Shown here in pieces: positions 1-64,000 of a stretch of 64,000 nucleotides of DNA. Each line of letters starts with the position of its first letter. Within the stretch, counting starts at the first letter, position 1. The notes beneath the pieces are model-generated. The model searched no databases, was not told the origin of the DNA, and saw nothing but the letters and a program-made list of their open reading frames with translations. This DNA comes from Raja brachyura (lineage: Eukaryota): contig OY740788.1 of NCBI GenBank assembly GCA_963514005.1, forward strand, positions 88,350,001-88,414,000, given 5' to 3'. Made by a program: the position numbers and the translations under genes.

Positions 1-1893
1 TATCATATATTCAAAAAGAATTAATGATATTGAATTAGCTGTTATATCCCTGGACGCAGAAAAAGCATTTGACCAGGTTGAATGGCCTTACCTATTTAGG
101 ATAATGCAGAAATTTCAACTGGGGGAAGGATTTTGTAAATGGGTTAGAATTTTATATTCTGGCCCAACAGCAAGAATCCTAACAAATCAAATGTTATCAG
201 CAAAATTTAATCTCTCTAGGGTTTGTAGACAAGGTTGTCCGTTATCACCTTTATTATTCGCACTTGTAATAGAATTATTAGCCGAAAGGATTAGATCGGA
301 ACCAGAAATTTATGGATATAATACCAATACCACAATTAATAAAATATCTTTATATGCAGATGACGTCCTAATATACATAACAAAACCAGAGATTAGTATC
401 CCTAAGTTACTTAATGTTATAACTGAATTTAGTATGTTCTCAGGATATAGAATTAATTGGAATAAAAGTGAAATTATGCCTATAACAGGAATAAAATTAA
501 ATAAATTACAAAAATTTCCATTTAAAATAGTTAATGATCAAATTAAATATCTTGGAATTAATGTATGCAAATCTTATAATTCTCTATTTAAATCATTTAA
601 TTCCTAATTAAATTTAGGAATTATAAGGATAGAACATCTTTACAGGAATGGGAAATTTCTCTCATTTCAAGAATTGAAAGATATTTATGGATTGCACGCA
701 AATAACTTACTTAGATATTTACAAATCAGAGATTATGTTAAATCAAATACGCAAGATTATAGAAATAGAGAACCAGGTTTACTGGATGAAGTGCTTAATA
801 AGCATCCAAACACAGAGAAATTAATAGCATATATATATAATATCCTTTTGGACAGGGAAATACCAACAACAGAATCATTTCGACAAATATGGGAAAATGA
901 AACTGGTTTACCGATATTAAAAGACTTTTGGGAAGAAAGTTTACAACGTATACATCGTTGTTCGTTAAATGCCAGACATACTTTGATACAATTCAAAGTA
1001 TTACATAGATTACATTATTCAAAAAAGAAATTAAATAGAATTTTTCCTAATATATCACCATTGTGTGATAAATGTCAGCACATAGAAGCTGATTTATAGT
1101 TTTTTAATATGCACAAAACTTAATAGTTATTGGACTGAGATTTTTAAAATTATTTCTATAGTTCTTAAGATTACATTAAATCCTGACCCAAAGCTAATAA
1201 TATTTGGTGTTTTAGATTCAAATCAAACATTAACAGCAAATCAAAGAAATTTTCTTGATTACTGTTTAATGATTGGAAAAAAATTAATATTAAAATTTTG
1301 GAAGGGACCATTATCCCCTACAATCAAAATGTGGTCAGTGGAAATGTTGGAGACGTTGCAATTGGAGAAAATTAGGTTTATCCTAATGGATAAACACGAA
1401 CTTTTTGAACAAATATGGTCTCCATTCACTGATTATATGAAGGGGTAGCTGGGCTCAGCATTGAAACTCAACAAGTACCCGGTGGTAAGATCAGATGAAA
1501 AGGTTTAATCTGAGATTTGTATACTCGTCTCTATATATATATTATTAGAAATTGTTCCATTCATTGTTAAGATGTATACTTTTTTTCTATTTTTAAGTAT
1601 AATAATTGTTTGTTAGTAATATGGGTTTTTAACTTTTTTTTTGTTTTTTTTTAATTCTTAAAAAAAAAAATTTTTTTCCTTTCTCTTCTCACATATAATC
1701 AAAATTATAATCACATTTTTTAAATTAAACATCTATTCTTTCTTTACTCTTTTTTCTCTTCACTATTAAAAAAATTGAGGCTTATATATATTGCTTTGTA
1801 ATACATATAATTTTGGAAATATGTAATATGTATATCTGAAAAAATTATTACACTATTTGTAATACATATGGCCTCTAATAAAAATATATTAAA
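1..1893 (+). mobile_element. L1/Tx1-clade LINE, 3' part (degraded ORF2 RT and C-terminal Zn knuckle, T-rich 3' UTR)
   Basis: ORF 104-607 has RQGCPLSPLLFAL and SLYADD. ORF 674-1099 ends in the CDKC zinc-knuckle region typical of L1/Tx1 ORF2. There is an apparent internal deletion near 607, and AATAAA with an A-rich end at about 1876-1893. Confidence 0.85.
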
Positions 1894-1894
1894 A

Positions 1895-1966
1895 TGGGGA
1901 GTATGGGTAAGTGGTGGAATATTGCGTTGGGGGATGGGGACCCAACAGGTCCGTGCTTGGTCTAGT
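1895..1966 (+). mobile_element. Possible Helitron-like 3' end
   Basis: Imperfect hairpin ggacccaacaggtcc followed about 9 nt later by CTAG|T. No Rep or helicase sequence seen. Confidence 0.3.
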
Positions 1967-2007
1967 ATATAGTACTAAAACTCTTGTCTTGTATGTATGT
2001 ATATTTC

Positions 2008-2042
2008 TTTGTTTGTTTGTTTGTTTGTTTGTTTGTTTGTTT
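2008..2042. repeat. (GTTT)n microsatellite
   Basis: Directly visible. Confidence 0.95.
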
Positions 2043-2283
2043 AGTTGTATGTATCTATCAAAACATGGGGGGGGACACAATGTCTTCGTGGCCGCACGCA
2101 TGCACACATGCGCGAGGCTTCAGAGGATTCGGCCATGGGCCCTGTGGACGATACCATCGGGAGCTGACCTGGTTATTGACCGACTCCAAACATCAGCAAC
2201 AGCAGCTTCGTCCGCCCCGAATCGTGGGGCTTGAATCGGCCCATTCGCGGGGCATTTCATCGCCTGGCGTGGCTTCACTGACT

Positions 2284-2940
2284 TGCAGATACAGCAGGCG
2301 GTGAAGAAAGCGAAAGGCATGTTGGCCTTTATAACGAGAGGAATTGAATATAGGAGCAAAGAGGTCCTTCTGCAGTTGTACAGAGCCCAAGTGAGACCAC
2401 ACCTGGAGTATTGTGTGCAGTTTTTGTCCCCTAATTTGCGGAAGGACATTCTTGCTATTGAGGGAGTGCAGCGTAGGTTTACAAGGTTAATTCCCGGGAT
2501 GGTGGGACTGTCATATGCTGAGAGAATGGAGCGGCTGGGCTTGTACACTCTGGAGTTCAGAAGGTTGAGGGGATATCTCATTGAAATATATAAGATTGTT
2601 AAGGGTTTGGACACGCTTGAGGCAGGAAACTTGTTCCCGATGTTGGGGGAGTCCCGAACCAGGGGCCACAGTTTAAGAATAAGGAGTAAGTCATTTAGAA
2701 TGGAGACGAGGAAACACTTTTTCTCACAGAGAGTGGTGATTCTGTGAAATTCTCTGCCTCAGAGGGTGGTGGAGGCAGGTTCTCTGGATGCTTTCAAGAG
2801 AGAGCTAGATATGGCTCTTTAAAATAGCAAAGTCAGGGGATATGGGGAGAAGGCAAGACTGGGGTACTGATTGGGAATGATCAGCCATGATCACATTGAA
2901 TAGCACCCCTGCCCCTGCACAGATTGTCTATTGTCTAAAA
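2284..2940 (+). mobile_element. CR1-clade LINE 3' fragment
   Basis: QQAVKKA...VRPHLEYCVQF...RTRGHSLRI...FFSQRVV, followed by the family 3' UTR and a ctattgt-type tail. Confidence 0.92.
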
Positions 2941-4269
2941 TCGGCCGCAGGATCTTCCATCCCCGGAAGCCTCAATCACCTCGACGCAGCAATTTGACCG
3001 ATTTAAATGCGCACCGGGCGAGAAAAGGCCCCGTGAACGGACCGATTCAAGCTCCACTCTATGATCTTTGCTCCACCAGGACACCTCCCTCCTCCAATCA
3101 CCGCTCTCTATCCTCAGTCCCATCCCCTACTTCCGCCTCTGACCGACACCTCCCTCCTCCAATCATTGCGCTGAATCATCATGTCCCATCCCTCCCCCAC
3201 CCCCCATTGCCTGCTGACCGATGTCTCTCTAGTCCAATCAGCGCCCTCGATCATCAGTCCCACCCTCTCTTGCGGAAAGCGGAGATTTTTAATAGATTTT
3301 TTTCACCATATTTAAAAATCCGGATTACAAAACATGGGGGGGATTGTCCCCTACCTCTCAAAACATGGAGGTGATGTGTGTCCCCCGTCCCCCCTGGATT
3401 TCCGCACATGAAAACAGTGCACGATAGCTCAACAATGTTAGGCCCAACTTACTCACTATTCGCCTGGGGTGTGCAGTAGCAAGTTTCGTTCGATTTGACA
3501 AAGTATTTCCCTTTAAAAACGTACAGTATCTTTCTACCGCTCGGGCCCGCTGCACTCCCACTTGCCGGCCCCGTTAGCCAATTGCTTCCTATTTTACTTC
3601 GGAGTCACGTGAGTGACTATGTGAAGAAGCCCCGCCAGGCGCATGTTCGGCATTACGTCAACGCGTGTGGCACCGACAGGGTGGAGAGCGCAGCTCCCAC
3701 CAGCGGTAAGTTTAACCCGCAGGTAAGTCAGTGGTCAACTTCTTGCAAGTGTTTTTTAAACTCTGTAAGTCTGCAGAGCCAGCTAGAGTGTTTATGTATT
3801 TTGGGAAAAAGATTCTGTAAATCTGGCTTGAAAATACGGAGCCAGCTAGAGTATAAGTATTTAAACTGCGGTAATTGAATGGAACGCGCTTTTTTACGGT
3901 AATTGAATGAAACTGCAGTTTCCGATTTAGATCGGATCGGGAGATAAGGCTGATTTAAAAGCCGGTTCCCGCTATTTACCACTATTTAGATCGGGTTTGG
4001 AGATAACGGCTGCGCTAATGCCGGCTCCAAATACCCACAATTGTAAAATAAAGTCTGCTCTGTATATATGTTACCAGATGCAGTTTTCCTTTATGGAAAT
4101 GTATATGACCCTGTGTAATACTGAGGTTAATACAAATATTCTGCAAGCAGAATGTGCCTCTCAGAATTATAATTTTAAAGGTATATGATTTATGCACAAA
4201 TACAAAACAGTAAAGAAAGTAACTCTCCTCCAAGGGAGGACAAGAATGAGGGGACTGCTGGAAATGGAG

Positions 4270-4755
4270 AAAATGCTCCACACTTGACTTAGTCAAGGGT
4301 TCTAAGACCCATGTATGTCTTCCTGTAAGGCAAGCTCCAAAGGAGTTTCCATACGCTGAGTATGGTGCCTATGAAAATGGAATTCTGATTCTCCAGTACC
4401 TTGGTTAGGTCTGGATGAGGTCCCTAGAGCAAGATAAAATGCTCCAAACTCTAATCAGTCAAGGGTTCTAAAGACCCATGAGATTCTAAGGCAGGCTCCG
4501 TGGGAGTTTCCATACACTAAGTATGGTGCCTATAAAGAATGAGAATCTCATTCACCAGTGCCTTGCATAGGTCTGCATGAAGTCCTTATAGCAGGATAAA
4601 ATGCTCAAAACTCTAAACAATTAAGGGTTCTAAGACCCATGAGATTCTAAGGCAGGCTCCGAAGGAGTTTCCAAACAATGAGTATGGTGCCTATAAAGAA
4701 TGAGAATCTCATTCACCAGTGCATAGGTCTGGATGAAGTCTCCCTAGAGCAAGAC
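4270..4755. repeat. About 3 tandem copies of a ~163-bp unit inside the DIRS 5' region
   Basis: aagggttcta(a)gacccatg...ggagtttcca...gtatggtgcctat...taggtctg.atga recurs at about 4295, 4461 and 4623. Confidence 0.9.
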
Positions 4756-6801
4756 TCGGGAGTACCAGGGCAGGAGGAGACTGACCCTGAAGCTGGTGTC
4801 CCTACTTATGTGTACACACCAGAGCACAATATAAATATTCTGGGTGTTCTCGATGTAGCACCAAGTTTTGCTATATCGGTATGGACTGGTGAGGCTATGG
4901 ATGAACCTGGCGGCCAACATTATTTGGTTTCTCACCTACTCCAAGATACTGTTATGACTGAAACAGTAAATAATATATAAAAATATATAAAACACCCGTC
5001 TATTGTGCCTCGCTCAGGGTGCCAACAGTAACTCAGTAATTAGGCACCCATGAGTCAATGATGCGAGGACAGGAAATGTGTCTAGCTGATATTCAGTTGG
5101 CATCATTGTATTTGGGGAAGACATACATGGGTCGATAATGTCCAATACTTTTAAGACATGCTCGCGTTACTCTGCAATGCATATTCGAACCCAATTGTAT
5201 GATGAAAATTGCCATTTAACTAACATTATCCCCATAAAATGCAGGATTATGTGGGCAAGCTATAACCAGATTTATGATTGATGAAAACGAACCCCTATAT
5301 TAAGAGAAGGAGATCTTCTGGTTCATTTACGGAAGTACAGAAACATCATTCCATTACACATGGAATTTCTGGGGAATCAACCTCTGGTTGGTTAAGATTA
5401 CAATTGTTTTGTAATTCTGCATTTAATCTAGTCGGCTTGGTGTTTGAATGTACCAGGAACTCGTCAGGTAGAGATAATATATCCCAGACACAAGTATGGG
5501 GGTTGCAGAGTCATTCTAGGACTCACAAACTTAAATTTATAGTTCAGTATAAACATTTTAAAAAGTACACTTCAGCACTATAACGAAGTTGTTATCACAA
5601 GGCTGCTATGTGGTTATTTTTTAGACTTTAAAAAGATGCCTTATTATTCAGGTACTTCAATTAATTGAATGGGTCAGCTGAAGGAATTACCTAATGGGTT
5701 AAATTCAGCCCTCAGATTGCTCACACAAATATTGAAACCAGCACTGGTGTTAATGAGGGCTCAGAATCACATTGTAATTACTTACTTGGAGGATATGTTA
5801 ATTGTAAATGGGAGACAGCTGAAGAACTGAGTTCAGCAACCATAAGCCTATTGAAAGGCTAAGGTTCTGTACATCCAAACAACATGGAAGTTACAGGCAT
5901 CCCAAACAATTGATTATTTGGGGTTTGGCTTTAATACAGTTGATATGTGAGTAACTTTATCAACAAATTAAGGTTGGGGATGTTACAAATGCCTGTATTT
6001 GTCTTGGTAAAAAACATTATCCCACCATCCAAGAAGTAGCTACGGTTACTGGTAAAGTGATAGCAGCATTCATGCTGTCAAATTGGGACCTCTGCATGAT
6101 CAAAGTCTGCAAAGACCAGAGTATAAGAGTAAAAAGCATGCAGGTTATTGATTAGGTCCATGCAGTTACCAACTAAAAAGGTTGCGCTGAATTCAATGAT
6201 GGATTCTCAATGTTGCACAAGTTACTCGAAGTAAAAATGTGCTTGTTCAGAAGTCTTCAGTGTTATTACAGACTGATGAGAGTGCTCTCGGATGGGGAGC
6301 ATAGGACAGCGACACCAGTTGTCGTGGTCGATGGACTGTCCAAGACGATTAATTCTCCAAATACATTATTTAAATTGAACATTGAATTATTTGGAGTTAT
6401 TGGGGGCGTTTTATGCATTGATAGCTGTTGTTCTACAATAAAGAACTTACATGTTCAATTACGAGTAGACAATACCACAACTGGGAGAATACAATATTGG
6501 GGTAAGACAACAGATCACGAAAGTGCAATGACAATACAGAATGAATGTTAAAATTCAAAAAGTTTCAAAAAGATTGTCAGACAGTGTGTGTACCAAATGT
6601 TGATCTGTTGTGTCTGGATTAAATCTCCAGTGGTCTAAATGTGTCTCGTGGGAGTCAGACCCAGGAGCATTAGCAGTGGATGCATTCTCGCTACATTGGG
6701 GAAGTATAGTTTTTATGTTTTCCCCATTTTGTCTGATCAGACAATGTGTCACCAAAATAGAGCAAGTCTCCGCCGCAGGCGTTTGGTGGTTCCAAATTGG
6801 T

Positions 6802-6887
6802 ATTTTTCTCGGCCTTTTCACTATGATCAAGTGTAGTATCTGTTCTTATCAGTTAATATCTGATACGTCCCTTATCTAGGGACCATT
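6802..6887 (+). pseudogene. RNU2: 3'-truncated U2 snRNA copy (first ~90 nt)
   Basis: ttctcggcctttt..ct.tgatcaagtgtagtatctgttcttatcagttaatatctgatacgtcc matches the U2 5' region, including the branch-site-pairing GUAGUA. It lacks the Sm site and interrupts the DIRS frame between VVPNW and TTQPLFP. Confidence 0.9.
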
Positions 6888-8599
6888 ACTACGCAACCAT
6901 TGTTCCCATTGGTGCTCAGAATGATGATTCAGACATTCATGACAAATCCCAGGTGCAGTAATTGTTAGTACATCCAGTAACAGCAGAAGTCATCCATTAC
7001 ATGACCGTATTAATTGTTACACTGCAGGTTCTGATGGAATGTTGGATAGGACCATGGATGTCATAACTGCAGCTTGGAGAGATAGCACTAAGAAACAATA
7101 TATGTTTCATATAAGGATTGGGAAATCTTTTGTATACAGTCAGATATATTTTATCATACTGCAAACATATCGGATGTATTGGAGTTCCTTGTTATGTTGC
7201 ACCTGAGCTATAGTACCATGAATGGGGCTCGGAGTGCTTTGTCATCCTATTTAGGACTATTTCAGAACGACAATTTATTGGGTCTCATCCATTAATATCC
7301 CGATTTATGAGAGGAATTTTAATTAAATCCTACCAAACCCAGATATACAGAAATCTGGGATGTCAGTATAGTTCTCACATTGCTTCGGCAATGGACTCCA
7401 ATTGCGACTGTATTTTCAGAAGTTAATATTTAAAGTGGTTATGTTCATACCATTAATATCAGCACAATGAGTACAAACATTACAAATGTTGTGGTTAGAT
7501 TGTATACAGTTGTCTGTAGATAAAATAACATTTCATGTCAATGTTCTAAGCAAGCAAAGCAAGCCAAGAAAGGCTGGAACCAATGTAATCTTTAAGACAT
7601 ACTCTGTCAACTAAACATTGTGTGTGGTTAATCATCTGAATTAATATATATTGAATTAAGAGTCTCCGCGATTGTGAGACACCAATGTTCATTACCCACA
7701 AGAAACATATAAAAGTGACAGTACAAACTATTTCTAGATGGATAAACAGGTTCTGGATTAACTGGAGTAGACACTGATGTGTATAAATCTCACTCCACAA
7801 GGGCGGTATCAATGTCCGCGGCGAAGGTGCAGGACGTGCCGCTCGACCAAATTCTGGAGACCGCAGGATGGTCTAAAAAAGAAACTTTCCTAGTTTTATG
7901 ATAAACCTGTTGTTACAGTGCCAGAGTTGCACATGCTGTGTTGGGTTCTGTTCAAAATTGTTTGCTTTGTTGCATAACATTTGTTGTTATTTCCCCTGGG
8001 ATAGAGGGGTTATTATTTTTCATATTATTATTATTAAAAAAGAGAATATATACATAAAAATATTTATTGCATAATTTCAAGCAATATATATTATTTACTC
8101 ACTACTGGGTAAACTGAAGCAGTGTATCGTATGGAATGATCTACGGCATGAAAATCACAGAGCTTTAAAATCTTCACGTAGTCACTCACGTGACTCCGAG
8201 GTAAAATAGTAAGATTAAACGAGAACTTACCTGTTCGAAGTTTGATCTTTATTTTATGAGGAGTTACGATGAGGGATTACGTGCCCTCCGCTCCCAACCC
8301 TCATAATATAAATGATCATCTGGTAGTTCTAATCTTTGTGAGCCTTACTATCTTACTCCGGCTATTGGTTCTGTGTTTTTCACGCCGCTGCTTTGAAGTA
8401 TGCTGAACATGCGCCTGGCGGGGCTTCTTCATGTAATCCCTCATCGTAACTCCTCATAAAATAAAGATCAGACTTCGAACAGGTAAGTTCTCGTTTAATC
8501 TTAGTATTTTCTCTTTATCCAACCCTCAGCATCCTGGGTTCCCTATTCTTGTTGCTCTTGACATTCACCCGTACACAAATATGTTGACCTTGAGTTCTT

Positions 8600-9050
8600 G
8601 TTTTACTCCTTTGAATGCTTCCCACTGTGCAGATTTTGACTTGCAGGTAGTGGACAGGGTCCTTGATCACATCTTATTGATTTTCCCACATCTATGCTCT
8701 CACTTTTCCTCTTTCCAGGAGTGGATAAGAACATAGTTCCCCTGCTCCTTACCTTCCACCCAGCAACCTGCCATATTCATCCGATCATTCTTTGCATTTT
8801 TCACCAGATCCAACAATATCCCGTCACCACCTCGTCCATCCCCACCAACCATTCGCACTCATGTGGCATGTCTCCATGCAAAAACACAGGAGAAGCAACA
8901 CTTGACTTTTCACCTCTTCCCTTCCCACTGTCCAGGGACACAAATAGTCTTTCCAGGTTAAGCAGTGAATGACTTGCACTTTTTCCAAACGGATGGACTG
9001 CATTTGGTGTTCTCCGCGTGGTCTCTTCCACACGGAGCAAATTAAACATA
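8600..9050 (+). mobile_element. Degraded Penelope-like (GIY-YIG region) fragment
   Basis: VPLLLTFHP motif and similarity to the better-preserved copy at 51487-52730. Confidence 0.5.
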
Positions 9051-9109
9051 GTTGACACAAAGTGCCGGAGGAACTCAGCGGGCCAGGCAGCATTTCTGGA
9101 AACGTTTTT

Positions 9110-10634
9110 CAGACAATGTAACAGTGCAGGGTGTAAACATGGGTTCTAACCCGATACATCACCCATCCTTTTTATCCAGAGATGCTGCCTGACCCACTGA
9201 GTTACTCCAGCACTTTGTGCCTGTCTTCGGCATAAACCACCATCTGCAGTTCCTTTCTACACAGATGGAGTGAATGCTTTGTGGAGTATTTCCACTCCAT
9301 CTACAGGAGTGACCTTGAGCTTCCTGTTGTCACCACTTTAATCCCCCTCCACTGCTACCCTGACCTCTCTATGTGTCACCTCCGCACTGTTACAAGGGGG
9401 CACAATTCAAGCTTGCTGACATTTAATGATTTCTAAATTAATGCTTATTTGGTTCATTGGGATGTATTCCAATAACTGGCCAGGTAAACTCGCTGGCTTG
9501 TGAACACTCGGTGCTCCCCTTCCTTCCTTTATCACAGTGTAGGTATGTTGCAAAACTTACCTTAAGCAGCGCTGCAGTTCTGCCGCTCCCCGTGTGCGCG
9601 ATTTTGGCGCCTTTCAGAGGGGGGCGGGCTTAAAGTGCCGTTTTTCAACAGACCTGGATAATCGATCAATGTCGGGCGATTTCGTTGCGGAAGAAAAATC
9701 GCTCCGACATTTCATGAATGAAGTTATTTTTAAATTACTCTAAATTATTTATTAACTAGAGTAATTTAAAAATCACCTTCAAAAGCCGTGAGCACCGACA
9801 ACCGGAAGGATTTTGCGTAGGGGAGAAAAAAAGGTAAATAGTTTATTTTTATATTAAAAGTTGGTTTTTCGGGAGGCTTTAATAATATTTTTATGTTGCG
9901 AAATGGGGTCCCAAAAAATGTATGAACAAACAGTATTTTTCCTCCCGACTTCACCGCTAACCGCAATGTTCCAATCCACCGCATTCCACTAAAACCCACT
10001 CGCTAGTTGATTTAAATGGCCATTAATTTACAGGAATCAAACACTAAATTCCTTCCATTTGGCCCAGAAATTCATGAAAATGAGATTTAAAAATTATGTT
10101 ATATTGTGGATTATTGTGTGAATGTTATTTGGACACTTAGGCAATTAAAAAAAAGTTTATCTTTTCTTAAGAAATGGATAGATGTTTAGATCTACTCATT
10201 GAATTTTGTAATTAGCTACAATTAGATAACTAACTAATTATATGCTTTAATTTCAGGTCATCCAAGTAAGATTGTTTCACATTTGTTTCAGAATGCTTCA
10301 ATCTATAATAACTGAAAATTTCATTGAGTTCTCTTAATTTTTAAGAAAGTTATGGGCTTTTAACTTTTCCAGATCACAGCTTTTGAGTTAAGTCAATTGA
10401 AAGGCAAGATGCTAATTTCCGCGTATGAAAATGGCCATAACTTTCTTAATACTGAAGATATGAAAGTAAATTAGGTGTCAAATTAAACTTATTTTTATGC
10501 TTTATCTGATGGGATAAATTGCAGACTTGATTTTTTATATCTCAAAATTGTGTAACATTGCTACACAGTGCACTTATATCAGAATGGTCAATGAAGGTTG
10601 CAGGAACAGGGTGCCTCTGGGAACTGTGCTTTAT
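9110..10634 (+). repeat. Extra direct copy of the V-to-TM intron of gene A (about 12350-12853), split by a DNA element
   Basis: 9110-9539 matches about 12350-12789, and 10571-10634 matches about 12790-12853. Confidence 0.9.
9540..10563. mobile_element. Non-autonomous DNA transposon with imperfect TIRs
   Basis: Ends taggtatgttgcaaaactt and (reverse complement) tagcaatgttacacaattt. cacagtg is duplicated on both sides. The empty site is visible in the paralogous intron at 12781-12795. Confidence 0.8.
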
Positions 10635-10992
10635 ATTATGGAACATCAAAACTTTATCAGCAAGTCTCCTGCCCAACCAGAGGCCCTTGAACACTGCTGC
10701 ACAACCATTAAGATGCTTACTGTTCCATTCCTAGACCACACTTCAGTCAATCTGATCACCTGGCTGTGTTTTTACTTCTTACTTACAAGCGGACTTTACA
10801 AACTTACAAACAAAAGGAGTCTGGGCGACATCTACAACTCTCTCCATTTCTTGGGATTTATTGTTTTTTAAGCTCATTAAACTGTCCGAGACATTTCTTC
10901 ACCAGTACTGATTTCATTTGCCTCCTTGCCCAGGAATTAATGCCTGACGCTGTCTTTGAGTAAGGTAAGTTACATTTTGTAAGTCCCAAACT

Positions 10993-11287
10993 TTAGTTTA
11001 GTTTAGTTTACAGATATACTGCAGCATGAAAACAGACCCTTCAGCCCAACGAGTCCATGCTGACCAGCGATCACCCGTACACTAATTATAACCTACACAC
11101 TCAGGACAATTTATAGAAGCCAATTAACCTACAAACCTGCATGTCCTTGGGCTGTGTGAGGAAACCGGAGCACCCGGAGGAAACCCACACATTCCCAGGG
11201 AGAACGTGCAAACTCCAGACAGCCATCACTCATAGTCAGAATGAAACATGGCTGCTGTAAGGCAGTAACTCTACCACTGCACCACTG
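10993..11287 (-). mobile_element. tRNA-derived SINE (V-SINE/HE1-like) with (CTAAA)n tail
   Basis: Core tggagtttgcacgttctccc...gggtttcctccgggtgctccggtttcctc and a ctaaa tail. Related copies at about 27000-28895 (split by Tc1), 30340-30490, 30915-31195, 35140-35426, 44035-44332, 49905-50215, 58990-59520 and 63180-63385. Confidence 0.75.
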
Positions 11288-11349
11288 TTTATATAATTTC
11301 TAGCAAGCCTTATATTCCAATGATAGCCTATTGATATCCTCCCTTAAAG

Positions 11350-11694
11350 ATGCAAACCCTCCGATCCTGATCCAATTCCCGAGGCTGGAGCGTGTCACTG
11401 AGGGTCACACGGCACGGTTACGCTGCTCCATGGAGAACGCTGAAGTGGGAAACACTGACGTCCACTGGTACCGAGAACTACCCGGGCAGGACATGGAGTG
11501 GGTTTTAACACACGAGGCAGGAGGCAGCGTACGAAGGAGACCAGGCTTCACTGAGCGGTTCCAGCCGTTCAAAGACGTCTCCAACAGCAGCTTCATCCTG
11601 AATGTCACAAACGTGATGCTGAATGACTCTGCCGTCTATTACTGCACAGTGTGGGGAGATATCAGAGGGAACGGAACCCAGCTCAACGTCACTG
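11350..11694 (+). CDS. Gene A exon: germline-joined VJ-type Ig V domain
   Basis: aag| acceptor and |gtaagt donor, 345 nt, phase 1/1. Motifs: ARLRCSM (Cys B), VHWYR (Trp C), ERF, DSAVYYC, and J-like RGNGTQLNVT. Confidence 0.93.
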
Positions 11695-13067
11695 GTAAGT
11701 TCAGTTTACACAATACTCAATGATCTCCGTTAGTGTAGACATGGAACATGCAAGGGCTGGGATTGCAGTTTTCAAGTTAATTTAAGGTTAAACCTATGAT
11801 GATTTCCGTGTTTTTAAAAATATGATGTATTCAATCTTTTGTTTTTCTGAATTTGTTTATGCTTATTCTAATGCATTTAAAATTTAGGAAGTTCTTAGAC
11901 CCTGCAATATTGGGCAGACAAATACATGTAGAGTCATAGAGCATGGAGACAAACTTGCTCACGCTGGCCAACGTACCCCAACTACATCTACTCTATCTAT
12001 ACCTCTTAAATGTTATATATCTGTATAGGAACACACCTCAGTATCTGATACTCCAAGCTTATCCAACTGTGCCATAGCTAATCCCATTCAATGCAGGCAG
12101 GATTGGCAGGACCCAGACAGCGGGATCTTGAGGTGCAAGTCCATGTCTCCCTAAAAGTGCTATTCAAGTAGGTAGGGTAATAAAAGACTCTCCAGCAAAC
12201 TTGCCTTCTGTGGTCACGGTGTTCAGTATTAAAGCCAGCAGATCATGTTGCATCTGTATAAAATTGTGGTTCAGCCAAATTTGGAGAATGTCAGGCAGCA
12301 TCTCTGGGGTAAAAGGATGAGTGACGTTTTGGGTCAGAGCCCTTCATCAGACACAGTAACAGTGCAAGGTCTAAACATGGTTCTGACCCAAAACGTCACC
12401 CATCCGACTCATCCAGAGATGCTGCCTGACCCACTGAGTTACTCCAGCACTTTGTGCCTGTCTTCGGCATAAGCCAGCATCTGCAGTTCCTTTCTACACA
12501 GAAAGAGTGAATGCTTTGTGGAGTATTTCCACTCCATCTACAGGAGTGACCTTGAGCTTCCTGTTGTCACCACTTTAATCCCCTCCACTGCTACCCTGAC
12601 CTCTCTATGTGTCACCTCCGCACTGTTACAATAGGGCACAATTCAATCTCCAGGGTCAAATCTTGCTGACACTCAATGATTTCCAAATGAATGCTTATTT
12701 GGTTAATTTGAATGCATTCCAATAACTGGCCAGGTAAACTCACTGGCTTGTGAACACTCGGTGCTCCCCTTCCTTCCTTTATCACAGTACATTTATATCA
12801 GAATGGTCAATGAAGGTTGCAGGAACAGGGTGCCTCTGGGGACTGTGCTTTATTCAGTGGCCAGTTGGGTCAGCTGGTGGACGCGGGTTGAAAAGCAACA
12901 TTCCACCAGGAATTGGATAAATTCCAGTGAGACTCTGGGAAATAAGTGGGTTAGGATCAGTGGACCACTCTTTCAAAGAGCTGGCACAGAACGATGGGCC
13001 AAGTGGCTTCCTTCTTACTGACATTACGTTTCCCTGATGTTTACCCAATGATGTGATTTCTTTGCAG

Positions 13068-13202
13068 TTTCTCCAACGAAGGGGAATCAAGGTGTGGTGA
13101 TGTACCTTGCCTGGATCATTCTGCCTTTGGTGCTGGGAGTTCTTGCTGTTACTGGAGCCGTTTGCCTCATCAGACGCAGAGCTTCTGGATGCCACCAGTC
13201 CT
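13068..13202 (+). CDS. Gene A transmembrane exon
   Basis: tttgcag| ... |gtatgt, 135 nt, phase 1/1. Translates as (V)SPTKGNQGVVMYLAWIILPLVLGVLAVTGAVCLIRRRASGCHQS: an uncharged hydrophobic helix with an RRR stop-transfer. Confidence 0.88.
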
Positions 13203-13368
13203 GTATGTGTAACTAAATAATTCAGTCTGATCTGATTACTGTGTGGACTTAATGAAATTGGAAGGGCTGGATCCGATTGTCAAAGAGCTGTCATTATGTT
13301 GTTGGGCAGCAAAGTGGGATCACAGCCCCGAGGCTGCTCTTTGTGAGACCTTGTTCTCTGTTTCACAG

Positions 13369-13442
13369 CCCAGTCCGGAGCGGCCGATGACCAGACCCCA
13401 GGACCAGTTTATGAAAACATTTCCGTGGCAAGAAATGTCCCG
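13369..13442 (+). CDS. Gene A cytoplasmic exon 1 (PVYENI tyrosine motif)
   Basis: tttcacag| ... |gtgagt, 74 nt, phase 1/0. Translates as (S)QSGAADDQTPGPVYENISVARNVP. Confidence 0.85.
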
Positions 13443-13555
13443 GTGAGTTCTGATAGTTTTCTGGGATAAGCAGACCTGTGCTGGGATCCCTCTCCCTGAT
13501 GGTGTGTTATTGGCTTCCCATCAGGTATTTACTCCACTCACTTTGTGGATCATTG

Positions 13556-15100
13556 TTGGCTGTGGGCCGAGCATCAAAAACATGTCTAGAAATCAACTTT
13601 CGTGACCCATGTCTCTGAACTACATGACATTTTGCACAGATTTAGATAAAATATAATTGAGAAGGAAATTATAACTCGTCAGTGACAAAAGTTACACATT
13701 AATTAATTAAACTAATTAGAAAATGGTGGAGCGCCATCTAGTGCCAAATTTCCGTGATGCAATGTATTTAAACTATATTTATTATACCATCTATATATAT
13801 ATATATGATTTGTGAATATGACTGTAATCACATATAATTATGTATAATTATATTATATCATAATTATATAATTGTGTGTGTTTGTTGAATGAGTGCCGCA
13901 GCGGTCCAGCTCCTGAACCAGCCTAGTTAATGGGTGAGGGCAGTTACTGTGGGTTCCCCCGTTTACTGAACCCCACTGACTGCCAGTGTGCAGAGTGGGG
14001 GTCACAGCCATAGTGGGACAGGGGCAGTGCCAGGCTGGGGGAAGGCTAAGGCATCTTCCACTGAGAGGAAAATGCCTAACCCTAACTAGCCCCCCCCCCC
14101 CCTCCAGAGCTGCCCACGGTTGGAGCTGGAGCCACTTTGGGACCGGCTGCGGGCTCCGTACATGTGGCCGCTCGGCGAATCCACCTCGGCCAGCACGCCC
14201 TTCTGGATCGTCGTGGTGATGATGGTGGGGAGCAGCACTGTCCTGCACGCTGCCCGGGCCGCCTTCAGCACCCCCATAGTGCCGGCTCCGTCAGTCCGCC
14301 CGTTCACTCGCTGCAACACCGGCCGTCCGACAGCCCGAACCACCCCTCGCACCACTCACCGGCCCACCGACTGCCCGACCGACCCCTCGCACCACTCACC
14401 GGCCCACCGACTGCCCGACCGACCCCTCGCACCACTCACCGGCCCACCGACTGCCCACCGACCCCTCGCACGACTCACCTGCCCACCGACTGCCCGCCCG
14501 ACCCCTCGCACCACTCACCGGCCCACCGACTGCCCGCCCGACCCCTCGCAGCATCTTCTAGCGGTCCGACAGCCCAACTGATCCTCCACAGCATCCATCG
14601 GCCTACTGACAAGCCCGACCGACCGATTGACTGACCCTGTCCTTGACCCTGACCCTAACCCTAGCTGTACATTTGTTATTTATAATTTTTATTTAACAGT
14701 TCACATCCAATCTTTATATAGATAAGTCAGTTGATAAACAAAATGATCAACAAGGTTAGCGTTACCTTTATCCTTGGAAACCTTGTTATTGTTTTGATGT
14801 AATGAGGAGGCAGCCATGATCCCAGAATCCTCGCTGCCTAGCGACCATAAAACAAAGTGCGGGATTGGTCAATTTGCGTCCGAACTCAATGTCAAATGTC
14901 AAACGTGCATTGATTGGACAATTACTACTCGGAAAATTGGAAGTTTTTATCATATTTAAACAAAATGTGCAGGTTTTGTTCTTGTCGAGTTTCAGGTATG
15001 ATTTATATAATATTTATATTATATAATATGTTAAAAATTCAGGTAATTCTGTGAGTTGGGTCACGAACATGAACGAAAAAGCTCCTCGGCCCACAGCCTA
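13556..15100. mobile_element. Non-autonomous DNA transposon with ~16-bp TIRs, present only in gene A
   Basis: ttggctgtgggccgag ... ctcggcccacagccta, with a subterminal ttcgtgaccca/tgggtcacgaa pair and an apparent TTG duplication. The empty site is in gene B near 41753. Confidence 0.82.
14342..14551. repeat. GC-rich 40-bp minisatellite (about 5 copies)
   Basis: Unit acccctcgcaccactcaccggcccaccgactgcccgaccg. Confidence 0.95.
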
Positions 15101-16138
15101 TTGGGTATTGTCGCAATGCCTTTATCATGTGTAAATGTACGTGGTGCATCTGTTGTTGATGGAGAGTGGGACTTGCACTGCTCGTGAGCAGGTGTGTGAG
15201 AACACACTACCAGGTCCAACAACCCACTGAAGGTTCAGCTTCAGCTGTTTAACCTGAGAGGAGTTCAACGTCTGGATCTCTCCTGCTATTGTCTGCCCAG
15301 AACCATCCCCTCTGGCCACGCATATGGCCATCAGCTTCACTATTAGCACAACGACTTCAACTGTTGTCTGATAATGTTCACTTCAAACTAATTGGAGTGT
15401 TTAACCATAGTAAAGGCAGGTCCTTGATCAATATGGTTTCAGAATCCTTTCAAAAATCTCTCCCCATGCCTTTGATGATAATCATTCTTAGTACTTCAGC
15501 TGCTGAAACTGCTGACACCTGTGTGACATGGAGTGTGTGTGGTGTGGTGTGTGTGTGCTTCTTGCTCCCATTTCCATGGAGTGTGTGTGGTGTGTGTGTG
15601 TGCTTCTTGCTCCCATTTCCATGGACTGTGTCCCAGATTAGAGATTGCTGTTGTTTCAGTGTGTGTGGAGACATTATATTTTTCTTATGAGTGTAGTTCC
15701 AGCATCTCCCATCATCGCACGGAACATATTCAGTACTTGTTCTCCTGAACAATGAAGGGAGCTGCCAGGATTCCTGCTACAATCTTTCAGACCCTCTGCT
15801 CCAATTTATTTCCTCTCTCCCTTCAGTTGCCCGACCACAGACTGACTGGGAGTGTCAGAGATGGGGAAACAAAGTCTGTTCTCGGGCTGCTCTACACCCA
15901 CTGCCAATGGGGTTTGTGGGAAGTGCCCAGCATTCTGTTCCTTTCATCTTCCTGATCCTCGGCAATTATTTGCAGTGACTGCAATCTTTTGCTTAACTTG
16001 ACAACAACCTCCACTTCCTCCTGTCCACTTGACACCTGACTTTGTAGTTTTCAATAACACGAGTGGCCATGGTGACTGCAGTGAATTCTGAAGCCAGCTT
16101 TTTGACCAAAGTAACTGTTCGATTGTGTTGTGTTGCAG

Positions 16139-16180
16139 AAGTCAGGAGATCACCAGGCAGATCCAAACGCCATCTACATG
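16139..16180 (+). CDS. Gene A cytoplasmic exon 2 (first half of the ITAM)
   Basis: ttgcag| ... |gtgaga, 42 nt, phase 0/0. Translates as KSGDHQADPNAIYM and is conserved with 35911-35870. Confidence 0.82.
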
Positions 16181-16270
16181 GTGAGAAAAGTCACATTTAG
16201 TACGTTGAAGCGTTTCACTGACCACGAGTTGCTAAGCTGCTGTTTCTAACATTTCTTTGTTTTCTACTAG

Positions 16271-16313
16271 AATTTGCAAAGACCCACTCAGTAGATCTAT
16301 GGTCATCTCTGAG
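16271..16313 (+). CDS. Gene A cytoplasmic exon 3 with premature stop (NLQRPTQ*)
   Basis: ctactag| ... g|gtacgt. TAG at 16292-16294 stands where B has TCC, and TGA at 16310-16312 where B has CAA. Residual IYGHL codons lie between the two stops. Confidence 0.8.
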
Positions 16314-17992
16314 GTACGTTCCAGTAACTGTTGACAATGGCACATCTGCACCATATGATATCTGTCAACTGCTGCAGTAATGGTGAGGATTCAGACAGGA
16401 ACGACAAGCGTGGAGATGGGCCGACAGGAGTTCAGTCTGACTACAAGTTTGGTTCAGAGAGTAAATTAACACCCGTCACCGAGTTGGATTATCTGGCTAT
16501 GAACACGCATCCTTGTAATCCTGGTAACACTGAGTATTTAATCTGGATGAAGGGACCAGAGCAAGTTAATTTCTCATTCATTATCCCACCTTGGTTTCAG
16601 ATATTGTCTCTGACATTTCCAACAAAAGCTGTTCCATGAATTGTTGGGGATTGGACGATAGTGATCAAGATGAAACTCGCATTCCCTGACCAATACTTCA
16701 GTGATCAGTCACTGTGATATCAGAGAGAGGGCATCTGTGACTAAGGAAGAACTCAACCTCATTCTTACCTTAATTACCGTCAGGGTGAAGCAGGGTTCAT
16801 TTTTTTTCAGCAAAGGTCCCAAGACTCAAGTTGCCTTCAGTTTGGGAGGAGAAAGTGGGGTCGTACTGAAGTGTTTTCGATTTTAATGGGTTCTCTATAG
16901 AAACTTAGAACACAGAAACATACAGTGCATTCAGAAAGTATGCAGAACCCTTCACTTTTTCCACATTTTGTTACGTGACAGCCTTATTCTAAAATTGATT
17001 AAATTCATTTCTTTATCATCGATCTACACACAATATCCCAAAATAAAAAAGCAAAACGGGTGTTTAGAAATGTTGACAGTAATTAAAGAGAAATAACTGA
17101 AATATCACATTTACATAAGTATCAGACCCTTTACTCAGTACTTTGTTGAGGCACCTTTGGCAGTGATTACAGCCTCAAGTCTTCTTGGGTATGATGCTAC
17201 AAGCTTGGCACACCTGTATTTGGGTAATTTCTCCCATGCTTCTCTGCAGATCCTCTCAAGCTCTGTCAGGTTGGATGGGGAGCGTCGATGCACAGCTATT
17301 TTCAGGTCCCTCCAGAGATGTTCGATCGGGTTCAAGTCCGGGCTCTGGCTGGGCCACTCAAGGACATTCACAAACTTGTCACAAAGCCACTCCTGCGTTG
17401 TCTTGGCTGTGTGCTTAGGGTCGTTGTCCTGTTGGAAGGTGATCCTCCGCCCCAGTCTGAGGACTTGAACGCTCTGGAGCAGGTTTTCATCAAGGATCTC
17501 TCTGTACTTCGCTCCGTTCATCTTTCCCTCGATCCTGGCTAGTCTCCCAGTTCCTGCCACTGAAAAACTTCCCCACAGCATGATGCTGCCACCTCCATGC
17601 TTCACCGTAGGTATGGTATTGGCCAGGTGATGAGCGGTGCCTGGTTTCCTCCAGACGTGACACTTGGCATTCAGGCCAAAGAGTTCAATCTTGGTTTCAT
17701 CAGACCAGAGAATCTTGTTTCTCATGGTCTGAGAGTCCTTTAGGTGCCTTTTGGCAAACTCCAAGCGGGCTGTCATGTGCCTTTTACTGAGGAGTGGCTT
17801 CCGTCTGGCCACTCTACCATAAGGCCTGATTGGTGGAGTGCTGCAGATATAGTTGTCCTTCTGGAAGGTTCTCCCTTCTCCACAGAGGATCTCTGGAGCT
17901 CTGTCAGAGTGACCATTGGGTTCTTGGTCACCTCCCTAAACAAGGCCCTTCTCCCCCGATTGCTCTGTTTGGCCGGGCAGCTCTATGAAGAG

Positions 17993-18627
17993 GGTTACAC
18001 AAAAAGCTGGAGAAACTCAGCGGGTGCAGCAGCATCTAAGGAGCGAAGGAGATAGGCGACGTTTCGGGTCGAGACCCTTTTTCCTTTGCAAGCCTCCATG
18101 TTGCTGACTCCCACCACTCTGTTTGTAATGGCACTGGGTCCTAGTGCCCGTCTCCCCAGGCCCGGTGACCTCAGTGGCTATTCCACTGGGTCTTCCCCAT
18201 CCCCCTCCTACTATGTAACCCCTGGTCTTCCCCACCTACACCACAGCCCCCATACCCCCCCACCCCCTGACCACCCTCCACCCTCCCCACCACACAACGC
18301 TCCATCCTCAGTCCACTCCCCTGCCTTCCTCCGGCCACAACCCCCATCCTTGCCGCGTGTTCACCATCCCCCCCGGACCTCCCCCTCTCCGACACCGAAA
18401 GGTCGGTCCTCAGCAGAGGTCTTACCTTTGTCCCCCTCCGTCCCCACCTCAATGAGTTCCGCGCCCACCACGACTTGGAGCTCTTCTACCGTCGTCTATA
18501 AGGAAGAAGGGTCTCGACCCGAAACATCGCCTATCTCCTTCGCTCCTTAGATGCTGCTGCACCCGATGAGTTTCTCCAGCTTTTTGTGTAACCCTCGATT
18601 CTCCAGCATCTGCAATTCCTTCTTTAA
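17993..18627. mobile_element. Penelope-like insertion: internal ORF piece between inverted pLTR-like ends, 15-bp TSD
   Basis: TSD cagctctatgaagag at 17978-17992 and 18628-18642. Inner sequence encodes RVFTIPPDLPLSDTERSVLSRGLTFVP. The two ends are reverse complements of each other. Confidence 0.75.
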
Positions 18628-18732
18628 CAGCTCTATGAAGAGTCCTGGTGGTTCCAAAGTTAAGAATGACTGAGCCCACTGTGCTCTTCGGGACCTGCAA
18701 TGCTGCAGAGATTGTTTTATACCCTTCCCAGA

Positions 18733-19008
18733 TCTTTAAGAATAAGGAGTAAGCCATTTAGAACGGAGACGAGGAAACGCTTTTTCTCACAGAGAGTTGT
18801 GAGTCTGTGGAATTCTCTGCCTCAGAGGGCGGTGGAGGCGGGTTCTCTGAATGCTTTCAAGAGAGAGCTAGATAGGGCTCTTAAAAATAGCGGAGTCAGG
18901 GGATATGGGGAGAAGGCAGGAACGGGGTACTGATTGGGGATGATCAGACATGATCACATTGAATGGCGGTGCTGGCTTGAATGGCCTGCTCCTGCACCTA
19001 TTGTCAAT
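18733..19008 (+). mobile_element. CR1 3' end inserted in Tc1 copy 1
   Basis: LRIRSKPFRTETRKRFFSQRVVSLWNSLPQ followed by the 3' UTR. Confidence 0.9.
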
Positions 19009-19451
19009 TGTGTCTTCACACTATCCTGTCTCTGAGGTCTATGGACAATTCCTTTGTCTTCATGGCTTGGTTTTTGCTCTGACATGCACTGCCAACTGTG
19101 TGACCTTATATAGACAGGTGTGTGCCTTTCCAAATCATGTCCAATCAATGCCATTTACCACTGGTGGACTCCAATCAAGTTGTAGAAACATCTCAAGGAT
19201 AATCAATGGAAACAGGATGAACCCGAGCTCAATTTTGAGTGTCATAGCAAAGGGTCTGAATACTTATGTAAATGTGATATTTTAGTTATTTATTTGTTAT
19301 ACTGTAAACATTTCTAAACACCTGTTTTCACTTTTTTATTATGGGATATTGTGTGTAGATTGCTGATAATAAAAATGAATTTAATGCATTTTAAAATAAA
19401 GCTGTCACGTAACAACATGTGAATGGGTCTGAATACTTTCGGAATGTGCTG

Positions 19452-20065
19452 TAGAAAATAGGTGTGGGAGTAGGCCATTCGGCCCTTCGAGCCAGCACCG
19501 CCATTCAATATGATCATGGTTGATCATCCAAAATCAGTACCCCGTTCCACATTCTCCCCTTATCCCTTGATTCCGTTAGCCCTAAGAGCTATATCTAACT
19601 CTCTCCTGAATACATCCAGTGAATCGGCCTCCACTGCCTCATGTGGCAGAGAATTCCACAGATTCACAACTCTCTGGGTGAAAATGTTTTTCCTCATATC
19701 AGTCTTCTTCTTCTGCATGGCGTGCACAGCCAAAGTTGTAGGACAACTTGTTCTATTTGATCTCATTTGATTGTGCACGCCAAGTTGATTGCATTCGTCG
19801 AAACAGGGTGGACCACATGAAGGTTGCAATCATCCACTCCCTCAGATCAGTCCTAAATGGCCTACCCCTTATTCTTAAACTGTGACCCCTGGTTCTGGAC
19901 TCCCCCAATGTCGGGAACATTTCTCCTGCATCTAGCCTGTCCAATCCCTTAAAATGTTTTATGTTTCTATAAGATCCACTCCCATCCTTCTAGATTCCAG
20001 TGAATATTATCCCAGATGATCCATTCTTTCATCATATGTCAGTCCCACCATCCCGGGAATGAACC
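19452..20065 (-). mobile_element. CR1 3' fragment with a small nested insertion
   Basis: FTQRVVNLWNSLP and GESRTRGHSLRI on the minus strand. Confidence 0.85.
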
Positions 20066-20650
20066 TGACTGCTGGGCAGAGAGCAGCAACTTGGTCCGGT
20101 GGGAATCTCGAAGGAGACGTGCATTGGCTGGAACTTTCAGATTTGGAGCGTAGGTGTCTGAGGGCTGGTTGGTCTTATTGTGGTGTTCAGGATGATGAGG
20201 GACATGGATAATGTGAATGCTCACAGTCCTTTCTCCATGGTAGAGGATTGTAAAACTAAAGGGTATATGTTTGAAGTGAGAGGTGAGAACCTTTTGAGGG
20301 ACCTTTAGAAGCAACTTTTTCATGCAGACAGTTGTCCATTTCCCAAATGAGTTGGCCTGTTCCCATGCTGTATAGCTATGTGACCATGACTTTAACATCC
20401 CATGGGGTTCAACGTTATTCGAGAGCAGAGATACATACCATAGATTGGGCCTGTGTCTAGACACTCAACGAAACAGTTCTGGCAATGTCTGGAACTGATG
20501 TGAACTCGTGCATTGAAGCGCAGTTAGTGCTGTCTTATCACAAGGGGTCGGGCAGCATCTCTGGAGAACATGAACAGATGACCATTCAGACATGTATTCT
20601 TCACCATTTTGCTTTGTGTAACTGGGTTCTGTTTAATTTTCTTTAAACAG

Positions 20651-20676
20651 GCAGCAAACAAGCGTCCCACAGCTGA
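20651..20676 (+). other. Gene A terminal exon (ancestrally coding GSKQASHS*, now downstream of the premature stop)
   Basis: tttaattttctttaaacag| acceptor. Homologous to 32525-32500 with the stop codon at the same position. Confidence 0.68.
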
Positions 20677-20777
20677 ACTGTCTGGGCATCCTCGTTTAGG
20701 TGAAGGAAGATTGGATGATATCTGCACAGTCCCAGTGGTTCCATTCACTTTATGTATGACCCAAGAGATGTTTATTA

Positions 20778-20976
20778 CTGGGCCGTCTTAACGCATGGGC
20801 ACGCTGGGCAGTTGCCCGGGGCCCCACGAGTACAGGGGCCACATGCTAATCTATGTATTGTAGAATGTTATTGTAGAACATGACGCCATATTTGATTCGG
20901 TCTAAAGAAACTGGAAGTGTAGGGGCCCAGTGCACTGCTTTGCCCGGGGTCCTATAATGCTGTTAAGACAGCCCTG
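20778..20976. mobile_element. hAT-type MITE
   Basis: TIRs ctgggccgtcttaac / gttaagacagccctg. 8-bp TSD gtttatta / gtttaata. Confidence 0.8.
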
Positions 20977-21114
20977 GTTTAATAGAAGGAACATTTGGGA
21001 TATGTGCATCAATAAAAAACATCCCTTTCCACATCATTCTCCCATTGACAGAAATGTAGGAAAAATAAGTGACATCGACATTGAAGCTGGTTGTTTGGAC
21101 GGCATGTATCAGCT

Positions 21115-22722
21115 ATCTGCCCTCCTAAAGGACATCATCATAACAGCCGGTCCCAGCATCCTCGCCATGGGCAACAGTTCTCTGGCCACTGGCTCTGTAC
21201 CTACCTGCTTCAAGCATGCAGTGGTCCAGCCACTCCTGAAAAAACCTAACCTCGTCCTCACCTTGCCTAGCAGCTACAGACCCATTTCTATGCCTTTCCT
21301 CTCAAAAGCCCTTGAAAAGGTAATTTTAAGTCAACTTATGCCTTACCTTCGCCAAAATACTATCTTGGAAACTTTCCAATCAGGTTTCAGGGCCCACACA
21401 GCACAGAGTCTGCCTTATTGAAGGTACATAATGACTTACTGCTCACCGTTGACTCCGGTGACTGTGCAATCCTGCTCCTTCTCGACCTCAGTGCAGCATT
21501 TGATACTGTCGACCACACCATCCTAATTGACCGTCTCCAGTACGGGGTTGGTATTGATGGCACTGCCCTGAGCTGGTTCATCTCCTACCCCAAAGGTAGG
21601 AGTTTCTCTACTAACATAGGCAACTCTTTCTCCTCCCCAGCTAGCCTCTGCTGTGAGGTTCCACAAGGTTCCATCCTTGGCCCCATTCCCTTCTCCCTGT
21701 ATATGCTCCCCTTAGGCCAAGTCATTGAAAGGCACGGCATTTCCTTCCATTGCTACGCAGCCGATACACAACTGTACCTCCCCCTGAAGCCCAAAAAACA
21801 ATCAAATCTGCTTAACCTTACCCGCTGCCTCAAGGATATAAAGTGCTGGATGGCCCAGAACTTCCTCCAACTAAACGAGAGTAAGTCTGAGGTCATCCTT
21901 CTCGGCCCCTCGGACTCAATCAAAACGATAGCAGGCAGCCTTGGAAGCCTTACCCCACTACTCAAACCTCACGTCACAAACCTTGGTGTGATATTTGACT
22001 CAGCACTGAAGTTTGACAAGTCAATGCCGTGGTAAAAGCTAGCTTCCTTCAGCTTCGGACGATAGCTAAAATAAAACAATTCCTCCAGTTTGATGACCTT
22101 GAAAAGATCATCCACACATTTATCTCCTCCCGCCTAGATTACTGCAGCTCCCTCTACACTGGCATCAGCCAATCTTCCCTGTCTCGCCTGCAACTGGTCC
22201 AAAACGCCACAACGAGACTCCAGACGGGCACCCGAAAAAGGGACCACATCACCCCGATCCTGGCCTCTCTCCACTGGCTCCCTGTGCGGTTCCGAATAAA
22301 TTTCAAGATCCTCCTCTTTGTCTACAAAGCCCTCAATGGGCTTTCCCCCACCTACATTAAAAGTCTGCTCACCCACCGCACCACCTCCAGGTCCCTCAGA
22401 TCGCCCGAATTGGGATTGCTGAATGTCCCGCAGTCTAGGCCTAAGCTCAGGGGCGACCGCGCCTTTGTGGTCGCAGCTCCTAGACTGTGGAACAGCATCC
22501 CCCTCCCCATTAGAACTGCCCCCTCCATCCAGTCCTTTAAGTCTAATCTAAAAACGTATCTGTTCTCCCAAGCCTTTCCTGACGTCCTCTGAGTGAGGGC
22601 TATTTGTATATATGTATGTAGCCTGCTTGTGTCTACTACTCTTATAACAAATGTAAAGCACTTTGGTCAATGAGAGTTGTTTTTTAAATGTGCTATATAA
22701 ATAAATGTGACTTGACTTGACT
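21115..22722 (+). mobile_element. L2-clade LINE, 5'-truncated
   Basis: LLLLDLSAAFDTVDH, VPQGSILGP, YAADTQLY, HITPILASLHWLPV, then an aataaa and (gactt)n tail. Frameshifted. Confidence 0.92.
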
Positions 22723-23399
22723 AGTTGCTTCCCAAAGTAAGATAAGAATTTGAAGACAATCAAGTATATGGAGACTTTGCAATGGTTGTATAGACTTCCT
22801 CAAGTTATAGTTTACTGCTTTAAAATATTGCCTTGATTGTTCAAACTGTTCGACTGCATGAATATAGATGTTGCAGCTTTCTAATAAACATGCAGCTTAA
22901 ACTCTGAAGCTATTGTTGAGATAATAGGAGAGGGCTGAGTGAAAATGTTGCATTGTGGTCTCTATTAAATATTGCCCCTCTCACCTTAAGCCAATGTGCT
23001 CCCGTTTTACAATCTGTACCTTGAGGAAATAAACTGTGTTCACTTTATCCCTGCCTCTTGTCATCTTACATACTCCAGAAAGATCACCCTTCAGCTTCCT
23101 ATGCTCCAAAGGAAAAAGGTCACAGCCAATCTAGCTTCTCTTTAAACTTAGGCCTGCAAGGATCAGTAAAATCTTGGTGAAACTTCTGCACCTTCTCCAA
23201 AGTAGTGACATCTTCCCAATAACTAGCGACTGGAACTGCACACAGTACTCCAAGTGTAGTCTCACCAATAACGTACAGAAATACCATGATGTCCCAATTT
23301 TTGTATATGGTCAAGAGTACTTTTGTAATGGTCAAGGGTTTAAAGAAAAAGGTATTGGACAGGTATAGGCAGCTGGAATCAAGTGTATCCCTGGAGGAG

Positions 23400-25080
23400 T
23401 TTCGGGAACTGAGCTAAAAAGGGAAATGAGAAGGACAAAAAGGGGACAGGAGGTAGATCTGGTAGATAGCACTAAGGATAATCCCAAGAGATATTAAAAG
23501 CACATACAAGGGAAAAGGGTATCCAGCGAAAGTGTGGGACCCCTCAGGAATCATAGTGGTCAATTCTGTGTGGAGCCACAGGAGGTCGGCAAGGTCCTCA
23601 ACGAGTGTTTTTACCGTGGAGAAAGACAGGAGGGTGGGGGATCTTGGGGTAGTCTCTGGAAGTGGTTGGAGAGCAGTCAGTATTATTGTCAATAGACAAT
23701 AGGTGCAGGAGTAGGCCATTCGGCCCTTCGAGCCAGCACCGCCATTCAATGTGGCTGATCATCTCCAATCAGTACCCCGTTCCTCCCTTCTCCCCATATC
23801 CCCTGACTCCTCTACCTTTAAGAACCCTATCTAGCTCTCTCTTGAAAGTATTCAGAGAACTGGCCTCCACCGTCCTCTGAGGCAGAGAATTCCACAGACC
23901 CACAACTATCTGTGAGAAAGTGTTTCCTCGTCTCCGTTCTATGTGGCCCCTGGTTCTGGACTCCCCCAACATCGGGAAGATGTCGCAGAGGTGCTGAAGG
24001 TACGTGAAGTGTATGAAGATAGACAGGTTTCCCGAGCCAGATCAGTTATATCCTAGGACACTTTGGGACATGAGGAGCCCTTGCACAGACGTATGAATCA
24101 TTGTTAAATACAGACGAGTTGCCGGAAGACTAGAGGGAGGCAAATGCTGTGCCTCTATTCAAGAAGCAGCAGGGAAAAGGCTGCAAACTACAGGCCAGTG
24201 AGCTTAACATTTGTGGTTGGAAAGTTACTGGGGAATACGATACGATATATACAGTATATATCTGAACGTAGATGGACAGAGGCTGATTAGGGACAGTCAA
24301 CATGGTTTTGTACATGGGAGGTCATGTTGCCCAAATCTGATTGAGTTATTTGCGGCTAAGACCAAAAAGGTTGTTGAAGGTAGAGCTGTGGACATTGGAT
24401 ACATGTATTTTAGTAAGGCATTTGACAAGGTACCGCATGGTAAGCTGCTCTAGAAGGTTAGATCCAATGGGATTCATGGTGATATCGATGAATGGATAGA
24501 AAATTGACTTCATTGAAAGAAGCAGAGGGTTGTTTTTTCAGACTGGAGGCCTGTGACTGGTGGTGTGCCTCAGGGTTTAATGCTGGGCCCATTGCTGTCT
24601 GTCATCTGTATCAATGATTTGTACGAGAACGTGCATGGCATGGTGTGCTAGTTTGCAGATGACACAAAAGTGGGTGGTATTGTGGAGAGTGAACGTGGTT
24701 ATCAAAAGTTGCAGCAGGATCTTGTTGATTGGGCAGGTGGGCTGAGCAATTGTTGATACAATTTAATACAGAGAAATGTGAGGTGTTGCATTTTGGAGAA
24801 CTAACATGGGCAGAATCTACACAGTAAATGGAAGAGCAGAGAGATTTAGGAGCACAGGTATGTAGGTAATTGAAAGTGGCATTACAGGTAGATAGGGTGG
24901 TCAAAAAGGCTTTTGGCACATTGGCCTTCATCAGTTAGAGCACCGTATAGAAGTTGGGAGGTCATGTTGTAAACGTATAAGACATTGGTGAGGCTGCATT
25001 CAGTGTATTGCCTCCAGTTTTGGGAAACATGTTATGGGGAAAAAGAAGATTTACGAGGATTTTGCCAGGACTCAAAGATA
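23400..25080 (+). mobile_element. Old degraded CR1 with a younger antisense CR1 3' end nested at about 23690-23982
   Basis: SQHGFVHGRSC..NLIE, FSKAFDKVPH and FADDTK remnants. Confidence 0.8.
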
Positions 25081-25489
25081 GCTTGGGACTACATAATAAA
25101 GTTATAGTCTAGATCTCCCAACCTACTCACTGCAGTAGGTACCATGTACTATTTTATTTGGACTTTCTCTGTGTCTGTAACACTGTATTCTGTACGCTTG
25201 CACCCTGTTTTTGTACTCATGCATGGTATGATTTGCAGGGATAGCACACAAAACAACGTTTCACTGTATCTCAGTACACGGGTTAATAATAAACTAATAT
25301 GAATACAAATGTGTGTTGGGCCAGGGAGATGGTGTTTGCCAAGGATCTGTTTTGTTGCTGGGTGAATTGTAATGGATCAAGGCTGTCTTTGCCAACATAC
25401 ATCTTACTCCAATTAACCTTTGCAAGCTCTTGTCTAATATTGTTAAAATTAGCCTTGCCCTAATATAAAACTTAAATTGTGATCAGATC

Positions 25490-26724
25490 AGTGGGGGCCA
25501 GGGGCAGCGGAGGAGCGCTTTCTGCGTGATGAAGAGGAAAGTAAACGGCTGCCACAGAGTACGGCAAGTCCTTTAGAGGTGGAGAGAGAAGGACAGAGAG
25601 AAGAGAAGGACAGAGAGAAGGGGGGGAGAGGGGGGGGGGGGGAGAGAGAAGGGGGAGAGGGAAGGGGGAGAGGGAAGGACAGAGAAGAGAAGGACAGAGA
25701 GAAGGGGAGGAGACAGAGAAGGGGGGAGAGAAGGGGAGAGAGAAGGGGGCAGAGGGAAGGGGGAGAGGGAAGGACAGAGAGAAGAGAAGGACAGAGAGAA
25801 GGGGGGAAGAGAGAAGTGGGGAGAGGGGGGGGAGGGGGGGGGGAGAGAGAAGGGGGAGGGGGGGGAGAGAGAAGGGGAGAGGGGGAAGAGAGGGAGGGGA
25901 AGAGAGAGAGGGGGGGAAGAGAGAGAGGGGGGGGGAGAGAGAGGGGGGGGGGGAGAGAGAGGGGGGGGGAGAGAGAGGGGAGAAGGAGTGGAGACAGTTT
26001 TAAGAAGTTTAACAAAGTTAGCGGGCATTTTACCTTCCGGTGGATGTTCTAGGTCCTGAAAACCAAAGAAGATTTCTTTGCTGAAAACTCCAATGAGCCA
26101 ATCAGAATGGCCGGTCAGTGAAGGCCTTCGTCTGGCTGTAAGTAAAAATGCGACCCCACCACTGGCTTCGACAAAACGGCAACCTATTTTTAGTCGCGGC
26201 CGGTTATGTTTTTTTAAAAATAATCGCAGGAACATAGGCAGAAGCTGCGACTACGCGGAAACCACTTTCCACCATTAGGGAGAGTGACCAGAACCTCCAG
26301 AAACTTCATGTAAACCTTGGGTGGGGCGCAAGGTCTCCAGAGGTTTCCGTTCAGGTTTCCTAAGTGGGAAGATCCGCCGGAAGGTAGAATGCCCGCTAAC
26401 TTTATTAAACTTATTAAAACTGTCTCCACTCCTTCTCCCACCCGTTCTCTCCCCTTCTCCTCCATTCTCCCCCCTTCTCTCTCCCCTTCTCTCTCCCCCC
26501 CTCTCTCCCCCCCCCTCTCTCCCCCCCCTCTCTCCCCCCCCTCTCTTCACCCCTTCTCTTCCCCCCTTCTCTTCCCCCCTTCTCTTCCCCTCTTCTCTTC
26601 CCCCCTTCTCTCTCCCTCCCTCCCGCGCTCTCTAAAGGACTTACCGTGCTCTGTGGCAGCCGTTTACTTTCCTCTTCAACACGCAGAAAGCGCTCCTCCG
26701 CTGCCCCTGGCCCCCACCTTCGCG

Positions 26725-26788
<64 letters not shown>

Positions 26789-26990
26789 CGCGGTCGGCAG
26801 CAAGGATCCTATAGGATCTTTGGTCAGTTGATGCAGCTCATGCTTCGGTCGAGGCTTTCCAGGCAAGCGACCAGAACCTCTGGTGACTGATGGAGAGTGA
26901 CCGGAACCTCCGGGAACCTCTGGGAACCTTGGGTGGGGCACACGGTCTCCTGAGGTTTCCGTTCAGGTTTCCTAAGTGGGACAGGGGCTT
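25490..26990. mobile_element. Foldback / MITE-like element (possibly PIF/Harbinger-derived) with purine-rich and pyrimidine-rich arms
   Basis: 25490-26050 is inverted relative to about 26368-26718. The motif gaggtttccgttcaggtttcctaagtggga occurs twice. Right end aagtgggacaggggct|tta. (GT)n at 26727-26786. Confidence 0.7.
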
Positions 26991-27167
26991 TACAGTGTTT
27001 GGGGCACTGGAGACCTGGGTTCAACCCCGACCACAGGTGTTGTCCCTACAGAGTTTGTACGTTCTCCCCGTGACCACATGAGTCTTCTCCGAGATCTTCG
27101 GTTTCCTCCCTCACTCCAAAGACGACAGGTTTGCAGTTTAATTGGCTTTGTTTTGCATCCAGGTATA

Positions 27168-28791
27168 TGGTGCATTCAGAAAGTATTCAGCCTCCTTCAC
27201 TTTTTCCACATTTTGTTACGTTGCAGCCTTATTCTAAAATGGGTTAAATTATTTATTGTTTTATCATCAATCTACACACAATATCCCACAATAAAAAAGT
27301 GAAAACAGGTGTTTAGAAATGTTTACAGTATAACAAATAAATAACTGAAATATCACATTTACATAAGTATTCAGACCCTTTGCTATGACACTCAAAATTG
27401 AGCTCGGGTTCATCCTGTTTCCATTGATTATCCTTGAGATGTTTCTACAACTTGATTGGAGTCCACCAGTGGTAAATGGCATTGATTGGACATGATTTGG
27501 AAAGGCACACACCTGTCTATATAAGGTCACACAGTTGGCAGTGCATGTCAGAGCTAAAACCAAGCCACAAATATGAAGGAATTGTCCGCTGACCCCTGAG
27601 ACAGGATTGTGTCGAGACACATATCTGGGGAAGGGTATAAAACAATTTCAGCAGCATTGCAGGTCCCAAAGAGCACAGTGGCCTCCGGCATTCTTAAATG
27701 GAAGGACTTTGGAACCACCAGGACTCTTCATAGAGCTGGCTGCCCGGCCAAACTGAGCAATCGGGAGAGAAGGGTCTTGGTCAGGGAGGTGACCAACAAC
27801 CCAATGGTCACTCTGACAGAGCTCCAGAGTTCCTCTGTGGAGATGGGAGAACCTTCCAGAACGATAACTATATCTGCAGCACTCCACCAATCAGACCTTT
27901 ATGGTAGAGTGGCCAGACGGAAGCCACTCCTCAGTAAAAGGCACATGACAGCCCGCTTGGAGTTTGCCAAAAGGCACCTAAAGGACTCTCAGACCATGAG
28001 AAACAAGATTCTCTGGTCTGATGAAACCAAGATTGAACTCTTTGGCCTGAATGCCAAGCGTCACGTCTGGAGGAAACCAGGCACCGCTCATCACCTGGCC
28101 AATACCATACCTACGGTGAAGCATAGCGGTGGCAGCATCATGCTGTGGGGATGTTTTTCAGTGGCAGGAACTGGGAGACTAGTCAGCATTGAGGGAAAGA
28201 TGAACGGAGCAAAGTACAGAGAGATCCTTGATGAAAATCTGTTCCAGAGCATTCAAGTCCTCAGACTAGTGTTGAGGTTCACCTTCGAACAGGACAATGA
28301 CCCTAAGCACACAGCCAAGACAATGCAGAAGTGGCTTTGTGACCAGTTTGTGAATGTCCTTGAGTGGCCCAGACAAATCCCGGACTTGAACCTGATCGAA
28401 CATCTCTGGAGGGACCTGAAAATAGCTGTGCATCGACGCTCCCCATCCAACCTGACAGAGCTTGAGAGGATCTGCAGAGAAGAATGGGAGAAATTACCCA
28501 AATACCAGTGTGCCAAGCTTGTAGCATCATACCCAAGAAGACTTGAAGCTGTAATCGCTGAAAAAGGTGCCTCAACAAAGTACTGAGTAAAGGGTCTGAA
28601 TACTTATGTAAATGTGATATTTCAGTTATTTATTTTTAATTACTTTGCAAAAGTTTCAAAACACCTGTTTTTGGATTATGTATTGTGTGTAGATTGATGA
28701 TAACAGTGAATTTAATGCATTTTAGAATAGGGCGGTAACGTAACAAAATGTGGAAAAAGTGAAGGGGTCTGAATACTTTCTGAAGTCACTG
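27168..28791 (+). mobile_element. Tc1 (DD34E, IR/DR) transposon copy 2, near full length, inserted in a SINE
   Basis: TA-flanked ~210-bp TIRs with an inner direct repeat aagtattcagaccc. SINE halves lie on both sides. Confidence 0.95.
27573..28586 (+). pseudogene. Tc1 transposase with one N-terminal stop (TGA at 27597-27599), otherwise open for 325+ codons
   Basis: Paired-like HTH region, WSDETK, QDNDPKH followed by 34 residues to the E of LIEHLW. Reads MKELSADP*DRIVSRH. Confidence 0.88.
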
Positions 28792-31700
28792 TATGTGTAA
28801 ATTGTCTCCAGTGTGTGTAGCTTGTGTTATGTGCGGACTCGGTGAGCCAAAGGGCCTGTTTCCGCACTGTATCTCTAAACTGAACTGAACTAACAGACCT
28901 CTGGTCATTTGGTCCAAAGTGCTCCCTCACTGACACCTCACTCACTTGCCCTGCTCTATTCCCCAAGAGTAGGTTGAGCTCTGCCCTCTCCACAGCAGAG
29001 TCCTCTATTATGTGTGGTGAAACCATTCTGAACACACTCAACAAATTCCATCCCATCTAAGCCTTGAACACTATTGCAGCCCAGCCTATGTTAGGAAGGT
29101 TAAAAGATTATACTTTGAATCGGGAAAAACTAAGGGCCAAAATGCTTCTATTGCAATTTCATTGGTAAGTGGAGAACCGCTTAAAGTTACTTTGGAATTT
29201 GATGAGCAGAATAAAGTGTATCTTTGGAAAAATAACAGTTCAAGTGGAATAATGGAACGACAGTGCCCTCTGGTGGGAATGGGGATATCTGCCACAGATC
29301 CGTATCTCTTCCAGTGCTGAGCACTAGCCTTCAACCCTCTGGGTGAGAGTAGAACGGTATGGGCTGGTAGTAGAGGGGCCAGGATATTGCCTCCAGCATC
29401 TCCGGGGTCGGATGCTGGAAGTGTTCTCTGAGACAGAGACGAACGGGTGAGGAGAGGGACTTTGGTCGGTGGGTCGAGCTGTTTGAGGATGATGGAGAAT
29501 CTTGAATATAAACCATTGAACCATCCTCAACATTCACTCACTCCACCACAGGTACACAGTAGCAGCAGCTTGTAGCATCTTCAGGATACATTGCAGCAAC
29601 TCACCAAGACTCCTTAGGCAGCACCTGTTAAACCCAGCTAGAAGGACAAGGGCAGCAAATGCATGGTAACATCACCCACCTAGATGTTGTCTTCCAATCC
29701 ACCCATCATACTGACCTGGAAACATAACAATGTTCCTTCACCATCGCTGCTTCAGCAACCTAGAACTCTCTCTGCCTCAGAGCATTGTGGGTCCACATTG
29801 ATTAGTACGGGTGAAAGGGGTGATGTGGAGAAGGCAGTAGAATAGGGGTTGAGATGAAGGGATAGATCAGCCATGCTTGAATGGCGGAGTAGCCTTGATG
29901 GGCCGAATGGCCTAATTCTGCTCTGATCACTGATGACGTTCTGACCTCCAGGATCATAGTGTTTAGCTCATCTTCTCAAGGGCAATGATGGATGGCCAAT
30001 GACATGTTATCTCAGCCCGCAGAGCCCTCATCCCCTCACTGAGTAAAATAAGAAATAGCTCATCATTTAGGAAGGTTTGATTTAATTAATCCATGTCAAC
30101 ATGATCTCATTTTGTGTGTATTCTTTTGTATTTTTTGAGGATGTTACAAGCAGAGGGAAGGGAGGAGACCCCGTAGATAGAGAGTATTTACATTTGTAAC
30201 GGCATTTGACACTAAAGATGGTGCACATTCCGAGCTCATTGTATTACAAGGTGAGTTTTAGGAAGGATTTAAAGCTGGTCCTCAAATAGAAAACTGCAAG
30301 TTGGAATAAGTGGGCTTTATTCAGGTTGGATGCAATTGGGCAGCGCAGTGGCTCAGCTGGTAGAAATACTGCCTCACAGTGTCAGAGACCTAGATCTGAT
30401 CCTGACCTCGGGTACTGTCTGTGTGGAGTTTGTATGTTCTCCGGGTGTTCCAATTTCTTCCCACATCCCAAAGACATGTGGGTTTGCAGATTAGGCAGCG
30501 GGCGGGACAGAGAGAGAATGTAGTCGGGTAGAACTGGGAAGGGGAAGGGGGAGGGGGAGGGGAGGGGATGGAGAGAGAAGGTAGATGATGAGATGTTTTC
30601 ACCAAAGGGAAAATCTCAAACAAGGGGACACAGTTTCAAAGTCAGAGAGTGATCATTTAAAGCTGAGGTATGCATTATTCTCACATAGGGTGGTGAATGT
30701 TTTTACCATAGAGAATTGCAGAGGCCAGATTATTTAAGTTAGATATCGGAGAAGGTTTGAATGTGTGAGGGATTGAGAGCGATGGTCAGAATATATTGCG
30801 TGGTGGAGCAGGATTGGGGGCCATGTGGCCTACTGCTGATTCAATATTCTTGTATTGGGTCTCATCTTTGGAGGGTTGAATACTGTTCTGTCCCAGTTAT
30901 CTTTTCTCAAGTCCGGTGTGGTAGTGGCAGAGCTACTGCCTTGCAGCACCAGAGGTCCAGGCTCCATCCTTGTCTGTATGGAGTTTGTACGTTCTCCCCG
31001 TGACCCGTCTGCTTTTTCTCCAAGATCTTTGGTTTCCTTCCACACTCCAAAGTCATACAGGTTTATAGGCAAGTTGTCTTGGTCTAAATGTAAAGTTGTC
31101 CCCAGTGTGCGTGGAGTAGTGTTAATGCGCAGGGACCGCTGGTTGGCGTGCGCCGAAGGACCTGTTTCCGCGCTGTATCTTAAAAACTAAAAAGATAACA
31201 CCACCTCTTTCCATTCTGATCTTAGCACCACTTCTTTCCTTGTTAACGTTGCTCCATGCTAATACTTAAGTGGCACATCACACCCTTCCTTTGATAATCT
31301 ATGAAACATTGCTCCTCATCGGTAATGATATTAAGACGCACCACAATCACTTTTATGTATGTTTATGCATGGTATTAAAAACATCACAAACTTCCACTGA
31401 AAGAACGCGTGTCATGTCCTTACCACAATGACATGTAGGACTCAGACATTCTGCAGCTGCAGGGATATTTGACCTGCCTCACTAACTCTGGAACAGGTGT
31501 AGCAATGATTTACTAAGGAGGTTGGAGTTATACGGAGAGATTGGATATGTTGGGATTGTTTTCCTGGAGGCAGGAGGCCGATGTAATCTTACAGAGGTTT
31601 ATAAAACCAGGAGGAGTTTAGATAAGATTCACACTTCCCAAAATCGGGGAAGTGTAACACTAGGGGGCATAGTTTAAGGTAAGAGGGGAAAAATAATTAA

Positions 31701-32499
31701 AGGTGTTATGAGGGTCAAGTTCTTCACGCAGAGGGTGGGGGGTATGTGGAGCACAGTGCCAAAGGAAATGGTAGCAGTGGGTACGATCACAATGTTTCAA
31801 GTTGAGCAGGTCCATGGATATGGGCCAAATACAGGGAAATGGGACTTGCTCAGATAAGCACCCTGGTGGGTATGGACAAATTGGGCTGAAGGGCCTGGAT
31901 CTGTGCTGACTAACTTTATGAATCTATGACAGTAACATTCCCAATGGCCGTTACGTGATGAAGTGTCTCCAAACGGGACCTTGAGCAGCTCGGGCTCGAT
32001 GACCTTTCACTTTTTGATCTCCATCCCCCGCCAGGAAGGATATTGCTTTGGATAGAGTTCTCTTGTCTCACACCGTCGGATAGCCATCGGGGAGCCACCG
32101 TTGAGCGAGGAAGGCTGCCAAGGACAGGGTAAAACAGGGGGATTCGGTGGGGGGGGACAATGAAGGGGGACCCGGCGGAGGGGGCCACCGAGAATGACGG
32201 GGAACATGGCCGTGGGGGAGGGGGGAAGGGGGGAGATAGAAGATAGGACTGTTTGGTGAACTTTTGTAACTTTGACGGTGCCAAAAACATGGCCACACCT
32301 GTGTACTGCCCAGGTGAGGTCCGCTGTATGATTTTACTGGGTTGTCTGCAAAACAAAGTATTTCACTTTGTCTGGGTGCATGAGACAACAATGTATAATT
32401 GAAATGGAATATCTGGGCCTTGACATGCTTGGCTGTGCAGAAATCCATCCAAGCTTCCTTCACCCAGACGAGGCTGCAGAGACAGATTCCAGCTGTGGT

Positions 32500-32525
32500 T
32501 CAGCTGTAGGACGCTGGTTCACTAC
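32500..32525 (-). CDS. Gene B terminal coding exon (GSEPASYS*)
   Basis: tttaattttgtttaagcag| acceptor, phase 1, compatible with the donor at 35737. Stop position conserved with gene A. Confidence 0.7.
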
Positions 32526-33109
32526 CTGCTTAAACAAAATTAAACAAAGTATTTACGTAAAACAAACTAGCAAAGAATGTTAGTGTCTGTTGAAGGTTCC
32601 CTGACCCGCTGAGCTACTTCAGCATTCTGTGTCTTCCAATGTGTGAGTTAGTCAGTTCCAGACAATGCCTGTACCGTTCCACCAAGTGTCTGAACACAGA
32701 GCTTGGGTTTCAGGGCTGTGTGGCCTCTGCTGTTCCTGAGCCTGGTGTGTGGGCAGGTACGAGGAACTACTTCACATGGCCAGTCCTCACCACTGCCCTG
32801 GGCTGTGGCTGGATGCAGGGGTCATGGGCTAAAGTGGCCTTCACTGGGGGCTCAATCAGGAGCCCTCAACGCTGGTGTTAGGGCAGTGGACCTACACCAT
32901 AGGAGCAGTGAACACTATGTCAAGGGGAGGCAAAGTGGATGTGAAGAACAGGCCACTCGACCCTCACATCTGTCCTGTTAATTAATCAACTGACTGACTT
33001 ATCTCAACTCCAATCACTCATCTCTGTCCACATCTGAAACTCAAACCCAACAAAAATCATTTTTTGTTCAATGCTGGAATTCCTGATTATCTGGGAGAGG
33101 GTTGCTCAT

Positions 33110-34720
33110 TCCCACTGAGTCATCATGCTGCCTAGCATGGAAACAGGCCCTTCGGCCCAACCTCTCGATGCCGAACAAGTTGCCTACCTGATCTAGTCCA
33201 GCCTACCAGCATGTGGCCCGTATCCCGCTGAAAATTTACGATCCATGGATCTATTTTTGACACATTGTAATTGCATACTTCTCTTCCACTTTAGCTGTTC
33301 GTACCAAATACCCATCAGCCTCTGTTGCTCCGTCAATCTCCTTTAAGTCTTTCCCCTCTCCGTTAAATTTATGCCCTCTAGTTTTAAACTCTCTTCCGGA
33401 AAAAAACAATGTGACAATTCATCTTATCCATTAACCACCATAAGGTCACCTCGAAGTCTCCCACACTCTAATGAAAGCAGCCTCAGACTATGCAGCTTTT
33501 CCTTGTAAGTCAAGCCTTCCAGTCCTGCTAACATTGATGTGAATCTTTTCTTCACTCTTTCCGATTTAATATCATCCGTCCTTTACTTGGATGATCAGAA
33601 CTGGTCACAGTACTCCAAGTGCGGTCTCACCAATGTCGTGCACAATTGTAACATCCTAACACTTGTACTCAACACCTCGCAAATGAAGGCATAGATGCAA
33701 CCTTGTCAAACTGCGTCACCACTTTCAGAAATAACGTGTTCTATATTTCTGTGTTAAAACACTCTCTGAAGGTCTACCATTAAATGTAGTGCCTGCCCTT
33801 GTGTAATTTACCAAAATTCAACACTTTACACTTTTCTGAGTTAAATTAGAAACATAGAAAATAGGTGCAGAGGAGTCCATTCTGCCCTTCGAGCCAGCAC
33901 CGCCATACAATATGATCATGGCTGATCATCCAGAATCATTACCCTGTTCCTGCTTTCTTCCCATATCCCTTGACTCCATTATCCCTAAGAACCATATCTA
34001 ACTCTCTCTTCAATACATCCAGTGAATTCACCTCCACTGCCTTCCGTGGCAGAGAATTCCACTGATTCACAATTCTGTGGGTGAAAACGTTTTTGTTCAT
34101 CTCAGTCCTAAATGGCCAAAACTGAGATGCCTGGTTCTGGACCCCCCCCCCCCCCCCCAACATGGGGAACATTTTTCCTGCATCTAGCCTGTCCAATCCC
34201 TTAAGAATTGTATATGTTTCTCTAAGATCCCCTCTCACCCTTTTAAATTCTAGTGAATATAAGCCCAGTAGACCCATTCTTTCATCATATGTCAGTCCCG
34301 CCATTGTATCTACCAGTCTTTGGCCCACTTTTCTGAGTTAAATCATCTGCCATCCCCGGCCCACTTTCCCGGTTGATCTAGGTCATGTTGTTTTCGTAAC
34401 TAACTTTTTTCATTATCCATTCATTTTGCAGTAATCCACAATCTTTTTAACCTTTCCACCTGCATTCCCATCCAATCGCTGATATAGATGATGAACAACA
34501 GTAGACTCAGCACCAATCCCAACGACATATCACTGGTCACTGGACTCCAATCTGAAAAGCAACCCTCCACTATTAGCATCTGAGCAGCCACCAAGCCAAT
34601 TTTGTACCCAAATAGCTAGCTTCCCCTGGATCCCTTGTGATGTAATCTTCTGGACTGGCTTTCCATGGCGGATCTTGTCAATGGCCTTGCTAAATTCCAT
34701 GCAGATACTGTGCACTGTAC
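33110..34720 (-). mobile_element. Old CR1 with a younger CR1 nested at about 33848-34325
   Basis: FSKAIDKIRHGK remnant. LGLYSLEFKRVRGDL in ORF 33939-34328. Confidence 0.8.
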
Positions 34721-35736
34721 CAAACTAAACTAAGTCTGACATCACCCTGAAGAAGTGGTCTCTAATGATGTTGCACCCTTGTGTTCTGGACTCATGACCA
34801 CTCCAGTGGCATCATTCTCTCCAGCATAAAGAACCCATTAAAATGTTTACCGACTTCAGTAAGATCACAATTTCACCGTCTAAACTGAAGGAACTTAATC
34901 CAATTTGTGACATTTGCCCAGATAATTGAAACCTGCTGCGTCCTGACAGAAGTTCAGGTACAAACGCTGAAAACAAAGATCTTGAAGAAGGCAGATGCCC
35001 TCCCCTTGAAATGACTGTGAACGATCACTGACGTTCGTGGGGCAGGATGTGGACTGGGATTGTGAGCTTCACCTTGATCACTACCTTCCAACCCAAACAA
35101 GTCCTGAACCAGCTGTTGTTAGACAAGGCAGAGACAATGGATGGCACGGTGGTATAACTACTGCCTTGCAGTGCCAGAGACCCGGGTGCTCTCTGTACAG
35201 GGTTTGTACGTTCTTGCTGTGACCTGCGTGGGTTTTTTCCAAGATCTTTGGTTTCCACCCACACTCCCTAGATGTACAGGTTTGTGGATTAATTGGCTTG
35301 GTGTAAATGTGAACTGCCCTAGTGTGAATGGGATAGTATTAATGTGCGGGGATCGCTGGTCGGCGTGGACTCGGTGGGCCGAAGGGTCTGTTTCCGCGCT
35401 GTATCTCTAAACTAAACTAAACTAAATGGCTTGCTTAATACTGAAACCGAGGTGAGATAATGAATTACAAATATAGCACTGGGTCCCTTCTCCTGGATTA
35501 GATAGTGAGCATTACCAGGATTGCAAGGATGTATTTTCATAACTAAATGATCCAACTCGATGATGGGTGTTAATTTACTCTCTACACCAAACCCGTCATC
35601 AGACTGAGCTCCTTTTGGCCCATCTCCACGCTGGTCGTTCCTGTCTGAAGCTTCCCTGCAGTCTCGATATTTCTGCAGCAGGTGACAGATATCATATGGT
35701 GCAGATGTGCCATTGTCAACAGTTACTGGAACGTAC

Positions 35737-35779
35737 CTTGGAGATGACCGTAGATGGACTGAGTTGGTCTTTGCAAATC
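35737..35779 (-). CDS. Gene B cytoplasmic exon 3 (second half of the ITAM: DLQRPTQSIYGHLQ)
   Basis: ttttccgctag| ... caa g|gtacgt, 43 nt, phase 0/1. Read-through of the donor would end GTFQ* at 35723. Confidence 0.83.
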
Positions 35780-35869
35780 CTAGCGGAAAACACAGAAATG
35801 TTGGAAACAGCAGCTTAGCAACTTGTGGTCAGTGAAACACTTCAGAGTCCTAAACGTCACATTTCTTAC

Positions 35870-35911
35870 CATGTAGATGGCGTTTGGATCTGCCTGGTGA
35901 TCTCCTGCATT
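35870..35911 (-). CDS. Gene B cytoplasmic exon 2 (NAGDHQADPNAIYM)
   Basis: ttgtag| ... |gtaaga, 42 nt, phase 0/0. Confidence 0.83.
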
Positions 35912-36489
35912 CTACAACAGAACACAATCAAACTGTTACTTTGGTCAATAAAGACACAAGGAACTGCAGATTATGGAATCTTGCATGGAACATACTGCTG
36001 GATAACTCAGCAGGTCAGACAGCATCTCTGGAAGACATGGATAGGTGATGTTTTGGGTCAGGGCCCTTCTTCAGGCTGATTGTAGTCAAGAGCAGAAAGC
36101 TTGAAAACATGAGGTGGGAGCAGGACTAAGCCTGGAAAGTGATAGGTAGGCACGGGTCAGGGGGCTTTTGAATGGCAGATGAGTGGACAAAGGCTAGAGA
36201 TGAAAAGGAAACAAAAGGGTGAGAAAAAGGAAAAATAGGAGGGAAAAAGGACACAAGGATACAAAGTAACTCAGTTGGTCAGAGAGCATCTCTGGAGATC
36301 ATGGTAGCTGATATTTCAGCTCGAGACCCTTCTTCAGACTCAAGGATGTGAGAGAAGAGGTGAGATACATTAGTGAAACGTAAGCAATAATGGTGAAAGG
36401 AGAAGGGACATAAAAGAGGGCGGAACAATGGGAAAAATGATCAGGCACTGAGGTGGAAGGATACAGGAAAGAGAGATGGGGCAGTGAGG

Positions 36490-38380
36490 TCATCAAAAAG
36501 GAAGGTGCTTAATAAAATTGGAGAATTCAACGTTCATACTGTTGGGTTGTTAGCCACACAAGTAGAATATGAGGTGTTGTTCCACTGGTTTGTGTGTGGT
36601 TTCACTCTGGCAATGGAGGAGACCCAAGCAGAAATGTCATCATGGGATGGGAACAAGAGTTCAAATCTTCTCAACAAGGAGTTCCAGCAGATCTTGGCAG
36701 ACTGAGCATGAAACGACCGCTTAGTCTATGCCTGGCCTATGCCTGGACACGCTAGAGGCAGGAAACATGTTCCCGATGTTGGGGGAGTCCAGAACCAGGG
36801 GCCACAGTTTCAGAATAAGGAGTAAGCCATTTAGTACGGAGATGAGGAAACACTTTATCTCACAGAGAGAGGCGAGTCTGTGGAATTCTCTGCCTCAGAG
36901 GGCGGTGGAGGCCGGTTCTCTGGATGCTTTAAAGAGAGAGCTAGATAGGGCTCTTAAAATAGTGGAGTCAGGGAATATGGGGAGAAGGCAGGAATGAGGT
37001 ACTGATTGGGGATGATCAGCCATGATCACATTGAATGGCGGTGCTGGCTCGAAGGGCCGAATGGCCTCCTCCTGCACCTATTGTCTATTGGTCTCACTGA
37101 GATAACGTTGGGAACAAATGTGGTAGATGAGGTTATAGCAGGTGCATGTGATCCTCGGCTTCACCTGAAAGGGCTGCTGGGGTCCCAGGATGGAAGTAAG
37201 GGAGGATATGTAGGGACAGGTGTCTCCTATGGTTGCATGGAAAGATATCTGGGGAAGGGATGGTTTAGGTGGGAAGGAATGAGTGAAGCAAATAGTTGCA
37301 GCGGGAACAACCTCTGCAGAAGGTGCAACAGGTGGAGATGTGAAGATATGACTGTTGGTAGAATCACCTTGGAGGTAATTCTATTTGCTTCACTCATCCC
37401 TTTGTAGGATGTCATGCTGGATGCAAAGTTGGTGGGGTGAAAGGTGAGGATCTTTGTCCTTCTTCATTCTGCAGGAGTAGGGGGCTGGACACAGGAGAGA
37501 CATGGGCGTGAGGTCCATCCACAACAGGAGGGGGAATCCACATTTATTAAAGAGGACACTTCAGTTGTCCTGTAGTGGAAAACCTCATCTTGGGAGTAGA
37601 TGTAGCGGAGGTGGATAACTTTAGTGTAGGGAATAGCACAGGGTGGGTGGGAGGAGGGGTAATCAAGATAACATTGTAAACTAGAGAAAGGAGAGAGAGG
37701 TATCGGAGATAATACAGATTAATTTGAAGGCAGGGTGGAAGTTAGTGGGTACACAAAATGCTGGAGAAACTCAGCGGGTGCAGCAGCATCTATGGAGCGA
37801 AGGAGATGGGCAACGTTTCGGGCCGAAACCCTTCTTCAGACAAGTTAGTGGTCATGTTGATGACATTTCTGAATGGAGCAGAAGGCAGGGCTGATGCAGT
37901 TGCTGATGTGGTGGAGAAAGAGTTGGGGGATGGTGCCATTGTACATTGGGAACATGGACTGTTCAACAGAACCAACAAAAAGGCAGTTATACGGGGGCCC
38001 ATGCGAGCGCCCTTGGCTATACCTTTGAGTGAGAGGAGTCAAAGGAGAGGTTGTTGGTTGTGGGAGAGGACACGCTCCATCAGGCGGTGGAGAATGTGAG
38101 CAGAGGGGAAGAACCAGAGAGCCCCAAGACCTTCCTGGTGGGAAGTGTAAAGGTACTGGATGCCCATGGTAATGATGAAGCGATGGCGGCCTAGACATTG
38201 AAAGCTATCAAAGTGTTGACGATAGTGTGAGGTATCTCAGATTTAGGTCAGAATGGACTGGACAGGGTGGGGTGGACAAGATAGAATCAAGACATTTGAA
38301 GAGGTGTTGGTGGGGCAGGGCCAAGCAGAAACTATGGGCTTGTCAAGGCCATCTTACTTGTGCTTGTACTTTGGTCAATA
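36490..38380 (-). mobile_element. Degraded Penelope-like element with nested CR1 (36740-37090) and pLTR (37750-37841)
   Basis: RYSQGRSHGPPYNCLFVGSVEQSMF RT remnant and similarity to 51487-52730. Confidence 0.65.
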
Positions 38381-38784
38381 GGTTTAGGTTGAGGTGTAAT
38401 ATCATCACGTGCATCGAGGTACAGTGAAAAGCTTTGTTTCGTATACTATTCAATTAATCAGATAATACTATATATTAATATAATCAAGTCAAAGTCACAA
38501 ACAATAGGTTGATCAGAGGGAAAGGGACAAGTGCTGAATATAGTTCTCAGCATTTAGAGTTTGCAACATTGTCGTGAATGAGTTCTATAGACAAAGACCA
38601 AAATCTGCGGTAGGGTAGAGGTGAATCTGCCAGTACCCTCAATAAAGGACCATTCAGAAGCCTGATAACAGAGGAAGAATTGTTCCTAAGTCTGGTGATG
38701 TGTGATTTAAACTTTCGTATCTTCTGCCCGATGGGAATGGGGACAAAACAAAAGATGAGGCATACAAATTTGCCAGAATATAAA

Positions 38785-40785
38785 AACAAAAGATGAGGCA
38801 CACAAATTTGCCAGAAAAAGCAGCCTACCGGAGGACTGGGAGAAATTCAGAATCCAGCAGAGGAGGACAAAGGGCTTAATTAGGAAAGGGAAAATAGATT
38901 ATGAAAGGAAACTGGCAGGGAACATAAAAACTGACTGCAAAAGTTTTTATAGATATGTAAAGAGAAAGAGACTAGTTAAAACAAATGTTGGTCCCTTGCA
39001 GTCAGAAACAGGTGAATTGATCATGGGGAACAAGGACATGGCAGACCAATTGAATAACTACTTTGGTTCTGTCTTCACTAAGGAAGACATAAATAATCTG
39101 CCGGAAATAGCAGTGGAACGGGGGTCAAATAAGATGGAGGAACTGAGTGAAATCCAGGTTAGCCGGGAGGTGGTGTTGGGTAAATTGAACGGATTGAAGG
39201 CCGATAAATCCCCAGGGCCAGATAGTCTGCATCCCAGAGTACTCAAGGAGGTAGCCACAGAAATAGTGGATGCATTAGTGATAATTTTTCAAAATTCCTT
39301 AGATTCTGGAGTAGTTCCTGAGGATTGGAGGGTAGCTAATGTAACCCCACTTTTTAAAAAAGGAGGGAGAGAGAAAGCGGGGAATTACAGACCAGTTAGT
39401 CTAACATCGGTAGTGGGGAAACTGCTAGAGTCAGTTATTAAAGATGGGATAGCAGCGCATTTGGAAAGTGGTGAAATCATTGGACAAAGTCAGCATGGAT
39501 TTACGAAAGGTAAATCATGTCTGACAAATCTGATAGAATTTTTCGAGGATGTAACTAGTAGAGTGGATAAGGGAGAACCAGTGGATGTGTTATATCTAGA
39601 CTTTCAGAAGGCTTTCGACAAGGTCCCGCATAAGAGATTAGCATACAAACTTAAAGCACACGGTATTGGGGGTTCAGTATTGATGTGGATAGAGAACTGG
39701 CTAGCAGACAGGAGGCAAAGGGTAGGAGTAAACGGGTCCTTTTCAGAATGGCAGGCAGTGACTAGTGGGGTGCCGCAAGGCTCAGTGCTGGGACCCCAGC
39801 TATTTACAATATATATTAATGATTTGGACGAGGGAATTCAATGCAACATCTCCAAATTTGCAGATGATACCAAGCTGGGGGGTATAGTTAGGTGTGAGGA
39901 GGATGCTTGGAGGCTGCAGGGTGATTTGGATAGGCTGAGTGAATGGGCAGATGCATGGCAGATGCAGTACAATGTGGATAAATGTGAGGTTATCCACTTT
40001 GGTGGCAAAAACATGAGGGTAGACTATTATCTGAATGGTGGCAGATTAGGTAAGGGGGAGATGCAACGAGACCTGGGTGTCATGGTACACCAGTCATTGA
40101 AAGTAGGCATGCAGGTGCAGCAGGCAGTGAAGAAAGCAAATGGTATGTTAGCATTCATAGCGAAAGGATTTGAGTATAGGAGCAGGGAGGTTCTACTGCA
40201 GTTGTACAGGGTTTTGGTGAGGCCACACCTGGAGTACTGCGTACAGTTTTGGTCTCCAAATCTGAGGAAAGACATCCTTGCCATAGAGGGGGTACAGAGA
40301 AGATTCACCAGACTGATTCCTGGGATGTCAGGACTTTCATATGAGGAAAGATTGGATAGACTCGGTTTGTACTCGATGGAATTTAGAAGATTGAGGGGGG
40401 ATCTTATAGAAACCTACAAAATTCTTAAGGGGTTGGACAAGCTAGATGCTGGAAGATTGTTCCCGATGATGGGGGAGTCCAGAACAAGGGGTCACAGTCT
40501 AAGGATAAGGGGGAATTCCTTTAGGACCGAAATGAGGAAAACATTCTTTACACAGAGAGTGGTGAGTCTCTGGAATTCTCTGCCACAGAAGGTAGTTGAG
40601 GCCAGTTCATTGGCTATATTTAAGAGGGCGTTAGATGTGGCACTTGTGGCTAAAGGGATCAGGGGGTATGGAGAGAAGGCAGGTACGGGATACTGAGTTG
40701 GATGATCAGCCATGATCACATTGAATGGCGGTGCAGGCTCGAAGGGCCGAATGGCCTACTCCTGCACCTATTTTCTATGTTTCTA
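38785..40785 (+). mobile_element. Young CR1 LINE, 5'-truncated, antisense in a gene B intron
   Basis: Uninterrupted ORF, 3' UTR and ttctatgt tail. A ~38-bp tandem duplication lies at the 5' junction (38746-38818). Confidence 0.95.
38996..40696 (+). CDS. CR1 ORF2 reverse transcriptase domain (566 aa open, endonuclease missing)
   Basis: KSPGPD, NYRPVSLTS, YLDFQKAFDKVPH, GVPQGSVLGP, SKFADDTKL. Confidence 0.92.
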   Translation: MQSETGELIMGNKDMADQLNNYFGSVFTKEDINNLPEIAVERGSNKMEELSEIQVSREVVLGKLNGLKADKSPGPDSLHPRVLKEVATEIVDALVIIFQNSLDSGVVPEDWRVANVTPLFKKGGREKAGNYRPVSLTSVVGKLLESVIKDGIAAHLESGEIIGQSQHGFTKGKSCLTNLIEFFEDVTSRVDKGEPVDVLYLDFQKAFDKVPHKRLAYKLKAHGIGGSVLMWIENWLADRRQRVGVNGSFSEWQAVTSGVPQGSVLGPQLFTIYINDLDEGIQCNISKFADDTKLGGIVRCEEDAWRLQGDLDRLSEWADAWQMQYNVDKCEVIHFGGKNMRVDYYLNGGRLGKGEMQRDLGVMVHQSLKVGMQVQQAVKKANGMLAFIAKGFEYRSREVLLQLYRVLVRPHLEYCVQFWSPNLRKDILAIEGVQRRFTRLIPGMSGLSYEERLDRLGLYSMEFRRLRGDLIETYKILKGLDKLDAGRLFPMMGESRTRGHSLRIRGNSFRTEMRKTFFTQRVVSLWNSLPQKVVEASSLAIFKRALDVALVAKGIRGYGEKAGTGY

Positions 40786-41866
40786 AGAAGGAATAACGTG
40801 GTGGGACGTCTTTGATTATATTTGCTGCTTTTCCAAACCAATATGAAGTGTGGATGGAGTCAATGGTGGGGAATGTGGTCTGTGTGCTGGACTGGGCCAC
40901 ATCACACAACACAACGGGCTACATTGCTGATTCTGGCTTCAAGATCGTTTGCAGTCACTGGATCTAACGGAGTTATTGAAAACCACAGTGTCAAGTAAAG
41001 GCTCTTACAATTTGACCCAAAGATTGCAGTCACTGAGAAAGATTTACATAGGACCTAGAAGATGAAAGGGACGGAATGCTGGACGTTACACACACCCCAT
41101 CAACAGGGGTTACAGAGCAGTCTGTGAACAGACTTTGTTTCCCAATCTCTGAAACTCACAGTCAGTTTGTGGTTGAACAACAGGAGGGTGGGAGGAAATA
41201 TATCAGAACAGTGGGTCCGAAATATTGGACAGGGATCCATTCATTGTTCAGGAGAACAAGTGCTGAATATTTTCAGCATGATGATGAGAGGTGTTGGAAC
41301 TACACTCGTAAGAAACATATAATGTCTGCACTCACTAAAACGACAGCAGACTCTAATCATAGACACACGCTGCATGGAAATAGGAACAGCAGGCACATAC
41401 ATACACAACACACATTTCATGTCATGGAGGATTCAGCAGTTTCATGGGGAATGTCCTTTGAAAGGATTCTGAGACTGCCTTTTATATGGATACACACTCG
41501 ATGGAGTTTGGAATGGAAGTTATCAGACAACAATTGAAGCAGTTGAGCTAATGGTGGAGCTGAGAGGAAGGTTCTGAGTAGACTAAAGCAGGTGAGGTCC
41601 AGAGGTTGAACTCTTCTCAGCTGAAGCTGAACCATCAGACGGGTTGTGAGACGTGACATTGTGTTCTCACTGCTCATGAACAGTGCAAGTCCCACTCTCA
41701 TTGACCAATCCACTACGTACATTTACACATCATAAAGCCATTGCGACAATACTCAATGATCCACAAAGTGAGTGGAGTAAATACCTGATGGGAAGCCAAT
41801 AACACACCATCAGGGAGAGGGATCCCAGCACAGGTCTGCTTATCCCAGAAAACCATCAGAACTCAC

Positions 41867-41940
41867 CGGGACATTTCTTGTCACAGAAATGTTTTCATAA
41901 TCTGGTCCTGGGGTCTGGTCATCGGCCGCTCCAGACTGGG
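41867..41940 (-). CDS. Gene B cytoplasmic exon 1 (QSGAADDQTPGPDYENISVTRNVP)
   Basis: tttcacag| ... |gtgagt, 74 nt. Confidence 0.83.
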
Positions 41941-42107
41941 CTGTGAAACAGAGAACAAGGTCTCACAAAGAGCAGCCTCGGGGCTGTGAATCCCACTTTG
42001 CTGCCCAACAGCATAATGACAGCTCTTTGACAATCGGATCCAGCCCTTCCAATTTCATTAAGTCCACACAGTAATCAGATCAGACTGAATTATTTAGTTA
42101 CACATAC

Positions 42108-42252
42108 AGGACTGGTGGCATCCAGAAGCTCTGCGTCTGATGAGGCAAATGGCTCCAGTAACAGCAAGAACTCCCAGCACCAAAGGCAGAATGATCCAGG
42201 CAAGGTACATCACCGTGCATTGATTCTCCTTGATTCTCCTTCGTTGGAGAAA
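42108..42252 (-). pseudogene. Gene B transmembrane exon, frameshifted by a 10-bp tandem duplication
   Basis: 145 nt versus 135 nt in gene A. tgattctcct occurs twice at 42221-42240, ahead of the TM codons. Confidence 0.85.
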
Positions 42253-43625
42253 CTGCAAAGAAATCACATCATTGGGTAAACATCAGGGAAACGTAATGTC
42301 ATTAAGAAGGAAGCCACTTGGCCCATTGTTCTGTGCCAGCTCTTTGAAAGAGTGGTCCACTGAACCTAACCCACTTATTTCCCAGAGTCCTACAATAGGT
42401 TCTCACTGAATTTATCCAATTCCTGGTGGAATGTTGCTATTCAACCCGCGTCCACCAGCTGACCCAACTGGCCACTGAATAAAGCACAGTCCCCAGAGGC
42501 ACCCTGTTCCTGCAACCTTCATTGACCATTCTGATATAAATGTACTGTGGTAAAGGAAGGAAGGGGAGCACCGAGTGTTCACAAGCCAGTGAGTTTACCT
42601 GGCCAGTTATTGGAATGCATTCAAATTAACCAAATAAGCATTAATTTAGAAATCATTAAATGTCAGCAAGCTTGAATTGTGCCCCATTGTAACAGTGCGG
42701 AGGTGATACATAGAGAGGTCAGGGTAGCAGTGGAGGGGATTAAAGTGGTGACAACAGGAAGCTCAAGGTCACTCCTGTAGATGGGGTGGAAATACTCCAC
42801 AAAGCATTCACTCTTTCTGTGTAGAAAGGAACTGCAGATGCTGGTTTATGCCGAAGACAGGCACAAAGTGCTGGAGTAACTCAGTGGGTCAGGCAGCATC
42901 TCTGGATAAGTCGGATGGGTGCCGTTTTGGGTCAGAACCCATGTTTAGACCTTGCACTGTTACTGTGTCTGATGAAGGGCTCCGACCCAAAACGTCACTC
43001 ATCCTTTTACCCCAGAGATGCTGCCTGACATTCTCCAAATTTGGCTGAACCACAATTTTATACAGATGCAACATGATCTGCTGGCTTTAATACTGAACAC
43101 CGTGACCACAGAAGGCAAGCTTGCTGGAGAGTCTTTTATTACCCTACCTACTTGAATAGCACTTTTAGGGAGACATGGACTTGCACCTCAAGATCCCGCT
43201 GTCTGGGCCCTGCCAATCCTGCCTGCATTGAATGGGATTAGCTATGGCACAGTTGGATAAGCTTGGAGTATCAGATACTGAGGTGTGTTCCTATACAGAT
43301 ATATAACATTTAAAGAGGTATAGATAGAGTAGATGTAGTTGGGGTACGTTGGCCAGCGTGAGCAAGTTTGTCTCCATGCTCTATGACTCTACATGTATTT
43401 GTCTGCCCAATATTGCAGGGTCTAAGAACTTCCTAAATTTTAAATGCATTAGAATAAGCATAAACAAATTCAGAAAAACAAAAGATTGAATACAACATAT
43501 TTTTAAAAACACGGAAATTATCATAGGTTTAACCTTAAATTAACTTGAAAACTGCAATCCCAGCCCTTGCATGTTCCATGTCTACACTAACGGAGATCAT
43601 TGAGTATTGTGTAAACTGAACTTAC

Positions 43626-43971
43626 CAGTGATGTTGAGCTGGGTTCCGTTCCCTCTGATATCTCCCCACACTGTGCAGTAATAGACGGCAGAGTCATTCA
43701 GCATCACGTTTGTGACATTCAGGATGAAGCTGCTGTTGGAGACGTCTTTGAACGGCTGGAACCGCTCAGTGAAGCCTGGTCTCCTTCGTACGCTGCCTCC
43801 TGCCTTGTGTGTTAAACCCCACTCCATGTCCTGCCCCGGGTAGTTCTCGGTACCAGTGGACATCAGTGTTTCCCACTTCAGCGTTCTCCATGGAGCAGCG
43901 TAACCGTGCCGTGTGACCCTCAGTGACACGCTCCAGCCTCGGGAATTGGATCAGGATCGGAGGGTTTGCAT
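43626..43971 (-). pseudogene. Gene B V3 exon (VJ Ig domain) with a +1 frameshift
   Basis: 346 nt. Four C at 43834-43837 where the paralogs have three. The ORF track splits it into 43766-43990 and 43597-43929. Confidence 0.88.
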
Positions 43972-44699
43972 CTTTAAGGGAGGATATCAATAGGCTATCA
44001 TTGGAATATAAGGGTTGCTAGAATTTATATAAAACAGTGGTGCAGTGGTAGAGTTACTGCCTTACAGCAGCCATGTTTCATTCTGACTATGAGTGATGGC
44101 TGTATGGAGTTTGCACGTTCTCCCTGGGAATGTGTGGGTTTCCTCCGGGTGCTCCGGTTTCCTCACACAGCCCAAGGACATGCAGGTTTGTAGGTTAATT
44201 GGCTTCTATAAATTGTCCTGAGTGTGTAGGTTATAATTAGTGTACGGGTGATTGCTGGTCAGCATGGACTCGGTGGGCCGAAGGGTCTGTTTCCATGCTG
44301 CAGTATGTCTGTAAACTAAACTAAACTAAAGTTTGGGACTTACAAAATGTAACTTACCTTACTCAAAGACAGCGTCAGGCATTAATTCCTGGGCAAGGAG
44401 GCAAATGAAATCAGTACTGGTGAAGAAATGTCTCGGACAGTTTAATGAGCTTAAAAAACAATAAATCCCAAGAAATGGAGAGAGTTGTAGATGTCGGCTA
44501 GACTCCTTTTGTTTGTAAGTTTGTAAAGTCCGCTTGTAAGTAAGAAGCAAAAACACAGCCAGGTGATGAGATTGACTGAAGTGTGGTCTAGGAATGGAAC
44601 AGTAAGCATCTTAATGGTTGTGCAGCGGTGTTCAAGGGCCTCTGGTTGGGCAGGAGACTTGCTGACAATATTTTGATGTCCCAGAGAATTATCTGAACA

Positions 44700-44900
44700 A
44701 ATCCTTGCGCTACCGTTTCAAGGCTGTTGGTGGCAGTGTGGAGTTCCTCATGCAAACCTACCATCATCCTGGGGTGGGATGTGGACTGTTGTCAGGAGAG
44801 CCAAAGTGAATTCCCACAGTAGGGGAAGCACTTCACTGCAAGAGATTCCAGTTCTGGGGAGCACAAGCTCGCCAGGACAGTCAAGTCCAAGCCACCAGGC
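44700..44900 (-). mobile_element. Rex1/Babar-like LINE endonuclease remnant
   Basis: CSPELESLAVKCFP...EFTLALLTTVHIPPQ resembles the Rex1-type EN. Confidence 0.55.
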
Positions 44901-45919
44901 GGGATTAATTAAACAGTAACCTTCTTTAATCAACTTTTAATAAACTTTAGATGATCCAACTTTAATCTTGCCCGAGTAGTGAGAAGCCTCAGGTTGAATG
45001 GCACCATCAAGTGAGGCAGGGGAGCCATGTCTCTGTAAAATAGAGCATACAGTAGTCCCTGATGATACTAACTGCCTTCTAGAAGCAGCTGTTCCTGTCC
45101 ATCACTTTAACATCTGGGAGGTTCCCAATGTTGAGGGAGTCCAGAACCAGGGTCACAGTTTAAGAATAAGGGGTAGGCTATTTAGAACGGAGATGAGGAA
45201 ACACTTTATCACTCAGAGAGTTGTGTTTCTGTGAAATTCTCTGCCTCAGAAGGCAGTGGAGGCCAATCCTCTGGATGCTTTCAAGACAGAGTTAGATAGG
45301 GCTCTTAAAGGTAGCAGTGTCAGGGGATATGGTGAGAAGGCAGGAACGAGGTACTGAATGTGGATGATCAGCCATGATCACAGTGAATGCTGGTGCTGCC
45401 TTGAAGGGTTAAATAGCCTACTCCTGCACCTATGTTCTATTGTCTATTGTCTATAGGTTAGTATCTATAATGACCCCAACAATGTCCACTTCTTTCTGCA
45501 ACGTCATTTATTATTGGGCATTCAAGACCATGACACAACCAGTCAGTGTGCTCTCCACTCTGCCCGATGGAGCATTCAGCAACAAACCCCTCACACCTCT
45601 GAGGAAGTGGAGGCATTGATGCGTTTTCTTTGAGATTGTATCCATGTGGTGGGCCCAGGACAGATCATCAGAGGTGAGTATGCTCGGGAACATGAAGCTG
45701 TGGACTCTCTCCTCCTCTATCCTGCCGAGGTAGTCAGGTTCATGGACCCTTAGCTTTCTCTGCCCGAAGCAACATTCAGCTTCTTGAAGCTCATCCATTA
45801 TTTTCCAATATAAAATGGCATTGGAGTTGTCCAAGTGGCCTCTCAGGTTCCTATTGTACCTTCGCCTCTCACCTTAAATCTATTTCCCTTAGTTCTGGAT
45901 TCGCCTTCACTGAGAAAAA

Positions 45920-46440
45920 GATTAGAAACATAGAAACATAGAAAATAGGTGCAGGAGTAGGCCATTCGGCCCTTCCAGCCTGCACCGCCATTCAATATGA
46001 TCATGGCTGATCATTCAACTCGGTATCCTGTACCTGCCTTCTCTCCGTACCCCCTGATCCCTTTAGCCACAAGGGCCACATCTAACTCCCTCTTAAATAT
46101 AGCCAATGAACTGGCCTCAACTACCTTCTGTGGCAGAGAATTCCAGAGACTCACCACTCTCTGTGTGAAAAATGTTTTCCTCATCTCGGTCCTAAAGGAA
46201 CTCCCCCTTATCCTTAAACTGTGACCCCTTGTTCTGGACTCCCCCAACATTGGGAACAATCTTCCAGCATCTAGCCTGTCCAACCCCTTAAGAATTTTGT
46301 AAGTTTCTATAAGATCCCCCCTCAATCTTCTAAATTCTAGCGAGTACAAGCCGAGTCTATCCAGTCTTTCCTTATATGGAAGTCCTGAAATCCCAGGAAT
46401 TAGTCTGGTGAACCTTCACTGTACTCCCTCTATGGCAAGG
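45920..46440 (-). mobile_element. CR1 3' fragment (another on + at about 45120-45455)
   Basis: ORF 46011-46349 is nearly identical to the C terminus of 38996-40696. Confidence 0.9.
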
Positions 46441-47744
46441 AAACAGATACAGTAGATTAAGTTGGAGGAGGTGCAAGTGAACCTCTGCCTAACCTGAAAT
46501 GACTGTCAGGGGCCCTGGACAAAGCAACCCTTGCATGACTTCTCTCTCCACACCTCCCCTACCCAAGTAGTACTAACATCAAAGTCAACTTGTTGAGTCT
46601 TATTGTCTATCACTCATTTTCACCTAGCCCAAGCTAACAATGGCCTGTTTCTTTATCATCATGATTTTTTTGGTTATCTTTCATTCATTTGTTTGAAATC
46701 TCTCCGTATCAGTGTCTTTACTCCTCGGTTCCCTTTCCCCTGACTCTCAGTCTGTTTGGTGAGAGCTGTTGTGGACATGCAAACTTTCTAAGCCTTCTAA
46801 GGAAGGAGAGTATTATTTTCCACCTGACATATTCTTCTGCTTCAGTGTTGGATTCTTGTCTTTCCTTTACTGCTGTGGGTACAAGGAGTTATCTACTTCA
46901 CTGGAACATGGGCAGTTTATTGAGAGAGAATGTGTAGGAAGGAACTGCAGATGCTGGTTTACACCGAAGATAAACACAAAATGCTGGAGTAACTCAATGG
47001 GCAAGGCAGCATCTCTGGAGAGAAGGAATGGGTGATGTTTCGGGTCGAGACCCTTCTGAAGAAGAAACATCACCCATTTCTTCTCTCCAGAGCTGCTGCC
47101 TGTCCCGCTGAGTTATTCCAGCATTTTGTGTCTATCTTTATTGAGAGGGAAATTCAACCATTAAACACACTGTTTAAAATGTTTTAGGGGCCCATTTCAA
47201 TGCAGTACAGATGAGCAAAGACTCAGATCCAGACAAGTATGAATGGTCAGACTGTGGGAGGGCATGAACTCAGGTGATCAACATGTAACCTGGTTCTTCT
47301 CAGCCGGCCACAGAGCCCCGGCCTTAGCTGGGTCAATGTTGTTGCCTCTGCTCTGTGAAGTATCAGTGATTCCTGGTTGAAATGAGGAGGAGCATTGGTT
47401 ACTCTATAGCCACGACAAGTTGTCGTTCTGCTCTCCCGTACCTTACCTCAAACAGCTGTGAGCAATGCTCTGTTAATACACTGAGCATAGAACAATGTTT
47501 CTAGTTTTCTCCACATTGAAGAACACACTGCACATTGACATTAATTTCCCACAACTCATATCTGACATACAGGTCAGTTACCATATCAGTGCTCACACCA
47601 TTAGTGAGGGACGACAAGCCGGGCTCCAGTATGATCTCCTTACTCTTTCAGTACTCCCGGTACATGTGCCAATTCAAGGGAAGTGAATTACACCCAATAT
47701 ACCTACACATAGGTGAATAAAATCCAAGTATACTTTGTACTCAC

Positions 47745-48089
47745 TGGTTACGTTGAGCTGGGTCCCATTCCCTCTGATATCTCCCCACACTGTGCAGTAA
47801 TAGACGGCAGAGTCATTCAGCATCACGTTTGTGACATTCAGGATGAAGCTGTTGTTGGAGACGTCTTTGAACGGCTGGAACCGCTCAGTGAAGCCTGGTC
47901 TCCTTCGTACGCTGCCTCCTGCCTCGTGTGTTAAAACCCACTCCATGTCCTGCCCGGGTAGTTCTCGGTACCAGTGGACGTCAGTGTTTCCCACTTCAGC
48001 GTTCTCCATGGAGCACCATAACCGTGCCGTGTGACCCTCAGTGACACGCTCCAGCCTCGGGAATTGGATCAGGATCGGAGGATTTGCAA
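47745..48089 (-). CDS. Gene B V2 exon: germline-joined VJ Ig domain, intact
   Basis: tccctttcaag| ... |gtgagt, 345 nt, phase 1/1. ARLWCSM, VHWYR, DSAVYYCTVWGDIRGNGTQLNVT. Confidence 0.93.
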
Positions 48090-48659
48090 CTTGAAAGGGA
48101 AAATATCATTACATTAGCAGTAAAGTTGAGGTTGCTAAATACTGTGTGTTTCAACTTAAAATACATTCATCCTTGGTCATTAGATAACTTCATGTAAAAA
48201 TGAAAAAATATCTTTGCTTCTGATATTAATCGCCACCCAAGAGGTTTACTAGCCTGATAATCTGGTGTTGGCTCGAAGGGCCGAATGGCTGTCTCCTGTA
48301 CCTATTATCTATTGTCTATTGTCTAAAATGAATAATTCCTGAGGACCCAATGATCTTCATCACGGAGTTGAAAGGAGTGGCATAGGAGATAGATAAGCTG
48401 TTAGAGTGTTTTGTCGTCCATTACCTTGCATCCTGATGTCTCCTTTTCATCTCTGCCCTCTGCTCATTCATCTGCCAAGATAAGCCTCCCTCTTGTGTAT
48501 CCACCTATCACTTGCCGGGCTTTGTCTCACCACACTTCTTATCCAGTTTCCTGACCCTGCTTCATTCAGTTTGAAGATATAGAAATAGGATATTCTGGTT
48601 ATCACTTTCCAAAGTTCTAGAGATTTCTGAATTGTTTCCATACATTGGAGGGGAGCAAA

Positions 48660-49903
48660 TGAGACCTCATTCTTCTGCACTCACTGATCTTCACAATGGG
48701 CTGTGTCATCCTGGAGTCACTCGTTTGTTACACTATGTTTGTTCCAAAAACTTACCTTTCTCTACAGAAGATGTGAAGATGACGTGTGCTTCATGTAGAA
48801 TCTGTGCTGAATTAAAACCAAGATTGATCAAAGCTACTCAACCTATGGAACGTTTGAGTATTGACTTCAAAGGGCCTTTACCATCCTCCTCTCGAAATGT
48901 TTATATACTTGCTTTAGTTGACGAATATTTGAGGTTCCCATTTGCTTTTCCTTGTCCAAATATGTCAGCTGCTATGGTTATCAAATGTTTAGATCAACTG
49001 TTTTCATTCTGTGGATTTCCAAGTTACATACATTCTGATAGGGGCACCTCATTCATGTCGTAAGATTTAAAGGACTACCCTTCTAAGAGAGGAATTGCAA
49101 CAAGTAAAACAACACCATATCATCCTATTGGAAATGGTCAGGTTGAGAGCTATAACGGAATCATTTGGAAAGCAGTGAAACTGCCTTTAAAGTCAAATGA
49201 CAAACCAGATCAGCATTGGGAATGTGTTCTACCAGATGCATTACACTCCATCAGATCTCTACTATCAACTGCTACCAATACTACTCCACATGAGCGGTTC
49301 TTTAACTTCAAACGGCGTTCTTCTAGTGGTACTTCTCTGCCATCATGGTTGACTAGCCCTGGGACCGTGTTGCTTCGTCATTATGTCCGATTAAATAAGA
49401 ATGAGCCTTTTGTTGATGAAGTTGAACTGACTGATGTCAACCCTTCTTATGCAACTAACAAGTATCAGGATGGACGCCAGTCAACTGTCTCACTTCGTGA
49501 CCTTGCGCCATGTCCGTCTTCTCCATCAGCTCCGTCACTTCTTGATAACACTAATCGAGAACGCCCTCCAACACTTCCAGCATCCCCTATGGAAACTTCT
49601 ATAAGTAATTCTAAAGTGAAGTTGATGACCAAGCAACATGTGTACCACCAGCTATTGAAACGCCATCATCTCCTGATGCTCCAGTGCTGCAACGGTCAAC
49701 AAGACGTACTAAACCTCCTGACTGTCTCAACTTATGAATAGGAGGGGAGAATGAAGTGGGCGCATGTGCGGGGCGTCGGGACGCGAGGCGTGCGGAATCA
49801 GCGATCATTTCCAGGCGTTTTGAAGATGTGTATTACAGAAATGAGTTGCTTAAAGCTTCAATAAAGTTTAAGTAAATTAGAAGTTTTCATTTGCCTTGCA
49901 TCA
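48660..49903 (+). mobile_element. Gypsy-like LTR retrotransposon 3' remnant (integrase, PPT, short 3' LTR)
   Basis: HHCC finger (LHNGLCHPG..CRIC), SIDFKGP, IHSDRGTSF and GNGQVE. PPT aggaggggagaa, then TG at 49752, aataaa, and CA near 49903. Confidence 0.85.
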
Positions 49904-51486
49904 CTTTGTTTTAGTTTAGTTTAGAGTTACAGCGCGGAAAAGAGGCACTTCATCCCACCGGTTTCTCACCAACCAGCAATCCCTGCACAGTAACACTAAC
50001 ACCATCCCACACACACCAGGGACAATTTACAGTCATACCAAGCCAACCTACATACTTTAACATCTTTGGAATGCGGGAGGAAACCGGAGATCCCGGGGGA
50101 AACCCACGCAGGTCACGGGGAGAACGTCCAATCACCAGACAGAAAAGCACCCATTGTCAGGATCGAATCCGGGTGTCGGGAATTGTAAGGCAGCAACTCT
50201 ACCCTTGCGCCACTGAGAGCTTGACATAAGTTATAGCATCTATGATAAACACGTCACTGAAAGCTAATATGCAGATGTACATGCAATGAAGTGTACAAAT
50301 CACATGTTGCCCCTAAGGTTTGGTAGAAGAACAAAGTATAGCCATGTCTTATTTATAAGGCCTTGGCCAGGCCACATAAGAAGTACTGGGCACAAAAATA
50401 AAACTTTGTTGCTTTAAGCTGAGTGCAGTGAAGATTTGTTCGATCGCTCCCAGAACAATATGTCTGTCATTTGAGGCAATATTGAGTAACTGCGGTCTAA
50501 TGTTTACAGTTAAGACGATTGAGAAGTCTCCAATCTATAAAATGGTTATGGGATTTGACAAGGTCAATGTGGAGAAGATGTTTCCCTGCTAGGGATTTAG
50601 ATTTATGGCGGCAGTTACAGTTTTTAAATTGAGGCCAAGCTCATTTAGGAGTGAACTCAGGAGAAATGTTGGTGAACCAAAGGTTCTGCACTCCAGAGGT
50701 GTGAAGGCTCCATCATTCATTGTACCCAAAAAATATAGAGAGATCAGTGGATATTGGAAGAATCAGAAGATATGGGAATGGTACAGAAAGTGTATTGAGG
50801 TCAGAGTTTTAATTCAATTTAGTTTAGAGATAAGGCATGGAAACAGGTCCTTCACACAACTGAGCTCATTCCAGCGTTCAAAGTTTCAAGTTCCTCGACA
50901 GAAATATCGCCAACAATTTGTCCTGGACCAGCCATGTCTAAGCTATGGTCAAAAAGCACTGATATTTCAAAAAGCACACCACGCTTCCACTTTCTTAGAA
51001 GGCGTCGGAAGTTTGTCATGTCCCCAACTACTGTCACCAACTTTTACAGATGCCTTTAATTGGGATGCATCACAGCCTGGGTCTGAGAACAGTTCCATGC
51101 AAGACCGCAAGGAATTGCAGAGAGCAGAAAAGAAGCCCTGACAATCACACAAACGTATTTATGCGCTGTGGATGGTTTGACTGTATTCATAGTCTTTCCT
51201 GGATAGCACACAAACTAAAGTCTTCCATTGCACCTCGATGCACATGCCAATAATAAACTAAATTACACTCAATTAAATGATCTTAGTGTGGTAGATGGTG
51301 CAGCTAATAGTGCCACTACGTCACAGTGCCAGAGACCTCAGGTGCTGTCTGTGTGAAGTTCGCAAGTTCTGCGGTGATCATAACTATTCACTCTGGATGC
51401 TCTGGATTTCTCCCACATTCTAAAGAAGTGAAAGCAGTTAGGTTGACACAAAATGCTGGAGTAACTCAACATGCCAGGCAGCATCT

Positions 51487-52950
51487 ATTAGACTCTATCC
51501 CCTCCTCCCAATTCCTCCGTCTACGCCGCATCTGCACCCAGGATGAGGTTTTCCATGCTCAGAGATGTCCTCATTCTTTAGGAAGGTTCCCCTCTTCCAT
51601 TACAGATGAGGTTCTCACCAGGGTCTCCTTGATATCCCGCAGATCCTCTCCCCTCCCCACATTTGCAATACGTCCCCCTTGTCCTCACCTTCCACCCCAT
51701 CAGCCGTCGCATACAGCATATAATCCTCTAGCACCTTCAGCACCGACAACGAGATCCCACTACTGCCCACATCTTCCCATCTCCACCCTTTCTGCTTTCC
51801 GCAGAGACCGTACCCTGCGCAACTCCCTCGTCAACTCGTCCCTTCCCACCCAAACCACCCCCTCCCCAGGTACTTTCCCCTGCAACCGCAGGAGATGCAA
51901 CACCTGTCCCTTCACCTCCCCCCTCAACTCCATCCAAGGACTCCGACAGTCTTTTCAGGCTAGGCCGAGGTTCACTCTGTTCAAAACCTCATCAAACCTC
52001 ATCTACTGTATCCGCTGAACTAGACGGATTCCTGGGATGTCAGGACTTTCATATGAGGAAAGATTGGATAGACTCGGCTTGTACTCGCTGGAATTTAGAA
52101 GATTGAAGGGGGATCTTATAGAAACTTACAAAATTCTTAAGGGGTTGGACAAGCTAGATGCTGGAAGATTGTTCCCGATGTTGGGGGAGTCCAGAACAAG
52201 GGGTCACAGTCTAAGGATAAGGGGGAATTCCTTTAGGACCGAGATGAGGAAAACATTTTTTACACAGAGAGTGGTGAGTCTCTGGAATTCTCTGCCACAG
52301 AAGGTAGTTGAGGCCAGTTCATTGGCTATATTTAAGAGGGCGTTAGATGTGGCACTTGTGGCTAAAGGGATCAGGGGGTATGGAGAGAAGGCAGGTACGG
52401 GATACTGAGTTGGATGATCAGCCATGATCACATTGAATGGCGGTGCAGGCTCGAAGGGCCGAATGGCCTACTCTTGCACCTATTTTTCTTTGTTTCTATG
52501 TTTTCTAGGTGTCAACATCGGCGAGACCAAGTGCAGGCTCGGCGATCGTTTCACTGAATACCTCCGCCTTAATCCCCCTTCCCATTCCCAAACTGACCTT
52601 TCTGTCCTGGGCCTCCTCCAATGTCAGAGTCAGGCCAAGTGCAAATTGGAGGAACAGCACCTCATATTTCGCTTGGGTAGCTTGCACTCCAGCAGTATGA
52701 ACATTGACTTCTCTAACTTCAAATAGCCCCTGTTTTCCCTCTCTCTCCATCCCCTCCCCTTTTCAAGTCCTTTCACGCATTTTACTGTCTCCGACTAAAT
52801 TCTATCTCTGTCCCGCCCACTCCCCTGACATCAGTCTAAAGAAAGGTCTCGACCCGAAACGTCACGCATTCCTTCTCTCCAGAGAAGCTAAGTTACTCCA
52901 GCATTTTGTACCTTCGATTTAAACCAGCATCTGCAGTTCTTTTTTTACAC
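51487..52950 (+). mobile_element. Penelope-like element 3' part (GIY-YIG endonuclease plus pLTR), split by a CR1 at 52026-52505
   Basis: SIPSSQFLRLRRIC, FPCNRRRCNTC, SSNLIYCIR | IGETKCRLGDRF, EEQHLIFRLGSL..MNIDF. Confidence 0.85.
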
Positions 52951-54157
52951 ACAATGTCGGTAGGTTAATTCGCTGTTCTAACTACCCCTACCCCAGAGCT
53001 ATGTCATTGCATTGCCCCTTTACATGTTTATTTGTCTGTTACCACGTTGTATGTTTTGAGCTGAATATCTCAGGTATCCAGACCACATCCAGCCACACTC
53101 GCAACACATCCTCTTTACTTAGTTGCATTGTTTAAGTATTGAACAAATGTCAGACCCATCGCATTGTTAAATAGATTTTAACAATATATGTTAATTTGCA
53201 AATTGATATTTTCCTGTGGCACCCAGTAAGTATGAAGTGTGACTGTTAACACAAACATTACATTAATAAGGACTGAAAGTACCATTGTTGATGAATTGCA
53301 GGAAGCCATGAAAGACTCTGCAAAAGGACATACTCAGGCAAGTTGGCGAGAAGGTGGCAGTCAGAGTATAATGTGGGAAAGCGCAAGGTTATTCACTTGT
53401 TTGGAAGAATAGCAGAGTGGGTGTGTCTACTTGCAGGTGAGTCCACATCTACATAGTGGGAAGCATTCAATGGAGAAACAATCAGACTTCAAGACCAACA
53501 TATTCCTAGAAGGGTAAATACTAAGAGTATTAAGTACAAGGAACTGTCGACAGTTATTGACGGTTGAATAAAGGGAAAAAGTGAAACTTATGACTGGTGT
53601 GGGGAACAAATGACCTGGAGGATTGTTAAATATCAAAGGATCAGAGAGAACTTAATAAAATTAGGAAGGCTGTATGGGCCATTAAAATCTCTGGCAGATA
53701 GGATTAAGTTACATTTGAAGACATACATAAGGTCAAAAGAATAAGTACAGAAAATGTAGCACCCACTAGGAACAACATGGGCAACATGGAGTCAGTGGTA
53801 GAGATGATGACCTAAATGTTACTTTTCATTGGAATTTAAACAGGAAACATCTTTTTTAGTTGGAAAATTCAATGAAGGAGAGGTGGGAGACTCTCTTATA
53901 AACATTTAGTTTAAAAATCATTTAGACAGGTACATGACAAGACAAGTTTAGAGGTATGTGGGCCAAATGCAGGCAGGTGGTACTGGTGTAGATGGGACAT
54001 ATAGGCCGGTGTGTGCAAGTTGAGCTGAAGGGCCTGTTTCCGTGCCGTGAGAAGATACTGGAACTAATTCATGACAATAATTGAGGAGGGCTCTGTGCTG
54101 GTGTTTACTACTCACTAAGCACTTGTGCGTTTGCAGAAATGATTCAATGCCTGACAA

Positions 54158-55100
54158 CAGACAATAGACAATAGGTGCAGGAGTAGGCCATTCGGCCCTT
54201 CGAGCCAGCACCGACATTCAATGTGATCTTGGCTGATCATCCCCAATCCTGCCTTCTCCCCATATCCCCTGACTCCACTGTCTTTAAGAGCCCTATCTAG
54301 CTTTCTCTTGAAAGCATCCAGAGAACCATCCTCCACCGCTCTCTGCGGCAGAGAATTTCAGACTCACAACTCTCTGTGAGAAAAAGTGTTTCCTCGTCTC
54401 TGTTCTAAATGGCTTACTCCTTATTCTAAAACTGTGGCCCCTGGTTCTGCACTCCCCCAACATCGGGAACATGTTTCCTGCCTCTAGCATGTCCAAACTC
54501 TTAACAATCTTATATGTTTCAATAAGATCCCCTCTCACCCTTCTAAACTCCAGAGTGTACAAGCCCAGCTGCTCCATTCTCTCAGCATATGACAGACCCG
54601 CCATCCCGGGTATTAAACTTGTAAACCTATGCTGCACTGCCTCAATAGCAGGAATGTCCTTTCTCAAATTAAGGGACCAAAACTGCACACAATACTCCAG
54701 GTGTGGTCTCACTAGGGCTCTGTACAACAGCAGAAGGACCTCTTTGCTCCTATACTCGACTCCTCTTGTTATAAAGGCCAACATGCCATTCGCTTTCTTC
54801 ACTGCCTGCTGTACCTGCATGCTTACTTTCATAGACTGATGAACATGGACCCCGAGATCCTGTTGTACTTCCCCTTTCCCCAACTTGATGCCATTTAGAT
54901 AGTAATCTGCCTTCCTTTTTATCCACATTAAACTTCATCCGCCATGTATCTGCCCACTCCCCCAACCTGTCCAAGTCACCCTGCATTCTCATAGCATGCT
55001 CCTCACAGTTCACACTGCCACCCAGTTTTGTGTCATCTGCAAATTTGCTAATGTTACTTTCAATCCCTTCATGCAAGTCATTAATGTATATTGTAAACAA
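54158..55100 (-). mobile_element. CR1 3' fragment
   Basis: ORFs 54293-54928 and 54750-55115 (SKFADDTKL, RPHLEYCVQFW). Confidence 0.9.
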
Positions 55101-55407
55101 GAGTATTTGTATCATCTATATATATGGCACGGTAGAGGCTGCACTTGGAATATTGTGTCCAGTTTTGGTCACCCTCATCTGTGAAAGATGTGATTCAGCT
55201 GGAAACAGTGCTGAAAAAATTACTGAGAATGTCACCAGGGCTCGAGGGATAGAGTTATCGGGAGAGTCTAGGACTTTATTCCTTGGAGTATAGGAAGCTG
55301 AGGAGTGATCTTATAAACTTGTCAAAATCATGAGGGCGTAAATAGTGTGAAAGCTATTCTAAGGGTTTGGGAATCGAGAAATAGAGAGCATAGTTTTACG
55401 GTGTGGG

Positions 55408-55467
55408 AAATAGAACCAATATCAAGTACTGACTGGTTACATTCAGCTGGGTTCCATTTTGAAATAT
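55408..55467 (-). other. Isolated duplicate of the J-like end and donor of V1 (IFQNGTQLNVT|gtcagt)
   Basis: Matches about 55570-55625, 160 bp away. Confidence 0.75.
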
Positions 55468-55594
55468 TTCCATACATTCTATGAATATTTTCTTAGTGAA
55501 CTTCTAATGATGTCTGTCTCTGTAAAACTGACAAAATGACGTCATGATTCCTCGTGATGTTAGGATTGGAAATAGAACCAATTTAAATACTCAC

Positions 55595-55945
55595 TGGTTA
55601 CATTCAGCTGGGTTCCATTTCCAAATAAAAACCCCCAAATGCCACAGATGTAATCAGTAGAGTCGGCAATCTTCACCTCTCTGATGGTCAGTGAGTAGCT
55701 GTTACTGGCGTCGTCCCTGGAAAGCTGAAATCGCTCGGAGAAGCCGCGTGACCTGTAAGTTTGGCCACTCACATAAAAACTAAGTATTTGTTTTCCATTA
55801 CGTGAGTTGTACCAGTGAACGCCGAATTTGTCCACCGTGTTACGCACATTGGTGCTGTTCAGGACACACCGTATCTCCACTGTTTCACCTTCACGCACCA
55901 CCAGAGCTCCTGGGGATTGGATCAGGGATGTGTTTCCTTTTAGAC
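55595..55945 (-). CDS. Gene B V1 exon: N-terminal germline-joined VJ Ig domain
   Basis: ttattacccacag| ... |gtgagt, 351 nt, phase 1/1. LKGNTSLIQSPGALVVREGETVEIRC..VHWY..SERF..DSTDYICGIWGFLFGNGTQLNVT, with canonical FGxG. Confidence 0.92.
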
Positions 55946-56126
55946 CTGTGGGTAATAACAACCAAAGATCAGAACAGGTGATGACCTGAAAAATAAAGAT
56001 AATAATTTGAAACAAAAGGCAGCATGGACATTTATGAATATTCTGCACATTCATTCCCAATTTGTACTCATTTTCTTTTCATCTGAGCTCCACTCTTTCA
56101 CTCAGCACTGAAATGACCAACAATAC

Positions 56127-56186
56127 TTTTGGTAAAAGCAACTGCACAGAAGTACAAACACTGGATGACAATGGATAAATCCTGTT
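56127..56186 (-). other. Candidate leader (signal peptide) exon of gene B, no ATG of its own
   Basis: QDLSIVIQCLYFCAVAFTK followed by a phase-1 gtattg donor about 180 nt upstream of V1. The donor is weak. Confidence 0.3.
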
Positions 56187-56277
56187 CTATGTAAGTGTTT
56201 GTTGACTGTAACTGTGTTAAACTGAGCAGTATATCAGGAACAAAGCTAGTATTTTAGTAACATTCATTTAGTATAGT

Positions 56278-57310
56278 CAATAGACAATGAACAAGAGACA
56301 CCAGGTGCAGGAGGAGGCCGTTTGGCCCTTCGAGCCAGCATCGCCATTCACTGTGATCATGGCTGATCATCCACAATCAGTACTCCTTTCCTGCCTTCTC
56401 CCCATATCCCTTGACTCCGCTATCTTTAAGAGCTCTATCTAACTCTCTCTTGAAAGCATCCAGAGAATTGGACTCCACTGCCTTCTGAGGCGGAGAATTC
56501 CACAAATTCGTAACTCTCTGTGTGAAAAAGTTTTTCCTCATCTCCGCTTTAAATGGCCTACCCCTTATTCTTAAAATATGGCCCCTGGTTCTGGACTCCC
56601 CCAACATCAGGAACATGTTTCCTGCCTCTAGTGTGTCCAACCTCTTAATAATCTTATATGTTTCAATAAGACCGTCTTCTCCTTCTAAATTCCAGTGTAT
56701 GCAAACCCAGCTGCTCCATTATTTGAACATATGACAGTCCCGCCATCCTGGGAATTAACCTCGTGAACCTCCGCTACACCCCCTCAATAGCAAGAATGTC
56801 TTTCCTCAAATTTGGAGACCAAAACTGTGCATAATACTCCAGGTGTGGTCTCAGCAGGGCCCTGTACAACTGTAGAAGGACCTCGTTGCTCCTTTACACA
56901 ACTCCTCTTGTTATGACGGCCAACATGCCATTCGCTTTCTCCACTGCGTGCTGTACCTGCATGCTTACTTTCAGTGGCTGCTGAATAAGGACACCCAGAT
57001 AATAATGACAGATAATAATCTGCCTTCCTGCTCTTGCCACCAAAGTGGACAACCTCACATTTATCCACATTAAACTGCATCTGGCATGCATCTGCCAACT
57101 CACTCAGCCTGTCCAAGTCACCCTGTATCCTCATAGCATCCTCACAGTTCACACTGCCTCCCAGCTTTGTGTCATCTGCAAATGTTACTTTTAATCTCTT
57201 CGTCTAAATCATTAAAGTATATTGTAAATAGCTGCGGTTGCAGCACCGAGCCTTGGGCACCCCACTAGTGGTGCCTCCCATTCTGCCTGCCATTCAGAAA
57301 GGGACCCGTT
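56278..57310 (-). mobile_element. CR1 3' fragment
   Basis: ORFs 56377-56640 and 56784-57152. Confidence 0.88.
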
Positions 57311-58618
57311 AAGATGTAAGATTCTGTTGCAGATTCAGATGAAGACAACTAGGGCAATTCAGCAAATCTCCAACATCTACACATGCATCATTAGAAAGCA
57401 TCCTAACGGGATACATCACAGCCTAGTTTGGGAACTGCTCTACCCAAGACCACAAGAAATTGCATTTGTGAATGCAGCCCAGCCCACCACACTGAACAGC
57501 CTCCTCTATTGACTCCATCTGCACTGCACGATGGCTCAGAAAAGCAACTAACATAATCAAAGACAATTCACGCTCCTGTCATTCCTTCTTCACCCCTCTC
57601 CTGTCAGGCAGAAGATGCAAAAACCTCAAAGCATCTGCCAACAGATTTAGCAACACCTCACATCCCCGGTTCCTACTCTTTCCCTGGTTACCCTCTTACA
57701 CTTCTCCTTATTTTTGACTGCCAGTGATATCTCCTCGTCCTTCTTTTCCATTCAAATTTATTTTTAAAGTACTCTTAGCTGAGGGGGCGCTGTCCTGTAC
57801 GGCTGCCAGTCCTGCAGCTGTCCGGTTATTTTTCACTTTTCTTTATTTTTAGTATATTAAAAGTGTTAGTTGGGGGTCTAATCTTTTTATGTGTGGGGGG
57901 TGGTGGGGGGGGAAGGGGGAAGCTGCTTTCTCAAGTCCCTACCTGGTTGGAGAGGCGGTTTTCCTCGAGCAGCAACTTCGACCCGTACGCGCGGCCTACC
58001 AGCGGGCCTGGCCGGAACCTCGGCTTCGTAGGTGACGCAGCGCTAGAGCGCTATTGTGCAGCGGAGCGGGCGATGCCTTGCCTGGGGTCACCACGCACGA
58101 TCTCCAGTACGCTGCGACCGGCGATAAAAACATGGCGGAGCCGCGGGTCTGTGGAGCGGCCAGCAGAGGGCGGCGGCGCTGAACTTTACACTTGTGGAGC
58201 CTGGGATCTCTCGCCGGGATCGCCAGTGTGTGGAGCTCGGTACAGCACGGCCTGTTGGCTTGGAAGCCGCGGTCTCCGGTAAGGAGGCGACTATTCCTGG
58301 CACCCCAAGCCGCTGAGAGGGTCTACCGACGCCGGAGTACCATCACCCGGTGAGAACAGCCGGGAACATCGGGCCTCCGTAGCGGCGACTGCGGAGGCCT
58401 CAATAGGCCCGACTACTTGGGGTGGACATGGACATGGTGATGGGGACTGGACTTTGTGCCTTCCCCCACAGTGGGGGGATGTTTGGAATGTTTTATGTTA
58501 AATTCTTTACTGTTGTGTTTGATCTTTAGTGTTGTGCTGCAGATGGCGCTGGAGGCGAGAGTGAACGCCGGCGCGATTGGCTGCCGCTGCGCTCTCTCCC
58601 AATCTATTGTCTTAGTGA

Positions 58619-58712
58619 GGGGTACACAAAAAGCTGGAGAAACTCAGCGGGTGCAGCAGCATCTAAGGAGCGAAGGAGATAGGCGACGTTTCGGGTCGAG
58701 ACCCTTCTTCAG
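58619..58712 (-). mobile_element. Solo Penelope pLTR-like unit with a minimal hammerhead-like motif, 9-bp TSD
   Basis: ctgaagaagggtctcgacccgaaacgtc at 58712-58685, flanked by tcttagtga. Confidence 0.65.
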
Positions 58713-60789
58713 TCTTAGTGACTTTGTTCTACTGTTCATGCATTTGTCGTATTGCTTGTTTGGTCACTTTTGATTATTGGCTATTTTGTTGTCCTGTGTT
58801 GTTTGCTTGTTCTGCTGTCTTCTTACTTGTTGTTGTATTTTTCCTGTAAAGCGCTATGAATTGCTGCTTGGACAAATAGTGCTACATAAATACATTTGCC
58901 TTGCCTTGCCGTTTGCACTCTCAACACTCAAGGGTCTTTCATAGGCCTATGTCTGCTGCATGCTTCCCTTGACCTTATTGAACGTGATGCACCGTGGTGT
59001 GGCTGGTAGACCCGCTGCCTCACAGAGCCAGAGGCATGAGTTCAATCCTGATCTCCGGTGCTGTCTGCGTGGAATTTGCAGGTTCTCCTAGAGACCACAC
59101 GGGTTTCCTCCGGGTTCACTTTCACACCCCAAAGATGTGTAGGTTTGGTGATTAGATGGCCTCTGTAAATTGGCCCCTAATGTGTAGGGAATGGATGAGA
59201 AAGTGGGATAGCATAGAACTGGTTCATTCGCTCATGGGTGAGACGATGGAGCTCGCTGTTGGCTTCTCTCGTCGTCCAACATGTTGACAGAATTGTCGCC
59301 CGATGCATTACAGAGTGTATCGCGACGTTGCCTCCAGGGATCACCACCGAGAGGCTTCTGTCATGATTCCCATAGAACTGGTGTGAACGGGTGATCAATG
59401 TTCAGCATGGACTCCATGGGCCAAGGGGTCTGTTTCCACCCTATATCTCTAAACCAAACTAAATTAAACTGAATTAAACTAAAACTAACATTTAAACTAA
59501 AAACTGAACTGAAACTTCAACCTCAACTTGTGTTCCCTTATCCTACCATCCTTACCTTTCATTTCTCCAGGAAGCTGTTAGCCCTGAATTTGCACAAATA
59601 TCACTTTAGAAGATTCCTACTATTTAGAACTTTAACTTCTGCACCAACTTTCTCCCTTTCCACAACTGCCTTGAAACTTAAAGCAAAATGACACCTAACT
59701 CCAACATGATTCATTGATAAAAAGCAAAATTGCTGGAAGAATACAGCGCGCCAGGCAGCATCTGTGCACCAGTCTGGACCCAAAACTTTAACTGTCAATG
59801 TCCCTTCCCTGAGGCTGCCTGACCCTCTGAGTCCCTCCTGCATTTAGCGTATTGCTCCACACTCCAGTATCTGCCATCTCTTGTGCCTCCATGCTCCAGG
59901 GGCATTGTACCATTTGGCCAGCCTTATTTCCCAAGATTACGTCCAGTACAGCTTATAGGACTATCTATGGATTGGCTGAAAAATCTGTACTGGGTTCATT
60001 TCTTCCCCATTTAAACCCTTTGCACTAAAGCACTCTCGGTCAATATGAGAGGAGTTTAAATCCCCTACTACTATAACACAAATTCTCAACAATAAAACAC
60101 TTATTGAGAAATGAGACAGGGCAAGTGAGTGAAGCATCAGTGGGGTAGCACTTTGCCATGGCCATACATCCATCAGTTAGAAATGGCTTCTTCATAGAAG
60201 ACAGGGAGATGTGGTGGAAGGTAGATATTCTGGCTGGAGTGATTTGACCAGTGGAGTGCAGCAGGATCTGTACTGGGACCTCTGCTGTTTGTGATGTATA
60301 TAAATGACCAACATGTAATTGTATATGGGTTGGTGAGTAGGTTTACAGATTACACCAGAATTGGAGGAGTTGCAGACAGTGAGGAATGCTGTCAGAAGGT
60401 ACAGGGGAATATAGATCAGCAGCATATGGGCTGAGATATGGCAGATGGAATTTAACCCTAGCAAGTGCGAGATGTTGTATTTTGGGAGGTTGAATGTAAG
60501 GGAAGAATATACAGGTAATGGCAAGACCCTAAACAGCATTGATGTGCATTGAGTGATCCTGGAGTCCAAGTTCATAGCTCTAGAGAAGGTGCAGAGGAGG
60601 TTGACCAGAATGTGACCTGCAGCAATGGATTACAGCTGCAGGGAGAGATGGGATAGAAATGGATTGTTTTCTCTGGAATATGAGAGGTTGAAGGAGACTT
60701 GTTAGAAATATGTAAAATTATGAGGTATAGATAGTGTAGTCAGTCAGAACCTATTTCCCAGAGTGGAAATGTCCAACCGTAAAGGGTAT

Positions 60790-61048
60790 GTTTTGTCAGG
60801 TCGGGGGGTGTTCCCACCACCACTGGGACCATGTAATCACGTGCTAACCTGCTCCATGGTCGGATAGTCGGCGACTAAACCGTTTCCCCCGCCTGGGGGC
60901 TCTGGACCTCCAGCAGGACCAAAAACAAGACAAGTCAAAGGGCGGATGAGGTCCTAGCGAGCCAACGGACATCCACATTTCAGTAGAAGTTGCGATCACT
61001 GTCGTACGTGGCATTGTAAAGCACCGTGCCTGTTGATGATGATGATGA
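60790..61048 (+). mobile_element. Short retroposon with (GAT)n tail (RTE-like), 10-bp TSD, inside an old CR1
   Basis: taaagggtat at 60780-60789 and 61049-61058. Confidence 0.65.
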
Positions 61049-61598
61049 TAAAGGGTATAGCAATAGGGTAAGAGAGGGGAAATTTAATGTGCGGGGAAAG
61101 TTTTCTACACAGAGAGTAGTGTGGGCCTGGAACGCATTCATACTCCACAGTGGAACTATTGGTTTGTTTAGAAGTCTCCGTACATATGAAAGTTGCACAT
61201 TATTCTTGCAGTGTCAATTTTTCTGTGTATCTCTATTTTCCTGTTTCATGCCCTTCTTTCCATTACCGCAACAGTTTGGATGCCTGTAGACAACTCCCAC
61301 AAAGGTCTTCTGACACTTGCTGCTTGTTAGATTCCACACCTCTGTGTCTGTCTTTGGTATAAATCAGCATTGCAGTTCCTTGCTATTACCTTTAATCTTT
61401 CCCAATTCTGACATAGGATCGCTGATCAGAAATGTGGACAATTTCCCTTTCCACAGATGCTGTCCGACCTGCTGGGTATTTCCTGAATTTTGAGGTTTTA
61501 GTTCATGTTTGCAGAATCAGCAGTATCTTGATTTTCATGGAATGGGAAATGTTGATTAGAAAGGATCAGTTACTGAAAGCAAACACACAGTGGCAGTG

Positions 61599-61725
61599 TT
61601 AAAGAAGGAACTGCAGATGCTGGAGAATCGAGGGTTACACAAAAAGCTGGAGAAACTCAGCGGGTGCAGCAGCATCTAAGGAGCGAAGGAGATAGGTGAC
61701 GTTTCGGGTCGAGACCCTTCTTCAG
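61599..61725 (-). mobile_element. Solo Penelope pLTR-like unit flanked by a 74-bp direct duplication
   Basis: 61525-61598 equals 61726-61799. Hammerhead-like motif at 61725-61698. Confidence 0.75.
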
Positions 61726-62529
61726 ATCTTGATTTTCATGGAATGGGAAATGTTGATTAGAAAGGATCAGTTACTGAAAGCAAACACACAGTGGCAGTGA
61801 GCGGTGAACAGAGGAATGTGGTGTTAGTCTTTATTGAAAGAGGTTTATGCACAATAGGAAGGGTATTGCAACAATTACACTGGGCCATTTTCATTTTCCA
61901 ACCAAGGAGTATAATTACCGAATGCAGAAATTATAATGTGTCTGCAGCTTGCTTGCTTAATTCATTTCATAACCTGGGTGGGAAAGGATCAGGTCTTGGG
62001 TATTTGTTTGTCCCAATGTTTCTTCCAAAGAATTTATTTGGGATAATTTACATTAAGCTGGAAACAGTGCAGAAATTATTTGCAAGGAGGTTGCCAGGAC
62101 GCGAGAGACTCAGTTAGAGGGAGAGGTTAGGTAAGCTGGGATTTTTTTCTCTGAAGCACAGGTGATTGAGGAGTGATCTTATAGTGGTGTCTAAAGTCAC
62201 GAGATAGGATAAATTCACAGTATTTTCCCAGTGGAGGATAATAAAAAACCACAGGGTTAAATGGGGAGGGGGAAAATGTAAAGAAACTGGAGGAGCAACA
62301 GATGGTGTTTGCTCTATGAAGCTTTTTGAGGCAAGCACAATTCAACATTTAAAAGACATTTGGAGAGATACATTGATAGGAAAGTGTTTGAGGGATGTGA
62401 GCAAACATGCGGAAATGGGACCAGCTTAGTTAGAGCTGAATGACTCGATGACTCTCCACTTTTGCCAGTTTATGTCGTGGAATACATATTTTTGGCCAGG
62501 AACAGAAAGCCGAGCGACTATGCACCTGT

Positions 62530-63060
62530 CCATGTTGGTGGAATGGCAATGGTGAAAGCGTTAAAGGCTTCATGTTCCTGGGCTTTCACATCTCTGATGG
62601 CCTGTCGTGGGCACAGCACACTGGTGTAATCTCAAAGCAAGCTCACCAATGCTCCTATTTCCTCAGAAGTTTGAGGAGATTTGGCCCGTTGCCCAATACT
62701 CTATCAAACCTCCACAAGTGTACAGTGGACAGGTTACTAGCTAGTTGCATCATGGCCTCGTTTGAAAATTAGAATGGTCAGGAATGAAGGAGGCAACAAA
62801 AAGCAGTGGGCATTGTCCAGTCCATCATCGATACTGACCTCCACACCATCGAAGGGAACTACAGGAAGCGCTGCCTCAAGAAGACAGCTAATATTGTCAA
62901 GACCCACACCATCCAGCCCACGCTCTCTTCTCACTGCTATCATCAGGAAGCAGGTGCTGGAGCCCGAGAACTGTTACCTCCAGGTTCAAGAACAGCTTTA
63001 TCCAATCAACCAACAGGTTTTTGAATTAATTTGTACACTCTAACCACAACCCTATCTCAG
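62530..63060 (+). mobile_element. Rex1/Babar-like LINE 3' remnant (similar pieces at about 45511-45750 and 50870-51150)
   Basis: FLGFHISDGLSWAQHT..KQAHQCSYFLRSLRRF. Confidence 0.7.
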
Positions 63061-63835
63061 CATTGAACAGACTTTGCACGACTGTGGTTACTTTACATAC
63101 TTTGGTAATGTTTTATCATCATCTAGTTGAGTTAGATACGTTATGGCGCACTTGTTGTTGCTGTTCTGATGAATCTTTATTATAGAGATACAGCGTAGAA
63201 TCAACCCCTTTGTCCCACTGAGTCCGTGCCAACCAGTGATCACCCCGTACACACTGGAGACAATTTACTATTTTACCAAAGCCAATTAATGTACAAACGT
63301 GTGTTTTTGGAGTGTAGGAAGAAACCAAAGCACTCGGAGAAATCCCACATGGTCACACAGAGAACGTACAAACTCCGTACAGATTAATGTGCCTAAAGCC
63401 AGTAAGTAAGAATTTAATTGCTCCAGTCCACTTCCGCCACACATGAAAAATAAACACCCTTCTCGTTATTATATCCCCTTCACACATCTCATTACTTTTC
63501 TTCCCTCCATTACATCTGCCTGTTTAATCTCCACTCTTTCTTGCATTTGTTCAATGCATTTATTTTACATATGGGTTGCGAATGTACACGTGTTTCCCAT
63601 CTGCTGATATTTCAGCCGAATAATTTGCCTCAGAGATGAATCAGAACAGCCTCAGATGACTTCTAAACCTTGATCAGCAAGGCAGTGAAACCAATTGGTA
63701 TCAATAGACAATAGGTGCAGGAGTAGGCCATTCGGCCCTTCGAGCCAGCACCGCCATTCAATGTGATCATGGCTGATCATCCACAATCAGTACCCGGTTC
63801 CTGCCTTCTCCCCATATCCCCTGACTCCGTTATCC

Positions 63836-64000
63836 AGCCTCAACGACTACCGGCCAGTCGCACTCACACCAGTGGTGATGAAGTGCTTTGAAAAACTGGT
63901 CTGGGGTCACATCACATCATTTCTGCCCCGAAGCTTTGACCCCCACCAGTTTGCGTACAGAGCAAATAGATCTACAGAGGACGCTGTAGCCACAGCTCTC
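63836..64000 (+). mobile_element. Rex1/Babar-like LINE RT, running off the window end
   Basis: [38 protein letters not shown]. Confidence 0.85.

Follow-up and report, generated by a model that had tools for sequence, protein, structure and literature searches.

Does a receptor gene that stops just short of the second tyrosine of its ITAM still encode a receptor, with altered signaling, or is it a dead copy? The question is raised by gene A, one of two inverted paralogs (A on the plus and B on the minus strand) in the window, the 64,000-nt stretch of DNA analyzed here (G000:C8:88350001-88414000; window positions are counted from its first letter). The first-pass annotation suggested that gene A had lost the second ITAM tyrosine while gaining a second YxN motif, and that it may be a rewired partner of gene B. 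Judged from the sequence, the feature is real and the gene A product is likely to have a function, and we weigh below what that function might be.

Exon C3 and the architecture of gene A

The changes lie in exon C3, which is preceded by a phase 0 intron splitting the first YxxL. A G>A change at 16271 replaces D with N at Y+2 and creates YMNL; a TAG at 16292-16294, where gene B has TCC, falls two codons before the second ITAM tyrosine; and a TGA at 16310-16312 stands opposite CAA in gene B. The exon letters and translations of A and B bore out the first-pass annotation on the TAG and on the motifs (PVYENI and AIYMNL in A, PDYENI and AIYMDL in B). A more informative comparison is gene C, a paralog 108 kb upstream that is about 97-98% identical to A in the DNA around the tail and reads in one open frame from leader to stop. 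The two genes differ in C3 at four letters: 16271 (D>N), 16293-16294 (the stop) and 16300 (silent). Since the same TGA ends gene C immediately after a complete ITAM, the A/C type uses it as its regular stop, at a cost of only about 9 residues behind the ITAM; the "second stop" of the earlier reading is there in the letters but is not a lesion. The gain of a second YxN likewise stood in part: the N at Y+2 is new relative to C, while VYENI is common to A, C and a tail-less copy, G0.

The TAG is not an assembly slip, as a short-read contig from run X1 (possibly the source sample) matched 16153-16341 with 0 differences and the TAG recurs in other organisms. Its two adjacent changes form a palindrome (TAGATCTA) and, by inspection, could stem from a single template-switch event; a TCG in X16 record 9 marks a one-step route to the TAG codon.

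The resulting tail of gene A has 56 residues and two tyrosines (YENI and YMNL), against 62 residues and three tyrosines in gene C. An ITAM, defined as two YxxL/I 6-8 residues apart, is found in C and not in A, which stops before the second tyrosine; YENI provides another YxxI, 23 residues upstream of YMNL and too far away for an ITAM. The Y-x-N core, the ITT-like Grb2 motif, is present twice (YENI and YMNL), and the Y-x-x-M of ITT/CD28-type PI3K sites is absent, Y+3 being I and L. YMNL is also the single cytoplasmic YxxL that characterizes a hemITAM, but the triacidic stretch before its tyrosine is absent, with one acidic residue in the preceding six.

Table 1. Positions of gene A and gene B features in the window.
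Feature	Position	Strand	Remarks
Gene A last V exon	11350..11694	+	germline V-J type, G-x-G-T motif; open, phase 1-1; Pfam V-set E=4e-16
Gene A stalk/TM exon	13068..13202	+	open; TM without charged residue
Gene A cytoplasmic exon C1	13369..13442	+	first YxN (YENI)
Gene A cytoplasmic exon C2	16139..16180	+	ends in Y-M, phase 0
Gene A exon C3	16271..16313	+	AG/GT ends, phase 0 in; D>N, TAG, vestigial second-tyrosine codon, TGA
Gene A putative last exon C4	20651..21016	+	3' UTR in A and C; homologous to B last coding exon; AATAAA 21011
Gene B Va exon	55595..55945	-	open; leader outside window at C8:88417223
Gene B first Vb exon	47745..48089	-	open
Gene B second Vb exon	43626..43971	-	346 nt; frame shifted by +1 in a G run; skippable; assembly error possible
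Gene B TM exon	42108..42252	-	145 nt; 10-nt duplication, frameshift before TM segment
Gene B C1 (PDYENI)	41867..41940	-	
Gene B C2 (35911-35870) and C3 (35779-35737)	35737..35911	-	ITAM complete; frame lost in this assembly
Gene B last coding exon C4	32500..32525	-	8 codons and stop

Gene A begins well outside the window, with a leader at C8:88286080 that has a GT donor and open Va (C8:88320458) and Vb (C8:88328411) exons. The eight kept exons (leader, Va, Vb, Vb, TM, C1-C3) have AG/GT ends, form one open frame to the TAG and span 80 kb. The leader, 34 kb upstream of Va, was identified with the help of homologues; a nearer candidate, 258 nt from Va, was incorrect. Two further internal exons are dead: in Vc, 229 nt are replaced by a 996-nt insert, while Vd carries a 2-nt deletion and is split by a SINE-like insert that is also in C and has 122 matches in the region analyzed. 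Both retain an acceptor and a donor, and their inclusion would bring stops; as all V exons are phase 1-1, skipping them preserves the frame. Two changes in the first Vb, V>D and N>I, are unusual. None of 20 public sequencing runs listed for the sequence was an RNA run, and the contigs of eight of the runs pass through gene A intron DNA-like, with no splice joints.

The donor at 16313 lies 19 nt 3' of the TAG, close to the 20 nt estimated previously, and homologous last exons begin at 20651 in A and 32525 in B. As a rule, transcripts whose stop lies within 50-55 nt of the last junction escape NMD, and the TAG is thus inside the escape zone. The earlier description of the gene A exons in the window as open was accurate for V, TM, C1 and C2, and the missing leader that it named as grounds for a pseudogene fragment was found. 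Its proposal that A is not a dead copy has the leader, the open exons, the NMD-escape zone, an old, shared version of the tail and a shark clade with the YxN+YxN tail on its side, with the two dead internal V exons against it.

By similarity, gene A is a mosaic, agreeing with B at 96.8% over the V-TM-C1 block, with G0 at 98.7% over TM-C1 and with C at 97.4% over the tail block. Ahead of the last V exon, part of the V-TM intron occurs a second time (9109-9538 and 10564-10634), interrupted by about 1 kb of other DNA; this is the scar of a duplication that supplied gene A with a fresh V exon. A possible poison exon of 31 nt precedes the V exon at 10935-10965, with a counterpart in B: its acceptor and donor are both good, and in both genes each of the three frames contains stops.

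Paralogs and the surrounding receptor cluster

A DNA search found three copies of the tail in the genome, those of A, B and C. Gene B had served as the intact comparator and partner of A, a role that its structure did not sustain: it is frameshifted twice in this assembly and its frame is lost before TM even if the bad V exon is skipped. The intact ITAM gene is C. Five short homopolymer runs are one base longer in gene B than in A (41754-44683 in B, 10639-13555 in A); this is a pattern that long-read errors can give and bears on the +1 frameshift of B. Copy G0 (G000:C8:88181290-88186711, L005) consists of Va, a broken V, TM and C1, is without C2 and C3, and ends 1 kb before the gene C leader. 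Dead V exons are present in both A and C.

The cluster of gene A also holds three ITIM/ITSM-type genes (D, E and F) at G000:C8:88486093-88685418, with 4-5, 2 and 4 V exons and tail exons at C8:88506282, 88561508 and 88685305. Vb is 96-99% identical across the activating and inhibitory genes, and between paralogs Va is far more variable (77-93% of DNA identical) than Vb (97-99%). By sequence, the cluster is one of paired activating/inhibitory Ig receptors, with similar ectodomains and opposing predicted tail types. A further family member lies at G000:C8:89230927-89253762 (L049-L051); its second V domain stands in a 1904-codon open frame that continues into a long Asn/Gly/Ser-rich repetitive stalk, followed by a TM exon at 89253628, and a skate homologue has 1999 aa (P0055). 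The window additionally contains two transposon copies, 92% alike, at 16918-17992 and 27600-28796, which we take to be Tc1/mariner-like; the latter has a 328-codon open frame at 27600-28583.

Distribution of the altered tail in skates and sharks

The spread of the altered tail was studied in the same eight public runs, seven of which cover the TAG site (X8 does not). The TAG version was found in contigs of three, X1, X2 and X16, and probably in a fourth, X5. The N+TAG contig of X2 (organism label B) has two differences from gene A in 189 nt, at 16217 and 16310 and neither at the stop, while record 4 of X16 (organism label F) has eight in 188 nt and, by depth sums, the gene A letter at 16271, 16293, 16294, 16300 and 16310. 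The X5 contig (organism label C) has one difference from A, its place not given, so that its TAG is probable. X6 (organism label C, another sample), X11 and X12 yielded the intact form only, which does not amount to absence as contigs drop variants. Fixation across individuals, which the first-pass annotation had proposed to check, was not supported, X5 and X6 sharing one organism label. CGA, intermediate between CAA and TGA, occurs in X2, X11 and X16.

By word shares, the divergence is about 2% for organism label B and about 5-5.7% for label F. At intron positions 16200 and 16222, X16 record 4 agrees with two D-type copies and differs from A, B and C, which share the alternative letter at each position; between genes A and C, 1 of 90 intron sites and 4 of 43 C3 sites are different. 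Together these letters and counts indicate, in two lineages, homogenized intron flanks around retained C3 motif differences, a reading that rests on one example and on contigs that may be mosaics. The simplest reading of the sequences is that the N+TAG version would be older than the split from F and was kept distinct beside a homogenized intron, or else that it is an old polymorphism. The clustering of A/C differences in C3 (4 in 43 nt against 30 mismatches in 1756 nt) gave P=0.007 a priori and P=0.04 with the adjacent pair counted as one event (three events); treated as a scan statistic, it was not significant (P=0.52). The dN/dS comparison suggested earlier for the tail exons took the form of a substitution count between A and C in TM, C1 and C2, and its eight nonsynonymous and zero synonymous changes gave no signal of purifying selection.

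Of the 222 candidates in a search with the V exon, 91 were longer homologues; they come from sharks and rays, and the gene A V exon itself is 93-96% identical to those of three skates. The family domains are V-set with a joined J-like end, and their best matches are antibody V regions. Pattern-based sorting of the 91 tails gave 38 of ITIM/ITSM type, 20 with YxN and an ITAM, 4 with YxN and YxN, and 29 with other or no motifs. The four YxN+YxN proteins (P0063, P0070, P0072 and P0076) are from sharks, presumably of three orders; their tails are database gene models, one of which has another isoform with an unrelated end (P0092). They share with gene A the family, the two tyrosine positions, the N at Y+2 and the lack of a distal YxxL, their Y+1 varying (E, M, T, V) and their Y+3 being V or M. 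None of the 20 complete ITAMs has N at Y+2.

To place these tails, we inferred a tree from TM, C1 and C2 (23 rows, 85 columns), leaving out the trait columns, near-duplicate ITAM rows and gene B. The four shark proteins, which have a TM of their own, formed a clade with 100/100 support, A and C grouped at 99/99, and a joint YxN clade appeared in no bootstrap tree; an AU test on the 85 protein columns still left one common YxN clade unrejected (p=0.174). The case for separate skate and shark origins comes mainly from the 97% DNA identity of A to the ITAM gene C and from the old ITAM end behind the stop, a vestige that distinguishes gene A from the shark members. Three further searches, all weak, added nothing: a tail-based search for additional YxN genes in sharks recovered nothing beyond the query itself (1 of 123 candidates), a TM-exon search gave one skate model without a tail (1 of 50), and a search of gene A's own genome with the short exons of a shark-type YxN TM and tail found none (best E 0.76). 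The parallel shark clade suggests that the YxN+YxN end state is useful.

Possible functions of the two-YxN tail

We tentatively favor the reading that gene A, its ITAM converted to a two-YxN tail, encodes an ITT-like co-stimulatory receptor predicted to recruit Grb2-family adaptors rather than Syk/ZAP-70. The eight open, spliceable exons, the TAG 19 nt from the junction, the N+TAG version in X2 and X16, the homogenized flanks and the shark clade all argue for it. The transcript would skip the two dead V exons and escape NMD. Without the distal YxxL, the tandem SH2 domains of Syk/ZAP-70 find no ITAM, and since the TM is without a charged residue, no adaptor chain is expected. A Src-family kinase would phosphorylate YENI and YMNL, and Grb2/Gads SH2 domains would bind both motifs; the receptor would then amplify signals begun by C or by an antigen receptor, with no triggering of its own. 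The two sites may allow Grb2-SOS bridging into chains and not branched gels; bivalent Grb2 binding gives chains without branching and bivalent binders limit gel formation in a LAT model (PMC3291652). Against the co-receptor reading stand the dead V exons with their splice sites, the V>D and N>I changes of the first Vb, the 8:0 substitution count and the scan statistic, together with the intact-only runs, the AU test and the model-based nature of the shark tails.

Among known systems, the ITT and ITT-like tails (membrane IgG/IgE, CD28, DAP10) are closest: like gene A they have a pY-x-N Grb2 site, there single, and co-stimulate without an ITAM, the YxN core being the conserved Grb2-binding part of the motif (PMC4263166). 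Gene A differs in having two YxN, in a YMNL without the YxxM for PI3K, and in deriving its second site from the first tyrosine of a former ITAM. DNAM-1 also belongs to the ITT-like receptors. The CEACAM paired receptors of Xenopus, reptiles and human (CEACAM3), as described in PMC5112662 and PMC13278318, resemble the skate genes in their cluster of ITIM/ITSM and ITAM members, ectodomains kept alike by gene conversion, a YxxL split by a phase 0 intron, and tails that include single-tyrosine ITAM-like and YxN motifs. Unlike theirs, the skate ectodomains are all tandem disulfide-type V domains with a J-like end, the likeness being one of description. The skate MDIRs are likewise multigene activating/inhibitory V-domain receptors, but are described as CD300/TREM/pIgR-like (PMC3031540), which sets them apart by description from a family with a J-like end and antibody V regions as best matches.

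An alternative that we consider rather unlikely is that gene A represents an old haplotype, null or in decay, of a cluster evolving by birth and death, the stop having inactivated a redundant activating receptor with D>N as a neutral passenger. Transitions like G>A are common, and a null haplotype can survive for a long time. Decay is indeed widespread in the cluster (the frameshifted B, G0 without its tail exons, the dead V exons of A and C), the TAG form is unseen in three of the seven covering runs and differs between X5 and X6, and A and C show no synonymous excess. A null haplotype would nevertheless have kept open frames and canonical splice sites in eight exons across 80 kb, its N+TAG version would have persisted across about 5% divergence beside a homogenized intron, and its tail is of the type that a conserved shark clade has. 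Somewhat less probable again is an expressed decoy, signaling-dead or damping, that shares its ligand with C and the ITIM genes and uses YMNL as a YxxPhi endocytic signal or as a Grb2 sink. The near-identical Vb across activating and inhibitory genes would fit a shared ligand, YMNL falls in the YxxL/M/V/I/F endocytic or ITAM-like class of Xenopus CEACAMs (PMC5112662), the limiting effect of bivalent binders in the LAT model (PMC3291652) is compatible with damping, and an ITAM with one tyrosine and no triacidic residues gives no signal (PMC3576117). Endocytosis does not need N at Y+2, however, and the four shark proteins have kept it while Y+1 varies and Y+3 is V or M.

Two other routes appear very improbable. 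The first-pass annotation had pointed to hemITAM signaling, by which gene A would act alone through Syk. YMNL is a YxxL, and A shares with CLEC-2 and Dectin-1 that one YxxL is left, but gene A is a type I Ig receptor and not a C-type lectin, and the hemITAM receptors are type II dimers. The acidic residues also tell against this proposal: three are required where A has one in six before the tyrosine, and a one-tyrosine FcR-gamma ITAM stays silent unless the triacidic stretch is added (PMC3576117). Equally remote is the idea that the new AG at 16293-16294 acts as an acceptor, splicing out the stop and leaving a tail with the distal YxxL only. The 24-nt downstream offset is in frame, the native acceptor has lost its +1 G, and a shark model uses a downstream acceptor in the same exon (P0050 versus P0093); yet the pyrimidine share is 0.50, against 0.75 for the native acceptor, which comes first.

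Returning to the co-receptor reading, co-stimulatory YxN tails (CD28, DAP10, the IgG tail) usually count as an invention independent of ITAMs. The A/C pair, 97% identical around the tail and four letters apart in one exon, offers a natural test of a two-step change from an ITAM to a Grb2 tail. Literature searches, with partial coverage of subscription journals, found no description of the family or of a YxN tail in it, and PMC10751288 names other non-rearranging V-J genes and not the gene A cluster. The family, with its ITIM, ITAM and YxN types, occurs in all sharks and rays sampled, and the database labels of its members are only uncharacterized or X-like. It is conceivable, though on balance doubtful, that this apparently undescribed family evolved a third signaling class twice, long ago in galeomorph sharks and recently in skates, each time converting the first tyrosine of the ITAM to a Grb2 site and losing the second, and that selection holds the skate version apart from its ITAM twin even though gene conversion acts only 50 nt away. 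If so, gene A would be an ITAM-to-ITT conversion caught in the act, its ancestral motif still legible beyond the stop.
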